Both the position numbers and the translations under genes were made by a program. Shown here piece after piece: positions 1 through 59,433 of a stretch of DNA of 59,433 nt. Source of the stretch: Clostridia bacterium (GTDB taxonomy: Bacteria; Bacillota; Clostridia; TANB77; CAG-508); contig CAAEQN010000136.1 of the NCBI GenBank assembly GCA_900758165.1, forward strand, positions 1 to 59,433, in the 5' to 3' direction. A model generated the notes under the pieces. The model did not search any database. It worked only from the letters and a program-made list of their open reading frames with translations, and was not told where the DNA came from. Position 1 is the first letter of the stretch; each line of letters begins with the position of its first letter.

Positions 1-7648: not shown

Positions 7649-8758
7649 ATGAAAAATTATTATTTTACATCAGAAAGTGTAACAGAAGGACATCCAGATA
7701 AAATATGCGATAGCATATCAGATGCTATATTAGATGAATGTTTAAAACAGGATAAAAATTCAAGAGTAGCAATTGAAACATTTGCTTCAAGTAGCACTAT
7801 CACAATAGCGGGACAAATAACATCTACGGCAAGGATAAAAATAGGAGAAATAGTTAGAGAAAGACTAAAAGAAATTGGCTATGATAATGAGTCAACAGAT
7901 ATAGACTATAGAACCTGCAAAATAAATGCTGATATAACAAAACAGAGTCCAGATATTGCATTAGGAGTAGATGTGGGTGGAGCTGGAGACCAAGGAATAA
8001 TGTTTGGCTATGCTTGTGATGAAACACCAAATTATATGCCTTATGCAATAGATATGGCACACAAGTTGTCTAAAAGATTAACTCAAGTTAGGAAAGAAAA
8101 TATAATTCCATATTTAAGACCAGATGGTAAAACTCAAGTAACTGTAGAATACGAAAACGACAGACCAAAAAGAATAGAAACAATATTAATTTCTACACAA
8201 CATTTAGAAACAGCTTCGCTAGAACAAATAAGAGAAGATATAAAAAAACATGTTATAAATATAGTTATTCCAAATAATATGATAGACGAAAATACTAAAA
8301 TATATATTAATCCAACAGGAAGATTTGTTATAGGGGGACCTCTTGGAGATACGGGATTAACAGGTAGAAAAATAATAGTCGATACATATGGAGGATATGC
8401 AAGACATGGTGGGGGAGCTTTTTCTGGAAAAGATGCAAGTAAAGTAGATAGATCAGCAGCATACATGCTTCGTCATATTGCAAAAAACATAGTAGCAAAT
8501 GGTTATGCAAAAAAATGCGAAATACAAGTATCTTATGCAATTGGAATGAAAGAACCTTTATCAATATATGTAAATACATTTGGAACAAGCCAAAAATCAG
8601 AAGAAGAATTAGTAGAATTAATCAAATCTAAATTCGACTTGACTCCAGATGGAATAATAGAATATTTACACTTAAAAGAGCCAATCTTTTCAAAAACAAC
8701 AAATTATGGACATTTTGGAAAAAATGGTTTACCTTGGGAAGAAATAATAAAAATGTAA
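7649..8758 (+). CDS. metK: S-adenosylmethionine synthetase
   Basis: [47 protein letters not shown]. Confidence 0.95.
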
Positions 8759-8861
8759 AACACAATATTTAAAACATATAAAAAATCTGCTATAAAAAGT
8801 TAATAGAAAATTAAATATTTTCAAAGAAGGGAGAGTATGATTAAAAATCATATAAAAAAAT

Positions 8862-9716
8862 ATGTATCAAATAATTGATGGAAAAGAACTTGCAAAAAAA
8901 ATAAGAGGAAACTTAAAAATAGAAAATGAAAAACTAATACAAAAAGGAATACAAGCTAAATTAGCAGTTATATTAGTTGGAAATGATAGTGCTTCTAAAA
9001 TATATGTAAAAAATAAAAGCAAAGCTTGTGTAGATGTTGGAATAGAATTTGAAGAAATACTGTTAGATGAATCAACTACAATGCAAAAATTATTAGACAT
9101 AATAGATAAATTAAACAATAGAAAAGACATAAACGGAATATTACTACAAAGTCCAATACCAAAAGGATTAAATATACAAGAAGCATTTGAAGAAATTGAT
9201 TATAGAAAAGATGTAGATGGGTTTAATCCTATAAATGTAGGTAAATTAATGATAGGACAAGATTGTTTTGTCTCATGTACTCCATTTGGAATCATAAAAA
9301 TGCTTGAAGAATATAATATACCAATAGAAGGGAAACATGCAGTTGTAATAGGAAGGAGCAACATTGTAGGCAAACCATTATCACAATGCTTATTAAATAA
9401 AAACGCAACAGTAACAATATGTCATTCTAGAACAAAAAATCTTGCTGAATACACAAAGACAGCAGACATATTAATAAGTGCAGTCGGAAAAGTAAATTTA
9501 GTAACAAAAGATATGGTAAAAGATGGTGCAACAGTTATAGATGTTGGAATGAATAGAGATGAAAAAGGAAAGCTAGTTGGAGATGTTGATTTTGAAAATG
9601 TAAAAGAAAAGGCAGCTTATATAACTCCGGTTCCAGGAGGAGTTGGACCAATGACAATAGCTATGCTTATGAACAATGTTATAAAAGCATGTAAAAAACA
9701 AAACAATATAGAGTAA
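8862..9716 (+). CDS. folD: Bifunctional methylenetetrahydrofolate dehydrogenase/cyclohydrolase
   Basis: IIDGKELAKKIR, VILVGNDSASKIYVKNK, VVIGRSNIVGKP, TPVPGGVGPMTIAML. Confidence 0.95.
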   Translation: MYQIIDGKELAKKIRGNLKIENEKLIQKGIQAKLAVILVGNDSASKIYVKNKSKACVDVGIEFEEILLDESTTMQKLLDIIDKLNNRKDINGILLQSPIPKGLNIQEAFEEIDYRKDVDGFNPINVGKLMIGQDCFVSCTPFGIIKMLEEYNIPIEGKHAVVIGRSNIVGKPLSQCLLNKNATVTICHSRTKNLAEYTKTADILISAVGKVNLVTKDMVKDGATVIDVGMNRDEKGKLVGDVDFENVKEKAAYITPVPGGVGPMTIAMLMNNVIKACKKQNNIE

Positions 9717-9774
9717 AAAACATAAATTAAAATATGAAATGATAATTAAAAAAGGTAATTGAAAATAATATTAA

Positions 9775-9822
9775 AAATAGGGATATAAAGCAATAAAAAT
9801 TGCTTTTATTCCTATTTTTATT
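9775..9822 (+). terminator. Probable rho-independent terminator after folD
   Basis: Imperfect hairpin AAAATAGGGATATAAAGCAA / TTGCTTTTATTCCTATTTT followed by a T run. Confidence 0.45.
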
Positions 9823-9934
9823 TAAGTTGATAGCATTTGATAATTGAAAAACACCAAATTATATTTTTAGTTTAAAAACTTAATTTAAATATTACAAATA
9901 TAAAGAACAAATATAAAGAGAAAGGATTTTATGA

Positions 9935-10792
9935 ATGGAAAATTTAAAAGAAAATAAATACTATATATGGTTTTCGAGTCTTGACAAAATAAGCTTAAAA
10001 GATAAGATAATGTTACTAAAAAAATATAATACTCCAGAAGAAATATTTTACAAAGCAGAAAAAGATTTAATTGTAGATGATCAGGAAAAAAGAAATATCA
10101 ATGAATTAATAGAAAAAATGGATAAAATGAATATCAAAGTAATAACATATAAAGATGATGAATATCCGGATAAGTTAAAGCAAATATATGATTTTCCAAT
10201 TTGCTTGTATTGTAAAGGAAATTTAGAAATATTAAACACAATTAATAGAAATAAAATTGCAATTATAGGATGTAGAGAATATAGCAATTATGGTAAAAAA
10301 GTAACAGATTTTTTTGCTTATAATTTGGCTAAAAGAAACTTTACAATAGTAAGTGGAGGAGCAAGAGGAATAGATTCTTTTGCACATTTAGGCTCAATAA
10401 ATGCAAAGAAAGGGACTATATCAGTATTAGGAAATGGTTTGGATTATATATACCCACCAGAAAACAGAGAACTAGAAGAGAAAATTATTCAAAATAATGG
10501 GCTAATTATTTCGGAGTATATAGTAGGAACAAGACCAAGTAAATATACTTTTCCAGCCAGAAATAGAATAATAAGTGCTATATCAGATGGCGTTTTGGTA
10601 GTAGAAGCAAAACAAAGAAGTGGAACTCTAATTACTGTAGATTTTGCTTTAGAGCAGGGCAAAAATATATATGTAATACCAGGAAATATAGATGCTTTAA
10701 ATTCTGTAGGAACAAATGAATTAATTAAACAAGGAGCAAAAGTGGTTACTAAAATAGAAGATATTTTAGAAGACTTTAAATCTAAAATTTAA
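9935..10792 (+). CDS. dprA: DNA-processing protein DprA (Smf)
   Basis: IAIIGCREYSNYGK, SGGARGIDSFAH, FPARNRIISAISDGVLVVEAKQRSGTLIT. Confidence 0.85.
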   Translation: MENLKENKYYIWFSSLDKISLKDKIMLLKKYNTPEEIFYKAEKDLIVDDQEKRNINELIEKMDKMNIKVITYKDDEYPDKLKQIYDFPICLYCKGNLEILNTINRNKIAIIGCREYSNYGKKVTDFFAYNLAKRNFTIVSGGARGIDSFAHLGSINAKKGTISVLGNGLDYIYPPENRELEEKIIQNNGLIISEYIVGTRPSKYTFPARNRIISAISDGVLVVEAKQRSGTLITVDFALEQGKNIYVIPGNIDALNSVGTNELIKQGAKVVTKIEDILEDFKSKI

Positions 10793-10902
10793 ATAAAAAT
10801 TTGCAATTTTAAATTATTTTAACAAAAAAGCTTTTACTTTTACTTGATATGTAATATAATGTTAGGGTAAATAAATATAGGGATATAAGGAGGATTATTC
10901 TT

Positions 10903-13536
10903 ATGAATAAACCAAATAAAAGAAGCAATAACAATAAAAGAAATAATGGCAAAAGGGTTTTAAATGAAAGAGACAATAATAATAAAAACAAAAAGAAAAA
11001 CTTTTGGAAAAAACATCACAAATTAGCAGTATTTCTTAAAGCACTAATTGCTATAATGCTATTACTTTTCATAATAGGAGCTGGAGTAGTTATTGCAATA
11101 TTTAATAGTGATAAATGGAGCATGACTAACAAAGACTTAACATTTAAAAGCATAAATACAGTATTGTGTGATAAAGATGGAAATGAAATTGCTGATGTTT
11201 CAGGATTAGAGAAAAGAAAAGTTATACCATTAAGTGAGATTCCTAAAAATCTTAAAGATGCATATATATCTATAGAAGATGAAAGATTTTACTCTCATAA
11301 AGGTGTAGATATAAAAAGGACTACAGCAGCAACAGTTAAATACATATTAAATGGTGGAAAATCATCTTATGGTGGTGGAAGTACCATTACACAACAACTT
11401 ATAAAAAACCTTAAACAAGAAAAAGACAATTCCGGATTAAAAGGTGTTCAAAGAAAAATAAGAGAAATGTCAAGAGCCTATAAATTGGAGAAAAAACTTT
11501 CTAAAGATCAAATATTAGAATTGTATTTTAACTTAATATTTATGGGATCAGATATACATGGAGTAGCACTTGGTTCTCAATACTACTTTAATAAACCAGT
11601 CCAAGAGTTAGACTTGGCAGAATGCGCATTCCTAGCAGGAATAAACAATTCACCTAATAGTTATAATCCTTTTGAAGGAGAAGATCATTCTGATTTAATA
11701 AAAAGAAGAACAAAAACTGTTTTAGGAAAAATGAAACAATTAGGTAAAATTTCAGAAGAAGAATATAACACTGCAAAAGCTGAAGTAGAAGCCGGGTTAA
11801 AATTTGAAAAAGGAGATACTAGCTCAAATGTATCAATGTCTTATTTAGCAAGAGCAGCTTTAAACCAAGTTATAAGCCAATACGCAGAAGAAAATGATTT
11901 AGATTATAAAACAGCAAGTACATTTATAGAAAGCGGAGGATACAAAATATATACTACTCAAGATACAGGAATACAATCTAAAATGGAAGAAGTATATAGA
12001 AGTGATGATTACGTATTTTCTGGTAGACAAAAAGATAGTGACGGCAATTTATACAATAACCATACTCAATCTGCAATGGTAATAATAGATCACAAAACAG
12101 GTAAAGTTGTAGGATGTATGGGTGGACTTGGTACAGACGTGGATTCTAATGGTATAAATAGGGCGACTCAAACTAAAAGACAACCAGGTTCTTCGATGAA
12201 ACCAATAGCTTCTATTGCACCTGCATTAGAAAACGGAATTATTACAGCATCAACAGTATATGACGAATCATCAACATATTTTGGAAACTATAATCCAACA
12301 AGTTCTAAAAGAGGACTAATTACAGTAAGAAAAGCAATAGAAATATCTGCAAATACAACAGAAGTAAAAATAATATCAGAACTTGGACCAGCAAAATCAA
12401 TAGAATTTTTAAGAAAAATGGGAGTAACATCTCTTGTAACAGCAAAAGAAAATCCAGAACATAATGATGAAAATCTACCTATGGTATTAGGAGGACTAAC
12501 ATATGGTATATCTCCATTAGAAATGGCAGGAGCTTATGCAACAATAGCAAATGATGGTGTATATATAAAACCAACATTCTACACAAAAGTAGAGGATTCT
12601 TCTGGTAATGTAATATTAGAACCTAAACAAGAAAAAACAAGAGTAATGTCTGAAGCAAATGCATATATAGAGAAAAGTATATTAACAGGACCAACTTCAG
12701 GTGGAGAAGGAACAGCTCCATATTGTAAGATTTCTGGACACGATACTGGCGGAAAAACAGGAACAACTTCAGACAACGTAGATAGATGGTTCTGTGGATT
12801 TACATCATATTATACAGCGGCAACTTGGTACGGATATGATAATAACAGAAAACAAGAACCATTACAAGGTCAAGCAAATGCAAGCAATAAAGCAGCAAGA
12901 ATTTGGGCACAAATTATGAAAGGAATACATAAGGATTTAGAAAGTTCTAAATTTGAGAAACCAAGCAATGTAGTAACTGCAACCATTTGTTTAGATTCAG
13001 GAAAAGTTGCAACAGAAGCATGTAGTAGAACATATACAGAATATTTTGTAAAAGGAACTGTACCTAGTGAATGTGAAGGACATCAAAAGGTAACAATATG
13101 TACAGAAACAGGGAAAATAGCTACAGAGAATTGTCCTAATACAGAGGAAAAAATATATACAAAGAAACCAGAGAAAGAAGACACTACATTGTGGAAAACA
13201 GCAGATAATGGTAAATATGATGTTCCTACAGAGGTTTGCGATGTGCACACAAAGAAAGAAATAAAAGTACCAAATGTAGTAGGAAAGACTAAAGATGAAG
13301 CTATGCAAATATTAAAAGATTTAGGATTAACTGTTACAGTCGAAACTAAAGTCTCAACAAGTAATGAAGGAACAGTTTTATCTCAAAGCAAAAAAGAAGG
13401 AACAACAGTATATAAAGGTGATAATATAACAATAGTAGTAGCAAAAAAAGGAACTGATAAAAATCCAAAGCCAGATGTAAACGAAATTGTAAAACCAATA
13501 GAAAATATTATAGATAGTATACAAGAACACTTTTAA
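10903..13536 (+). CDS. Class A penicillin-binding protein (glycosyltransferase GT51 plus transpeptidase) with a C-terminal PASTA domain
   Basis: Lys/Asn-rich cytoplasmic tail and one transmembrane helix, then EDERFYSHKGVD and GGSTITQQL (GT51), SSMKP (SxxK), an SxN/KTG-type motif (GKTGTT) and a PASTA-like VPNVVGKTKDEAMQILKDLGL. Confidence 0.9.
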   Translation: MNKPNKRSNNNKRNNGKRVLNERDNNNKNKKKNFWKKHHKLAVFLKALIAIMLLLFIIGAGVVIAIFNSDKWSMTNKDLTFKSINTVLCDKDGNEIADVSGLEKRKVIPLSEIPKNLKDAYISIEDERFYSHKGVDIKRTTAATVKYILNGGKSSYGGGSTITQQLIKNLKQEKDNSGLKGVQRKIREMSRAYKLEKKLSKDQILELYFNLIFMGSDIHGVALGSQYYFNKPVQELDLAECAFLAGINNSPNSYNPFEGEDHSDLIKRRTKTVLGKMKQLGKISEEEYNTAKAEVEAGLKFEKGDTSSNVSMSYLARAALNQVISQYAEENDLDYKTASTFIESGGYKIYTTQDTGIQSKMEEVYRSDDYVFSGRQKDSDGNLYNNHTQSAMVIIDHKTGKVVGCMGGLGTDVDSNGINRATQTKRQPGSSMKPIASIAPALENGIITASTVYDESSTYFGNYNPTSSKRGLITVRKAIEISANTTEVKIISELGPAKSIEFLRKMGVTSLVTAKENPEHNDENLPMVLGGLTYGISPLEMAGAYATIANDGVYIKPTFYTKVEDSSGNVILEPKQEKTRVMSEANAYIEKSILTGPTSGGEGTAPYCKISGHDTGGKTGTTSDNVDRWFCGFTSYYTAATWYGYDNNRKQEPLQGQANASNKAARIWAQIMKGIHKDLESSKFEKPSNVVTATICLDSGKVATEACSRTYTEYFVKGTVPSECEGHQKVTICTETGKIATENCPNTEEKIYTKKPEKEDTTLWKTADNGKYDVPTEVCDVHTKKEIKVPNVVGKTKDEAMQILKDLGLTVTVETKVSTSNEGTVLSQSKKEGTTVYKGDNITIVVAKKGTDKNPKPDVNEIVKPIENIIDSIQEHF

Positions 13537-13560
13537 ATTAAAATAAAGGAGAATTTTTAT

Positions 13561-14985
13561 ATGGATTTGATTTTTTATAACACACTTACAAGAAAAAAGG
13601 AAAAATTCAACTCTATAGAAAAAAACAAAGTAAGGATGTATAGTTGTGGACCTACGGTCTACAGCTATGCACATATAGGAAACTTTAGAGCTTACATTTT
13701 TATGGATACATTAAGAAGAGTTTTAAAATATAATGGATATACATTAAAACATGTAATGAACATAACAGATGTAGGACATTTAGAGTCTGATGCAGATGAG
13801 GGCGAAGACAAAATGGAGAAAGCTGCAAGAAAAGAAAATAAAAACCCTTATGAAATTGCAGAATTTTACACAAAAGTATTCCTAGAAGATATGGCAAAAC
13901 TAAATATAGATAGACCAGAAATAATTACTAAAGCTACAGAAAATATAGAGCAAATGATTGAATATGTTAAAGAAATAATAAAAAATGGTTATGCTTATGA
14001 AACCAGTAAAGGAATATATTTTGACATTTCAAAATTAGACAAATATCCAGTATTATCAAATAGATGTTTAGATGAACAAATAGCAGGAGCAAGAGTTGAT
14101 GTTGATCCAGAGAAAAGAAATCCTTATGATTTTGCCCTTTGGATTAAAGCACCAGAAAATCATATTATGAAATGGGAAAGCCCTTGGGGACTTTCATATC
14201 CAGGTTGGCATTTAGAGTGCTCTACAATGGGAAGAAGATTTTTAGGAGAAGAATTTGATATTCACACAGGAGGTATTGATCACATTCCGACACATCATGA
14301 AAATGAAATAGCACAGGCAAAAGGAGCTACTGGAAAAATACCTGCAAGAACATGGATGCACTGTGAATATTTACAAGTAGATGGCGGAAAGATGTCTAAA
14401 AGTCTAGGAAATGTATATACAATATCTCAATTGCAAGAAAAAGGAATAGCTCCACTTGCATTTAAGCTATTTTGCTTTACAGCTCATTATAGAAACAAAT
14501 TAAACTTTACATTTGAAGGGGCTTTTGGAGCACAAAAAGCTTTAGAAAGACTTTATGATGGATACTTAAAAAATAAAGAACAAAAAGAAGATATACCTGA
14601 TAGCCTAATACAAGAATACAAAGAAAAATTTACATCTTATATAAATGATGATATGAATATGCCTGGAGCTATGAGTATTGTTTGGGAAGTTGCTAGAAAC
14701 CCTAAAAAGTCAAATAAATTTGCAGAGTTATTATTGGACTTTGATAAAGTATTAGGTTTAGATATTAAAAATTCAGAAAAATACTTATCTGAATTCAAAA
14801 AAATGAATGAAACTGATGAAATTCCAGAAGAAATAAATAAGTTAGTAGAAGAAAGAAAACAAGCTAGGGAAGATAAAGATTGGAAAAAATCGGATAAAAT
14901 TAGAGATTTAATAATTAGCAAAGGATATAGCATAAAAGATACTAAAGATGGAATAATACTAAAAAAGGAAAAAAATTCTATATAA
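13561..14985 (+). CDS. cysS: Cysteine--tRNA ligase
   Basis: MYSCGPTVYSYAHIGN (HIGH motif), GGIDHIPTHHENEIAQ, KMSKSLGN. Confidence 0.95.
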   Translation: MDLIFYNTLTRKKEKFNSIEKNKVRMYSCGPTVYSYAHIGNFRAYIFMDTLRRVLKYNGYTLKHVMNITDVGHLESDADEGEDKMEKAARKENKNPYEIAEFYTKVFLEDMAKLNIDRPEIITKATENIEQMIEYVKEIIKNGYAYETSKGIYFDISKLDKYPVLSNRCLDEQIAGARVDVDPEKRNPYDFALWIKAPENHIMKWESPWGLSYPGWHLECSTMGRRFLGEEFDIHTGGIDHIPTHHENEIAQAKGATGKIPARTWMHCEYLQVDGGKMSKSLGNVYTISQLQEKGIAPLAFKLFCFTAHYRNKLNFTFEGAFGAQKALERLYDGYLKNKEQKEDIPDSLIQEYKEKFTSYINDDMNMPGAMSIVWEVARNPKKSNKFAELLLDFDKVLGLDIKNSEKYLSEFKKMNETDEIPEEINKLVEERKQAREDKDWKKSDKIRDLIISKGYSIKDTKDGIILKKEKNSI

Positions 14986-15045
14986 ATCCTGTATAATTTA
15001 ATTATGAAAAATTATTATATAAAATTTTAAAAGGAGAATTATATA

Positions 15046-16173
15046 ATGCCAGAAAATAATGAAAAACCAAAAGTAAATAATAATATTAACAAAGATAAAA
15101 TAAAAAATGAAAATAAAAATATAAAAAAAGAAGGATTCTTTAAAAAAGTATTAAAAAGCGTAAAAAATTTTGAAAAATATGAAGATTTTGGATTAGAAGG
15201 ACTTGGAAAAACCACAATCTATCTATTGCAAATTGTAGCAGTGTTTACTTTAATAATAGCTATAATGACAGTATATAAATTCTCCAACACTTTAAATAAT
15301 ACAATAAGTTATTTAAAAAACAACATAGAAACATTTTCATACGAAAATGGAATTTTAGAAATAAATTCCAATGAAAAATTAGAAACTGAAGAAAGTATTA
15401 ATGATTTTAGAAGTAAAATAATAATAGATACTTCAGAATTAACAACAGAAGGACTACAAAAATATAAAGAAGATATTTCAAAAGAGCAAAATGGAATAAT
15501 TGTATTAAGAGATAAAGTTTTAATAAAAAACGATACGTTAACAGACATAACAGAAATACCTTATAATGAATTAACATCTAAATATAATATAACAACAATG
15601 GACAAACAGACAATGTTACAATATCTAGAAGACAGTAAAGCAAAAATATATACAGCAATATTTATAACAATATATTTATGCATGTTTGGATTATATTTCA
15701 TAAGTATTCTATTAGATGCACTTGTTTTAGGACTAATAGGATATATTATAGCAAAAATCACAAGAGTAACAATAAAATTCATGTCAACGTTTAGTATGGG
15801 AGTACATGCACTTACTTTACCAATTATTTTAAATATGTTATATGTGATATTAAACGGATTTACTGGATTTACAGTAAAATACTTCCAATTCATGTATAAC
15901 ACAATTTCATTTATTTATATAATAACAGCAATATTTATAATTAAATCTGATTATATAAAAAGAGATGCAGAAGTACAAAAAATAAGATCTGAACAGGAAA
16001 TAGTAAGGGCACAAATAGAAGCAGAAAAACAAAAACAAGAAGATGAAGAAGCAAAGAGAAGAGACGAGAAGGAAAGAAAAGAGCAAAAAAAGAAAGAAAA
16101 AGATAAGAACAAAAAAGAAGAACCATCAAATATACCAGACATAGGAGAAAAACCAGAAGGAAGTAACGTGTAA
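15046..16173 (+). CDS. Polytopic membrane protein (DUF1189-like) with a Lys/Glu-rich C-terminal tail
   Basis: Good SD. Several hydrophobic helices flank a soluble insert. The C-terminus is charged low-complexity sequence. The family call is by resemblance only. Confidence 0.5.
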   Translation: MPENNEKPKVNNNINKDKIKNENKNIKKEGFFKKVLKSVKNFEKYEDFGLEGLGKTTIYLLQIVAVFTLIIAIMTVYKFSNTLNNTISYLKNNIETFSYENGILEINSNEKLETEESINDFRSKIIIDTSELTTEGLQKYKEDISKEQNGIIVLRDKVLIKNDTLTDITEIPYNELTSKYNITTMDKQTMLQYLEDSKAKIYTAIFITIYLCMFGLYFISILLDALVLGLIGYIIAKITRVTIKFMSTFSMGVHALTLPIILNMLYVILNGFTGFTVKYFQFMYNTISFIYIITAIFIIKSDYIKRDAEVQKIRSEQEIVRAQIEAEKQKQEDEEAKRRDEKERKEQKKKEKDKNKKEEPSNIPDIGEKPEGSNV

Positions 16174-16205
16174 CAGATAATTGATTTTGAAAGGAGAAAA
16201 AATAA

Positions 16206-18038
16206 TTGGACAGTAAAGAAAGCAATAAAAAAGAAAATAGAAATGATAAAGACAAAAACAAGAAAATTATATTAATAGCCTTAATAGTAATACTATCTAC
16301 AGCTATAGTCTTTACTATAACATTTGGAATAATAAAAAATAATAATAAAGAAGATACAATAAAAGAAGATGAAATATCATATACAGAATTAATAAAACAA
16401 ATAGATGATGGTAATGTAGAAAAAATTAAAATGACTGTTGGAAGCACTTCTGTAAAAGTAACTTTAAAAGGCGAAGAAGAACCTAAAAAAGGTATTGTCC
16501 CAAGCACTCAAGCATTTGTGGAGCTAGTTCAAGAAAAAGTTCAAGATGGTAACAATATAGAATTAGTACAAGTTAAACCAAGTGTATTTGTTACTATAGG
16601 AGATAAAGCATTTACTTTATTACCAACAGCTTTAATGATAGTACTATTTGTTTTATTAATCCAAATGCAAGGATTAGGAGGCAAAGGGAAAGTATATGAT
16701 CCTTCAGAAGAAGATGTAAAAACAAGTTTCGAAGATGTTGCTGGATTAGATGAAGAAAAACAAGAAATGATTGAAATAGTAAACTTTTTAAAAAATCCAG
16801 ATGAATTTTATAAAATGGGAGCTAAAATTCCAAAAGGAGTTTTACTTTGCGGACAACCAGGAACTGGTAAAACATTAATAGCAAAAGCTATTGCAGGAGA
16901 AGCAGATGTGCCATTTATATCAATGAGTGGTTCAGAATTTTCTGAAATGTTTGCAGGACTTGGAGCTTCAAGAGTAAGAAAATTATTCGAAAAAGCTAAA
17001 AAACTAGCACCTTCAATTATATTTATAGACGAAATAGATGCCATAGGATCAAAGAGAACAGATGCGACTACTGCGGCAGATGCGGATAACAACCAAACTT
17101 TAAATCAATTATTAGTAGAAATGGATGGATTTGATTCAGACCATACAGTAATATTACTTGCTGCTACAAACAGACCAGAACTATTAGATCAAGCTTTATT
17201 AAGACCAGGAAGATTTGATAGAAGAATAACAATAGGACTACCAGATATGAATGGCAGAGAAGCAATACTAAAGATACATGCTAAAGATAAAAAATTAGCA
17301 GATGAAGTAGATTTAAAAGCAATTGCAGGTGATACAGCAGGATTTACCGGAGCAGAATTAGAAAACATATTAAATGAAGCTGCAATAATAGCTACGATAA
17401 AGAAAGAAAATGCTATAACAAATAAAGATATAGATGATGCGTTAAAGAAAGTAACTGTTGGAGTAGAAAAACACAGTAGAATTATGTCTGATAAAGATAA
17501 AAAATTAACAGCATATCATGAAGCTGGACATGCAATAGTAAGTAGATTTTTAGAGACACAAAAAGATATTAAAGAGGTATCTATAATTCCTAGAGGAGTT
17601 GCTGGTGGATATACAATGTATAAGACCAATGAAGATAAATATTATATTTCTAAAACAGAGATGTTAGAAAAACTAATAGCATTATTAGGAGGAAGAGCAG
17701 CAGAAAAAATAATACTAAACGATATTTCTACTGGTGCGAGCAACGATTTAGAAGTGGCAACAGATGTAGCTAAAAAGATGGTTACAATATATGGAATGAG
17801 CGAAGAGATAGGACCTATTAGCATAGATATAGAAAAAGATCCATATCAAATGCAGTTATTTGGAGAAAATATAGAAAATGCCATAGGGCAAGAAGTAAAA
17901 ATGTTAATAGATAATGCATATATGCAAGCTCAAGGCATATTAATGCAACATATAGACAAGTTACATGAATTAGCAGCATTATTAATACAAAAAGAAGTCA
18001 TATCAGCAAAAGAATTTGAACAATTGTTTAGTAATTAA
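16206..18038 (+). CDS. ftsH: ATP-dependent zinc metalloprotease FtsH (membrane-anchored; TTG start)
   Basis: Two N-terminal hydrophobic segments, GQPGTGKTLIAKAIAGE, IIFIDEIDAIG, the second region of homology (ATNRPELLDQALLRPGRFDR), and HEAGHAIV in the M41 domain. Confidence 0.95.
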   Translation: MDSKESNKKENRNDKDKNKKIILIALIVILSTAIVFTITFGIIKNNNKEDTIKEDEISYTELIKQIDDGNVEKIKMTVGSTSVKVTLKGEEEPKKGIVPSTQAFVELVQEKVQDGNNIELVQVKPSVFVTIGDKAFTLLPTALMIVLFVLLIQMQGLGGKGKVYDPSEEDVKTSFEDVAGLDEEKQEMIEIVNFLKNPDEFYKMGAKIPKGVLLCGQPGTGKTLIAKAIAGEADVPFISMSGSEFSEMFAGLGASRVRKLFEKAKKLAPSIIFIDEIDAIGSKRTDATTAADADNNQTLNQLLVEMDGFDSDHTVILLAATNRPELLDQALLRPGRFDRRITIGLPDMNGREAILKIHAKDKKLADEVDLKAIAGDTAGFTGAELENILNEAAIIATIKKENAITNKDIDDALKKVTVGVEKHSRIMSDKDKKLTAYHEAGHAIVSRFLETQKDIKEVSIIPRGVAGGYTMYKTNEDKYYISKTEMLEKLIALLGGRAAEKIILNDISTGASNDLEVATDVAKKMVTIYGMSEEIGPISIDIEKDPYQMQLFGENIENAIGQEVKMLIDNAYMQAQGILMQHIDKLHELAALLIQKEVISAKEFEQLFSN

Positions 18039-18079
18039 ATTTGAATTTAAATTTAATAAAAAAGAAAAATAAATTAAAT

Positions 18080-18131
18080 AACAGATTTATATTCTAGGGG
18101 GATTTTTCTTTAAAATATAAATCTGTTTTAG
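18080..18131. terminator. Bidirectional terminator between the convergent ftsH gene and ger operon
   Basis: Perfect 13-bp stem AACAGATTTATAT (18080-18092) / ATATAAATCTGTT (18115-18127) followed by a T run. Confidence 0.7.
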
Positions 18132-18232
18132 TATATAAAAATACAATTAATATAATCTCAAGTAAACATAGTAGGATTGATTAAATATAATAAATGGAAT
18201 CAAAGCAAACATAATAATAAATTTATGAGATT

Positions 18233-19531
18233 TTACAAAAATGTATATCCAGACTTCAATGTAGACTTTACATTAACATTAAAAGTGCTATTTTGATAGT
18301 TATCCAACCACTTATAAGACTCCCAATCTTGAGTGGTTGTAAAATATTTAAGAGCATACTTACCAAAGCCATCAATATCAGTCTTGTATTCATAAGCTAC
18401 TTTATAAAGATATTCATATATAGTTTTATTAAGGTATTTATTTAAAGCTTCTTCGATTAAAGGAACATTTTCCTCTTTAAAATAGTTAGAATTACCGCAG
18501 GCAGAGTCTTCAGTTGCAGAAAGTATCTTAAATTTTAGGTCTATATTACATGTTATATATGGAGAACCATTTACAAAATATACATTACTTTTTGTTTTAT
18601 GGTTAAGCCTTATAGTGACATCTAAATATTCAGAATCACCAATAGGATTTGGAACATATAAATGACAGGACTTTAATTTATTAGAAACGATTAAGTGACA
18701 AATTGTTTCTAATCCATCTAGTTCTCCCACTATTTTATCAGATTTAAACACTGCTAGTCCTACATTTTCTATAGTTTCTTCCGTGTCTATAGGAGTTTCC
18801 CCTGCTGTATATGAACTATCTCTATTAATAGAAAGAGAAGCATTTTCGTCTATAGATATTGCATCAGAAGAGTCTTTATCTAAACTAACATGAGAATTAA
18901 GGTTACCTGAATTAATAGAACCAAGTATGGCCACTGGTTGTATAAAAGTATCTATACCATCAGAAAAGAAATTTAATAAAGACACATTTTGAGTATAACC
19001 AGTATATTCACTTGAAGCTGGGGTTATTTCATAATATCTAGAAGAAAGACTTTCCAACATTGGATTAGAAGATTCTAAAAAATCTTTTGCAGAGCATTTA
19101 CTAACTATTAAATTTGCTTGAGAGCTAACTTCTACATTATTTAGCAAAGTATATATATAATCAGATATTCCTTGATATGCAATTTCTTCTGAAAATACTA
19201 CAACTTTACAATGAGACAAGTTTATTCTTCTACTAATATAGCTATTAAATAAATTTAAGCCAGATTCTATCGATGAACATTCTACAGAATTTATAATATT
19301 TCCAGAAGACTGACTAGAAAAGCTAGATTCAGGATTACTTTGACTACTAGGCTTTGATATTTGGACACTAAGCAGTAAATTATTATTTGAACCAACATCT
19401 ATTCCCAAAGCTACCACATAAGCAAGTTTACTAATATTATGAGTACTATATACTTCAGCAAGAGTAAAAACAACAAATACAATAATAATAAGAGAAGCAA
19501 TAAGTTTTCTATTATTTCTAAAAAATTTCAA
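18233..19531 (-). CDS. Spore germination protein, Ger(x)C family (TTG start)
   Basis: Third gene of the ger operon. Its size and overall pattern fit GerAC/GerKC-type proteins. It has an N-terminal signal anchor but no Cys lipobox. Confidence 0.75.
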   Translation of the reverse strand: MKFFRNNRKLIASLIIIVFVVFTLAEVYSTHNISKLAYVVALGIDVGSNNNLLLSVQISKPSSQSNPESSFSSQSSGNIINSVECSSIESGLNLFNSYISRRINLSHCKVVVFSEEIAYQGISDYIYTLLNNVEVSSQANLIVSKCSAKDFLESSNPMLESLSSRYYEITPASSEYTGYTQNVSLLNFFSDGIDTFIQPVAILGSINSGNLNSHVSLDKDSSDAISIDENASLSINRDSSYTAGETPIDTEETIENVGLAVFKSDKIVGELDGLETICHLIVSNKLKSCHLYVPNPIGDSEYLDVTIRLNHKTKSNVYFVNGSPYITCNIDLKFKILSATEDSACGNSNYFKEENVPLIEEALNKYLNKTIYEYLYKVAYEYKTDIDGFGKYALKYFTTTQDWESYKWLDNYQNSTFNVNVKSTLKSGYTFL

Positions 19532-19543
19532 AATTTATACCTC

Positions 19544-20656
19544 CTATTCTTCAAGTACATCATAATCATTTTTATGAAGCTTCTTATATTTTAAATTTGC
19601 AAAAATTAGTATTATTGGTAGTAATATAAAGAACAATGGACCTGCTATAAATTTATATACGAATAATCCCCATTGTCTGGCTTGCATAATATTTTTAGGA
19701 ATTATAGCAATTACAAAAAATATAATTGCAAGAGGAAGAAGTAATGGCTTCTCATTTTTTATATTAGTTAATTTCTTTATTATTTGTAACAAAAGCATAC
19801 AAGAAAAATTCAAATAAGTCATTATAGACAAAATCCATGTAAATGCAAAGAATGATTCAGGATGTTGAAAATATTTTCCAAATTGGTTATTAGAAATTAA
19901 CAAATAAAAAGGTGCAATTTTTGGAATTTTTGTACTAAAGGCAAAAGGTAAAAGTAAAACAATTATAGAAAGTAGGATTAAAAAACCACTTACAATTGTT
20001 GAAATTAAGCTTACTTTTTTAAAATCTTTTTTATCCTTCAACATTGGAGGAACTAAATATAAAATAATAAGCCCATTAAATGCAAATATATTAGTAATTC
20101 CTGCGACAAAAGTTTGATAAGTTCCATTTCCTAAAATAGGGAAAATTCTCTCAATTGTGATATCTGGTATTATAGTCATACAAGAGATAAAAATCCCTAT
20201 AAGCATAATTATGCATATTACAACATTTGTTTTTAAAATACTACGACTTCCCAATAAATTAGAAACAATACAAACAAAAATAAAAAATAACAAAATAAAT
20301 ATAACAGGGGTATCACTATAATACAAAATATGCAACACTTCGGAAAAATCTCTTAAAAGTATAAAAGAGATAAATATAATATACGTTACTAAAATAATAC
20401 CAACTAAATTTTTAAGAAATTTACCTCCTAAAAATTCAGAAACATCAATAATATCAGAAGCTGTAAACCTTTTAAATAATTTAACTAAAAGACAAGAAAA
20501 CAATATAGCAATTATACTAACATAAATTACATTCAATATAGATGAAGAACCACACGGAATTAAAATCGTTTGTGGCAGACTAACCGTTAATCTATTTATA
20601 GTTATTATTATTACCAAAGCTATTGCTTCGACAGTACTAATTTTGTTAACATTCAT
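19544..20656 (-). CDS. Spore germination protein, GerAB/GerKB (amino-acid-permease-like) family
   Basis: About 10 hydrophobic helices in 370 aa. It sits between the A and C subunits. Confidence 0.8.
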   Translation of the reverse strand: MNVNKISTVEAIALVIIITINRLTVSLPQTILIPCGSSSILNVIYVSIIAILFSCLLVKLFKRFTASDIIDVSEFLGGKFLKNLVGIILVTYIIFISFILLRDFSEVLHILYYSDTPVIFILLFFIFVCIVSNLLGSRSILKTNVVICIIMLIGIFISCMTIIPDITIERIFPILGNGTYQTFVAGITNIFAFNGLIILYLVPPMLKDKKDFKKVSLISTIVSGFLILLSIIVLLLPFAFSTKIPKIAPFYLLISNNQFGKYFQHPESFFAFTWILSIMTYLNFSCMLLLQIIKKLTNIKNEKPLLLPLAIIFFVIAIIPKNIMQARQWGLFVYKFIAGPLFFILLPIILIFANLKYKKLHKNDYDVLEE

Positions 20657-20716
20657 AAAAATTTAAGATAATAATATATCTTATCTCCTTTCATAATTTC
20701 ATAATAAATTTGTAAA

Positions 20717-22510
20717 TTAATATCTCCATTTCATACTAATATCATCTTGAATTTTAGGCCTTTTGGTCTTAAGAAAATCGGATCTACTTTCTCTTTGCCA
20801 TGTAGGAGACAAAATTATTCCATTACCAGTATTAGGCTTTTTGAACAAATTAAAATCAAAATAAGATATGCCAAAAGATTTTATACTACATAAAATTAAT
20901 AGATGTGTACAAAAGCCTGCAGCAATGCCCAAAAAGCCCGCCAAAGCTCCTAAAATTATATAAACAAATCGCATAATTCTAAAATGAAAGCCAAGGGAAA
21001 AATCAGGCACAGCAAAAGAACAAATAGCTGTAATAGAAACTATTATAATTAAAATAGGACTTACAATACTTGCATCAACTGCAGCTTGACCTAATACTAA
21101 TGCTCCAACAATTCCTATAGTAGGACCAATAGGAGAAGGAACTCTAATACTAGCCTCTCGTATAAGCTCAAAAGAAATTTCCATAATTAACATTTCAAAC
21201 AAAATAGGAAAAGGAACACTTTCTCTTGAGGAGACTATAGCAAATAATAATTCTGTAGGAATGACTTCTTGATGAAAATTAGCTATTGCCATATATATTC
21301 CTGGCAAAAATAGGGCCAGAGTAAAAGCAATAAGTCTTAAAATCCTTGTGAAATTCGCATATTGATGCTTTAAGTTTAAATCTTCTGGTGATACTAAAAA
21401 ATCAGAAAACACAGCAGGAACAACTAAAATAAAAGGACTGCCATTTACAATAATTGCAATTCTGCCAGCATACAGCATATTTGCAGTTCTATCAGGTCTT
21501 TCTGTCGCAACTACTTGTGGAAGGCTAGAATCACTATCATCCTGAATTAATTGCTCTAATTGACCAGAAGATATCAAATAATCTATACTCAAATTATTTA
21601 TTCTATAACGTACTTCAGCAATTAAATCAGTATTTGCAACATTTTTTAAATAACATATAGCACAAGGAGTTTTACTTAATTTACCAACATTAACAGATTC
21701 TATAATTAAATTTTCATTATTAACATATCTCCTAAGAAGAGATGTGTTAGTACGTAAATTCTCTGTAAAGCCTACTTGAGATCCTCTGACAACAACTTCA
21801 TTATTAGGATTGTCCAGACTTCTCTTTTCAAACCCTTTAACTTCAATATCAAATGCAATATCAATTGTATCTATAAACAAAGCACAATCACCAGTATTAA
21901 CTCCAGCTACAATATCATCAAACTTTGTATATTTTTCTACTTTGTTTTGTGGAATTAAACAATTTGAAATATAATCTATAATATTAAACTTTTTAACCTT
22001 TCTAACAGTAATATTATTAGTCTTTACTTCAGAGATTACTCTATTTTGATTACCATCAAAAGAATTTGCTGTATTCTTTAACATAAGAGGTTTTAATACA
22101 TAATTGTCCATTGAATCCTGATTAATCATACCATCAATAAAGACCAGAAATGCTTTATATTGCTTATTTCTAGCATTTAAAGTAAATTCTCTTATATTAA
22201 TATCAGAATTTATTAAGCTATTAAATCTTGTTTTTATATACTCTAAATTTACGTCAATTGATTGATAAACTTTATCCTTACTTGTATCAAAACACGGTAA
22301 AGATTCATTATCCAAAGTTAAAGGCTCTTTGTTTTCGGGATCTCTATTAGTCCTATCTATAGCAATAGAATTAGTAGTATCACCAAGAGTAAATTCATAA
22401 TTTTTAGTATCTCCAAAAAGCAATGTATTAAAATATTGTTTAATAGAACTTAATGCAGTTTTTGAATCTTTTTTATCTTGTCGCTTTATATTTACTTTAT
22501 TTTTTTTCAA
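20717..22510 (-). CDS. Spore germination protein, GerAA/GerKA family (TTG start, long N-terminal extension)
   Basis: A conserved GerA core (ERPDRTANMLYAGRIAIIVNGSPFILVVP) is followed by C-terminal transmembrane helices. GGAGG lies 6 nt upstream of the TTG. Confidence 0.85.
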   Translation of the reverse strand: MKKNKVNIKRQDKKDSKTALSSIKQYFNTLLFGDTKNYEFTLGDTTNSIAIDRTNRDPENKEPLTLDNESLPCFDTSKDKVYQSIDVNLEYIKTRFNSLINSDINIREFTLNARNKQYKAFLVFIDGMINQDSMDNYVLKPLMLKNTANSFDGNQNRVISEVKTNNITVRKVKKFNIIDYISNCLIPQNKVEKYTKFDDIVAGVNTGDCALFIDTIDIAFDIEVKGFEKRSLDNPNNEVVVRGSQVGFTENLRTNTSLLRRYVNNENLIIESVNVGKLSKTPCAICYLKNVANTDLIAEVRYRINNLSIDYLISSGQLEQLIQDDSDSSLPQVVATERPDRTANMLYAGRIAIIVNGSPFILVVPAVFSDFLVSPEDLNLKHQYANFTRILRLIAFTLALFLPGIYMAIANFHQEVIPTELLFAIVSSRESVPFPILFEMLIMEISFELIREASIRVPSPIGPTIGIVGALVLGQAAVDASIVSPILIIIVSITAICSFAVPDFSLGFHFRIMRFVYIILGALAGFLGIAAGFCTHLLILCSIKSFGISYFDFNLFKKPNTGNGIILSPTWQRESRSDFLKTKRPKIQDDISMKWRY

Positions 22511-22562
22511 AACAATCCTCCAATATAATTTGTGTTATATATAGTTTTTACTAAAAATACAA

Positions 22563-22592
22563 AAATATGTAAAAATAATTTTCTTTTTATGC
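22563..22592 (-). promoter_or_regulatory. Candidate forespore (sigma-G/F type) promoter for the ger operon
   Basis: The minus strand reads GCATA, an 18-nt spacer, then CATATTT. The consensus is GnATR -17/18- CATnnTA. This is a weak call made by eye. Confidence 0.3.
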
Positions 22593-22694
22593 ATAAGTTT
22601 AAAAATAAATAATATACATTAAATAAAGTTTATTGTACAAACACATTAAAACATATTTTAAACAATTGAAAATTATAAGGAGGTAAATAAATTA

Positions 22695-24173
22695 ATGAAA
22701 GATAATAGGTTATATCAAGATATAGCAAAAAGGACAGATGGAGATATTTACGTTGGTGTTGTAGGACCTGTTAGAACTGGTAAATCTACTTTTATAAAAA
22801 GATTTATGGACTTATTAGTTATACCAAACATAGACAATGAATATAAAAGAGAAAGAGCACTAGATGAACTACCACAAAGTGCAGGCGGAAGAACAATAAT
22901 GACAACAGAACCTAAATTTGTCCCAAATGAAGCAGTTGGAATTACAGTAGGAGAAAATATAAAATTAAATGTACGTTTAGTAGACTGTGTAGGTTATTTA
23001 GTAAATAATGCTATTGGACATTTAGAAGACGATATGCCAAGAATGGTAAAGACTCCGTGGTCTGCAGAGGAGATACCATTTGAAGAAGCGGCAGAAATTG
23101 GAACAAGAAAAGTTATTAATGAACATTCTACAATAGGGATTTTGGTTACAACAGATGGAACAATAACCGACATAGCAAGAGAAGACTATATAGAACCAGA
23201 GGAGAGAGTAGTTAAAGAATTAAAAGAACTTAATAAACCATTTGTAATAGTACTAAATTCAGCTCAACCAGAATCAGACTATACACAAAGTTTAGCAACA
23301 AGACTTCAAGAAAAATATGATACTCAAGTTATAGCTACAGACTGTGATAATTTAACTTCAGATAAAATAGATGAGATTTTTGGAAAGGTATTATACGAAT
23401 TCCCAATAGACAAAGTTAATATTAGTTTTCCTAGATGGGTAGATGGACTTCCAGAAAATCATTGGTTAAAAGAAAAACTTTATGATGAAATAAAAACAGC
23501 ATTTAAAGATGTAACAATATTAAAACAAATAGACAACAGAATAACAAATCTCCAAAATACGGATGTAATTTCTTCAAGTGTAATAAATGAAATACAATTA
23601 GGAACTGGAAGCATAAATATAACAATAAATTTAGTAGATAATTTATTCTATAAAGTATTAACAGAAATATCCGGTGTACCAATTACAAATGAGGGAGAAT
23701 TATTTTCTAGTATGATTTCATTTGCAAATACAAAAAGAGAATATGACAAAGTGGCAATGGCACTTCAAGAGGTTAATACAAAAGGATATGGAATAGTAAG
23801 TCCGTCAATAGATGAATTAATATTAGAAGAGCCAGAAATGGTAAAGCAGGGATCACGCTATGGAGTTAAATTAAGAGCAAAAGCACCGTCAATACACATG
23901 ATAAGGGCAGACATAGAAACAGAGGTATCCCCAATAGTTGGTAGTGAAAGACAATCTCAAGAATTAGTAGAATCTTTACTTTCCGAATTTGAAAATGATC
24001 CGAAAAAAATATGGGAGTCAAACATATTTGGGAAAAGTCTGCATGAACTTGTAAACGAAGGATTACAGACCAAACTTATGAAAATGCCGGAAGATGCACA
24101 AGAAAAGTTACAAGAAACGTTAGAGAGAATAATAAATGAAGGAAGTGGAGGATTAATCTGTATAATATTATAA
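22695..24173 (+). CDS. spoIVA: Stage IV sporulation protein A (spore coat morphogenetic ATPase)
   Basis: IYVGVVGPVRTGKSTFIKRFM Walker A, length 492 aa, conserved C-terminal GGLICIIL. Confidence 0.95.
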   Translation: MKDNRLYQDIAKRTDGDIYVGVVGPVRTGKSTFIKRFMDLLVIPNIDNEYKRERALDELPQSAGGRTIMTTEPKFVPNEAVGITVGENIKLNVRLVDCVGYLVNNAIGHLEDDMPRMVKTPWSAEEIPFEEAAEIGTRKVINEHSTIGILVTTDGTITDIAREDYIEPEERVVKELKELNKPFVIVLNSAQPESDYTQSLATRLQEKYDTQVIATDCDNLTSDKIDEIFGKVLYEFPIDKVNISFPRWVDGLPENHWLKEKLYDEIKTAFKDVTILKQIDNRITNLQNTDVISSSVINEIQLGTGSINITINLVDNLFYKVLTEISGVPITNEGELFSSMISFANTKREYDKVAMALQEVNTKGYGIVSPSIDELILEEPEMVKQGSRYGVKLRAKAPSIHMIRADIETEVSPIVGSERQSQELVESLLSEFENDPKKIWESNIFGKSLHELVNEGLQTKLMKMPEDAQEKLQETLERIINEGSGGLICIIL

Positions 24174-24183
24174 AAAATATCAT

Positions 24184-24223
24184 AAAAAACTAGCTCAATC
24201 AATTAAGCTTGAGCTAGTTTTTT
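24184..24223. terminator. Bidirectional terminator between spoIVA and the convergent nuclease gene
   Basis: Stem CTAGCTCAA (24190-24198) / TTGAGCTAG (24209-24217), with an A run upstream and a T run downstream. Confidence 0.75.
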
Positions 24224-24244
24224 AAAGTTAGGAAACACCTACCT

Positions 24245-25675
24245 TTAATTAAAATGTGTAGTTAATGTCTTCATCAGTCCATTACTATTGATTCTAAAAA
24301 AGTAATCTCTAGAAAGAATTTCAACTTCATTAGAATCAATCTCATCTCTGACTTTTTCGGCAAATTGGGTTTTTACCTGCTTTTGACCGTGAGTGACAAG
24401 AACGAGCTTAAGATCCTTAAAAGACCTAAGAAAATCCAAAAGTTCATCCGCTTTAGCATGCGCAGAAAATTCATTTGTGAATTTAATTTCAGCTTTTTTA
24501 ACAAACTGAAGTTTCCCAAATTCTACAATAGAATCTGATTCTGCGTCAAATAGACTCCTTGCAATAGTACCTTCTGCCGCGTAACCCGTAAAATAAATCA
24601 AAGAATCTTTTTGACTTAAAAGTTCACGAATATAAGTTTGAGAAGGACCATAAGATCCCATACCAGAAGAACTTACAATTATCTTTGCTGTTTTGTTAGA
24701 ACACAGTGCAAGACGCATGTCTTTAGAAACAAATTCCAGATTTCTCGGGACAAACTCGAGTTTGTCCTCATCTATAGATGAGAGAACGTGAGCCTCAAAA
24801 AGTGCAGTATAACGAAGGGTTAATTTTCCATCTAAATAGATAGGAATATCCTTCAAAAATCCACTTTCTTGCAAAAACTTAAGTCTTTGAAGAATTTCTT
24901 GAGAACGCCCAAGAGAGAAAACAGGAAGCAAGACAGTGCCATTTGGACATTTACTGAAAAAGCTTATTAGGTCTCTGTCAAATTGCCGTACGATTTCAGA
25001 AGAATCCATATAACCATAGGTAGATTCACATATTACTGTCAAAGGCAAATTGCGAATCAATTTAGGTAATCTAGGAACCCTATAGAAAACGTTTGCATCG
25101 TTATAATCTCCTGAAAACAGAAGATTAATGGTATTATGCTTGTAATAGCTGATTTGAACAAGAATTAAAGCAGCTCCGACAAGATGTCCGTTTTTAAAAA
25201 AAGTAACTTTGATATTGTCAGATACTTGAACAGTAGAACTATAGGGAACACCCTTTGTGAGTTCTGCAACGGTTTCTACATCTTTACTTGAATACAATGG
25301 TGAAGTACTATTCTTTTTTGCATTAGAGTTAAGAATAGAAAGGGTATCTGCCAATGCAATAGGCATCAACAATTTGGTATCTTCCGTCGCATAAATAGGC
25401 GAATTATAGCCATTTTTGGTAAGCAACGGAAAACGCCCAATGTGGTCTATATGATTATGAGTTACCAGGGCAAAGTCTACTTCTGAAGGGGTGAACAAAA
25501 GCTCTGAATTATATTTTACTTGAGTTGGCTCTTGAAACAAACCACAGTCAACAATAAAATGTTCAAAACTTCTGTCAGGGTACTTAACAGTGCAATACAA
25601 ACAACTGCCAGTTACTTCAGGACTTGCAGACATAATGTCTACATAAAAGCACTTGTCATTTGACCGTATGTGCAT
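24245..25675 (-). CDS. beta-CASP family metallo-beta-lactamase-fold nuclease (CPSF73/RNase J-like)
   Basis: ASPEVTGSCLY, the HxHxDH motif (THNHIDHIGRFP), GHLVGAA, and later D/H motifs (SAHAKADEL, VTHG) in beta-CASP order. The start is moved to the second ATG (25675), which lies 7 nt from the GGAGG SD. The first ATG (25681) lies only about 1 nt from it. Confidence 0.8.
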   Translation of the reverse strand: MHIRSNDKCFYVDIMSASPEVTGSCLYCTVKYPDRSFEHFIVDCGLFQEPTQVKYNSELLFTPSEVDFALVTHNHIDHIGRFPLLTKNGYNSPIYATEDTKLLMPIALADTLSILNSNAKKNSTSPLYSSKDVETVAELTKGVPYSSTVQVSDNIKVTFFKNGHLVGAALILVQISYYKHNTINLLFSGDYNDANVFYRVPRLPKLIRNLPLTVICESTYGYMDSSEIVRQFDRDLISFFSKCPNGTVLLPVFSLGRSQEILQRLKFLQESGFLKDIPIYLDGKLTLRYTALFEAHVLSSIDEDKLEFVPRNLEFVSKDMRLALCSNKTAKIIVSSSGMGSYGPSQTYIRELLSQKDSLIYFTGYAAEGTIARSLFDAESDSIVEFGKLQFVKKAEIKFTNEFSAHAKADELLDFLRSFKDLKLVLVTHGQKQVKTQFAEKVRDEIDSNEVEILSRDYFFRINSNGLMKTLTTHFN

Positions 25676-25707
25676 AAACATACCTCCTTTAAGGTTTTGA
25701 TAAATTT

Positions 25708-25737
25708 ATTATATATTGTAAATAGGGCCAAAGTCAA
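25708..25737 (-). promoter_or_regulatory. Strong sigma-A type promoter for the beta-CASP nuclease gene
   Basis: The minus strand reads TTGACT (25732-25737), an 18-nt spacer, then TATAAT (25708-25713). AAAGGAGG SD follows at 25682-25690. Confidence 0.55.
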
Positions 25738-25871
25738 TAAAATATTGAAAAAACAGTAAAAAACACTTACTATTTGAATATATTTATTTGATATAATTGT
25801 TTGTAAAAAATAAAAGAACTAATGATATTTGTAACATTAATCCCAAAGTTTTAATTATATAATGAAATTAC

Positions 25872-25900
25872 TTGAAAGGCACAAAATATTTTGATATAAT
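25872..25900 (+). promoter_or_regulatory. Sigma-A type promoter upstream of rsmE
   Basis: TTGAAA (25872-25877), a 17-nt spacer, then TATAAT (25895-25900). Confidence 0.55.
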
Positions 25901-25930
25901 ACTTATATCAAAAACAAGAAGGAAAATAAA

Positions 25931-26683
25931 ATGCCTAAATTTTTTGTAAAAGATAATCAAATAAAAGATAATAAAATAAAGATAACCGGAGAAGACGTTA
26001 ATCACATAAGCAATGTATTAAGAATGAGAAAAGAAGATGAATTGCAAATATGCAATCAAGATACAGCCGAGAACTATATGGCAAAAATATTAACTTCTTC
26101 TAAAGAATATGTAGAATGCCAAATATTAGAAAAAATTAATTATACAACAGAACCAAATGTAAATATAACACTATTTCAAGGAATTCCAAAATTTGAAAAG
26201 ATGGAATTAATAATACAAAAGAATACAGAAATTGGCATAAAGGAAATAATACCAGTTATTATGGATAGAACAGTGGTAAAATTAAATGATAAACTTACAA
26301 CTAAAAAAATAGAAAGATGGCAAAAAATAGCAGAAATAGCAGCCAAACAATCTATGAGAGATATTATTCCTAAAATAGAAAATGTAATAAAAATTAAAGA
26401 TATAGAAAAATTAAAAGATTATTATGATGTTATTTTAGTTGCTTATGAAAATGAAGACAAAAATTTGTTAAAAACAGAGTTAAAAATATTAAAAGAGCAA
26501 AATAATGATTCTAAAGTATGTAATATTGCAATAGTAATTGGCCCAGAAGGCGGAATATCAGAAAACGAAATAGAAATATTAAAACAATGTAATGCAAAAT
26601 TTGTTTCTTTAGGAAAAAGAATATTAAGAACCGAAACAGCAGGAATTGTAATGGCAAGTAATATACTTTACGAATTAGATTAA
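25931..26683 (+). CDS. rsmE: 16S rRNA (uracil1498-N3)-methyltransferase
   Basis: PUA-like N-terminus (FFVKDNQI...GEDVNHISNVLRM) and a SPOUT C-terminus (IVIGPEGGISENEIE, LGKRILRTETAG). Confidence 0.85.
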   Translation: MPKFFVKDNQIKDNKIKITGEDVNHISNVLRMRKEDELQICNQDTAENYMAKILTSSKEYVECQILEKINYTTEPNVNITLFQGIPKFEKMELIIQKNTEIGIKEIIPVIMDRTVVKLNDKLTTKKIERWQKIAEIAAKQSMRDIIPKIENVIKIKDIEKLKDYYDVILVAYENEDKNLLKTELKILKEQNNDSKVCNIAIVIGPEGGISENEIEILKQCNAKFVSLGKRILRTETAGIVMASNILYELD

Positions 26684-26729
26684 AAAACTTTAATCAAAAA
26701 ATAATAAAATAACTTCAGGAGGAAATTAA

Positions 26730-27809
26730 ATGGCAAAAAAAATAGATAGAACTAAAGATATTGCTCAAGCAATGGCGAGAATTAATAGCTTTACAGACAC
26801 GGAAACTAAAACTTCGAAAGCTAAACCAAGCACAAAAAAAGTATCTAAAGAAAAAGATACTAAAATAAAGACAGAGCCGACAGTAAAAAGAACGACACGT
26901 ACCAAAAAAGTTGTAGATGAAGAGAAAAAAGAAATAACAAAAGATAAAAAGTCAACAAATGTAGAGCCAAAAAAGAAAACAGCTAAAACAAATAAAATAG
27001 AAAAAGAAACAGTTACAGTAAAAGAAGAAAAAACAAATAAGACAAAAACTACAAAGTCAAGTTCTTCACAAAAAACAACAAAGAAAAAGACTGCAACAGA
27101 TAAAACGGAAGCAAAACATAGAAAACCAAAAGAAGTAGAAAAACAAGAACAAGAAGTAAAAAAAGACACAAAGAAAATAACAAAATCTAAAGAAGTAAAA
27201 AAATCCAATAAAGAAGATAAAAAAATAAAACAAATAATTACAGAGCAATTGGCTAATATAAACAATGCAGAAGTAATTGATGACAGAAAAGAAACGTTAA
27301 AAGCTACAAAAAAACATAATGTAGAAATAGATGAAAAAGAAATATCTATGAAAATAGAGCAATCTAAAAAATTTCCTGTTGAAAAAAAAAGAAGTGTTTA
27401 TAACCAACTATTTATAAATATTTTTGTTGCTATTTGTGTAGTGGTGTATTTTATATGTATTGCTTTAGGATACAAAAATATAGAAGAAACAGCCTATGTA
27501 ACAGATTTAAAAGTATTTAGTTTAAGTTTAATAGCAATAGCAATTATTTTATTTGAAAATGCATACAATAAAGATAGTTCTAAAATTGCATTATTCGGAA
27601 TAGAAATATTCTGCTTTGCGATTATAACATTAATTTCAATTTACATATTTATTTTGCATAAAGATTTATTTTTAATAATACCAAAGATTACTTCAGGATT
27701 AGTAACCATATATTATTTAATAAAAATTATAATAATATATACAAAAGAAAGAAAAAAATGGTCAAAAGATATAAGTGATGTTAAACAAATAATATCGGAT
27801 AATATTTAA
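26730..27809 (+). CDS. Hypothetical membrane protein with a ~200-aa Lys/Thr/Glu-rich low-complexity N-terminal region
   Basis: Good SD (AGGAGG). The C-terminal third contains about 4 hydrophobic helices. No recognisable family. Confidence 0.5.
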   Translation: MAKKIDRTKDIAQAMARINSFTDTETKTSKAKPSTKKVSKEKDTKIKTEPTVKRTTRTKKVVDEEKKEITKDKKSTNVEPKKKTAKTNKIEKETVTVKEEKTNKTKTTKSSSSQKTTKKKTATDKTEAKHRKPKEVEKQEQEVKKDTKKITKSKEVKKSNKEDKKIKQIITEQLANINNAEVIDDRKETLKATKKHNVEIDEKEISMKIEQSKKFPVEKKRSVYNQLFINIFVAICVVVYFICIALGYKNIEETAYVTDLKVFSLSLIAIAIILFENAYNKDSSKIALFGIEIFCFAIITLISIYIFILHKDLFLIIPKITSGLVTIYYLIKIIIIYTKERKKWSKDISDVKQIISDNI

Positions 27810-27896
27810 TAAAAATGCATAAGCGAAAATTCTGCTTAAATGCTGGACTTATTGAACATAATGTAGTAAAATATAAAAAGAAAGAAGGTAAATTGT

Positions 27897-28088
27897 ATGA
27901 TAGTAAAACCAAGTGTAGCTGAATTATTGGAAAAAGTAGATAATAGATATATTCTAGTTATTGCAACAGCTAAAAGAGCAAGACAAATAGCACAAGGAGA
28001 TGAAGTGCTAGTAAAGACACATGATGTATCACCAGTTACAATAGCTGCTGATGAAATCGAAGATGGACAAGTTACAGTAAGTGAATAA
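27897..28088 (+). CDS. rpoZ: DNA-directed RNA polymerase subunit omega
   Basis: 63 aa with NRYILVIATAKRARQI, the typical omega signature. It sits upstream of priA-def-fmt, as in many Firmicutes. Confidence 0.85.
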   Translation: MIVKPSVAELLEKVDNRYILVIATAKRARQIAQGDEVLVKTHDVSPVTIAADEIEDGQVTVSE

Positions 28089-28111
28089 ATTAAATTAATT
28101 TTACAATTTAT

Positions 28112-28164
28112 AAAAGATTAATTCAAAGATTCTTGAAAGCAGGAAAATTTGAATTAATCTTTTA
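28112..28164 (+). terminator. Rho-independent terminator after rpoZ
   Basis: Perfect 16-bp stem AAAAGATTAATTCAAA (28112-28127) / TTTGAATTAATCTTTT (28148-28163). Confidence 0.7.
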
Positions 28165-28254
28165 TATAAAACAAAATAATAAAGAACAATGCAAAAATAA
28201 TAAAATCAAAAACAATGAAAAAGTATAAATTTTATTAAAGAAAGGAAACAAAAT

Positions 28255-28815
28255 ATGAACAAAAAACATATAATATCTCTATCTGGAGATTTAGCTAGTG
28301 GAAAAGGTACAGTATCTAATATATTAACAAAAGATTTAAACTATGGAATATATAGAAATGGAGAATATTTTAGAAAACTTGCTAAAGAAATGGGAATGAG
28401 TGTAACAGAATTTAATGAGTATGTTTCAGATCATCCTGAAATAGACAGGCAAATAGAAAATAGTGCGGCTGAATATGCAAAAGAGCATGAAAATTTTATA
28501 ATAGATGCAAGATTAGGATGGTATGCTGTACCAGAATCTTTTAAAGTATATTTAAAAGTAGACATAAACGTATCTGCTGAAAGAGCTTTTTATGATGAGA
28601 AAAGAAAATCAACAGAAAGCTTTAATACAATTGAAGAACAAAAGCAAGATATAATAAAAAGATATAACTATGAAAATGAAAGATATAAGAACTTGTACAA
28701 TATAAGAAAAGATGATATGTCTAACTACGATTTAGTAGTAGATACTACAGATAAAAAACCTGAAGAAGTTGCTAAAATAATAGAAGAAGAATATGAAAAA
28801 TGGTTAAAAGCATAA
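28255..28815 (+). CDS. Cytidylate-kinase-like P-loop nucleotide kinase family protein
   Basis: P-loop ISLSGDLASGKGT and a small (186 aa) kinase-like layout with IIDARLG. Substrate unknown. Confidence 0.55.
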   Translation: MNKKHIISLSGDLASGKGTVSNILTKDLNYGIYRNGEYFRKLAKEMGMSVTEFNEYVSDHPEIDRQIENSAAEYAKEHENFIIDARLGWYAVPESFKVYLKVDINVSAERAFYDEKRKSTESFNTIEEQKQDIIKRYNYENERYKNLYNIRKDDMSNYDLVVDTTDKKPEEVAKIIEEEYEKWLKA

Positions 28816-28821
28816 TATTTT

Positions 28822-31117
28822 ATGCAAGGAGTAAAAACAACATTGATAGCTGAAGTAATAATAAACAGTAATGTAAAAAATTTAAACAAAACATTTGATT
28901 ATATAATTCCAACAGAACTACAAGACAAAGTTTCTGTTGGAAGTAGAGTTTTTGTGCATTTTGGGAATAAGAAAAATTTAGAAGATGGTTTTGTTGTTAA
29001 AATAAAAGAAACTTCTGAATATGCTTCAAAGCTAAAGCAAATTGAACAAATTGAAGACAAAGTTTATATAAATAAAGAAAAAATACAACTAGCAGAATGG
29101 ATGGCACATAGATATTTTTGTAACATTTCAGACTGCATTAAATTAATGCTACCTCCAGGAACAACCACCAAAATACTAGAAAATAGGGTAAGTGAGAAAA
29201 AACAAAATTTTATATATTTAAGTAAAGATGCAGAAGAAATAGAATCAGATATAGAAAATAAAAAAATAAAATCAGCAAAACAAATTAGAGCATTAAAATT
29301 CTTAATAGATAATGAAAAAAACGATGGAGAAATATTAAGTATAGATTTGCAAATGTTTGCAGATGTTACAAATGCAGTATTAAAAACTTTAGAAAAAAAT
29401 GGGTATATTGAAATAATAGAGAAAGAAGTAGAAAGAAATCCATTTATACATAAAGTTGTAGAAAAAACTCAAAATTTAAAATTAACACAAGAGCAACAAG
29501 AAGCTTTTGAAAGGGTAAATGCCTCTTTGCAAATTGGAGAATATGAAGAGTTTTTATTGTTTGGAGTAACAGGATCTCGGGAAAACTGAAATATATATTA
29601 GACTAATAGAAGAAGCTCTTAAATTGGAAAAGGCAAGTATAATGCTTGTCCCAGAAATTTCTCTTACCCCACAAACTGTAGATAGATTCTTAAGTAGATT
29701 TGGAGAGAAAAAAATAGCAGTTCTACATAGTAGACTATCAGTTGGAGAGAGATATGACCAATGGAAAAAGATAGAGAGGGGCGATGCAAAAATTGTAATA
29801 GGAGCTAGATCTGCAATTTTTGCACCTGTTAAAAATTTAGGATTAATAATTATAGATGAAGAGCATGATGATTCTTACAAATCAGAAACAAATCCGAGAT
29901 ATAATGCAAAAGAAATTGCAACATACTTGGCAAAAGAAATTTCTCTACCAGTAGTTTTAGGTAGTGCAACACCAGATATAAACACTTATAATAAAGCATT
30001 AAATCATGACATTCAATTATTGGAATTGACTAAAAGAGCTAATAATTCGAGTTTACCAGAAGTGAAAATAGTGGATTTAAGAAATGAATTAGCAAATGGA
30101 AACAAGACAATGATTAGTGATAGTTTATATGGTGCCATACAAGATAATTTAAAAAATAAAAAACAAACAATTTTGTTTTTAAACAGAAGAGGATTTTCTA
30201 CATTCATAATGTGTAGGGATTGTGGTTATACTGCTAAATGTAAAAATTGTAATATAACGCTTACATACCATATAAAAGGAAATAAGTTAAAATGTCATTA
30301 TTGTGGTTATGAAACAGATGCATTAAAAATTTGTCCAAATTGTAAAAGCAAAAATATCAGATATTTTGGGACGGGCACACAAAAATTAGAAGAGCAAATA
30401 AAAGAAATGTTCCCAGAGGCTTCTACAATTAGAATGGATGTAGATACAGTAACGAAAAAAAACTCACATGAAGATATACTAAACAAATTTAGAAACGACA
30501 ATATAGATATACTAATAGGAACACAAATGGTTGTAAAAGGACACCACTTTCCAAATGTAACTTTAGTGGGGGTAATTGCAGCAGATAGTAGTTTACATAT
30601 AGATGACTATAGAGCGAATGAAAGAACTTTTCAAATATTAACACAAGTGGCAGGAAGAGCGGGTAGAGGAAAAGATAAAGGGCAAGTTATAATACAAACA
30701 TATAATCCAGATGCATTTTGTATACAATATGCCAAACAACAAGACTATAAAATTTTTTACAATACAGAAATACAACTTCGAAAGCAGTTGAGATATCCGC
30801 CGTTTTGTGATATAATATTAATTGGAATTTCAAGTAAATCTTATAAAGAATTAGAGATAATATCAAATAAAATATACGAAAATTTGAAAGAAAAAATAGA
30901 AAAACAAAATTTAAAAATAATGTTGTACAAACCGGTACCAGCACCAGTAGATAAAATAAAAAATAAGTACAGGTGGAGAATAATAATAAAGTGCAAAATA
31001 GATAATAGCATAATAAATCAATTGCAAGATACAATAAACTCAATAAATCAACAAAACAAAAATACTAAAAATAGTACAAGAATAATTGTGGATGTAAATC
31101 CAACAAACATGATATAA
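28822..31117 (+). pseudogene. priA: Primosomal replication-restart helicase PriA, interrupted by a +1 frameshift (extra C at 29578) inside the Walker A motif
   Basis: The zero frame reads ...LLFGVTGS-R-E-N-stop (TCT CGG GAA AAC TGA). Skipping C29578 gives [37 protein letters not shown], which continues into ORF 29624-31117 (DEEHD, the Cys-rich zinc-binding CRDCGY..CKNC..CHYCG..CPNC, and GTQMVVKGHHFPNVT). Confidence 0.9.
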
Positions 31118-31143
31118 ATATTTTATTAGAAAGGGTAATAAAA

Positions 31144-31620
31144 ATGGCTATAAGAGAAATAAGAATATCTGGAGATGAAATATTAAGAAAAACAGCAAAA
31201 GAAGTTGATGAAGTAAATGATAAAATAAAAGAGCTTCTACAGGATATGTTAGAAACAATGCATAAATATAATGGCGTTGGATTAGCAGGGCCTCAAGTAG
31301 GAATATTAAAAAGAGTAATTGTAATAGATTTGTACGATGGAAGTAAACCTTTATTATTGATAAATCCAAAAATAATAAAAACAAAGGGAGAACAAGAAGT
31401 AGAAGAAGGTTGCTTAAGTTTTCCAAATGAATATGGAAAAATAATAAGGCCAAAAGAGGTTATCGTAGAAGCTTTAAATGAAGAAGGAAAAAAGGTAAAG
31501 ATTGTAGGTAAAGATTTACTAGCACAAGCTTTAGACCATGAAATAGATCATTTAAATGGTACATTGTTTGTAGATAAGATAATACCAGGCACATTAGAAT
31601 ATATAGAACCACAAGACTAA
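31144..31620 (+). CDS. def: Peptide deformylase
   Basis: GVGLAGPQVG, EGCLSFP, HEIDHLNG. Confidence 0.95.
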   Translation: MAIREIRISGDEILRKTAKEVDEVNDKIKELLQDMLETMHKYNGVGLAGPQVGILKRVIVIDLYDGSKPLLLINPKIIKTKGEQEVEEGCLSFPNEYGKIIRPKEVIVEALNEEGKKVKIVGKDLLAQALDHEIDHLNGTLFVDKIIPGTLEYIEPQD

Positions 31621-31644
31621 AATTTGATAAAGGGGGCAAGATAT

Positions 31645-32628
31645 ATGAACATACTATTTATGGGGACACCTGACTTTGCACAGGAATCTTTAAAAGCTTT
31701 ATATGAAGCTGGATACAATATAATAGGTGTTGTAACAAATGTAGATAAACCAAAAGGAAGAGGAATGAAATTAGTACCTTCTCCTGTTAAGCAATATGCT
31801 TTAGAAAAAAACATAAAGATATATCAACCCCTAAAAATAAGAAAAAATGAAGAGTTTTTGCAAGAAGTAAAACAAATAAAACCAGATTTAATATGCGTTG
31901 TAGCTTATGGAAAGATACTTCCACAAGAATTATTAGATATTCCAAGATACGGATGCGTAAACGTACATGGATCATTATTACCAAAATATAGAGGTGCTGC
32001 GCCGATACAATGGGCAGTTCTTAATGGAGATAAGAAAACAGGTATAACAACAATGTTTATGAATGCAGGAATGGATACAGGAGACATGATTCTAAAACAA
32101 GAAGTAAAAATTGGAGAAGATGAAACAACGGGCGAACTCTGGGAAAAATTAAGCAAAATAGGTGCAAAATTATTGGTGGAAACAGTAAAACAAATAGAAA
32201 ATGGCACAGAAAAAAGAGAAAAACAGCCAGAAGATGGAACTATTGCTCCAATGCTTTCCAAAGAAATGGCAAAAATAGATTGGGAAAATAAAACTGCAAT
32301 GCAAATAAAAAATTTAGTAAGAGGCTTAAATCCAATAATGGGTGCTTTCTCATATTTGGAAAATAAAAAGATAAAATTTTGGAAGGTTCAAGTAATGTCA
32401 GATGAGGAACTATTCAAGAAATTTGAAGGACTAGAAGAATATAAAGATAATCTAAAAAAAATACAATCTGGAACAGTTCTATTTTCAGACGACAAGAATG
32501 GATTATATATAAAAGCAAAAGAGGGAATAATACAAGTATTAGAAATACAGGGTGAAAATTCTAAAAGAATGAGCATAAATGATTTCTTGAGAGGAAATAA
32601 AATAGAAATAGGAAGTATATTCGAATAA
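31645..32628 (+). CDS. fmt: Methionyl-tRNA formyltransferase
   Basis: MNILFMGTPDFA, NVHGSLLPKYRGAAPIQWAV. The start is moved to ATG 31645, behind the AGGGGG SD; the ORF-track TTG at 31624 is unlikely. Confidence 0.95.
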   Translation: MNILFMGTPDFAQESLKALYEAGYNIIGVVTNVDKPKGRGMKLVPSPVKQYALEKNIKIYQPLKIRKNEEFLQEVKQIKPDLICVVAYGKILPQELLDIPRYGCVNVHGSLLPKYRGAAPIQWAVLNGDKKTGITTMFMNAGMDTGDMILKQEVKIGEDETTGELWEKLSKIGAKLLVETVKQIENGTEKREKQPEDGTIAPMLSKEMAKIDWENKTAMQIKNLVRGLNPIMGAFSYLENKKIKFWKVQVMSDEELFKKFEGLEEYKDNLKKIQSGTVLFSDDKNGLYIKAKEGIIQVLEIQGENSKRMSINDFLRGNKIEIGSIFE

Positions 32629-32629
32629 T

Positions 32630-32689
32630 AAAAAAGAACATATAAATAAGACTAACTTTTCCAAAGTCTTATAAAGTATGTTCTTTTTT
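32630..32689 (+). terminator. Rho-independent terminator after fmt
   Basis: 13-bp outer stem AAAAAAGAACATA (32630-32642) / TATGTTCTTTTTT (32677-32689), with an inner AAGACT/AGTCTT stem. Confidence 0.75.
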
Positions 32690-32729
32690 ATGAGAATATT
32701 ACAATTTAATTACAAAATGAGGTTAATTA

Positions 32730-32758
32730 TTGACTTGCATGATAAAGTAAAATACAAT
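32730..32758 (+). promoter_or_regulatory. Sigma-A type promoter of the small prepilin-like gene
   Basis: TTGACT (32730-32735), a 17-nt spacer, then TACAAT (32753-32758). Confidence 0.5.
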
Positions 32759-32795
32759 TATAATTGTATAGAATTATAAAAATGAGGTATAACAG

Positions 32796-33314
32796 ATGAA
32801 AAATCTTAAAAACAATAAAGGTATAACATTAGTTGCACTTGTTGTAACAGTTGTTGTATTATTAATTTTATCAACAGTTTCCATAAAACTTACAATAGGA
32901 GGAAATGGGCTAATTACTGAATCTAAACTTATAAAGCAAAACATTGAAGAAGCTGAAAAAGAAGGACAAGAACAAATTAATGCTATGAAAGAATCAGATG
33001 TAAATATATCACAAGATGGAGTAGCTAGCATAAAGGACGAAACTCCTCCAACAATAAATAGTATAGAAATAATAAATATAACAAATAGATCTTTCAAGAT
33101 TAATGTTAATATAACAGAACTTGGAAGTGGGATTGAAAAAGTAGAATATAGTATAGATAATGGTAATACTTATATAACACCAAATTATAACAAAGATACT
33201 TCATATACTTTTACAGGTCTAACTTCCAATACTGAATATAATGTTAAAGTAAAAGCCACAGACAAGAGCGGAAATGAGGCTACAATTAGCAAAACTGTTA
33301 AAACTAAAATTTAA
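32796..33314 (+). CDS. Prepilin-like (class III signal peptide) protein with a C-terminal fibronectin-type-III-like domain
   Basis: MKNLKNNKG/ITLVALVVTVVVLLILSTVSI resembles a type IV (pseudo)pilin leader and hydrophobic helix, but without Glu at +5. The C-terminus (FKINVNITELGSGIEKVEYSIDNG...YTFTGLTSNTEYNVKVKATDKSGN) is FN3-like. Confidence 0.6.
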   Translation: MKNLKNNKGITLVALVVTVVVLLILSTVSIKLTIGGNGLITESKLIKQNIEEAEKEGQEQINAMKESDVNISQDGVASIKDETPPTINSIEIINITNRSFKINVNITELGSGIEKVEYSIDNGNTYITPNYNKDTSYTFTGLTSNTEYNVKVKATDKSGNEATISKTVKTKI

Positions 33315-33324
33315 TAAGTTAAAA

Positions 33325-35691
33325 TTATTTTAAATATACTATAGTAACTCCCATTTCTCCTTCGCCAAAAGTTCCTAATCTAAAGGATTTTACATGTGGA
33401 TGCTTTTTTAAAAAATTGTGAATACCTATACGGAGCTTTCCTGTACCTTTACCATGAACAATTCTAGCCTGCTCCAAATTTGCCATAGAACAATCATCTA
33501 AATATTTATCAATAATAGGGATAGCTTGGTCAACATTTAAGCCAATAACATTTATTTCAGATGATATACTTTGAGCTTTGTTATTAGAAAAAGATATAGA
33601 ACTTGGTTTGTTATAGCCTGAATTACTACTTACTCTAGAGCTTTTTAGAGATGTTAAATCTTCTAATTTTACATTCATGTTCATACTACCAATTTGAAGT
33701 TTAACTTCATTAGACTTATTTGGAAGAGATAAAATAGTACCATTAGAATTTAACTTGGCATAAAATACTTCTTGTCCAATATACACATTTTCATTGGTTA
33801 AAGAATTACTTGTTTTAACATTATCTAGTTCTGAAAGCTCATTAATCGAACTATTTAATTTATTTCTAATAGAATTTGCTGTTTTCACATTAGTAGATTT
33901 ATTATTTAATTCTTTAATTACTTCATTTGCTTCTTCTTTTGCGTCTAAAAGAATATTTCGTGCTTTTAATTTTGCATCAGATATAATAGAATTTGCTTCT
34001 TTATCCAATTTGCTATTATCTCTTTCAAGAGATTTTTTTAATAATTCAATTTGATTTGAATTTTGCATAATTTTTTCTTTCTCTTTTTCTATAGCTATTT
34101 TATCATCATATATACTTTTTAATAAATTTTCAATACTTAAATCTTCTTTTTTTACTAATTTATTAGCATTATTCAAAATTTCTTCTGGTAGTCCTAATTT
34201 CTTACTTATAGCAAAGGCGTTACTTTTGCCAGGAACACCAATTAATAATTTGTAAGTAGGACATAAATTTTCTATATCAAAATCAGAACTTGCATTTTCA
34301 AAACCATCATGAACAAGTGCATATTTTTTTAACTCTGGATAGTGTGTTGTGCAAATAGTTAAAGACCCCAAATTATAGAAGTATTCTAATATACTTATAG
34401 CAAGACTTGAACCTTCTACAGGGTCTGTTCCAGAACCAAGTTCATCCAACAAAATTAAACTATTAGGAGTAGCCATACTTAATATATCAATAATATTTAA
34501 TATATGTGAGGAAAAAGTACTTAAAGAATCTTGAATACTTTGTTCATCTCCAATATCTACAAAAATATTATCAAAAACATAGATACTACTATTTTCTTTA
34601 GTTGGAATAAGAATTCCGCTACAAGCCATACTACATAAAAGACCAGTAGTTTTTAATGTTACTGTCTTTCCACCAGTATTTGGACCTGTTATCAATAATG
34701 ATTTATAATCTTTACCAAGTGAGACATCTATTGGTACAACTGAAGCAGGGTCAATTAAAGGATGTCTTGCACCATATAAATATATTTCTTTTTTATCATT
34801 TATTATTGGACAAATACCATCTATATTTTTAGAGAATTTAGCTTTGGCAAAAATGCAATCTATTTTTCCAATAGTTTCTAGCGTTAACTTTAAATTATTA
34901 GCAATAGGCAATAACTTTAAAGATAAATTTTTTAATATTTTTTCAATTTCAATATTTTCTTCAATTTTAATTGAATTAATCTTATTATTTAATTCAAAAA
35001 TTATAGAAGGTTCAACATATACAGTAGAGCCACTTGCAGAAATATCTAAAATAGTACCACTTATGCTATTTCTAAATTCTTCTTTTACAGGAATAACAAA
35101 CCTATCATTTCTAATAGTAATAATAGAATCCATCAAATATTTAGAATAAGCAGAAGAATGGGTAAAACTAGAAAGTTTATCTCTAATTTCTTGCTCTAGC
35201 TTTCTTTTATTTCTGCGAAGAGAAGATAAAGTTTTAGAAGCATCATCAGCAATAGTATTTTCATCTATTATGGAGGTAAAAATAATATCTTCTATACTTT
35301 TATTGTAATATAACATAGAAAATAAATCTTCTAAAATAGCAAAACCAAATAAATCAAAGTCTTTATCGCTAAAGAAATACTCGTGCAAACATCTAGAAGT
35401 TTTTAAAACATTTGCAACCTCTAACAAAGCAGTAGCAGAAAGAAAATTATAGCTCTCTAAATGCTTAATCCAAAGGTCGATATTTGCAATATTAAAAATA
35501 CTAGGTTCTCCTTTCCTTATAAGAAGAGTTAGGGCAGAGTTAGTTTCTTCTAATTGCTTTTTTACTAAATCTTTATTGCTACTAGGCAAAAGTGATGATA
35601 CAAGTTCTTTACCAATATATGTTTTACAACAATCACAAACTTTTTCTAGAATTTTATTATATTCTAATTTATATAAATATTTTTGTAACAT
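33325..35691 (-). CDS. mutS2: Endonuclease MutS2 (MutS domain plus C-terminal Smr)
   Basis: ITGPNTGGKTVTLKT Walker A, LLDELGSGTDP, and a C-terminal Smr domain (IVHGKGTGKLR). Confidence 0.95.
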   Translation of the reverse strand: MLQKYLYKLEYNKILEKVCDCCKTYIGKELVSSLLPSSNKDLVKKQLEETNSALTLLIRKGEPSIFNIANIDLWIKHLESYNFLSATALLEVANVLKTSRCLHEYFFSDKDFDLFGFAILEDLFSMLYYNKSIEDIIFTSIIDENTIADDASKTLSSLRRNKRKLEQEIRDKLSSFTHSSAYSKYLMDSIITIRNDRFVIPVKEEFRNSISGTILDISASGSTVYVEPSIIFELNNKINSIKIEENIEIEKILKNLSLKLLPIANNLKLTLETIGKIDCIFAKAKFSKNIDGICPIINDKKEIYLYGARHPLIDPASVVPIDVSLGKDYKSLLITGPNTGGKTVTLKTTGLLCSMACSGILIPTKENSSIYVFDNIFVDIGDEQSIQDSLSTFSSHILNIIDILSMATPNSLILLDELGSGTDPVEGSSLAISILEYFYNLGSLTICTTHYPELKKYALVHDGFENASSDFDIENLCPTYKLLIGVPGKSNAFAISKKLGLPEEILNNANKLVKKEDLSIENLLKSIYDDKIAIEKEKEKIMQNSNQIELLKKSLERDNSKLDKEANSIISDAKLKARNILLDAKEEANEVIKELNNKSTNVKTANSIRNKLNSSINELSELDNVKTSNSLTNENVYIGQEVFYAKLNSNGTILSLPNKSNEVKLQIGSMNMNVKLEDLTSLKSSRVSSNSGYNKPSSISFSNNKAQSISSEINVIGLNVDQAIPIIDKYLDDCSMANLEQARIVHGKGTGKLRIGIHNFLKKHPHVKSFRLGTFGEGEMGVTIVYLK

Positions 35692-35849
35692 AATTTTCTC
35701 CTAAATTATTAATATACATATTTTGACTTTATTATTATACCATTTAAAACCAGCAAAAACAATGCTAATAGTGTCCTTTTTAAGTAAATTAGATTGATAA
35801 TTATGCATTTTTATGATAGCATAGTAATATAGAAATGAGGAAATTGATA

Positions 35850-36707
35850 ATGAAAATTAAAGAAGCATTGGAAGAAGCTAAAAAAGAATTAATAAAGAAC
35901 AATATAGAAGACAGCCTATTAATATGTAGAGAATTATTATCTTTTACATTAAAACAAAATAAGCAGTATCTAATTATAAATCAAAATGAAGAAATTAGTA
36001 TTAAACAATATAATGAGTTTAAAGAAAATATAAAAAAGATAATAAATGGAATTCCGCTTCAATACATAACAAACAAGCAAGAATTCATGAAGCTAAACTT
36101 CTATGTAGACAAAAATGTACTTATTCCTCAACCAGATACAGAAATACTTGTAGAATCTGTAATTGAATTAAGCAAAAAGATTAAAGCAAATGTAAAAATT
36201 TTAGATTTATGTACTGGGAGTGGTGCAATAGCAATATCAATAGATTACATTCTTAAACAAAACAATATAAAATCAGAGGTATTTGCTAGCGATATTAGCA
36301 GTAAAGCTTTAGAAATAGCGAAAAGAAACAATCAAGAAAATAATACAAATGTTAAATTTATACTTTCCAATTTATTTACTAATATAGATAATAAATTTAA
36401 TATAATAGTATCTAATCCGCCATATATAAAAACAAAGGAAATAGAGACTTTGTCTAAACAAGTACAAAATGAGCCTATTTTAGCACTAAATGGTGGAATA
36501 GATGGTTTGGATTTTTATAAAAAAATAGTAGAAGAGGCATATAAGTATATAACAGAAAGTGGCTACTTATGTTTAGAAATTGGATATGACCAAAAAGAAG
36601 ATGTTATAGAATTAATAAATAAAAATAATAATTATAAATACGAAAAATGTATAAAAGATTTATCTAATAATAACAGATGTATAATTGCACAAGTTAGAAC
36701 AAAATAA
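35850..36707 (+). CDS. prmC: Peptide chain release factor N5-glutamine methyltransferase
   Basis: LDLCTGSGAIAIS and IVSNPPYI (NPPY). ATG 35850 lies 9 nt after GAGG. The ORF-track start at 35835 overlaps the SD. Confidence 0.85.
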   Translation: MKIKEALEEAKKELIKNNIEDSLLICRELLSFTLKQNKQYLIINQNEEISIKQYNEFKENIKKIINGIPLQYITNKQEFMKLNFYVDKNVLIPQPDTEILVESVIELSKKIKANVKILDLCTGSGAIAISIDYILKQNNIKSEVFASDISSKALEIAKRNNQENNTNVKFILSNLFTNIDNKFNIIVSNPPYIKTKEIETLSKQVQNEPILALNGGIDGLDFYKKIVEEAYKYITESGYLCLEIGYDQKEDVIELINKNNNYKYEKCIKDLSNNNRCIIAQVRTK

Positions 36708-36726
36708 TTAATATCAGGAGGAGAAT

Positions 36727-37566
36727 ATGTCTTTTTCATCAGATTTAAAAAAAGAATTAAGCAAAATAAATAATTTGAAAAATAAACAAGAAGTGTATGC
36801 AGAATTTCTTGGTTATTTAGCAACTGACAATATAAGTTTAAAAAACAAAAACATAAAATTTTCTACAGAAAACGAGTACAATATAAATAGATTTGCTAAA
36901 CTTCTTAATAATTTAAATATTACAAATTATAAGATAGAAATTATTGGTAAAACTTATAACATCACCTTTAAAAATAACACAGAAATTGAATTTATAAATA
37001 AAGAAAATTACGAGAAGATATTATGTTTAGACAATCTAAAAAAGGCATATATAAGAGGAAATTTTTTAGGTGCTGGTTCTATAAATAATCCTCAAAATAA
37101 ATATCATTTAGAAATTATTTTTTCATCTAAAGAATATATGCAAATAACATTAGAATTATTAAATACATATCAAATACATGCAAAAAATCTAGAAAATACT
37201 ATTTATTTTAAAGATGGTGAAGAAATCTCTAGCTTTTTAGCTTTAATTGGAGCAAGTTCTGCTGTAATTAAATTTGAAGAGATACGAGTTTTAAGAGAAA
37301 TGAAAAATAATGTAAATAGATTGGTAAATTGTGAAACAGCTAATTTAAACAAAACAATAAATACATCAGTAAAGCAAATAGAAATTATAAAAAAATTGAG
37401 AAAAACAGGTAAATTTAATAATATGCCAGATAATTTAAAAGAAATGGCAATTTTAAGAGAAGAAAATCCAGAAGCTACATTAGAACAATTAGGACTAATG
37501 CTAGATAAACCAATAGGAAAATCTAGTGTTAGTAATAGATTAAAAAAAATGGAGGAGTATTTATAA
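36727..37566 (+). CDS. whiA: DNA-binding protein WhiA
   Basis: MSFSSDLKKELS, a degenerate LAGLIDADG region (AYIRGNFLGAGSINNPQNKYHLEI) and a C-terminal HTH (SVSNRLKKM). Confidence 0.85.
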   Translation: MSFSSDLKKELSKINNLKNKQEVYAEFLGYLATDNISLKNKNIKFSTENEYNINRFAKLLNNLNITNYKIEIIGKTYNITFKNNTEIEFINKENYEKILCLDNLKKAYIRGNFLGAGSINNPQNKYHLEIIFSSKEYMQITLELLNTYQIHAKNLENTIYFKDGEEISSFLALIGASSAVIKFEEIRVLREMKNNVNRLVNCETANLNKTINTSVKQIEIIKKLRKTGKFNNMPDNLKEMAILREENPEATLEQLGLMLDKPIGKSSVSNRLKKMEEYL

Positions 37567-37578
37567 TACTAAAAAATT

Positions 37579-38757
37579 ATGGAATTAAAAGAAATAGGAC
37601 TATATATACATATACCTTTTTGTAAGCAAAAATGTTATTATTGTGATTTTATATCTTATGCGAACAAAGAAGGCTTAATAGATAGATATATAAAATGTTT
37701 AAAAAAAGAAATTTTAAAATATGCATCAGAAAATAAGATAATGTCGGAACATGGATTAGAATCTAAATATATAATAAAAACAATTTATATTGGAGGAGGT
37801 ACTCCTTCTGCTATAGATGAAATATATATTGCAGATATTATTAATACAATAAGAGCAAATTTTGTAATTTCAGAAGATGCAGAAATTACAATAGAAGTAA
37901 ATCCTGGAACTGTTAATAAAGAAAAATTAGAAACATATAAAAATATTGGAATAAATAGACTTAGCATAGGATTACAATCTACAAATGATGAAATATTAAA
38001 AACTATTGGAAGAATCCATAAATATAAGGATTTTGAAGACACATATAATTATGCAAGATGTGTTGGATTTAATAATATAAATGTAGATTTAATGATAGAT
38101 TTGCCAACTCAAACATTGGAGGATGTAAAAGACAGTGTAAAAAAAATAATAGGATTAAAGCCGGAACATATATCTGTATATTCTCTGATATTAGAAGAAA
38201 ATACAAAAATGTATGAATTAGTAAAATCTAAAAAATTGAGTTTATCAGAAGATGATTTGGAAAGAAGAATGTATTGGTATGTAAAAAATACATTAGAAAA
38301 AAATAAATACTATCAATATGAAATTTCAAATTTTGCAAAAAAAGGATTTGAATCAAAACATAATTTAGATTGTTGGAACCAAAAAGAATATATAGGTTTA
38401 GGAGTAGCAGCAAGTTCTTTTTTAGACAACAAAAGATATTCAAACATTAAAGAAATTGATAAATACATAGATAATATAGAAAATAATAATTTAAATTTAA
38501 ACTTGCAATTAGAAGAAGTTTTAAATTATGAAAACAAAATGAATGAATATATGATATTAGGATTAAGAAAAATTGAAGGAATAAATATACAAGAATTTGA
38601 AGAAAAATTCAAAATAAATCCAATAATGAAATATTGCAAAACTTTAGATAAGTTAAATCATGAAGGTTTAATACAAATAGATAAGAATAATATAAAACTT
38701 ACAGATAAAGGATTAGACCTGGCAAATTTAGTTTGGGAAGAATTTATATCCTTTTAA
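37579..38757 (+). CDS. hemW: Radical SAM family heme chaperone HemW (HemN-like)
   Basis: LYIHIPFCKQKCYYCDF (CxxxCxxC), GGGTPS, NRLSIGLQS. Confidence 0.85.
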   Translation: MELKEIGLYIHIPFCKQKCYYCDFISYANKEGLIDRYIKCLKKEILKYASENKIMSEHGLESKYIIKTIYIGGGTPSAIDEIYIADIINTIRANFVISEDAEITIEVNPGTVNKEKLETYKNIGINRLSIGLQSTNDEILKTIGRIHKYKDFEDTYNYARCVGFNNINVDLMIDLPTQTLEDVKDSVKKIIGLKPEHISVYSLILEENTKMYELVKSKKLSLSEDDLERRMYWYVKNTLEKNKYYQYEISNFAKKGFESKHNLDCWNQKEYIGLGVAASSFLDNKRYSNIKEIDKYIDNIENNNLNLNLQLEEVLNYENKMNEYMILGLRKIEGINIQEFEEKFKINPIMKYCKTLDKLNHEGLIQIDKNNIKLTDKGLDLANLVWEEFISF

Positions 38758-38891
38758 GAATTATATGCTTTTATTAAATTACATATATTCAATAAAATAA
38801 TATACCATATATTGTGTTTTAAATAAAAATGTGATAGCATGTGCTAATAAATATAGTTTAATTAAATTTGAAGAAAAAAGAGGAGAAAAAT

Positions 38892-39440
38892 ATGAAAGAA
38901 GAATTTATACAATTATTAAAATCAGTAAACAGAGAAGGAATGGATAACTTATTAGCATTTTTAGAAAAATCAGATTTCTATATAGCACCAGCAAGTACAA
39001 GATTCCATGGGAATTATGCAAGTGGATTATTAGAACACAGTATGAAAGTATATGAGATTTTTAAAGAAAAAGTAAAAAATTCAGGATTAGATGTACCAGA
39101 AGATACCATAAAAATAGTAGCTTTATTACATGATATTTGTAAAACAAATTTTTATAAAGTAGATTATAGAAATGCAAAAAATGCGAAAGGTGAATGGGAG
39201 AGAGTACCTTATTACACAGTAGAAGATACAATACCTTATGGACATGGAGAAAAATCTGTAATGATGATTACTGAATATATTAAACTTACAAATGAAGAAA
39301 AATATGCAATTCGTTGGCACATGGGATTTACAGAACCAAAAGAATTATATGGTACTATTGGGGAAGCATATAAAAAATACCCAATTGCATTATTACTATT
39401 TGAAGCAGATTTAGAATCAACTTATTTTTGCAATATATAA
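38892..39440 (+). CDS. HD-domain phosphohydrolase family protein
   Basis: H...HD pattern (LLEHSMKVY, VALLHDICK) and GHGEKS. The start is moved to ATG 38892, behind the GAGGAG SD. Confidence 0.7.
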   Translation: MKEEFIQLLKSVNREGMDNLLAFLEKSDFYIAPASTRFHGNYASGLLEHSMKVYEIFKEKVKNSGLDVPEDTIKIVALLHDICKTNFYKVDYRNAKNAKGEWERVPYYTVEDTIPYGHGEKSVMMITEYIKLTNEEKYAIRWHMGFTEPKELYGTIGEAYKKYPIALLLFEADLESTYFCNI

Positions 39441-39493
39441 CATTAAAATATTAAATATGAAATAAACAGATTAATTTTATAATAAAAATATAA

Positions 39494-39521
39494 GAGCCGT
39501 TTTGAGAAACGGTTTTTTTTT
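39494..39521 (+). terminator. Rho-independent terminator after the HD-domain gene
   Basis: Stem CCGTTT / AAACGG with loop TGAG, followed by a 9-T run. Confidence 0.8.
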
Positions 39522-39592
39522 ATAGAAAATATAAAAAGAAAAATAATTGTATAAAAAATATTTTTTTCATAAAAATAATATTGGTGAGTAAT

Positions 39593-39850
39593 ATGAAGGT
39601 TTCTTGGATTAAATTTAAAAATGATAAAAAAAGCTTTAAACTTCCAGAAAATTTGGGATTTGATGTATTCTCTTTAAGTAATGAAGATGATGTGGATAAT
39701 AAAATAGATGAATTAATATCAAATAAATACAATACAATTATAGTATCAAATGAGATAGCTGGATTTTCAGAGAAGATTAATAAAGATTACTTATACAACA
39801 AAAAGGTAAATATTATAATCAGTAAAGATACTGATAAACCGCTACAATAA
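39593..39850 (+). CDS. Small hypothetical protein (pattern loosely like V-type ATPase subunit F)
   Basis: 85 aa with ATG behind GGTGAG. The resemblance LGF..F.L....D.....EL.....Y..IIVSNEIA is weak. No other V-ATPase genes are nearby. Confidence 0.3.
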   Translation: MKVSWIKFKNDKKSFKLPENLGFDVFSLSNEDDVDNKIDELISNKYNTIIVSNEIAGFSEKINKDYLYNKKVNIIISKDTDKPLQ

Positions 39851-39853
39851 TAT

Positions 39854-40342
39854 ATGGAGGAAAACTTGAAAGATATTTTATTTGTATGCATTGGAAACGG
39901 TAATATTGTAGGAGATAGTTTAGGACCGCTTGTGGGCTCTTTTTTAAAAATATATGAGAAAACTAACAAGAATATAGAAGTACTAGGGACAATAGATAAT
40001 TCTATTGGATACAAAAAATTGGGCAAAGATTTAAAGAACATTATTAGAGAAAAGAAAGATAGATATATAATTGTAATAGATTCTGCATTAGGAGAAGAGA
40101 AAAATATTGGAAAGATTATGATTAGCAAAAATAGATTATATGCAGGTAGTGGAGTAAATAGAGCAAAAGTTTTAAAAGGCGATATTGTAATAAGAGGAAT
40201 AGTTGGAAAAAATCACAATAATATTAAATTAAACATTAAAGAGTTAGAGAAGATAAATCAAAGTAAAATAGAAGAAATTGCTTGCAAGATTATTTTTGAA
40301 ATAATTTTAATTTTAGAGAGTGAGCATTGTTTTTTATTATAA
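39854..40342 (+). CDS. yyaC: Spore protease YyaC family (DUF1256)
   Basis: LFVCIGNGNIVGDSLGPLVGSFL matches the YyaC signature (IGTDRSTGDSLGPLVG). The true start may be the TTG at 39866, behind GGAGG. Confidence 0.7.
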   Translation: MEENLKDILFVCIGNGNIVGDSLGPLVGSFLKIYEKTNKNIEVLGTIDNSIGYKKLGKDLKNIIREKKDRYIIVIDSALGEEKNIGKIMISKNRLYAGSGVNRAKVLKGDIVIRGIVGKNHNNIKLNIKELEKINQSKIEEIACKIIFEIILILESEHCFLL

Positions 40343-40426
40343 TATATTACGCTTTATATGAAGTATAAAATAATTATAATTGGAAATAATTCCTATATAA
40401 GTTAATTATTATATAGGAGGTAACAA

Positions 40427-40849
40427 ATGAATAAAGAGGGTATGAAAAATATTGTTATATTAAAAAATTTGCCATCTAATTTAATAGAAGAAGCTATTAT
40501 GGTTGTAAAAGATAAAAGTAAAATTAAAAATTTTGACTTTTGTGAGTATATTAAAGATGGTGGAGAAAATTTTTCTACTAATAGAGAAAGAAGAGAAAAA
40601 AGTAGAGTAATTCAAGGATATATGAAAGAAGAAGATTTAAGGAAGATGGAACAGGTAAAAAAAGAAGATAGAAAATATGTTATAAAAGAAGCGGAAATAG
40701 TTGTTTCTAATTATATAAGCAAACTAGAAAAGCCACTATCAGAAAAGGAAATAAAAAAATTAAAGAAATCCTACAAAAGAGTAAGAAAATTAAATTTTTT
40801 GCTGGGAATAATAACTCTTATATCTATAATTTTAGCTATTGTTTTGTAA
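40427..40849 (+). CDS. Hypothetical protein with a C-terminal membrane anchor
   Basis: Good SD (AGGAGG). 140 aa, charged, with one C-terminal hydrophobic helix. Confidence 0.4.
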   Translation: MNKEGMKNIVILKNLPSNLIEEAIMVVKDKSKIKNFDFCEYIKDGGENFSTNRERREKSRVIQGYMKEEDLRKMEQVKKEDRKYVIKEAEIVVSNYISKLEKPLSEKEIKKLKKSYKRVRKLNFLLGIITLISIILAIVL

Positions 40850-40989
40850 ACCTAATAAAATATGAATAAAACCTCTAACTTTGGAATATAAATTTATAAA
40901 AACGAAGGAAGAGGCAAACCTCTTCATCCTTCCAATAATAAAATTGGAAGGATTTGAACTGATTATATATTATCAGATAGGAGGCTTTT

Positions 40990-41929
40990 ATGGAAAAAAT
41001 AATTAGCCAAGAAGAAAGAATAAGAAGAGCAGAAGAAATTTATAATAGAAGAAGATATGAAAATAGAAAAGATAAATATTACATAAATTCTCAAAGTATA
41101 AATAGACAAAGTGAAAATATAACGTTAAATGTAAAATCGAAATTGGCCAAAAAGATGATTATACAAATTATAGTATGTATAATTATTTATGCTGGTATAT
41201 ATATATTACAAAATTCTAACCAAATATTTTCTGAATATGCATTAAATAAAGCAAAGGAAGTTTTGACATACGATATTAATATAGAAAACTTAAAAAATGA
41301 TTCGATTACATATTTTAATAATTTAAAAAATTCAGTTAATAATATATTTACTAAAAATAAAACTAATGAAGATAACGCAAATACTGAAAATATAGTATCA
41401 GAAGAAAATAATGAAAATAGTGAAAATAATATAATTGACAATGAAGTTAAAGAAGAGCAAGGAGCTGTTGGTGGAGCTAATGAAATTGCTCAAGTAGAAG
41501 AAAAGTCTCAAGAAGAACAAGATATAGAATTTGTAAAACAAAACATAAATATAATATGGCCCCTTAAAGGAGTTATAACTTCTAAATTTGGAAGCAGAAC
41601 ACCAACTAATATAGTTACAGCTAATCATTATGGAATAGATATAGCTGGAAATACTGGAGATAGCGTAATTTCAGCTATAGATGGGAAAGTAACACAATAT
41701 TCGTTAGAAGGAGATTATGGTAAGCATTTACGAATAGAGAATGGGGAAGTAACTACTTTATATGCACATTGCAGTAGTTTATGTGTTAAAGAGGGAGATG
41801 TAGTAAAACAAGGAGATAAAATTGCTGAAGTTGGTCAAACAGGAAGGGCAACTCGGCCCACATTTGCATTTTGAAATAAGAAGACAAAATAGATTTATAA
41901 ATCCAGAAGAAATATTAGGAACAATGTGA
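40990..41929 (+). pseudogene. M23 (LytM-type) metallopeptidase, SpoIVFA/SpoIIQ-like by position, interrupted by a +1 frameshift (extra C at 41854)
   Basis: The zero frame reads GQTGRAT-RPTFAF-stop. Skipping C41854 gives [31 protein letters not shown]-stop (TGA 41927-41929), the canonical M23 [14 protein letters not shown] motif. HYGIDIAG lies upstream. It sits directly upstream of the S2P gene. Confidence 0.8.
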
Positions 41930-41938
41930 GGAAACAAA

Positions 41939-42619
41939 ATGCACGTTAAGATAGATTTAAAAATATTTTTGTTTTTGGTTATTTTTATAATAACAAAACA
42001 AATAAAAATATATGCAATACTTATGCTTTTTGCATTGATGCATGAATTAGGACATCTAATAATGGGAGTTGCATTAGGATTTAGTTTAGATTCATTATCT
42101 ATTGTACCTGTAGGATTTACAGTAAAATTTACAACAGAACCTAAAAGTTATAATATAAAAATAAAAAAAGGAAATCTTCTTACAATATATAAAATATTAA
42201 TTGCAATAGCAGGACCATTAGTAAATATTATAATAATATTATGTTCAATCATGTATTATAAAATTACACAAAATGTACAAATTTGTAACTTACCAATAGA
42301 TTTAATAATATATGCAAATGCATTAATTTTTATATTTAATTTAATACCAATATATCCATTAGATGGAGGAAGAATTTTAAAAGGTATAATACATATATTT
42401 GCAGGGATTTATCAATCTTATACAATTACAAATAAAATTTCAAATGTAATTATAATATTGTTAACTGTGATTTCTAGTATAGCTATTTTATTATACAAAA
42501 ATATTGCAATACTTCTTATAATAGCATATTTGTGGCTTTTAATAATAAATGAGAATAAAAAGTTCAATGCTAAAATGCAAATGTATAAGACTTTAAACTG
42601 CAAATTTGATATAAAATAA
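41939..42619 (+). CDS. Site-2 protease (M50), SpoIVFB-like by context
   Basis: HELGHLIMG lies in a transmembrane helix, with NLIPIYPLDGGRIL and about 6 hydrophobic helices. It follows an M23-domain gene, as in spoIVFA-spoIVFB. Confidence 0.7.
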   Translation: MHVKIDLKIFLFLVIFIITKQIKIYAILMLFALMHELGHLIMGVALGFSLDSLSIVPVGFTVKFTTEPKSYNIKIKKGNLLTIYKILIAIAGPLVNIIIILCSIMYYKITQNVQICNLPIDLIIYANALIFIFNLIPIYPLDGGRILKGIIHIFAGIYQSYTITNKISNVIIILLTVISSIAILLYKNIAILLIIAYLWLLIINENKKFNAKMQMYKTLNCKFDIK

Positions 42620-42695
42620 ATTATAGTAAATGTATTGAAAAAGTTTTGATTTAATAGTAATATTATAAGTAGTAAGATATATGGAGGATAATCAA

Positions 42696-44504
42696 ATGAA
42701 AAATATAAGAAATAATAATGGTATTACATTAGTTACTTTAGCTATAACTATTGTTGTAATGCTAATTTTAACAGTAAGTATAACAGCTAGCATGAAGTCA
42801 ACTATAGAAATAAAAAAATATAATAGTGTTAAAGAAGATATTATTTCATTATCAGAGACAATAAAGGAATTTTATTTGGATAATGAAAAATTGCCAATAG
42901 ATAGTAGCAAAGTTTATAAGTTATCTGATTATGGCGTTCCAACTAAAGATATAAATCCAAATGATTCTAATGACTATTATAGAATTGATATAAGCAATTT
43001 TTCAGAAATTGAACTAAACAATGGTGAAAATAATAACAATGAAAACAACCAAGATACAGACGATATGTATGTTGTAAACGAAAAAAGTTTAACAGTATAT
43101 TACTTAAGAGGAGCTGTGCTAAATGGACAGAAACATTATACAATAGTAGATGATTTTTCAGGAGGAGCGTTTGCAGAAGACTATTATTCTGAAGCAAAAC
43201 TACCATTAATGTCAGTAGTAAAACTAGAAAGTAATGGAAAAAATAAGAGTCTAGCTTGCACAGGGGACACTGTAACATTAAAAATGCTTACAAATTATGA
43301 ACTAGACACAAAACCTCAAATTACAATAAATGGAGAAAGTGTAACAGCAACATGGAATGGTCTAATAGGAACAGCAACATACACAATTCCTTATAAAACA
43401 GACAATTTAAAATATGGAGACAAAGTTAAATTTAATATATCTAATTATAATTGTACTTTAATAAACAAATCTGGAGAAAGTACTGTAAAAGAAGGAGAAG
43501 AAATAACAGACGTTTCTTTTGGAAAAGGAGTTACTAGATATGCTGAAACATTAGTACAAGCCTTTAAAGCTGGGAATTTAAATATTGGAGATTATGTAGA
43601 TTATAACAAATATGTAAATGAAAGTAATACTTATACTAGTAAAGTAGATCAAAATGGATGGGCAGACCAAACATATACAGCAACACAAGAAACGAGTTGG
43701 AGAGTTTTAGGATTAAATAAAGCTAAAAATCAATTAATCTTAATATCAGGAGATCCAATAGCGAAAAACATGAACACGAGTTCGGCAAATGATTGGGATA
43801 AAAATCCATACTTATATATAAAAGGTGCTTATGGTTATTTAAATTGTATAGAAATTCTAGATGGAATATCTGGAATATATAGCACAAGTTTAGGAACAGC
43901 TAAAAGTTTAACAGCAAAAGAAATAAACAGATTATTAGGAGTAACAGTAGATAAAGAAAATAAAAAAGTATATGTAAATACAGCTCCAGATACAAATATA
44001 GACCAATGGAAAGCATTAGGAAATACATACACATATCAATCAACAGATTATACCCCAGAAAGTTATATAAATAATAAAACAACTGTAGACACAAGTAAAA
44101 CACCATCAGTAACATTAGATTCATATTATTATAGTTCGGGGAGCCTAACAATTGATGACACATTAAAAGAAATTTTGTTTAGCAAAACAACTTCAAGCGA
44201 CAAATTTTCAAAAGCTTACTGGCTAGCTTCGCCTGGTGTTGGCGCTAACGAGAGTTATGCTTCCTTCGGTCCTGGATTTGTACGTACTGGCGATGTTCGT
44301 GAGGGTGGCTACGCATTATTCGACTCAAAAGGTCGCTGGCTTACTGGTAGGTTAGGGGTCCGTCCTGTAGTTTATCTAAATTCTGAAGTCTCTGTTGATG
44401 ACTTGCAAAAAACAGAAGCAGTTACAGACACATGGAATTATGATAACTCAAATCCACATGTAGCAAATGGAACTAAAGATAATGGATTAGCAGGAATTCG
44501 ATAG
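42696..44504 (+). CDS. Large prepilin-like surface protein with a C-terminal YWLxSP...GVRPV (DUF1566/DUF6273-like) domain
   Basis: MKNIRNNNG/ITLVTLAITIVVMLILTVSI leader and helix, paralogous to 32796. The start is moved to ATG 42696 because the ORF-track ATG at 42681 contains the GGAGG SD. The C-terminus reads YWLASPGVGANESYASFGPGFVRTGDVREGGYALFDSKGRWLTGRLGVRPVVYL. Confidence 0.6.
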   Translation: MKNIRNNNGITLVTLAITIVVMLILTVSITASMKSTIEIKKYNSVKEDIISLSETIKEFYLDNEKLPIDSSKVYKLSDYGVPTKDINPNDSNDYYRIDISNFSEIELNNGENNNNENNQDTDDMYVVNEKSLTVYYLRGAVLNGQKHYTIVDDFSGGAFAEDYYSEAKLPLMSVVKLESNGKNKSLACTGDTVTLKMLTNYELDTKPQITINGESVTATWNGLIGTATYTIPYKTDNLKYGDKVKFNISNYNCTLINKSGESTVKEGEEITDVSFGKGVTRYAETLVQAFKAGNLNIGDYVDYNKYVNESNTYTSKVDQNGWADQTYTATQETSWRVLGLNKAKNQLILISGDPIAKNMNTSSANDWDKNPYLYIKGAYGYLNCIEILDGISGIYSTSLGTAKSLTAKEINRLLGVTVDKENKKVYVNTAPDTNIDQWKALGNTYTYQSTDYTPESYINNKTTVDTSKTPSVTLDSYYYSSGSLTIDDTLKEILFSKTTSSDKFSKAYWLASPGVGANESYASFGPGFVRTGDVREGGYALFDSKGRWLTGRLGVRPVVYLNSEVSVDDLQKTEAVTDTWNYDNSNPHVANGTKDNGLAGIR

Positions 44505-44535
44505 TACAAAAAATAAAATAAAAAGGGAAATTTAT

Positions 44536-46176
44536 ATGTCGAAAATAAACAATTTTTTTGAGAAAATAGTAGAGAATTATAAAAACAGTTTAAAACAATA
44601 TACAGCAACAAATATAGTAATAATACTAACAACGTTATTTTTTATATTTGCCTATAACAGCTTAACAGGAACAATAATAAATAAGATATTAACAATATCA
44701 ATTATATCAGCTATAAACTTTTTTGCATGTGAAACATATCTAAAAGAATCATGGCAAAGGAAAACATCATATATAGTTGGGGTTGGAATAGCAATAGGAT
44801 TTGAAAAATTAATATATACAAGCACTACAACAGCAGTTTCAAGAATTTGCATAGGATACGTAATGATAGTATTTTTAATTGGCCTAATACAAGCAATAAA
44901 AAATACAAAAGCAGACATTGGAGAATACTCTGTAAAGGTATTAAAAAATCTCTTAAATGTAGGAATTGTTTATGCAATTTTAAACATAGGGCTTACTTTA
45001 ATTACATTAATATTTATATCACTAATATTAAGTAGTAAAGGCTTTACATTATTAGGAAGATTACAAATAGCTTTACTTGGACTTTTAGTTTTGCCAGCAA
45101 GTCTAGTAGCAATAACAGAAATAAAAGAAGATTTCTCAAAATTCATAAAAACTATTATATTATATATAATGTTGCCACTAACATTGCTTGCAACAGCGAT
45201 AATCTACATATATATGGCAAAAATATTCATATTAAAAGAAATACCAGCTAACTCAATATTTAGAATATTAACAGGATTGTTCATAGTAGCTTTTCCAGTA
45301 TGGACAATGATATATGCATTTAAGGACAAATCAAAAGTAATAGAAAAATTTTGCAAAATATTGCCAACAGCGTTTATCCCATTTTTATTTTTACAAACAT
45401 ATTCGATATGTGCTCGTATGGATGGAAATGGACTTACGCCAAGTAGATATATGGGAATAGCTTTCATAATATTTGAAGCAGTAGTGATATTCTTATCTTT
45501 ATATAAAGAGAGAAAATATCTAATACATTCTTTAACAACAGCAACAATTATAATAGCAATATCTACAATATTACCATTTGTAAATATGCAATCAGCTTCA
45601 AATATAAATCAAGCAAATAGATTAAAAAGTGCTTGGAGAGAAGGGCAGTCTTTTAGTGAGTTGTCAGAGGAAAACAAGAAATTAGCAAGAAGTGCGTATT
45701 CATATTTAGAAAAACAAGTTGATTCATATAAATATATTCCAAGTTATATAAATAAGGAAGAAATAAGAAACTACATTATAGATAATAATAATTACTATGA
45801 CAAATATAAATCAAAAAACAAATCTGTTGAATATCCAGATAAGTATATATTAGGAGAGGAAAAAGTTGTTTACGTTGAACAATACAAATATATTCAACCA
45901 TTTACTATATCAGAGTATGATAGTAGCCTTAATGATATGCAAAATCTTCAATTAACAAACTCAAAAAAGGTTGATTTAAGAGAATATATATCAAAGGTAA
46001 TAGAACAAAGAGAAAAAAGTGAAAATAATGCAAATTTGTATATAAAAGAAAATAACAAAATAAAAATAGATGAAGACAGAGATTTATATATAAATAGAAT
46101 AAATCTAACATATAAAGAATCAGAAAATATACAAATAGAATATCTAACAATAGAAGGATATATATTAATAAAATAG
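44536..46176 (+). CDS. Polytopic membrane protein (DUF4153-like) with a soluble C-terminal region
   Basis: About 10 hydrophobic helices in the first ~350 aa, then an Asn/Lys/Tyr-rich soluble part. The family call is by resemblance only. Confidence 0.45.
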   Translation: MSKINNFFEKIVENYKNSLKQYTATNIVIILTTLFFIFAYNSLTGTIINKILTISIISAINFFACETYLKESWQRKTSYIVGVGIAIGFEKLIYTSTTTAVSRICIGYVMIVFLIGLIQAIKNTKADIGEYSVKVLKNLLNVGIVYAILNIGLTLITLIFISLILSSKGFTLLGRLQIALLGLLVLPASLVAITEIKEDFSKFIKTIILYIMLPLTLLATAIIYIYMAKIFILKEIPANSIFRILTGLFIVAFPVWTMIYAFKDKSKVIEKFCKILPTAFIPFLFLQTYSICARMDGNGLTPSRYMGIAFIIFEAVVIFLSLYKERKYLIHSLTTATIIIAISTILPFVNMQSASNINQANRLKSAWREGQSFSELSEENKKLARSAYSYLEKQVDSYKYIPSYINKEEIRNYIIDNNNYYDKYKSKNKSVEYPDKYILGEEKVVYVEQYKYIQPFTISEYDSSLNDMQNLQLTNSKKVDLREYISKVIEQREKSENNANLYIKENNKIKIDEDRDLYINRINLTYKESENIQIEYLTIEGYILIK

Positions 46177-46187
46177 TAAAACAAATA

Positions 46188-46237
46188 AAAAATGTGAAGC
46201 AATTTCTCTAAAATACTAGAAAATGTTTCACATTTTT
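46188..46237. terminator. Probable bidirectional terminator between the membrane-protein gene and tdk
   Basis: 11-bp stem AAAAATGTGAA (46188-46198) / TTCACATTTTT (46227-46237) with a large loop. Confidence 0.45.
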
Positions 46238-46246
46238 AAATTGTGT

Positions 46247-46786
46247 TTAGATTTCGCCGTTTATTAATTTATTATAACAATTTCTGCAAACAGGAAGATA
46301 TTGAGAATCTCCAACAACAATATCATTACTTTTTTTACCTTTAAAATAAGTAAATACCGCTTCTTCAGATTTACATACTTCACAGATAGAAGTCATAATT
46401 TCTATATTATCAGCAATACACATAAGATCACCCATTTTACCAAACACTTTTTTTTCAGAAGTTAAATTAAGACCTGCAATATAAAATTTTTTACCAGAAG
46501 AAGCCATTTTATCTATGACATGAACATCACCATTTAAAAATTGAAATTCATCAATAAAATAAGAATCAGCATCATATTTTTCTATTTCAGAAATATCTTG
46601 TATATTAATAGCTTTTATAGAATTGCCAGCTCTAGTAGATATTACATTGTCTCCAGCTCTATCATCTAATAAAGGTTTAAAGACTTTTATATCTTTTCCA
46701 GCAATTAATTGCCTTTTTAATTCGTTAAAAATTTTCTGACTTTTTCCGCATTTCATTGGTCCAGTATATACATTGATACTTCCCAT
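46247..46786 (-). CDS. tdk: Thymidine kinase
   Basis: YTGPMKCGKS P-loop, IDEFQF, and a C-terminal zinc ribbon (CEVC....CRNC). Confidence 0.9.
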   Translation of the reverse strand: MGSINVYTGPMKCGKSQKIFNELKRQLIAGKDIKVFKPLLDDRAGDNVISTRAGNSIKAINIQDISEIEKYDADSYFIDEFQFLNGDVHVIDKMASSGKKFYIAGLNLTSEKKVFGKMGDLMCIADNIEIMTSICEVCKSEEAVFTYFKGKKSNDIVVGDSQYLPVCRNCYNKLINGEI

Positions 46787-47003
46787 ATTTATTTCTCCTT
46801 GAATATAAATTTGCCTCTAATAAATATATATTTAATTTTAAATTTAATCAAGTCTTTTTTGAAAATTTAATATAATAAATTTGGTAAAGAATAATAATCC
46901 TTTATAATTAGCCATAAATCCCATATAATAAAAAGTAGAATATTGTAATATTTTATATAAAATGGTATAATAAGCCAGATGAGTAGTAAAGGAGGATTAC
47001 CTT

Positions 47004-47501
47004 ATGAATAACCAAAAGAGAGAAAATTATATTAGTTGGGATGAATACTTTATGGCAATTGCAAAACTATCAGCAATGAGAAGCAAGGACCCATCTACAC
47101 AAGTTGGAGCTTGTATTGTAAGCGATGACAATAGAATTTTATCAATAGGATATAATGGGGCTCCAAATGGATTTAATGATGATGAATTTCCTTGGGGTAG
47201 AGAAGGAAAAAATTTAGAAACAAAGTATCCTTATGTATGCCATGCAGAAATGAATGCAATATTAAATTACAGAGGAAGTAGAAAGGATTTAGAAGGAGCT
47301 AAAATATATGTAGATTTATTTCCTTGCAATGAATGCGCAAAAATAATAATACAATCTGGAATAAAAGAAATAATATATTTATCAGATAAATATGCTAATT
47401 CAGACAATAATATAGCTTCTAGAAAATTATTAGATGCATGTGGTGTGGTATATAAGAAATTAGACATTGATGCAGAAGATATAATAATAAAACTAAAATA
47501 G
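47004..47501 (+). CDS. comEB: Deoxycytidylate (dCMP) deaminase, ComEB-like
   Basis: WDEYFMAIAKLSAMRSKDP, HAEMNAI and PCNECAK zinc-binding motifs. Confidence 0.85.
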   Translation: MNNQKRENYISWDEYFMAIAKLSAMRSKDPSTQVGACIVSDDNRILSIGYNGAPNGFNDDEFPWGREGKNLETKYPYVCHAEMNAILNYRGSRKDLEGAKIYVDLFPCNECAKIIIQSGIKEIIYLSDKYANSDNNIASRKLLDACGVVYKKLDIDAEDIIIKLK

Positions 47502-47563
47502 ATACAAAATTAAAATGAAATTTAAAAATATTTTAGTTATAAAATTCATAAGTAGGGATAAAA

Positions 47564-50392
47564 ATGAATGATAATATTATAATTAAAGGTGCAAAAGAGC
47601 ACAATTTAAAAAATATAAATTTAACAATTCCAAGAAATAAACTTGTTGTTTTAACAGGCCTTTCAGGATCTGGAAAATCTTCACTCGCATTTGATACACT
47701 ATATGCAGAGGGACAAAGAAGGTATGTAGAGAGCTTATCTTCTTATGCTAGACAGTTTTTAGGAATGATGGAGAAACCAGAAGTTGAGTCAATAGAAGGA
47801 CTATCTCCTGCAATTTCAATAGATCAAAAAACAACATCAAGAAATCCGCGTTCAACTGTTGGAACCGTAACAGAAATATATGATTATATTCGTTTGCTAT
47901 ATGCAAGAATAGGGCAGGCGTATTGTCCTATTTGTGGTAAAAAAATCGAAAAACAAACTATAGACCAAATAGTGGATAATATATTAGAACTTGAAGAAGG
48001 GACAAGAATTCAAATTTTTGCTCCTGTTGTTCGTGGCAGAAAAGGAGAATTTGTAAAACAATTAGAAGATTATCAAAAAGCTGGATTTGTAAGAGTTAGA
48101 ATAGATGACCAAATGTATGAATTTGGTGAAGATGAAATTAATTTGGACAAAAATAAAAAACATAATGTAGATTTAGTAGTAGATAGATTAATTATAAAAC
48201 CTGACATTCGTTCTCGTTTAACAGAGTCTGTTGAAACAGCGATGCAATATGCAAATAATTTAGTAACAGTTGCCATTGTTGGCCAAGGTGAAAAAATATA
48301 TAGTCAAAACTATGCTTGTACTGACTGTGGAATAAGTTTTGAAGAACTTACTCCTAGAATGTTCTCTTTTAACAATCCTTATGGAGCTTGTCCAGAGTGT
48401 ACAGGAATTGGTTATTTAATGAGAATAGATGAAGACTTAATTATTCCAGATAAAAATAAAACTTTATATGATGGGGTAAAAGCTTTTGGTGCAAGTACAA
48501 TGAAAAAAGGCGACACAATGGCAAAGATGTATTTTGAAAGTGTTGCTAAACATTATAAAGTTAAAATAAAGGATGTTCCAATAAAGAAATTACCAAGAGA
48601 GTTTTTAAACAAGATTTTATATGGAACAGGAGACGAAGAAATAAACTTTGAATATACATCTGCTGCTGGTACAAGAAAATATACAGCACCATTTGAAGGA
48701 GTAATTCCGACACTAGAAAGAAGACATAATGAGACAAAATCAAATGGAATGAGATCTTTTTATGAGATGTATATGAGTGAGTCACCTTGTCTTGCTTGTC
48801 ATGGAGCCAGATTAAGAAAAGAGAGCTTGTCTGTAAAAGTTGGAAATAAAAATATAAATGAGCTAACAGATATGTCAATAGATAAAATAAAGGACTATCT
48901 AAACTCTTTAGAGCTATCAGAGAAAAATGCAATGATAGCAGAACAAATTATGCAAGAGTTAAATAAGAGATTACAGTTCTTAATAGATGTTGGATTAGAT
49001 TACTTAACCTTATCAAGACCAGCAGGAAGTTTGTCAGGAGGAGAAGCACAAAGAATTAGGCTTGCAACGCAAATAGGAGCAGGACTTACAGGTGTGTTAT
49101 ATATTTTAGATGAACCAAGTATTGGACTTCATCAAAGGGATAATGATAAATTAATAGCAACACTTAAAAAATTAAGAGATTTGGGAAATTCAGTTATAGT
49201 CGTAGAACACGATGAAGATACAATGTATGCAGCAGACCAGATTATAGACATAGGGCCAGGTGCAGGAGTTCACGGTGGTTATGTAATGGCACAGGGAACT
49301 GTTGAAGAGGTTAAAAATTCTCCAAACTCTATAACAGGAGATTATTTAAGTGGAAGAAAACAAATTCTAGTGCCAAAACATAGAAGAAAATCAAATGGCA
49401 AATCTATAGAAATAGTGGGAGCAGAAGAACACAACCTAAAAAATATAACAGTAAAATTTCCATTAGGTCAATTTATTTGTGTAACAGGTGTTTCAGGCTC
49501 TGGTAAGTCAACATTAGTAAATGAGATACTATATAAAACAATAGCAAGAGATTTAAATGGTTCAAATGAAAAACCAGGAAAATGTAAAGAAGTAAAAGGT
49601 TTGCAAAACATAGACAAAATAGTAAATATAGACCAATCTCCAATAGGAAAAACTCCTCGTTCAAACCCAGCAACGTATACAGGAGTATTTGATTTAATTA
49701 GAGATATATTTGCAGAAATGAATGAGTCTAAATTAAGAGGATATGATAAAGGAAGATTTAGTTTTAATGTTCCAGGCGGAAGATGCGAGGCTTGTAATGG
49801 TGATGGCGTTTTAAAAATAGAAATGCACTTTTTATCAGATATATATGTACCTTGTGAAGTTTGCCATGGAAAGAGATATAATAAAGAAACTCTAGAGATA
49901 AAATATAAAGGTAAATCTATTGCAGATGTATTAGATATGACAGTCGAAGAGGCTTTAACATTCTTTGATAAGATTCCTAGAATCAAATCTAAAATACAAA
50001 CATTATATGATGTTGGACTTGGTTATATCAAATTAGGACAACCTTCTACAACACTATCAGGTGGAGAAGCACAAAGAGTAAAACTTGCAACAGAGCTTTC
50101 TAAAAAAGCAACAGGAAAAACGCTTTATATTTTAGATGAACCTACAACAGGTCTTCATATAGCAGATGTTCATAAATTAGTAGATATACTGCAAAGACTG
50201 GTTGATGCTGGAAACTCTGTTATAGTAATTGAACACAATTTAGATTTAATAAAAACTTGTGACTATATTATAGATTTAGGACCAGAAGGGGGAGACAAAG
50301 GAGGAGAAGTCCTTTGTGTTGGATCACCAGAACAGATAGTAAAAAACGAAAGAAGTTATACAGGAAAATTTTTAAAAAAATATATTGTATAA
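47564..50392 (+). CDS. uvrA: Excinuclease ABC subunit A
   Basis: Two ABC modules (GLSGSGKSS / GVSGSGKST; [12 protein letters not shown] / [12 protein letters not shown]), zinc-finger Cys clusters, 942 aa. Confidence 0.97.
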
Positions 50393-50466
50393 AAATATAT
50401 TATAATTAAAAATGGAAAAGCCTGGAAAAAACAACTTCATATAGATTATAAAAAAAGTGAATACTA

Positions 50467-50495
50467 TTGCAAAAAATGATATTTTGTGATATTAT
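50467..50495 (+). promoter_or_regulatory. Extended -10 sigma-A type promoter upstream of the Clp/M41 fusion gene
   Basis: TTGCAA (50467-50472), a 17-nt spacer ending in TGa, then TATTAT (50490-50495). Confidence 0.5.
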
Positions 50496-50624
50496 GTATA
50501 CGAAAAAGTTTTACTAGAGAATATATAATTATGTATTCTCAATTACTTTTATATTAAAATTAAAAGGAGGCAATATTTTAGCAAACCCAAATTTTATTAT
50601 GAAAGGAGCATAGTATAATAGCTT

Positions 50625-52475
50625 ATGCGGTATTCTCATGAAGTATCTTTAATTCTGAAAGAAATGAAGGAAATAGCGTGCAGATACGACAATCCCGAAA
50701 TCACTGAAATTTGTGTGTTTACGGCGTTGTATGATGGAGTAGAGTGGTTTAAAAAACAAGTGAATGAAGCAGCTCCGGAATATATGCTGGATGATCTAAT
50801 TTTAGATCTTTTGGAAGAACATGCAGTAGAAGGACAGCAACCATCGGAAGACATTGATTATAGTCAAGAAGTAGAAAATATTTTTTGCTATGCTGAACTT
50901 ATGGCAAAAGAAGAACAACATACTGAAGTGAGCCTTGAGCATTTAGTTTTTTCTCTCTTGATGAATGGCTCAAGTGAGTTTAAGAGTTTTATTGCCACAG
51001 CAAAAATCAATGTGGAGAAAATTACAATGAATCTTCTTGGAAAAGAAGAACAAAGGGAAGACAATGAGATTGGCGTAAACAGCATTTTTGAAATTCCAAG
51101 CTCAATTTCAAGTTTTGTTACTGTTTTGAACACAAAACGTGGAATTGGAAAAGAGTGTGCCATTAGTGGTAGAGAAAAAGAGCTTGACAAGATTTGGAAC
51201 ATTATGCTTAAAAAAACTAAACGTAATGTAATACTTCTTGGTGAAGCTGGAGTTGGAAAGTCATCAATAGTTTATAAACTTGCAAGTAGCATTGTTACAG
51301 GGGATTGCCCGGAGACATTTAAGAATGCAGTGGTTATATCTCTTGATGTAAATGCAATTATTGCAGGAACCAAATTCAGAGGAGATGCAGAACAGAGATT
51401 CAAAGAATTCATTGACTTTATTGAAGAAAATGAAGACGTAATTGTCTTTATAGACGAAATCCATATGATTATCGGAGCTGGAGGTTCTGAAGGAAATAAA
51501 ACTGGTGACCTTGCAAACACTCTGAAACCCCTTTTGGCTAGTGATAATTCTAGAATTATCGGTGCTACTACAACAGAAGAATATGAAAAGTATTTTTCTG
51601 AAGATGGGGCATTAAGACGTAGGTTCCAGACTATTGTTGTTAAGGAACCTAAAACCACAGAAGTCTACGATATGCTTAAAGATACTATTAAGCAATTGGA
51701 AAGCTTCCATGGTGTCAGCATTTCGAAAGAAATGGTAGATTTTATTATTCTTCAATCCTCGTGTTTCAATTATGAAACCAGGAATCCTGACAGAACCAAA
51801 GATCTTATTGATCTGGCAATGGCTACAGCTAGAAGAACTGGCAAAAAAGAAGTTGACGAAAGCTCTGTTACGAAAAATTTCGATATGCATATTGAAAAAT
51901 TTCATAACATGCCAAAAGACTCTCTTATGGCTACTGCTTACCACGAAGCAGGTCATTATGTAATGCATGTAATGTCCGGCAGACTGGTAGATTTCAAAAC
52001 TATAGCAGTATCCATTATACCTACTGAAAACTATATGGGAGTAAATGTACTTGATAATACAGATATTCCCGTCATTAGCGATATGAACTATTTTATAGAT
52101 TATATTGCTAGCATGTTGGCAGGTAGAGTTGCTGAAAGCTTGTATACCGGTTACTACAACGCTGGTGCTAGAGATGATTTGAGAAAAGCTACTGAGCAAG
52201 CTTACAATGTTGTCACAAAATATGGCATGGGAAATGGAGTATGCAAAAATTATGCATATTTTCAAGAAATGAAGAATGAAAGAATCACTGATGCTATTAA
52301 TGTAGAAGTTGATTCAATTATTCGTAAAGCGTATCAAAGAGCTGAAGAAGTTCTTAAAACAAACAGACCGCTTCTTGAAGAAATTGCAAAGCAACTTTGC
52401 CAAAAAGGTATTTTGCGTTGTGAAGAACTTGAAAAAATGGTTCTTAAATTTCAGGAAGAAGAGGCTTTTGCCTAA
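50625..52475 (+). CDS. Soluble fusion protease: Clp_N repeat plus ClpC/ClpB-type AAA+ D1 module plus FtsH-type M41 zinc peptidase
   Basis: Clp_N-like N-terminus. GREKELDKIWNIMLKKTKRNVILLGEAGVGKSS (Walker A), VIVFIDEIHMIIGAG (Walker B), IIGATTTEEYEKYFSEDGALRRRFQ. The C-terminal TAYHEAGHYVMHV...LAGRVAESL...GARDDLRKATEQAYNVVTKYGMG parallels the native FtsH. No transmembrane segment is visible. Confidence 0.85.
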   Translation: MRYSHEVSLILKEMKEIACRYDNPEITEICVFTALYDGVEWFKKQVNEAAPEYMLDDLILDLLEEHAVEGQQPSEDIDYSQEVENIFCYAELMAKEEQHTEVSLEHLVFSLLMNGSSEFKSFIATAKINVEKITMNLLGKEEQREDNEIGVNSIFEIPSSISSFVTVLNTKRGIGKECAISGREKELDKIWNIMLKKTKRNVILLGEAGVGKSSIVYKLASSIVTGDCPETFKNAVVISLDVNAIIAGTKFRGDAEQRFKEFIDFIEENEDVIVFIDEIHMIIGAGGSEGNKTGDLANTLKPLLASDNSRIIGATTTEEYEKYFSEDGALRRRFQTIVVKEPKTTEVYDMLKDTIKQLESFHGVSISKEMVDFIILQSSCFNYETRNPDRTKDLIDLAMATARRTGKKEVDESSVTKNFDMHIEKFHNMPKDSLMATAYHEAGHYVMHVMSGRLVDFKTIAVSIIPTENYMGVNVLDNTDIPVISDMNYFIDYIASMLAGRVAESLYTGYYNAGARDDLRKATEQAYNVVTKYGMGNGVCKNYAYFQEMKNERITDAINVEVDSIIRKAYQRAEEVLKTNRPLLEEIAKQLCQKGILRCEELEKMVLKFQEEEAFA

Positions 52476-52485
52476 AATACTATGC

Positions 52486-52525
52486 AAAGAAGTGCTATGA
52501 AAATACATAGCACTTCTTTTATATT
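52486..52525 (+). terminator. Strong rho-independent terminator after the fusion protease gene
   Basis: Perfect 14-bp stem AAAGAAGTGCTATG (52486-52499) / CATAGCACTTCTTT (52506-52519) with a 6-nt loop and a T-rich tail. Confidence 0.85.
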
Positions 52526-52529
52526 TTAC

Positions 52530-52558
52530 TTGAATGAACATATATTAAATGATATAAT
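52530..52558 (+). promoter_or_regulatory. Sigma-A type promoter of mgtA
   Basis: TTGAAT (52530-52535), a 17-nt spacer, then TATAAT (52553-52558). Confidence 0.55.
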
Positions 52559-52648
52559 TTATTGCAATACTATAATCTTACAAAGAATATTTCAAAAAAT
52601 ATAGGAAAGAATAATACAAAATATTACGAAATATTAGGAGAAGATTAT

Positions 52649-55249
52649 ATGATAAACAATAAAGAAGAAATTGACATATATGAAATGTATGGAGAAGATG
52701 CAACAAATACAAAAGAAGAATTTTGCATAAAACATCAAATAAATGATAATGGAATTTCAAATGAGGATGTAAATGATAAACTACATCATTTTGGATTAAA
52801 TGAGATAAAGCAAGCAAAGCCTAAAAAATGGTATCATTATTTAGGGCAAAGTTTAATTACTCCGTTTAACTGTATATTACTAGGCATAGTTGCTATTTTA
52901 ATATATACAGATATTTATTTAGCAAGTACACCAAATTACGCAAATATTATTGCAATAGCAGTTCTTGTTACAGCAAGTACTCTTTTAGATTTTTTTGAAG
53001 AATATAGATCTAATAAAGCAGCAGAAAAGCTAAAAGAAATGGTTGCAACAACGGCAACAGTTATAAGAGATAGACAACAAATTAAGATACCAATAAAAAA
53101 TGTTGTTTTAGAAGATACAGTTTTATTATCAGCAGGCAGCATGGTACCAGCAGATATAAGAATTATAGAAGCAAAAGATTTATATGTTAGACAATCATCT
53201 TTAACAGGAGAAGCTGATAGTATAAAAAAAGACATTGAGCTAACTGATAAAAACATTAAAAGCATAAGTGACTTAAACAATATTTGTTTTATGGGAACGA
53301 ATGTTATTTCTGGGACAGCTAAAGGAGTAGTTATAAAAACTGGTGACTCAAGTTATTTTGGAAAAATTGCACATACAATAACTTCAGGAAAAAAGAAAAC
53401 TGCATTTCAAAAAGGTATAGAAAATATTAGTAAATTATTAATTAGATTCATGATTGTATTAATACCGATAGTATTTCTTCTAAATGTAGAAAAACATGAT
53501 ATAATAATTGCATTTACATTTGCTGTTGCAATAGCAATATGTATAACACCTTTATTGTTACCAGTTATTTTATCATCAAGCTTATCAAAAGGTGCAATAA
53601 GGATGTCCAAAAAGAAAACTATAGTAAAGAAGTTAGATTCAATACAAAATTTTGGAGCAATAAATATATTATGCACAGATAAAACAGGTACACTTACAGA
53701 AGATAGAATAGTGCTTGAAAAATATTTAGATATATATGGAAATGAAGATATAAGAATTCTAAAGCATGCATTTTTAAATTCATATTTTCAAACAGGGCTA
53801 AAAAGCAATATAGACGAAGCAGTTATAAAAAGGGCATTAGAAAATGATATGGAAAAATTGGCAAAGCAATACCAGATAATAGACGAAATTCCATTTGATT
53901 TCTCAAGGAGACGTTTATCAACAATAGTAACTGATGGGACAAAAAAACAATTAATAACAAAAGGTGCAGTTGAAGAAATTTTAAATATTTGTTCAATGGT
54001 GGATTATAAAGGACAGGTATCACCAATAACAAAAGAAATAAAAAACAACATAAAACAGATTGCTAAAAAATTAAATGAAAATGGTTTAAGAGTAATCGCG
54101 GTATGCCAAAAAAACGACATACAAGGAATAGAAAAATTTGGTATTAGTGATGAAAAAAACATGGTGCTATTAGGATTTATAGGATTTTTAGATCCACCAA
54201 AAGAAAGCGCAAAAAAATCAATAGAAAAATTAAATAAAGCAGGAATAAGAGTTATAGTTCTTACAGGAGATAATGAAGAGGTTACAAAATGTATTTGTGG
54301 TAAAGTTAATATAACTTCAAAAAGGATAATATCTGGAAATAAATTAGATAAATTATCCGATGTGGCTGTTTTAAGAATATTAAAGGAAACTAACATATTT
54401 GTAAAACTTTCGCCAATACAAAAAGCTAGAATTGTAAGAATATTAAAAGAATCAGATAACATAGTAGGATATATAGGAGATGGTATAAATGATAGTCCTT
54501 CACTAATTAATTCGGATGTTGGAATATCAGTTGATACAGCAGTTGATATAGCAAAAGAGTCCGCAGATATTATTTTACTAGAAAAAGATTTAAATATATT
54601 ACTAGATGGGGTAGAAGAGGGAAGACAAACTTTTGCAAATTTAATGAAATATATAAAAATGGCTACAAGTTTTAATTTAGGAGAAGTTGTATCTGTTATT
54701 ATAGGAAGCATATTTTTACCTTTTCTACCAGAAACACCAATTCAGCTTTTAGTAGAAGGACTTTTGTATGACTTTGGACAAATGACATTACCATTTGATA
54801 ATGTAGATGATGAATATTTGCAAGAACCAAAGAAATTCAATATAGATAGTCTAAAAAGATTTATGGTATTTATGGGACCTGTAAGTTCTATGTTTGATAT
54901 AGTTGTGTTTATTCTACTTTGGTTTAAATTTGGAGTAAGAGATGCAACGCATTTTCAAACAATATGGTTCACATACAGTATAGTTTCAAATTTAATAGGA
55001 ATGCATATTATAAGAACAGCAAAAATACCATTTATACAAAGCAATGCTAATAAAGCAGTATATATTTCATCTGGTTTACTAATATTAGTAGGAATTTTGG
55101 TGCCATATACAGCATTCGGAACTATGATTGGTCTAGCACCAATTGCATTTAAATATATAGTAATGATTTTTGTAGTATCGATTTTCTATTGCTTTGTAGC
55201 AAGTTTTGCAAAAAGAATTTATATAAACAAATATAAAGAATGGATATAA
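52649..55249 (+). CDS. mgtA: Magnesium-translocating P-type ATPase
   Basis: CTDKTGTLT phosphorylation site, TGES-type SLTGEADS, GDGINDSPSL, about 10 transmembrane helices, and an MgtA-like N-terminus. The start is moved to ATG 52649, behind AGGAG. Confidence 0.9.
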   Translation: MINNKEEIDIYEMYGEDATNTKEEFCIKHQINDNGISNEDVNDKLHHFGLNEIKQAKPKKWYHYLGQSLITPFNCILLGIVAILIYTDIYLASTPNYANIIAIAVLVTASTLLDFFEEYRSNKAAEKLKEMVATTATVIRDRQQIKIPIKNVVLEDTVLLSAGSMVPADIRIIEAKDLYVRQSSLTGEADSIKKDIELTDKNIKSISDLNNICFMGTNVISGTAKGVVIKTGDSSYFGKIAHTITSGKKKTAFQKGIENISKLLIRFMIVLIPIVFLLNVEKHDIIIAFTFAVAIAICITPLLLPVILSSSLSKGAIRMSKKKTIVKKLDSIQNFGAINILCTDKTGTLTEDRIVLEKYLDIYGNEDIRILKHAFLNSYFQTGLKSNIDEAVIKRALENDMEKLAKQYQIIDEIPFDFSRRRLSTIVTDGTKKQLITKGAVEEILNICSMVDYKGQVSPITKEIKNNIKQIAKKLNENGLRVIAVCQKNDIQGIEKFGISDEKNMVLLGFIGFLDPPKESAKKSIEKLNKAGIRVIVLTGDNEEVTKCICGKVNITSKRIISGNKLDKLSDVAVLRILKETNIFVKLSPIQKARIVRILKESDNIVGYIGDGINDSPSLINSDVGISVDTAVDIAKESADIILLEKDLNILLDGVEEGRQTFANLMKYIKMATSFNLGEVVSVIIGSIFLPFLPETPIQLLVEGLLYDFGQMTLPFDNVDDEYLQEPKKFNIDSLKRFMVFMGPVSSMFDIVVFILLWFKFGVRDATHFQTIWFTYSIVSNLIGMHIIRTAKIPFIQSNANKAVYISSGLLILVGILVPYTAFGTMIGLAPIAFKYIVMIFVVSIFYCFVASFAKRIYINKYKEWI

Positions 55250-55290
55250 AAATAATAAAAAATAAAAAGTAGAGGTTGGAGATTAAAAAA

Positions 55291-55983
55291 ATGGAAAATA
55301 ACGAAAACAATATAGTAATTGGAATAGAAGGATTAGTCGGTTCAGGAAAAACATCTTTATGTAGAGAATTGCTAAAAATGATTCCTAATAGTATAATATT
55401 ACATGGAGGAAATTTATATAGAGGAATAGTATATGCTTTAATGAATTCTGGAATAGACTTAAAAAACATGACAAGTAAAGAGCATGTAGATATAAAAGAG
55501 TTAATGGTTTTATTAAAAGTTAATATAAAAATAGAAAATAATGAAAGCGTTGTGTATGTTAATGACAAAGAGATAAATGAAGATGATTTACAGTCAGATG
55601 TTAATTCTCTGGCAGTTTCTAAAGTTGCTAAAAATGCAGATAATTCAAAACTATATAAATTTGCAAAAAAATTAATAGATAATTATAAAAAGCAATATAA
55701 TGTAATAGTATCTGGAAGAGATTTAATGAAAATATATCCGGATTTGGATTATCACTTTTTTATAACAGCAGATTTGGATGAACGTGTAAATAGAAAAATG
55801 CATCAATATGAAAATACTGCAATAACTAAAGATGAACTAAAGAAACATATACAGACAAGAGATGAACTTCAAGAAAAATCAGGATTTTATAAAAGATATG
55901 AAAATACTATTGATGTAGATGTAACAGATTGTAAATCTGCAAAAGACTCTGCAAAAAAAGTATTAGCTTTTATCAAATTATAA
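55291..55983 (+). CDS. cmk: (d)CMP kinase
   Basis: IGIEGLVGSGKTS P-loop, GGNLYRG (compare GAMYRA), and SGRDL. The start is moved to ATG 55291. Confidence 0.6.
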   Translation: MENNENNIVIGIEGLVGSGKTSLCRELLKMIPNSIILHGGNLYRGIVYALMNSGIDLKNMTSKEHVDIKELMVLLKVNIKIENNESVVYVNDKEINEDDLQSDVNSLAVSKVAKNADNSKLYKFAKKLIDNYKKQYNVIVSGRDLMKIYPDLDYHFFITADLDERVNRKMHQYENTAITKDELKKHIQTRDELQEKSGFYKRYENTIDVDVTDCKSAKDSAKKVLAFIKL

Positions 55984-56037
55984 CAGGCTTATAGGTTAGC
56001 CTTTAATAACCTAAATATTATTATAAGGTATAAAATT

Positions 56038-57435
56038 ATGGAATATGTAAATGAAAACTTAGAAAAGTTTGAAGAATATTTAAATGGTAAAAAAGTTGCA
56101 ATAATTGGTATGGGAGTAAGTAATATACCTCTTTTAGATTATTTTTATAATAAAAATGCAAAAGTAACTGTTTTTGACAGAAATAATCTATCTGACGAAA
56201 TAATGGAAAAGATAAACAAATATAGATATGAAGTGGAAATTGGTGAAGATAATTTATCAAGATTACATGGCTTTGATATTATATTTAGATCACCAAGTAT
56301 ATTACCAACAAGAAGAGAACTTTCTAATGAGGCCGAAAGAGGAGCGGTCGTTACTTCAGAAATAGAGATGGTATTAAAACTTGTACCATGTAAAGTTATA
56401 GGAATAACAGGAACAGAAGGAAAGACTACAACTACTTCTATAATTTATGAGATATTAAAAAAAGCAGGATATAAATGCTTTGTGGGTGGAAATATAGGCA
56501 AACCAATTTTTACACAAATAAATGAAATTAAACCTGATGACATAGTTGTATTAGAATTAAGTAGTTTTCAATTAATGGGAATGGAAATAAGTCCAGACAT
56601 AGCAGTTGTAACAAATATTTTTCCAGACCATTTAAACATTCACAAATCTTACGAGGAATATCAACAAGCAAAAAAGAATATATTTTTGCATCAAGATGAT
56701 AAAGGAATATTGGTAACAAATAAAGATAATGATATTACTAAAGAGTTTGAAACTGAAGCAAAAGGAAAAGTAATATTATTTAGTAGTTTAGAAACATTAA
56801 AAAATGGATATATATATGATAGACAAGATGGAAAAATAAAATGTTGTATTGATGGTAAAAAAGAAGAATTACTAGATAAAAATGAAATCAAATTAAGAGG
56901 AATACATAACTACGAAAATATTTGTGCTGCATTAGCTGCAACTAATGGTTTAGTAAATAGAGAAACTCAAATAGAAGCTATAAAACAATTTAAAGGTGTA
57001 GAACATAGGCTAGAATTTGTAAGAGAGCTAGATGGAGTAAAATATTATAATGATTCTATAGGAACAAGCCCAGCAAGTACTATCGCAGGGTTAAATGCCT
57101 TTGATGAAAATATTATATTATTAGCAGGAGGGTCTGATAAAGGTTTAGACTACAAAGAAATAGGGGAGACAATTGCAAAAAAAGTAGGAACCTTAATTTT
57201 AACTGGACCAACTTCTGAAAAAATAGAAAATGCTACAAAATTGGCGTTAAGTAATACTAATAGAAAAATGGAAATTATACATTGTAATAATTTAGAAGAA
57301 GCAGTGAAAATTTCAAAAGAGAAAGCAAAAACTGGAGATATTGTCTTGCTTTCACCAGCTAGTGCAAGTTTTGATGCATTTAAAAATTTTATGCAAAGAG
57401 GAGAAATGTTCAAACAATTTGTCAATAGCTTATAA
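56038..57435 (+). CDS. murD: UDP-N-acetylmuramoylalanine--D-glutamate ligase
   Basis: GMGVSN Rossmann N-terminus, GITGTEGKTTTTS, HRLEFV, NDSIGTSP, LLSPASASFDAF. Confidence 0.9.
   Translation: MEYVNENLEKFEEYLNGKKVAIIGMGVSNIPLLDYFYNKNAKVTVFDRNNLSDEIMEKINKYRYEVEIGEDNLSRLHGFDIIFRSPSILPTRRELSNEAERGAVVTSEIEMVLKLVPCKVIGITGTEGKTTTTSIIYEILKKAGYKCFVGGNIGKPIFTQINEIKPDDIVVLELSSFQLMGMEISPDIAVVTNIFPDHLNIHKSYEEYQQAKKNIFLHQDDKGILVTNKDNDITKEFETEAKGKVILFSSLETLKNGYIYDRQDGKIKCCIDGKKEELLDKNEIKLRGIHNYENICAALAATNGLVNRETQIEAIKQFKGVEHRLEFVRELDGVKYYNDSIGTSPASTIAGLNAFDENIILLAGGSDKGLDYKEIGETIAKKVGTLILTGPTSEKIENATKLALSNTNRKMEIIHCNNLEEAVKISKEKAKTGDIVLLSPASASFDAFKNFMQRGEMFKQFVNSL

Positions 57436-59433: not shown

Follow-up and report, generated by a model that had tools for sequence, protein, structure and literature searches.

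An adenine-poor, G+C-rich patch in a pilin-like gene of gut Clostridia is probably the variable region of a remote DGR target, fixed in its lineage and drifted from its template

What is a G+C-rich, adenine-poor patch doing near the 3′ end of one otherwise AT-rich gene of a gut Clostridia bacterium? The patch lies at 44214-44372 of a stretch of 59,433 nt (the window), and an earlier note, made from the sequence alone, had taken it for a possible orphan variable region (VR) of a DGR. It has 52.8% G+C and 15.1% A, in a window with a mean of 27.4% G+C (z = 4.7 for G+C among 159-nt windows, sd 5.4%; the runner-up peak reaches 42%), and of all 159-nt stretches in the 59 kb it is both the richest in G+C and the poorest in A, the second-lowest A content being 24%. 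Three of the 990 60-nt lines of the window hold at least 30 G+C, and two of these are 44221-44280 and 44281-44340, with 33/60 and 32/60 G+C, exactly as counted by hand earlier. The patch is in frame with the open reading frame at 42681-44504 (forward strand), whose translation agrees with the peptide quoted in the note, a peptide rich in Gly, Ala, Arg, and Pro. Amino-acid content alone was ruled out as the cause: it is insufficient to explain the G+C shift because third codon positions shift too (36% G+C and 17% A in the patch vs. 14% G+C and 49% A in the remaining gene). Comparison with a template repeat (TR; see below) places the real unit at 44220-44370, 151 nt homologous to the TR.

The gene that contains the patch encodes a type-IV-pilin-like surface protein, and three of its features are needed here:
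42681-44504, forward strand: target gene, type-IV-pilin-like surface protein, 607 aa (from the list of open reading frames)
42720-42776, forward strand: prepilin-like N-terminal hydrophobic segment, GITLVTLAITIVVMLILTV (from reading of the sequence; the motif is the family consensus)
43546-44496, forward strand: C-terminal module of ~318 aa, common to the cis target gene of the DGR cassette described below (from blastn and the mosaic pattern)
Public gene calls begin at M6 (42696) and give a product of 602 aa; this exact product (P0169) is encoded by 24 contigs or more, drawn from several studies, three or more of them on the pig gut. The N-terminus of the window protein reads G-ITLVTLAITIVVMLILTV, with no Glu at +5, and the family consensus at this segment is GITLIALV.TI.VLLILAG. 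PF07963 (N_methyl) matches 26 of the 98 family members, the window protein itself not being one of them, and the match to the GspG pseudopilin model TIGR01710 is weak (E = 0.002, far below its cut-off). The AF2 model of the full-length protein has an N-terminal helix (residues 14-68) followed by beta domains, and is poor in the C-terminal half (pLDDT < 50), where the Foldseek matches are weak and Ig-like. No pilus machinery genes were seen near the target gene. A search of genome contigs for related loci gave three, at ~55% identity, all in MAGs of uncultured Clostridia bacteria.

In a DGR, reverse transcription of the TR RNA misincorporates bases at random opposite the adenines of the template, and the cDNA replaces the homologous VR. 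We searched for the TR with a predicted TR peptide in which Asn was placed at the variable codons; this query retrieved 46 short ORFs, the best of them 94% identical, and these TR-like ORFs directly follow a bAvd gene and have a DGR-type reverse transcriptase (RT) on their other side. The cassette, found in contigs of the same species group at a chromosomal locus different from that of the window gene, is ordered as a cis pilin-like target, a MutS-like protein, bAvd, the 151-nt TR, and the RT. The earlier suggestion of a remote, or orphan, VR is thereby borne out: a TR with AAY at the variable codons lies beside bAvd and a DGR-type RT at another locus. The TR (TGGCTAGCTTCGCCTGGTGTCAATGCTAACGAG...CGCCCCGTAG) is near-invariant in 13 contigs (three alleles, 1-2 nt apart, each either identical to the shared TR or 1 nt from it), and the TR-ORF cluster has three members. 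Its adenines are concentrated in 16 AAC/AAT codons, and its scaffold codons avoid A (third positions: T 13, C 10, G 8, A 3). In L009-L020, an interval of 205 nt separates the TR from the RT downstream, an RVT_1 protein of 315 aa that carries the motif IGNMTSQ; the Avd is a 118-aa protein that matches PF22296 (bAvd) and also NF033474 (DivGenRetAVD, E = 5e-12, below the curated cut-off); and two small MutS_I-domain (MSL-like) genes flank the cassette.

The 59-kb window holds no RT, Avd, or TR, as the note had said; our scans of it for repeats and for the pattern {VR base or A} matched only A-rich noise. The corresponding {X or A} pattern, which as a control does match real TRs and VRs, gave no match in viral contigs and none in 185,579 species-representative genomes, so the GTDB representatives do not include the cassette of the window species. 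IMG/VR contains no exact copy of a 42-mer taken from the TR.

Alignment to the TR defines three further features:
44220-44370, forward strand: variable region (VR), the G+C-rich, A-poor patch (151-nt alignment to the TR at L009 10004-10154)
44241-44348, forward strand: span of the 16 codons that are AAC/AAT in the TR, the diversified residues (codon table)
44350-44370, forward strand: IMH-like (initiation of mutagenic homing) G+C-rich 3′ end of the VR (TR/VR homology stops exactly after it)
The window VR has 39 mismatches to the TR, which was taken from other contigs of the species group and not from the genome of the window strain: 23 of the 39 adenine positions in the TR differ, as do 16 of the remaining 112, an eight-fold enrichment at adenines (Fisher p = 1.9e-7). 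The window VR thus carries a significant adenine-specific imprint, and in the orthologues L001 and L002 the mismatches keep to adenines more strictly (19/19 and 17/18; see below). The window codons at the 16 positions are GGC AAC TAT TCC TTT CGT ACT GAT CGT TAC GCA GAC AAA CGC CTT GGT, and its variable codons have the form NNC or NNT at precisely the AAC/AAT positions of the TR. The same 16 codons carry three to eight different amino acids across 10 other VRs. Extra variable codons exist upstream of the VR; a second TR for these was sought and not found.

The 16 non-adenine differences are mostly silent: 14 lie at third codon positions and 13 are changes from G/C to A/T, and the scaffold residues are unchanged. 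With these mismatches to the only TR found, the window VR falls outside a strict "A-to-N only" definition, and is not a clean TR match. The TR, the cis VRs, and the VRs of L001 and L002 all have the same IMH-like stretch, GGCTGGGTGTTCGCCCCGTAG; in the window it reads GGTTAGGGGTCCGTCCTGTAG, with six silent substitutions in 21 nt, and changed non-adenine sites are more frequent in this 3′ end (6/20) than elsewhere in the VR (10/92; p = 0.04). By analogy with known systems, 44350-44370 may function as the IMH. We found no G+C-rich inverted repeat after the VR, and DNA folding of the VR end and its flank in the window, L001, L009, and L003 gave z = 0.25-0.64 relative to shuffles; this is not disqualifying, because a downstream inverted repeat is present in only 34% of DGRs (PMC5758913).

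The cis targets and the orthologues of the window gene show what the system does elsewhere in the species group. In seven cis VRs, every mismatch to the shared TR falls at a TR adenine (16/16 to 25/25), and in those of L015 and L016, 24/26 and 20/22 mismatches do, one of the two non-adenine sites in each being a 1-nt difference in its own TR allele. The cis VRs are 17-27 nt apart from that of L009, whereas the 500 nt downstream are only 1-17 nt apart (1 nt in the four closest contigs); they vary from contig to contig, including contigs whose neighbouring TR and RT are almost the same. Trans orthologues of the window gene, in the same synteny, were found in L001 and L002, with 19/19 and 17/18 of their mismatches at TR adenines. 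Over 21.8 kb, all 68 differences between L001 and the window lie within 43548-44372, the other 20.9 kb being identical; L002 and the window share 99.3% identity across 21.8 kb, and almost every difference lies in the C-terminal module. At the species level, the VR diverges by 23-38% vs. 0-1.4% for the backbone. It follows that the DGR has the window gene as a second, remote target, since the VRs of L001 and L002 mismatch the TR only, or nearly only, at adenines and the L001 backbone is identical. These sequence comparisons support the view that the system would be rewriting the patch in these sister strains.

The orthologues form a decay series: L001 and L002 have no or one non-adenine mismatch (53-55% G+C), the window VR has 16 (53% G+C), and L003 has 37 and an indel (38% G+C). 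Members of the L003 cluster differ by conservative single-residue changes (V/I, V/A, S/A, K/R), not by whole-codon rewrites. In a species at 52% identity, the patch and the TR of that species can no longer be aligned, and the patch still has 45% G+C vs. 30% in the remaining gene. The window VR itself has no difference over 151 nt in 10 contigs read as DNA (L021-L030), the remaining gene having 1-3 SNPs, so current hypervariability is not supported for the window lineage. Clonal spread contributes to this invariance, because the contigs that have the frozen VR closely resemble each other. The 14 third-position differences in ~50 codons, vs. zero in the backbone against L001, imply an allele that is old and was moved by recombination, or one that was templated by a different TR.

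We consider it likely, with a probability of about 0.8, that the patch is the VR of a remote target of a chromosomal DGR, now fixed in this lineage and drifted from its template. Mutagenesis would convert about half of the remaining adenines, chiefly to G or T, and any VR copy would be A-poor and G+C-rich in a 27% G+C genome because the adenines of the TR are concentrated in the variable codons and then mutated. In the window lineage, the VR would no longer, or only very rarely, be rewritten; it may have accumulated or inherited its 16 non-adenine differences, six of them in the 21-nt IMH-like end that homing would be expected to need. With rewriting rare or ended and this end altered, the encoded binding surface would therefore be locked; it may since have been maintained by ordinary purifying selection, while the surrounding module was probably reshuffled by gene conversion with the cis paralogue. 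As far as the sequences can tell, the window VR is best read as locked or fossilising.

An unlikely alternative, the one that survives best, is that the window gene is an active remote target served by a lineage-specific TR allele, or by a second DGR, that has the window's 16 scaffold states; all VR/TR differences would then lie at adenines, and the invariance would stem from a clonal sweep in the recent past or from a tightly regulated DGR. The 14 of 16 non-adenine differences at third positions, with scaffold residues kept, look as if the TR had co-diverged, but the TR is nearly constant in the 13 contigs, even in cassettes that are ~2% different elsewhere, and the common TR services both L002 and L001, the latter matching the window throughout its backbone outside the module. 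The window-type states occur in none of the three TR-ORF cluster members nor in the alleles of the 13 contigs, and the species-representative genomes lack a matching {X or A} pattern. The window-allele contigs are only 1-3 SNPs per gene apart, as after a sweep, and DGR activity can depend on conditions (bioRxiv 10.1101/2024.11.15.621889); however, the cis VRs differ with near-identical TR and RT alongside, and the window VR never does.

That the patch is not DGR-derived, being a mosaic import from a higher-G+C homologue or a composition forced by its amino acids, is very improbable. The patch does encode many Gly, Ala, Arg, and Pro residues and lies in a mosaic module that is the sole diverged part of the locus; but third-position A falls from 49% to 17%, all homologues found come from genomes of ~27-31% G+C, and the one relative rich in G+C is the TR itself. 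The adenine statistics of TR and VR, with the eight-fold enrichment and the NNC/NNT codons at TR AAC/AAT positions, further contradict import from a donor of high G+C. A structured RNA or other nucleic-acid element overlapping the patch and constraining its composition, for which the compositional anomaly is the only argument, was rejected and has almost no credence, as no Rfam family reaches threshold near the patch (one tRNA only in the whole window), the VR end and flank fold no better than shuffles, and no repeat was found in the window.

Recombination has nevertheless shaped the surroundings of the probable VR. By blastn, L009 8158-9105 matches window 43546-44496 at 85% identity, and the pattern of identity across the module is a mosaic between cis and trans paralogues; judging from these alignments, allelic divergence and gene conversion between cis and trans copies are concentrated in the module. 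The recombination or gene conversion offered earlier as an alternative thus holds in part, for the module that contains the patch, exchanged between the paralogues. The AF2 model of the C-terminal module alone has a pLDDT of 97.2, and has no structural neighbour in the PDB, which includes solved DGR variable proteins (best E = 1.4), or in BFVD (best E = 0.011, probability 0.25). Pfam gave no family at E ≤ 1 for the window protein and nothing except N_methyl for the 98 family members, and sequence searches of PDB and NCBIfam gave no match for the VR domain. The C-type-lectin/DUF1566 fold proposed earlier was thus not recovered, with neither a match of the PF07603/PF03781 type nor a PDB neighbour of the confident model; only the short motif YW.AS...VRPV recalls the C-type-lectin, FGE-sulfatase, and DUF1566 families.

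Remote targets and accessory sets of MSL and Avd are documented for DGRs (PMC5758913; bioRxiv 10.1101/2024.11.15.621889). As in the Treponema denticola DGR, with TvpA and multiple remote targets, and in the remote-target DGRs of Wu et al., 2018 (PMC5758913), one chromosomal, non-phage cassette has adjacent and distant targets, whose VRs differ from the TR only at adenines and lie near the C-terminus of a surface protein; unlike there, the targets here are type-IV-pilin-like and from uncultured gut Clostridia, the VR module has no FGE or C-type-lectin match, and the window copy is invariant with 16 non-adenine differences. A MutS_I-domain protein and Avd beside TR and RT are shared with the DGRs of Legionella pneumophila and Bacteroides (PMC5758913; bioRxiv 10.1101/2024.11.15.621889), although here two MutS_I-domain genes flank the cassette. 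The Bacteroides targets are also pilus adhesins of gut bacteria; they are tip proteins of Type V pili with a C-type-lectin fold in the VR domain, whereas the N-terminus here is prepilin-like (type IV class). The prototype, the DGR of Bordetella phage BPP-1 (mtd/avd/TR/brt), shares the adenine-specific mutagenesis, the AAC/AAT codons of the TR, and a G+C-rich VR 3′ end common to the TR after which homology stops (IMH-like); unlike the phage-borne BPP-1 system, the cassette here is cellular (no exact IMG/VR match), has no inverted repeat after the VR, and has a target that is not a tail fibre.

A purely compositional cue in one gene, followed by a peptide query with Asn at the variable codons, recovered the whole system, and is a workable way of finding orphan VRs. 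By their own account, large metagenomic surveys of DGRs overlook remote targets, the VR and the RT being on separate contigs (PMC8144416). The locus adds to the DGR targets a family of type-IV-pilin-like surface proteins from uncultured pig and human gut Clostridia, with a VR domain that is confidently modelled and yet has no structural neighbour. More tentatively, and at less than even odds, this clade may diversify a pilin-like adhesin, with a VR fold unseen in solved structures, in two tiers: the chromosomal DGR would rewrite the cis and the remote paralogue; gene conversion would shuffle the 950-nt C-terminal module between paralogues; and erosion of the IMH-like end would let a useful specificity escape mutagenesis, to be kept thereafter by purifying selection. 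If so, a decay series would be visible across species, from freshly written VRs to fossils that are still compositionally distinct. With fresh, frozen, and fossil VRs at one site, the locus could be used to learn how a DGR target becomes switched off and for how long its compositional scar persists.

The patch at 44214-44372 is almost certainly a DGR VR by origin, and it is probably not being diversified at present in the window lineage; jointly we give these two claims a probability of about 0.8, a figure that mainly reflects the origin. The hand counts of G+C in the earlier note (33/60 and 32/60 in lines 44221-44280 and 44281-44340) were exact on recount, and only 3 of the 990 60-nt lines of the window have at least 30 G+C. 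With 52.8% G+C and 15% A (window mean 27.4% G+C; z = 4.7), the patch has the highest G+C and the lowest A among all 159-nt stretches of the window. Many of its codons are NNC or NNT, and because third codon positions are shifted as well (36% G+C and 17% A in the patch; 14% and 49% elsewhere in the gene), the compositional shift exceeds a pure amino-acid effect. A search of the 59-kb window found no second copy of the patch, RT, or Avd, as had been claimed from reading alone; no G+C-rich inverted repeat was found 3′ of the VR, and no RNA family overlaps it.

The gene carrying the patch (42681-44504, forward strand) encodes a 607-aa protein. Its N-terminus is prepilin-like and resembles type-IV pilin in motif and predicted helix, with a weak GspG match and N_methyl matches in 26 of 98 relatives. 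The C-terminal module of 318 aa is part of a family that comprises 417 clusters at 50% identity, and an AlphaFold2 model of the module, built from a 98-sequence alignment, reached pLDDT 97.2 and pTM 0.94. The YW...VRPV motif had suggested a C-type-lectin/DUF1566 fold; since no Pfam model matches the module and Foldseek with the module model gave no neighbour in PDB (best E = 1.4) or BFVD (best E = 0.011), that assignment is unsupported. A second small pilin-like ORF at 32796-33314 (forward strand; 172 aa, N-terminus KGITLVALVVTVVVLLIL), whose orthologues have DUF7743/fn3 matches, contains no VR-like patch.

A protein search returned syntenic orthologues sharing 100, 95, 91, and 85% identity, along with a large set of sequences at ∼52%. 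Their alignment bears on a check proposed in the earlier note, whether variability maps to specific codons: the scaffold is constant (YWLASPGV.A.E..A.FGPG.V..G.V.EGG..LF.S.G.W....LGVRPV), and differences gather at separate positions within the patch. In DNA comparisons, the window patch differs from those of three contigs with syntenic orthologues (L001, L002, and L003) by 23%, 25%, and 36%, and the rest of the gene by 1.9%, 5.4%, and 9.4%, respectively; between L001 and L002, almost all differences are at the first two codon positions.

Scans of DNA with degenerate TR patterns gave zero matches in IMG/VR and in GTDB representative genomes. A TR peptide was predicted by putting Asn at each variable codon and used as query of a protein collection; it retrieved 46 short ORFs (56-91 aa), the top one 94% identical to the prediction. 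These TR-like ORFs lie directly 3′ of a bAvd gene, beside a 315-aa reverse transcriptase (RT) with an IGNMTSQ motif, and small MutS_I-domain (MSL-like) genes are found on their flanks.

Order of the DGR cassette
Pilin-like target adjacent to the cassette (cis target), 454 aa
MSL
bAvd
TR
RT
Second MutS_I and a DUF6809 gene on the opposite strand

The cassette's surroundings in the chromosome (PcrA ... HTH / cassette / HTH-M23-MecA-RadC-MreBCD-PBP2) are unrelated to the M23-M50-target-DUF4153-tdk-uvrA neighbourhood of the window gene. Its synteny is kept in L151 (NCBI MAG GCA_046959195.1, JBKUPU010000001.1), from a species with an only 52%-identical target; therefore the DGR element is old and cellular. 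An exact match to a 42-mer of the TR was not found in IMG/VR. In L151, TR and RT are separated by an insertion of two genes (6504-7867), one of which matches the AbiEii toxin family. In another lineage (L005-L008) the RT is on the strand opposite the TR, and the cis target of L005 is split around its VR into two ORFs (2052-3011 and 3262-3498). Most cassette contigs (L010-L020) end within the cis target, near its VR, which fits assembly collapse on VR/TR and paralogue repeats; such breaks are a practical cause of under-detection of these systems.

The 151-nt TR is the same, or one base different, across 13 contigs. It contains 39 adenines, 32 of them within 16 AAC/AAT codons, and the third base of its 34 scaffold codons is T in 13, C in 10, G in 8, and A in 3.

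Mismatches of VRs to the common TR
Seven cis VRs: 16-25 each, all at TR adenines
Cis VRs of L015 and L016: 26 and 22, with 24 and 20 at TR adenines
Trans orthologue L001: 19, with 19 at TR adenines
Trans orthologue L002: 18, with 17 at TR adenines
Window VR (44220-44370, forward strand): 39, with 23 at TR adenines

The L015 and L016 VRs were scored against the common TR, not their own TR allele, and one of the two non-adenine sites in each is the single base by which that allele differs. The cis VRs differ from that of L009, the source of the common TR, by 17-27 nt, and the 500 nt downstream by 1-17 nt (a single nt for the four nearest contigs). Mismatches almost confined to adenines, together with cis VR divergence beside a less variable flank, thus indicate that the DGR is active and that orthologues of the window gene are its second, remote target. 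TR-adenine sites in the 10 other VRs read G 99, T 86, and C 17 times, with 188 unchanged; a TR scaffold that avoids A, combined with A-to-G/T mutagenesis, yields ∼15% A and 53-55% G+C, and so accounts for the odd VR composition. Upstream of the VR there are two further short clusters of hypervariable codons, at ∼44003-44015 and ∼44118-44145 (NID-QWKA and LDSYYYSSGS in the window), which also vary among cis-target alleles with otherwise identical TR and RT; a search for a TR copy covering them found none, and they could reflect conversion tracts or selection acting on loops close to the VR.

In the window VR, 23 of 39 TR adenines are changed, as are 16 of 112 other positions (Fisher p = 1.9e-7). 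Given this enrichment, the window VR was DGR-written at some time, yet it does not copy the common TR cleanly. The proposal of a remote DGR target is supported by this imprint and by the orthologues (19/19 and 17/18 in L001 and L002); a clean TR match is not supported, given the 16 non-adenine mismatches. Of these, 14 affect third codon positions, 13 go from G/C to A/T, and six fall within the last 21 nt (GGCTGGGTGTTCGCCCCGTAG in the TR, GGTTAGGGGTCCGTCCTGTAG in the window), where TR/VR homology stops (enrichment p = 0.04). The window VR has C at 7 of its 23 changed TR-adenine sites (17/202 in the 10 other VRs), and three of the seven create Arg CGN codons. The exact protein (P0169, the public product of the window gene) is encoded on 24 or more contigs; these come from several studies, of which three or more are metagenome sets from pig gut. 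Among 10 window-allele contigs read as DNA, VR differences are 0/151 despite 1-3 SNPs elsewhere in the gene. The VR appears frozen in the window lineage, contrary to the expectation of population hypervariability confined to the patch.

The alternative that the segment came by recombination or gene conversion from a homologue holds for the module, but the patch itself bears the adenine imprint of DGR writing. Over 21.8 kb, L001 and the window differ at 68 positions, all inside 43548-44372; relative to the window, L002 and L003 are 12-18% diverged in the module, 25-38% in the patch, and 0.1-1.4% in the backbone. The module is the sole diverged part of the 21.8-kb locus in strains otherwise 99-100% identical. 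The divergent block coincides exactly with the stretch that has homology to the cis target (43546-44496, 85% identical), and within the module, segments from the cis and trans paralogues form a mosaic (L001-L003, L009-L015): for example, L002 43701-43850 shares 97% identity with cis alleles versus 83% with the window. The module is therefore reshuffled by gene conversion between the two paralogues, and the window allele must predate the backbone that carries it.

For a DGR-written VR, the silent differences may reflect drift after homing stopped, or inheritance from a diverged TR of a donor lineage; a decay series across orthologues speaks for drift. In L003-type VRs there are 37 non-A mismatches and one indel, G+C is 38%, and members of this cluster vary by conservative single-residue changes (V/I, V/A, S/A, K/R), not whole-codon rewrites. 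In the 52%-identity species, the patch is no longer alignable to the species' own TR (L151), which still matches the cis VR. This patch, within a 603-aa homologue (gene at 3001-4812 in L152-L155), is invariant across samples, still has 45% G+C and 21% A (versus 30% and 46% elsewhere in the gene), and looks like a fossil VR. The homologue comes from an abundant gut species, labelled 'Clostridium sp.' by one source. One further allele of the window gene, P0005 (356 aa, on a 40.7-kb contig), matches at 321 of its first 322 residues and continues with 34 unrelated residues, probably because of a truncation or frameshift close to where the module begins.

The whole system is a canonical Avd+MSL-type DGR with one adjacent and one remote target, as documented in Treponema, Legionella, and Bacteroides (PMC5758913; bioRxiv 10.1101/2024.11.15.621889). 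Three aspects are less ordinary: a pilin-like target whose fold is unmatched, the exchange of modules between cis and trans targets, and, in the window, a VR that is frozen and partly eroded.
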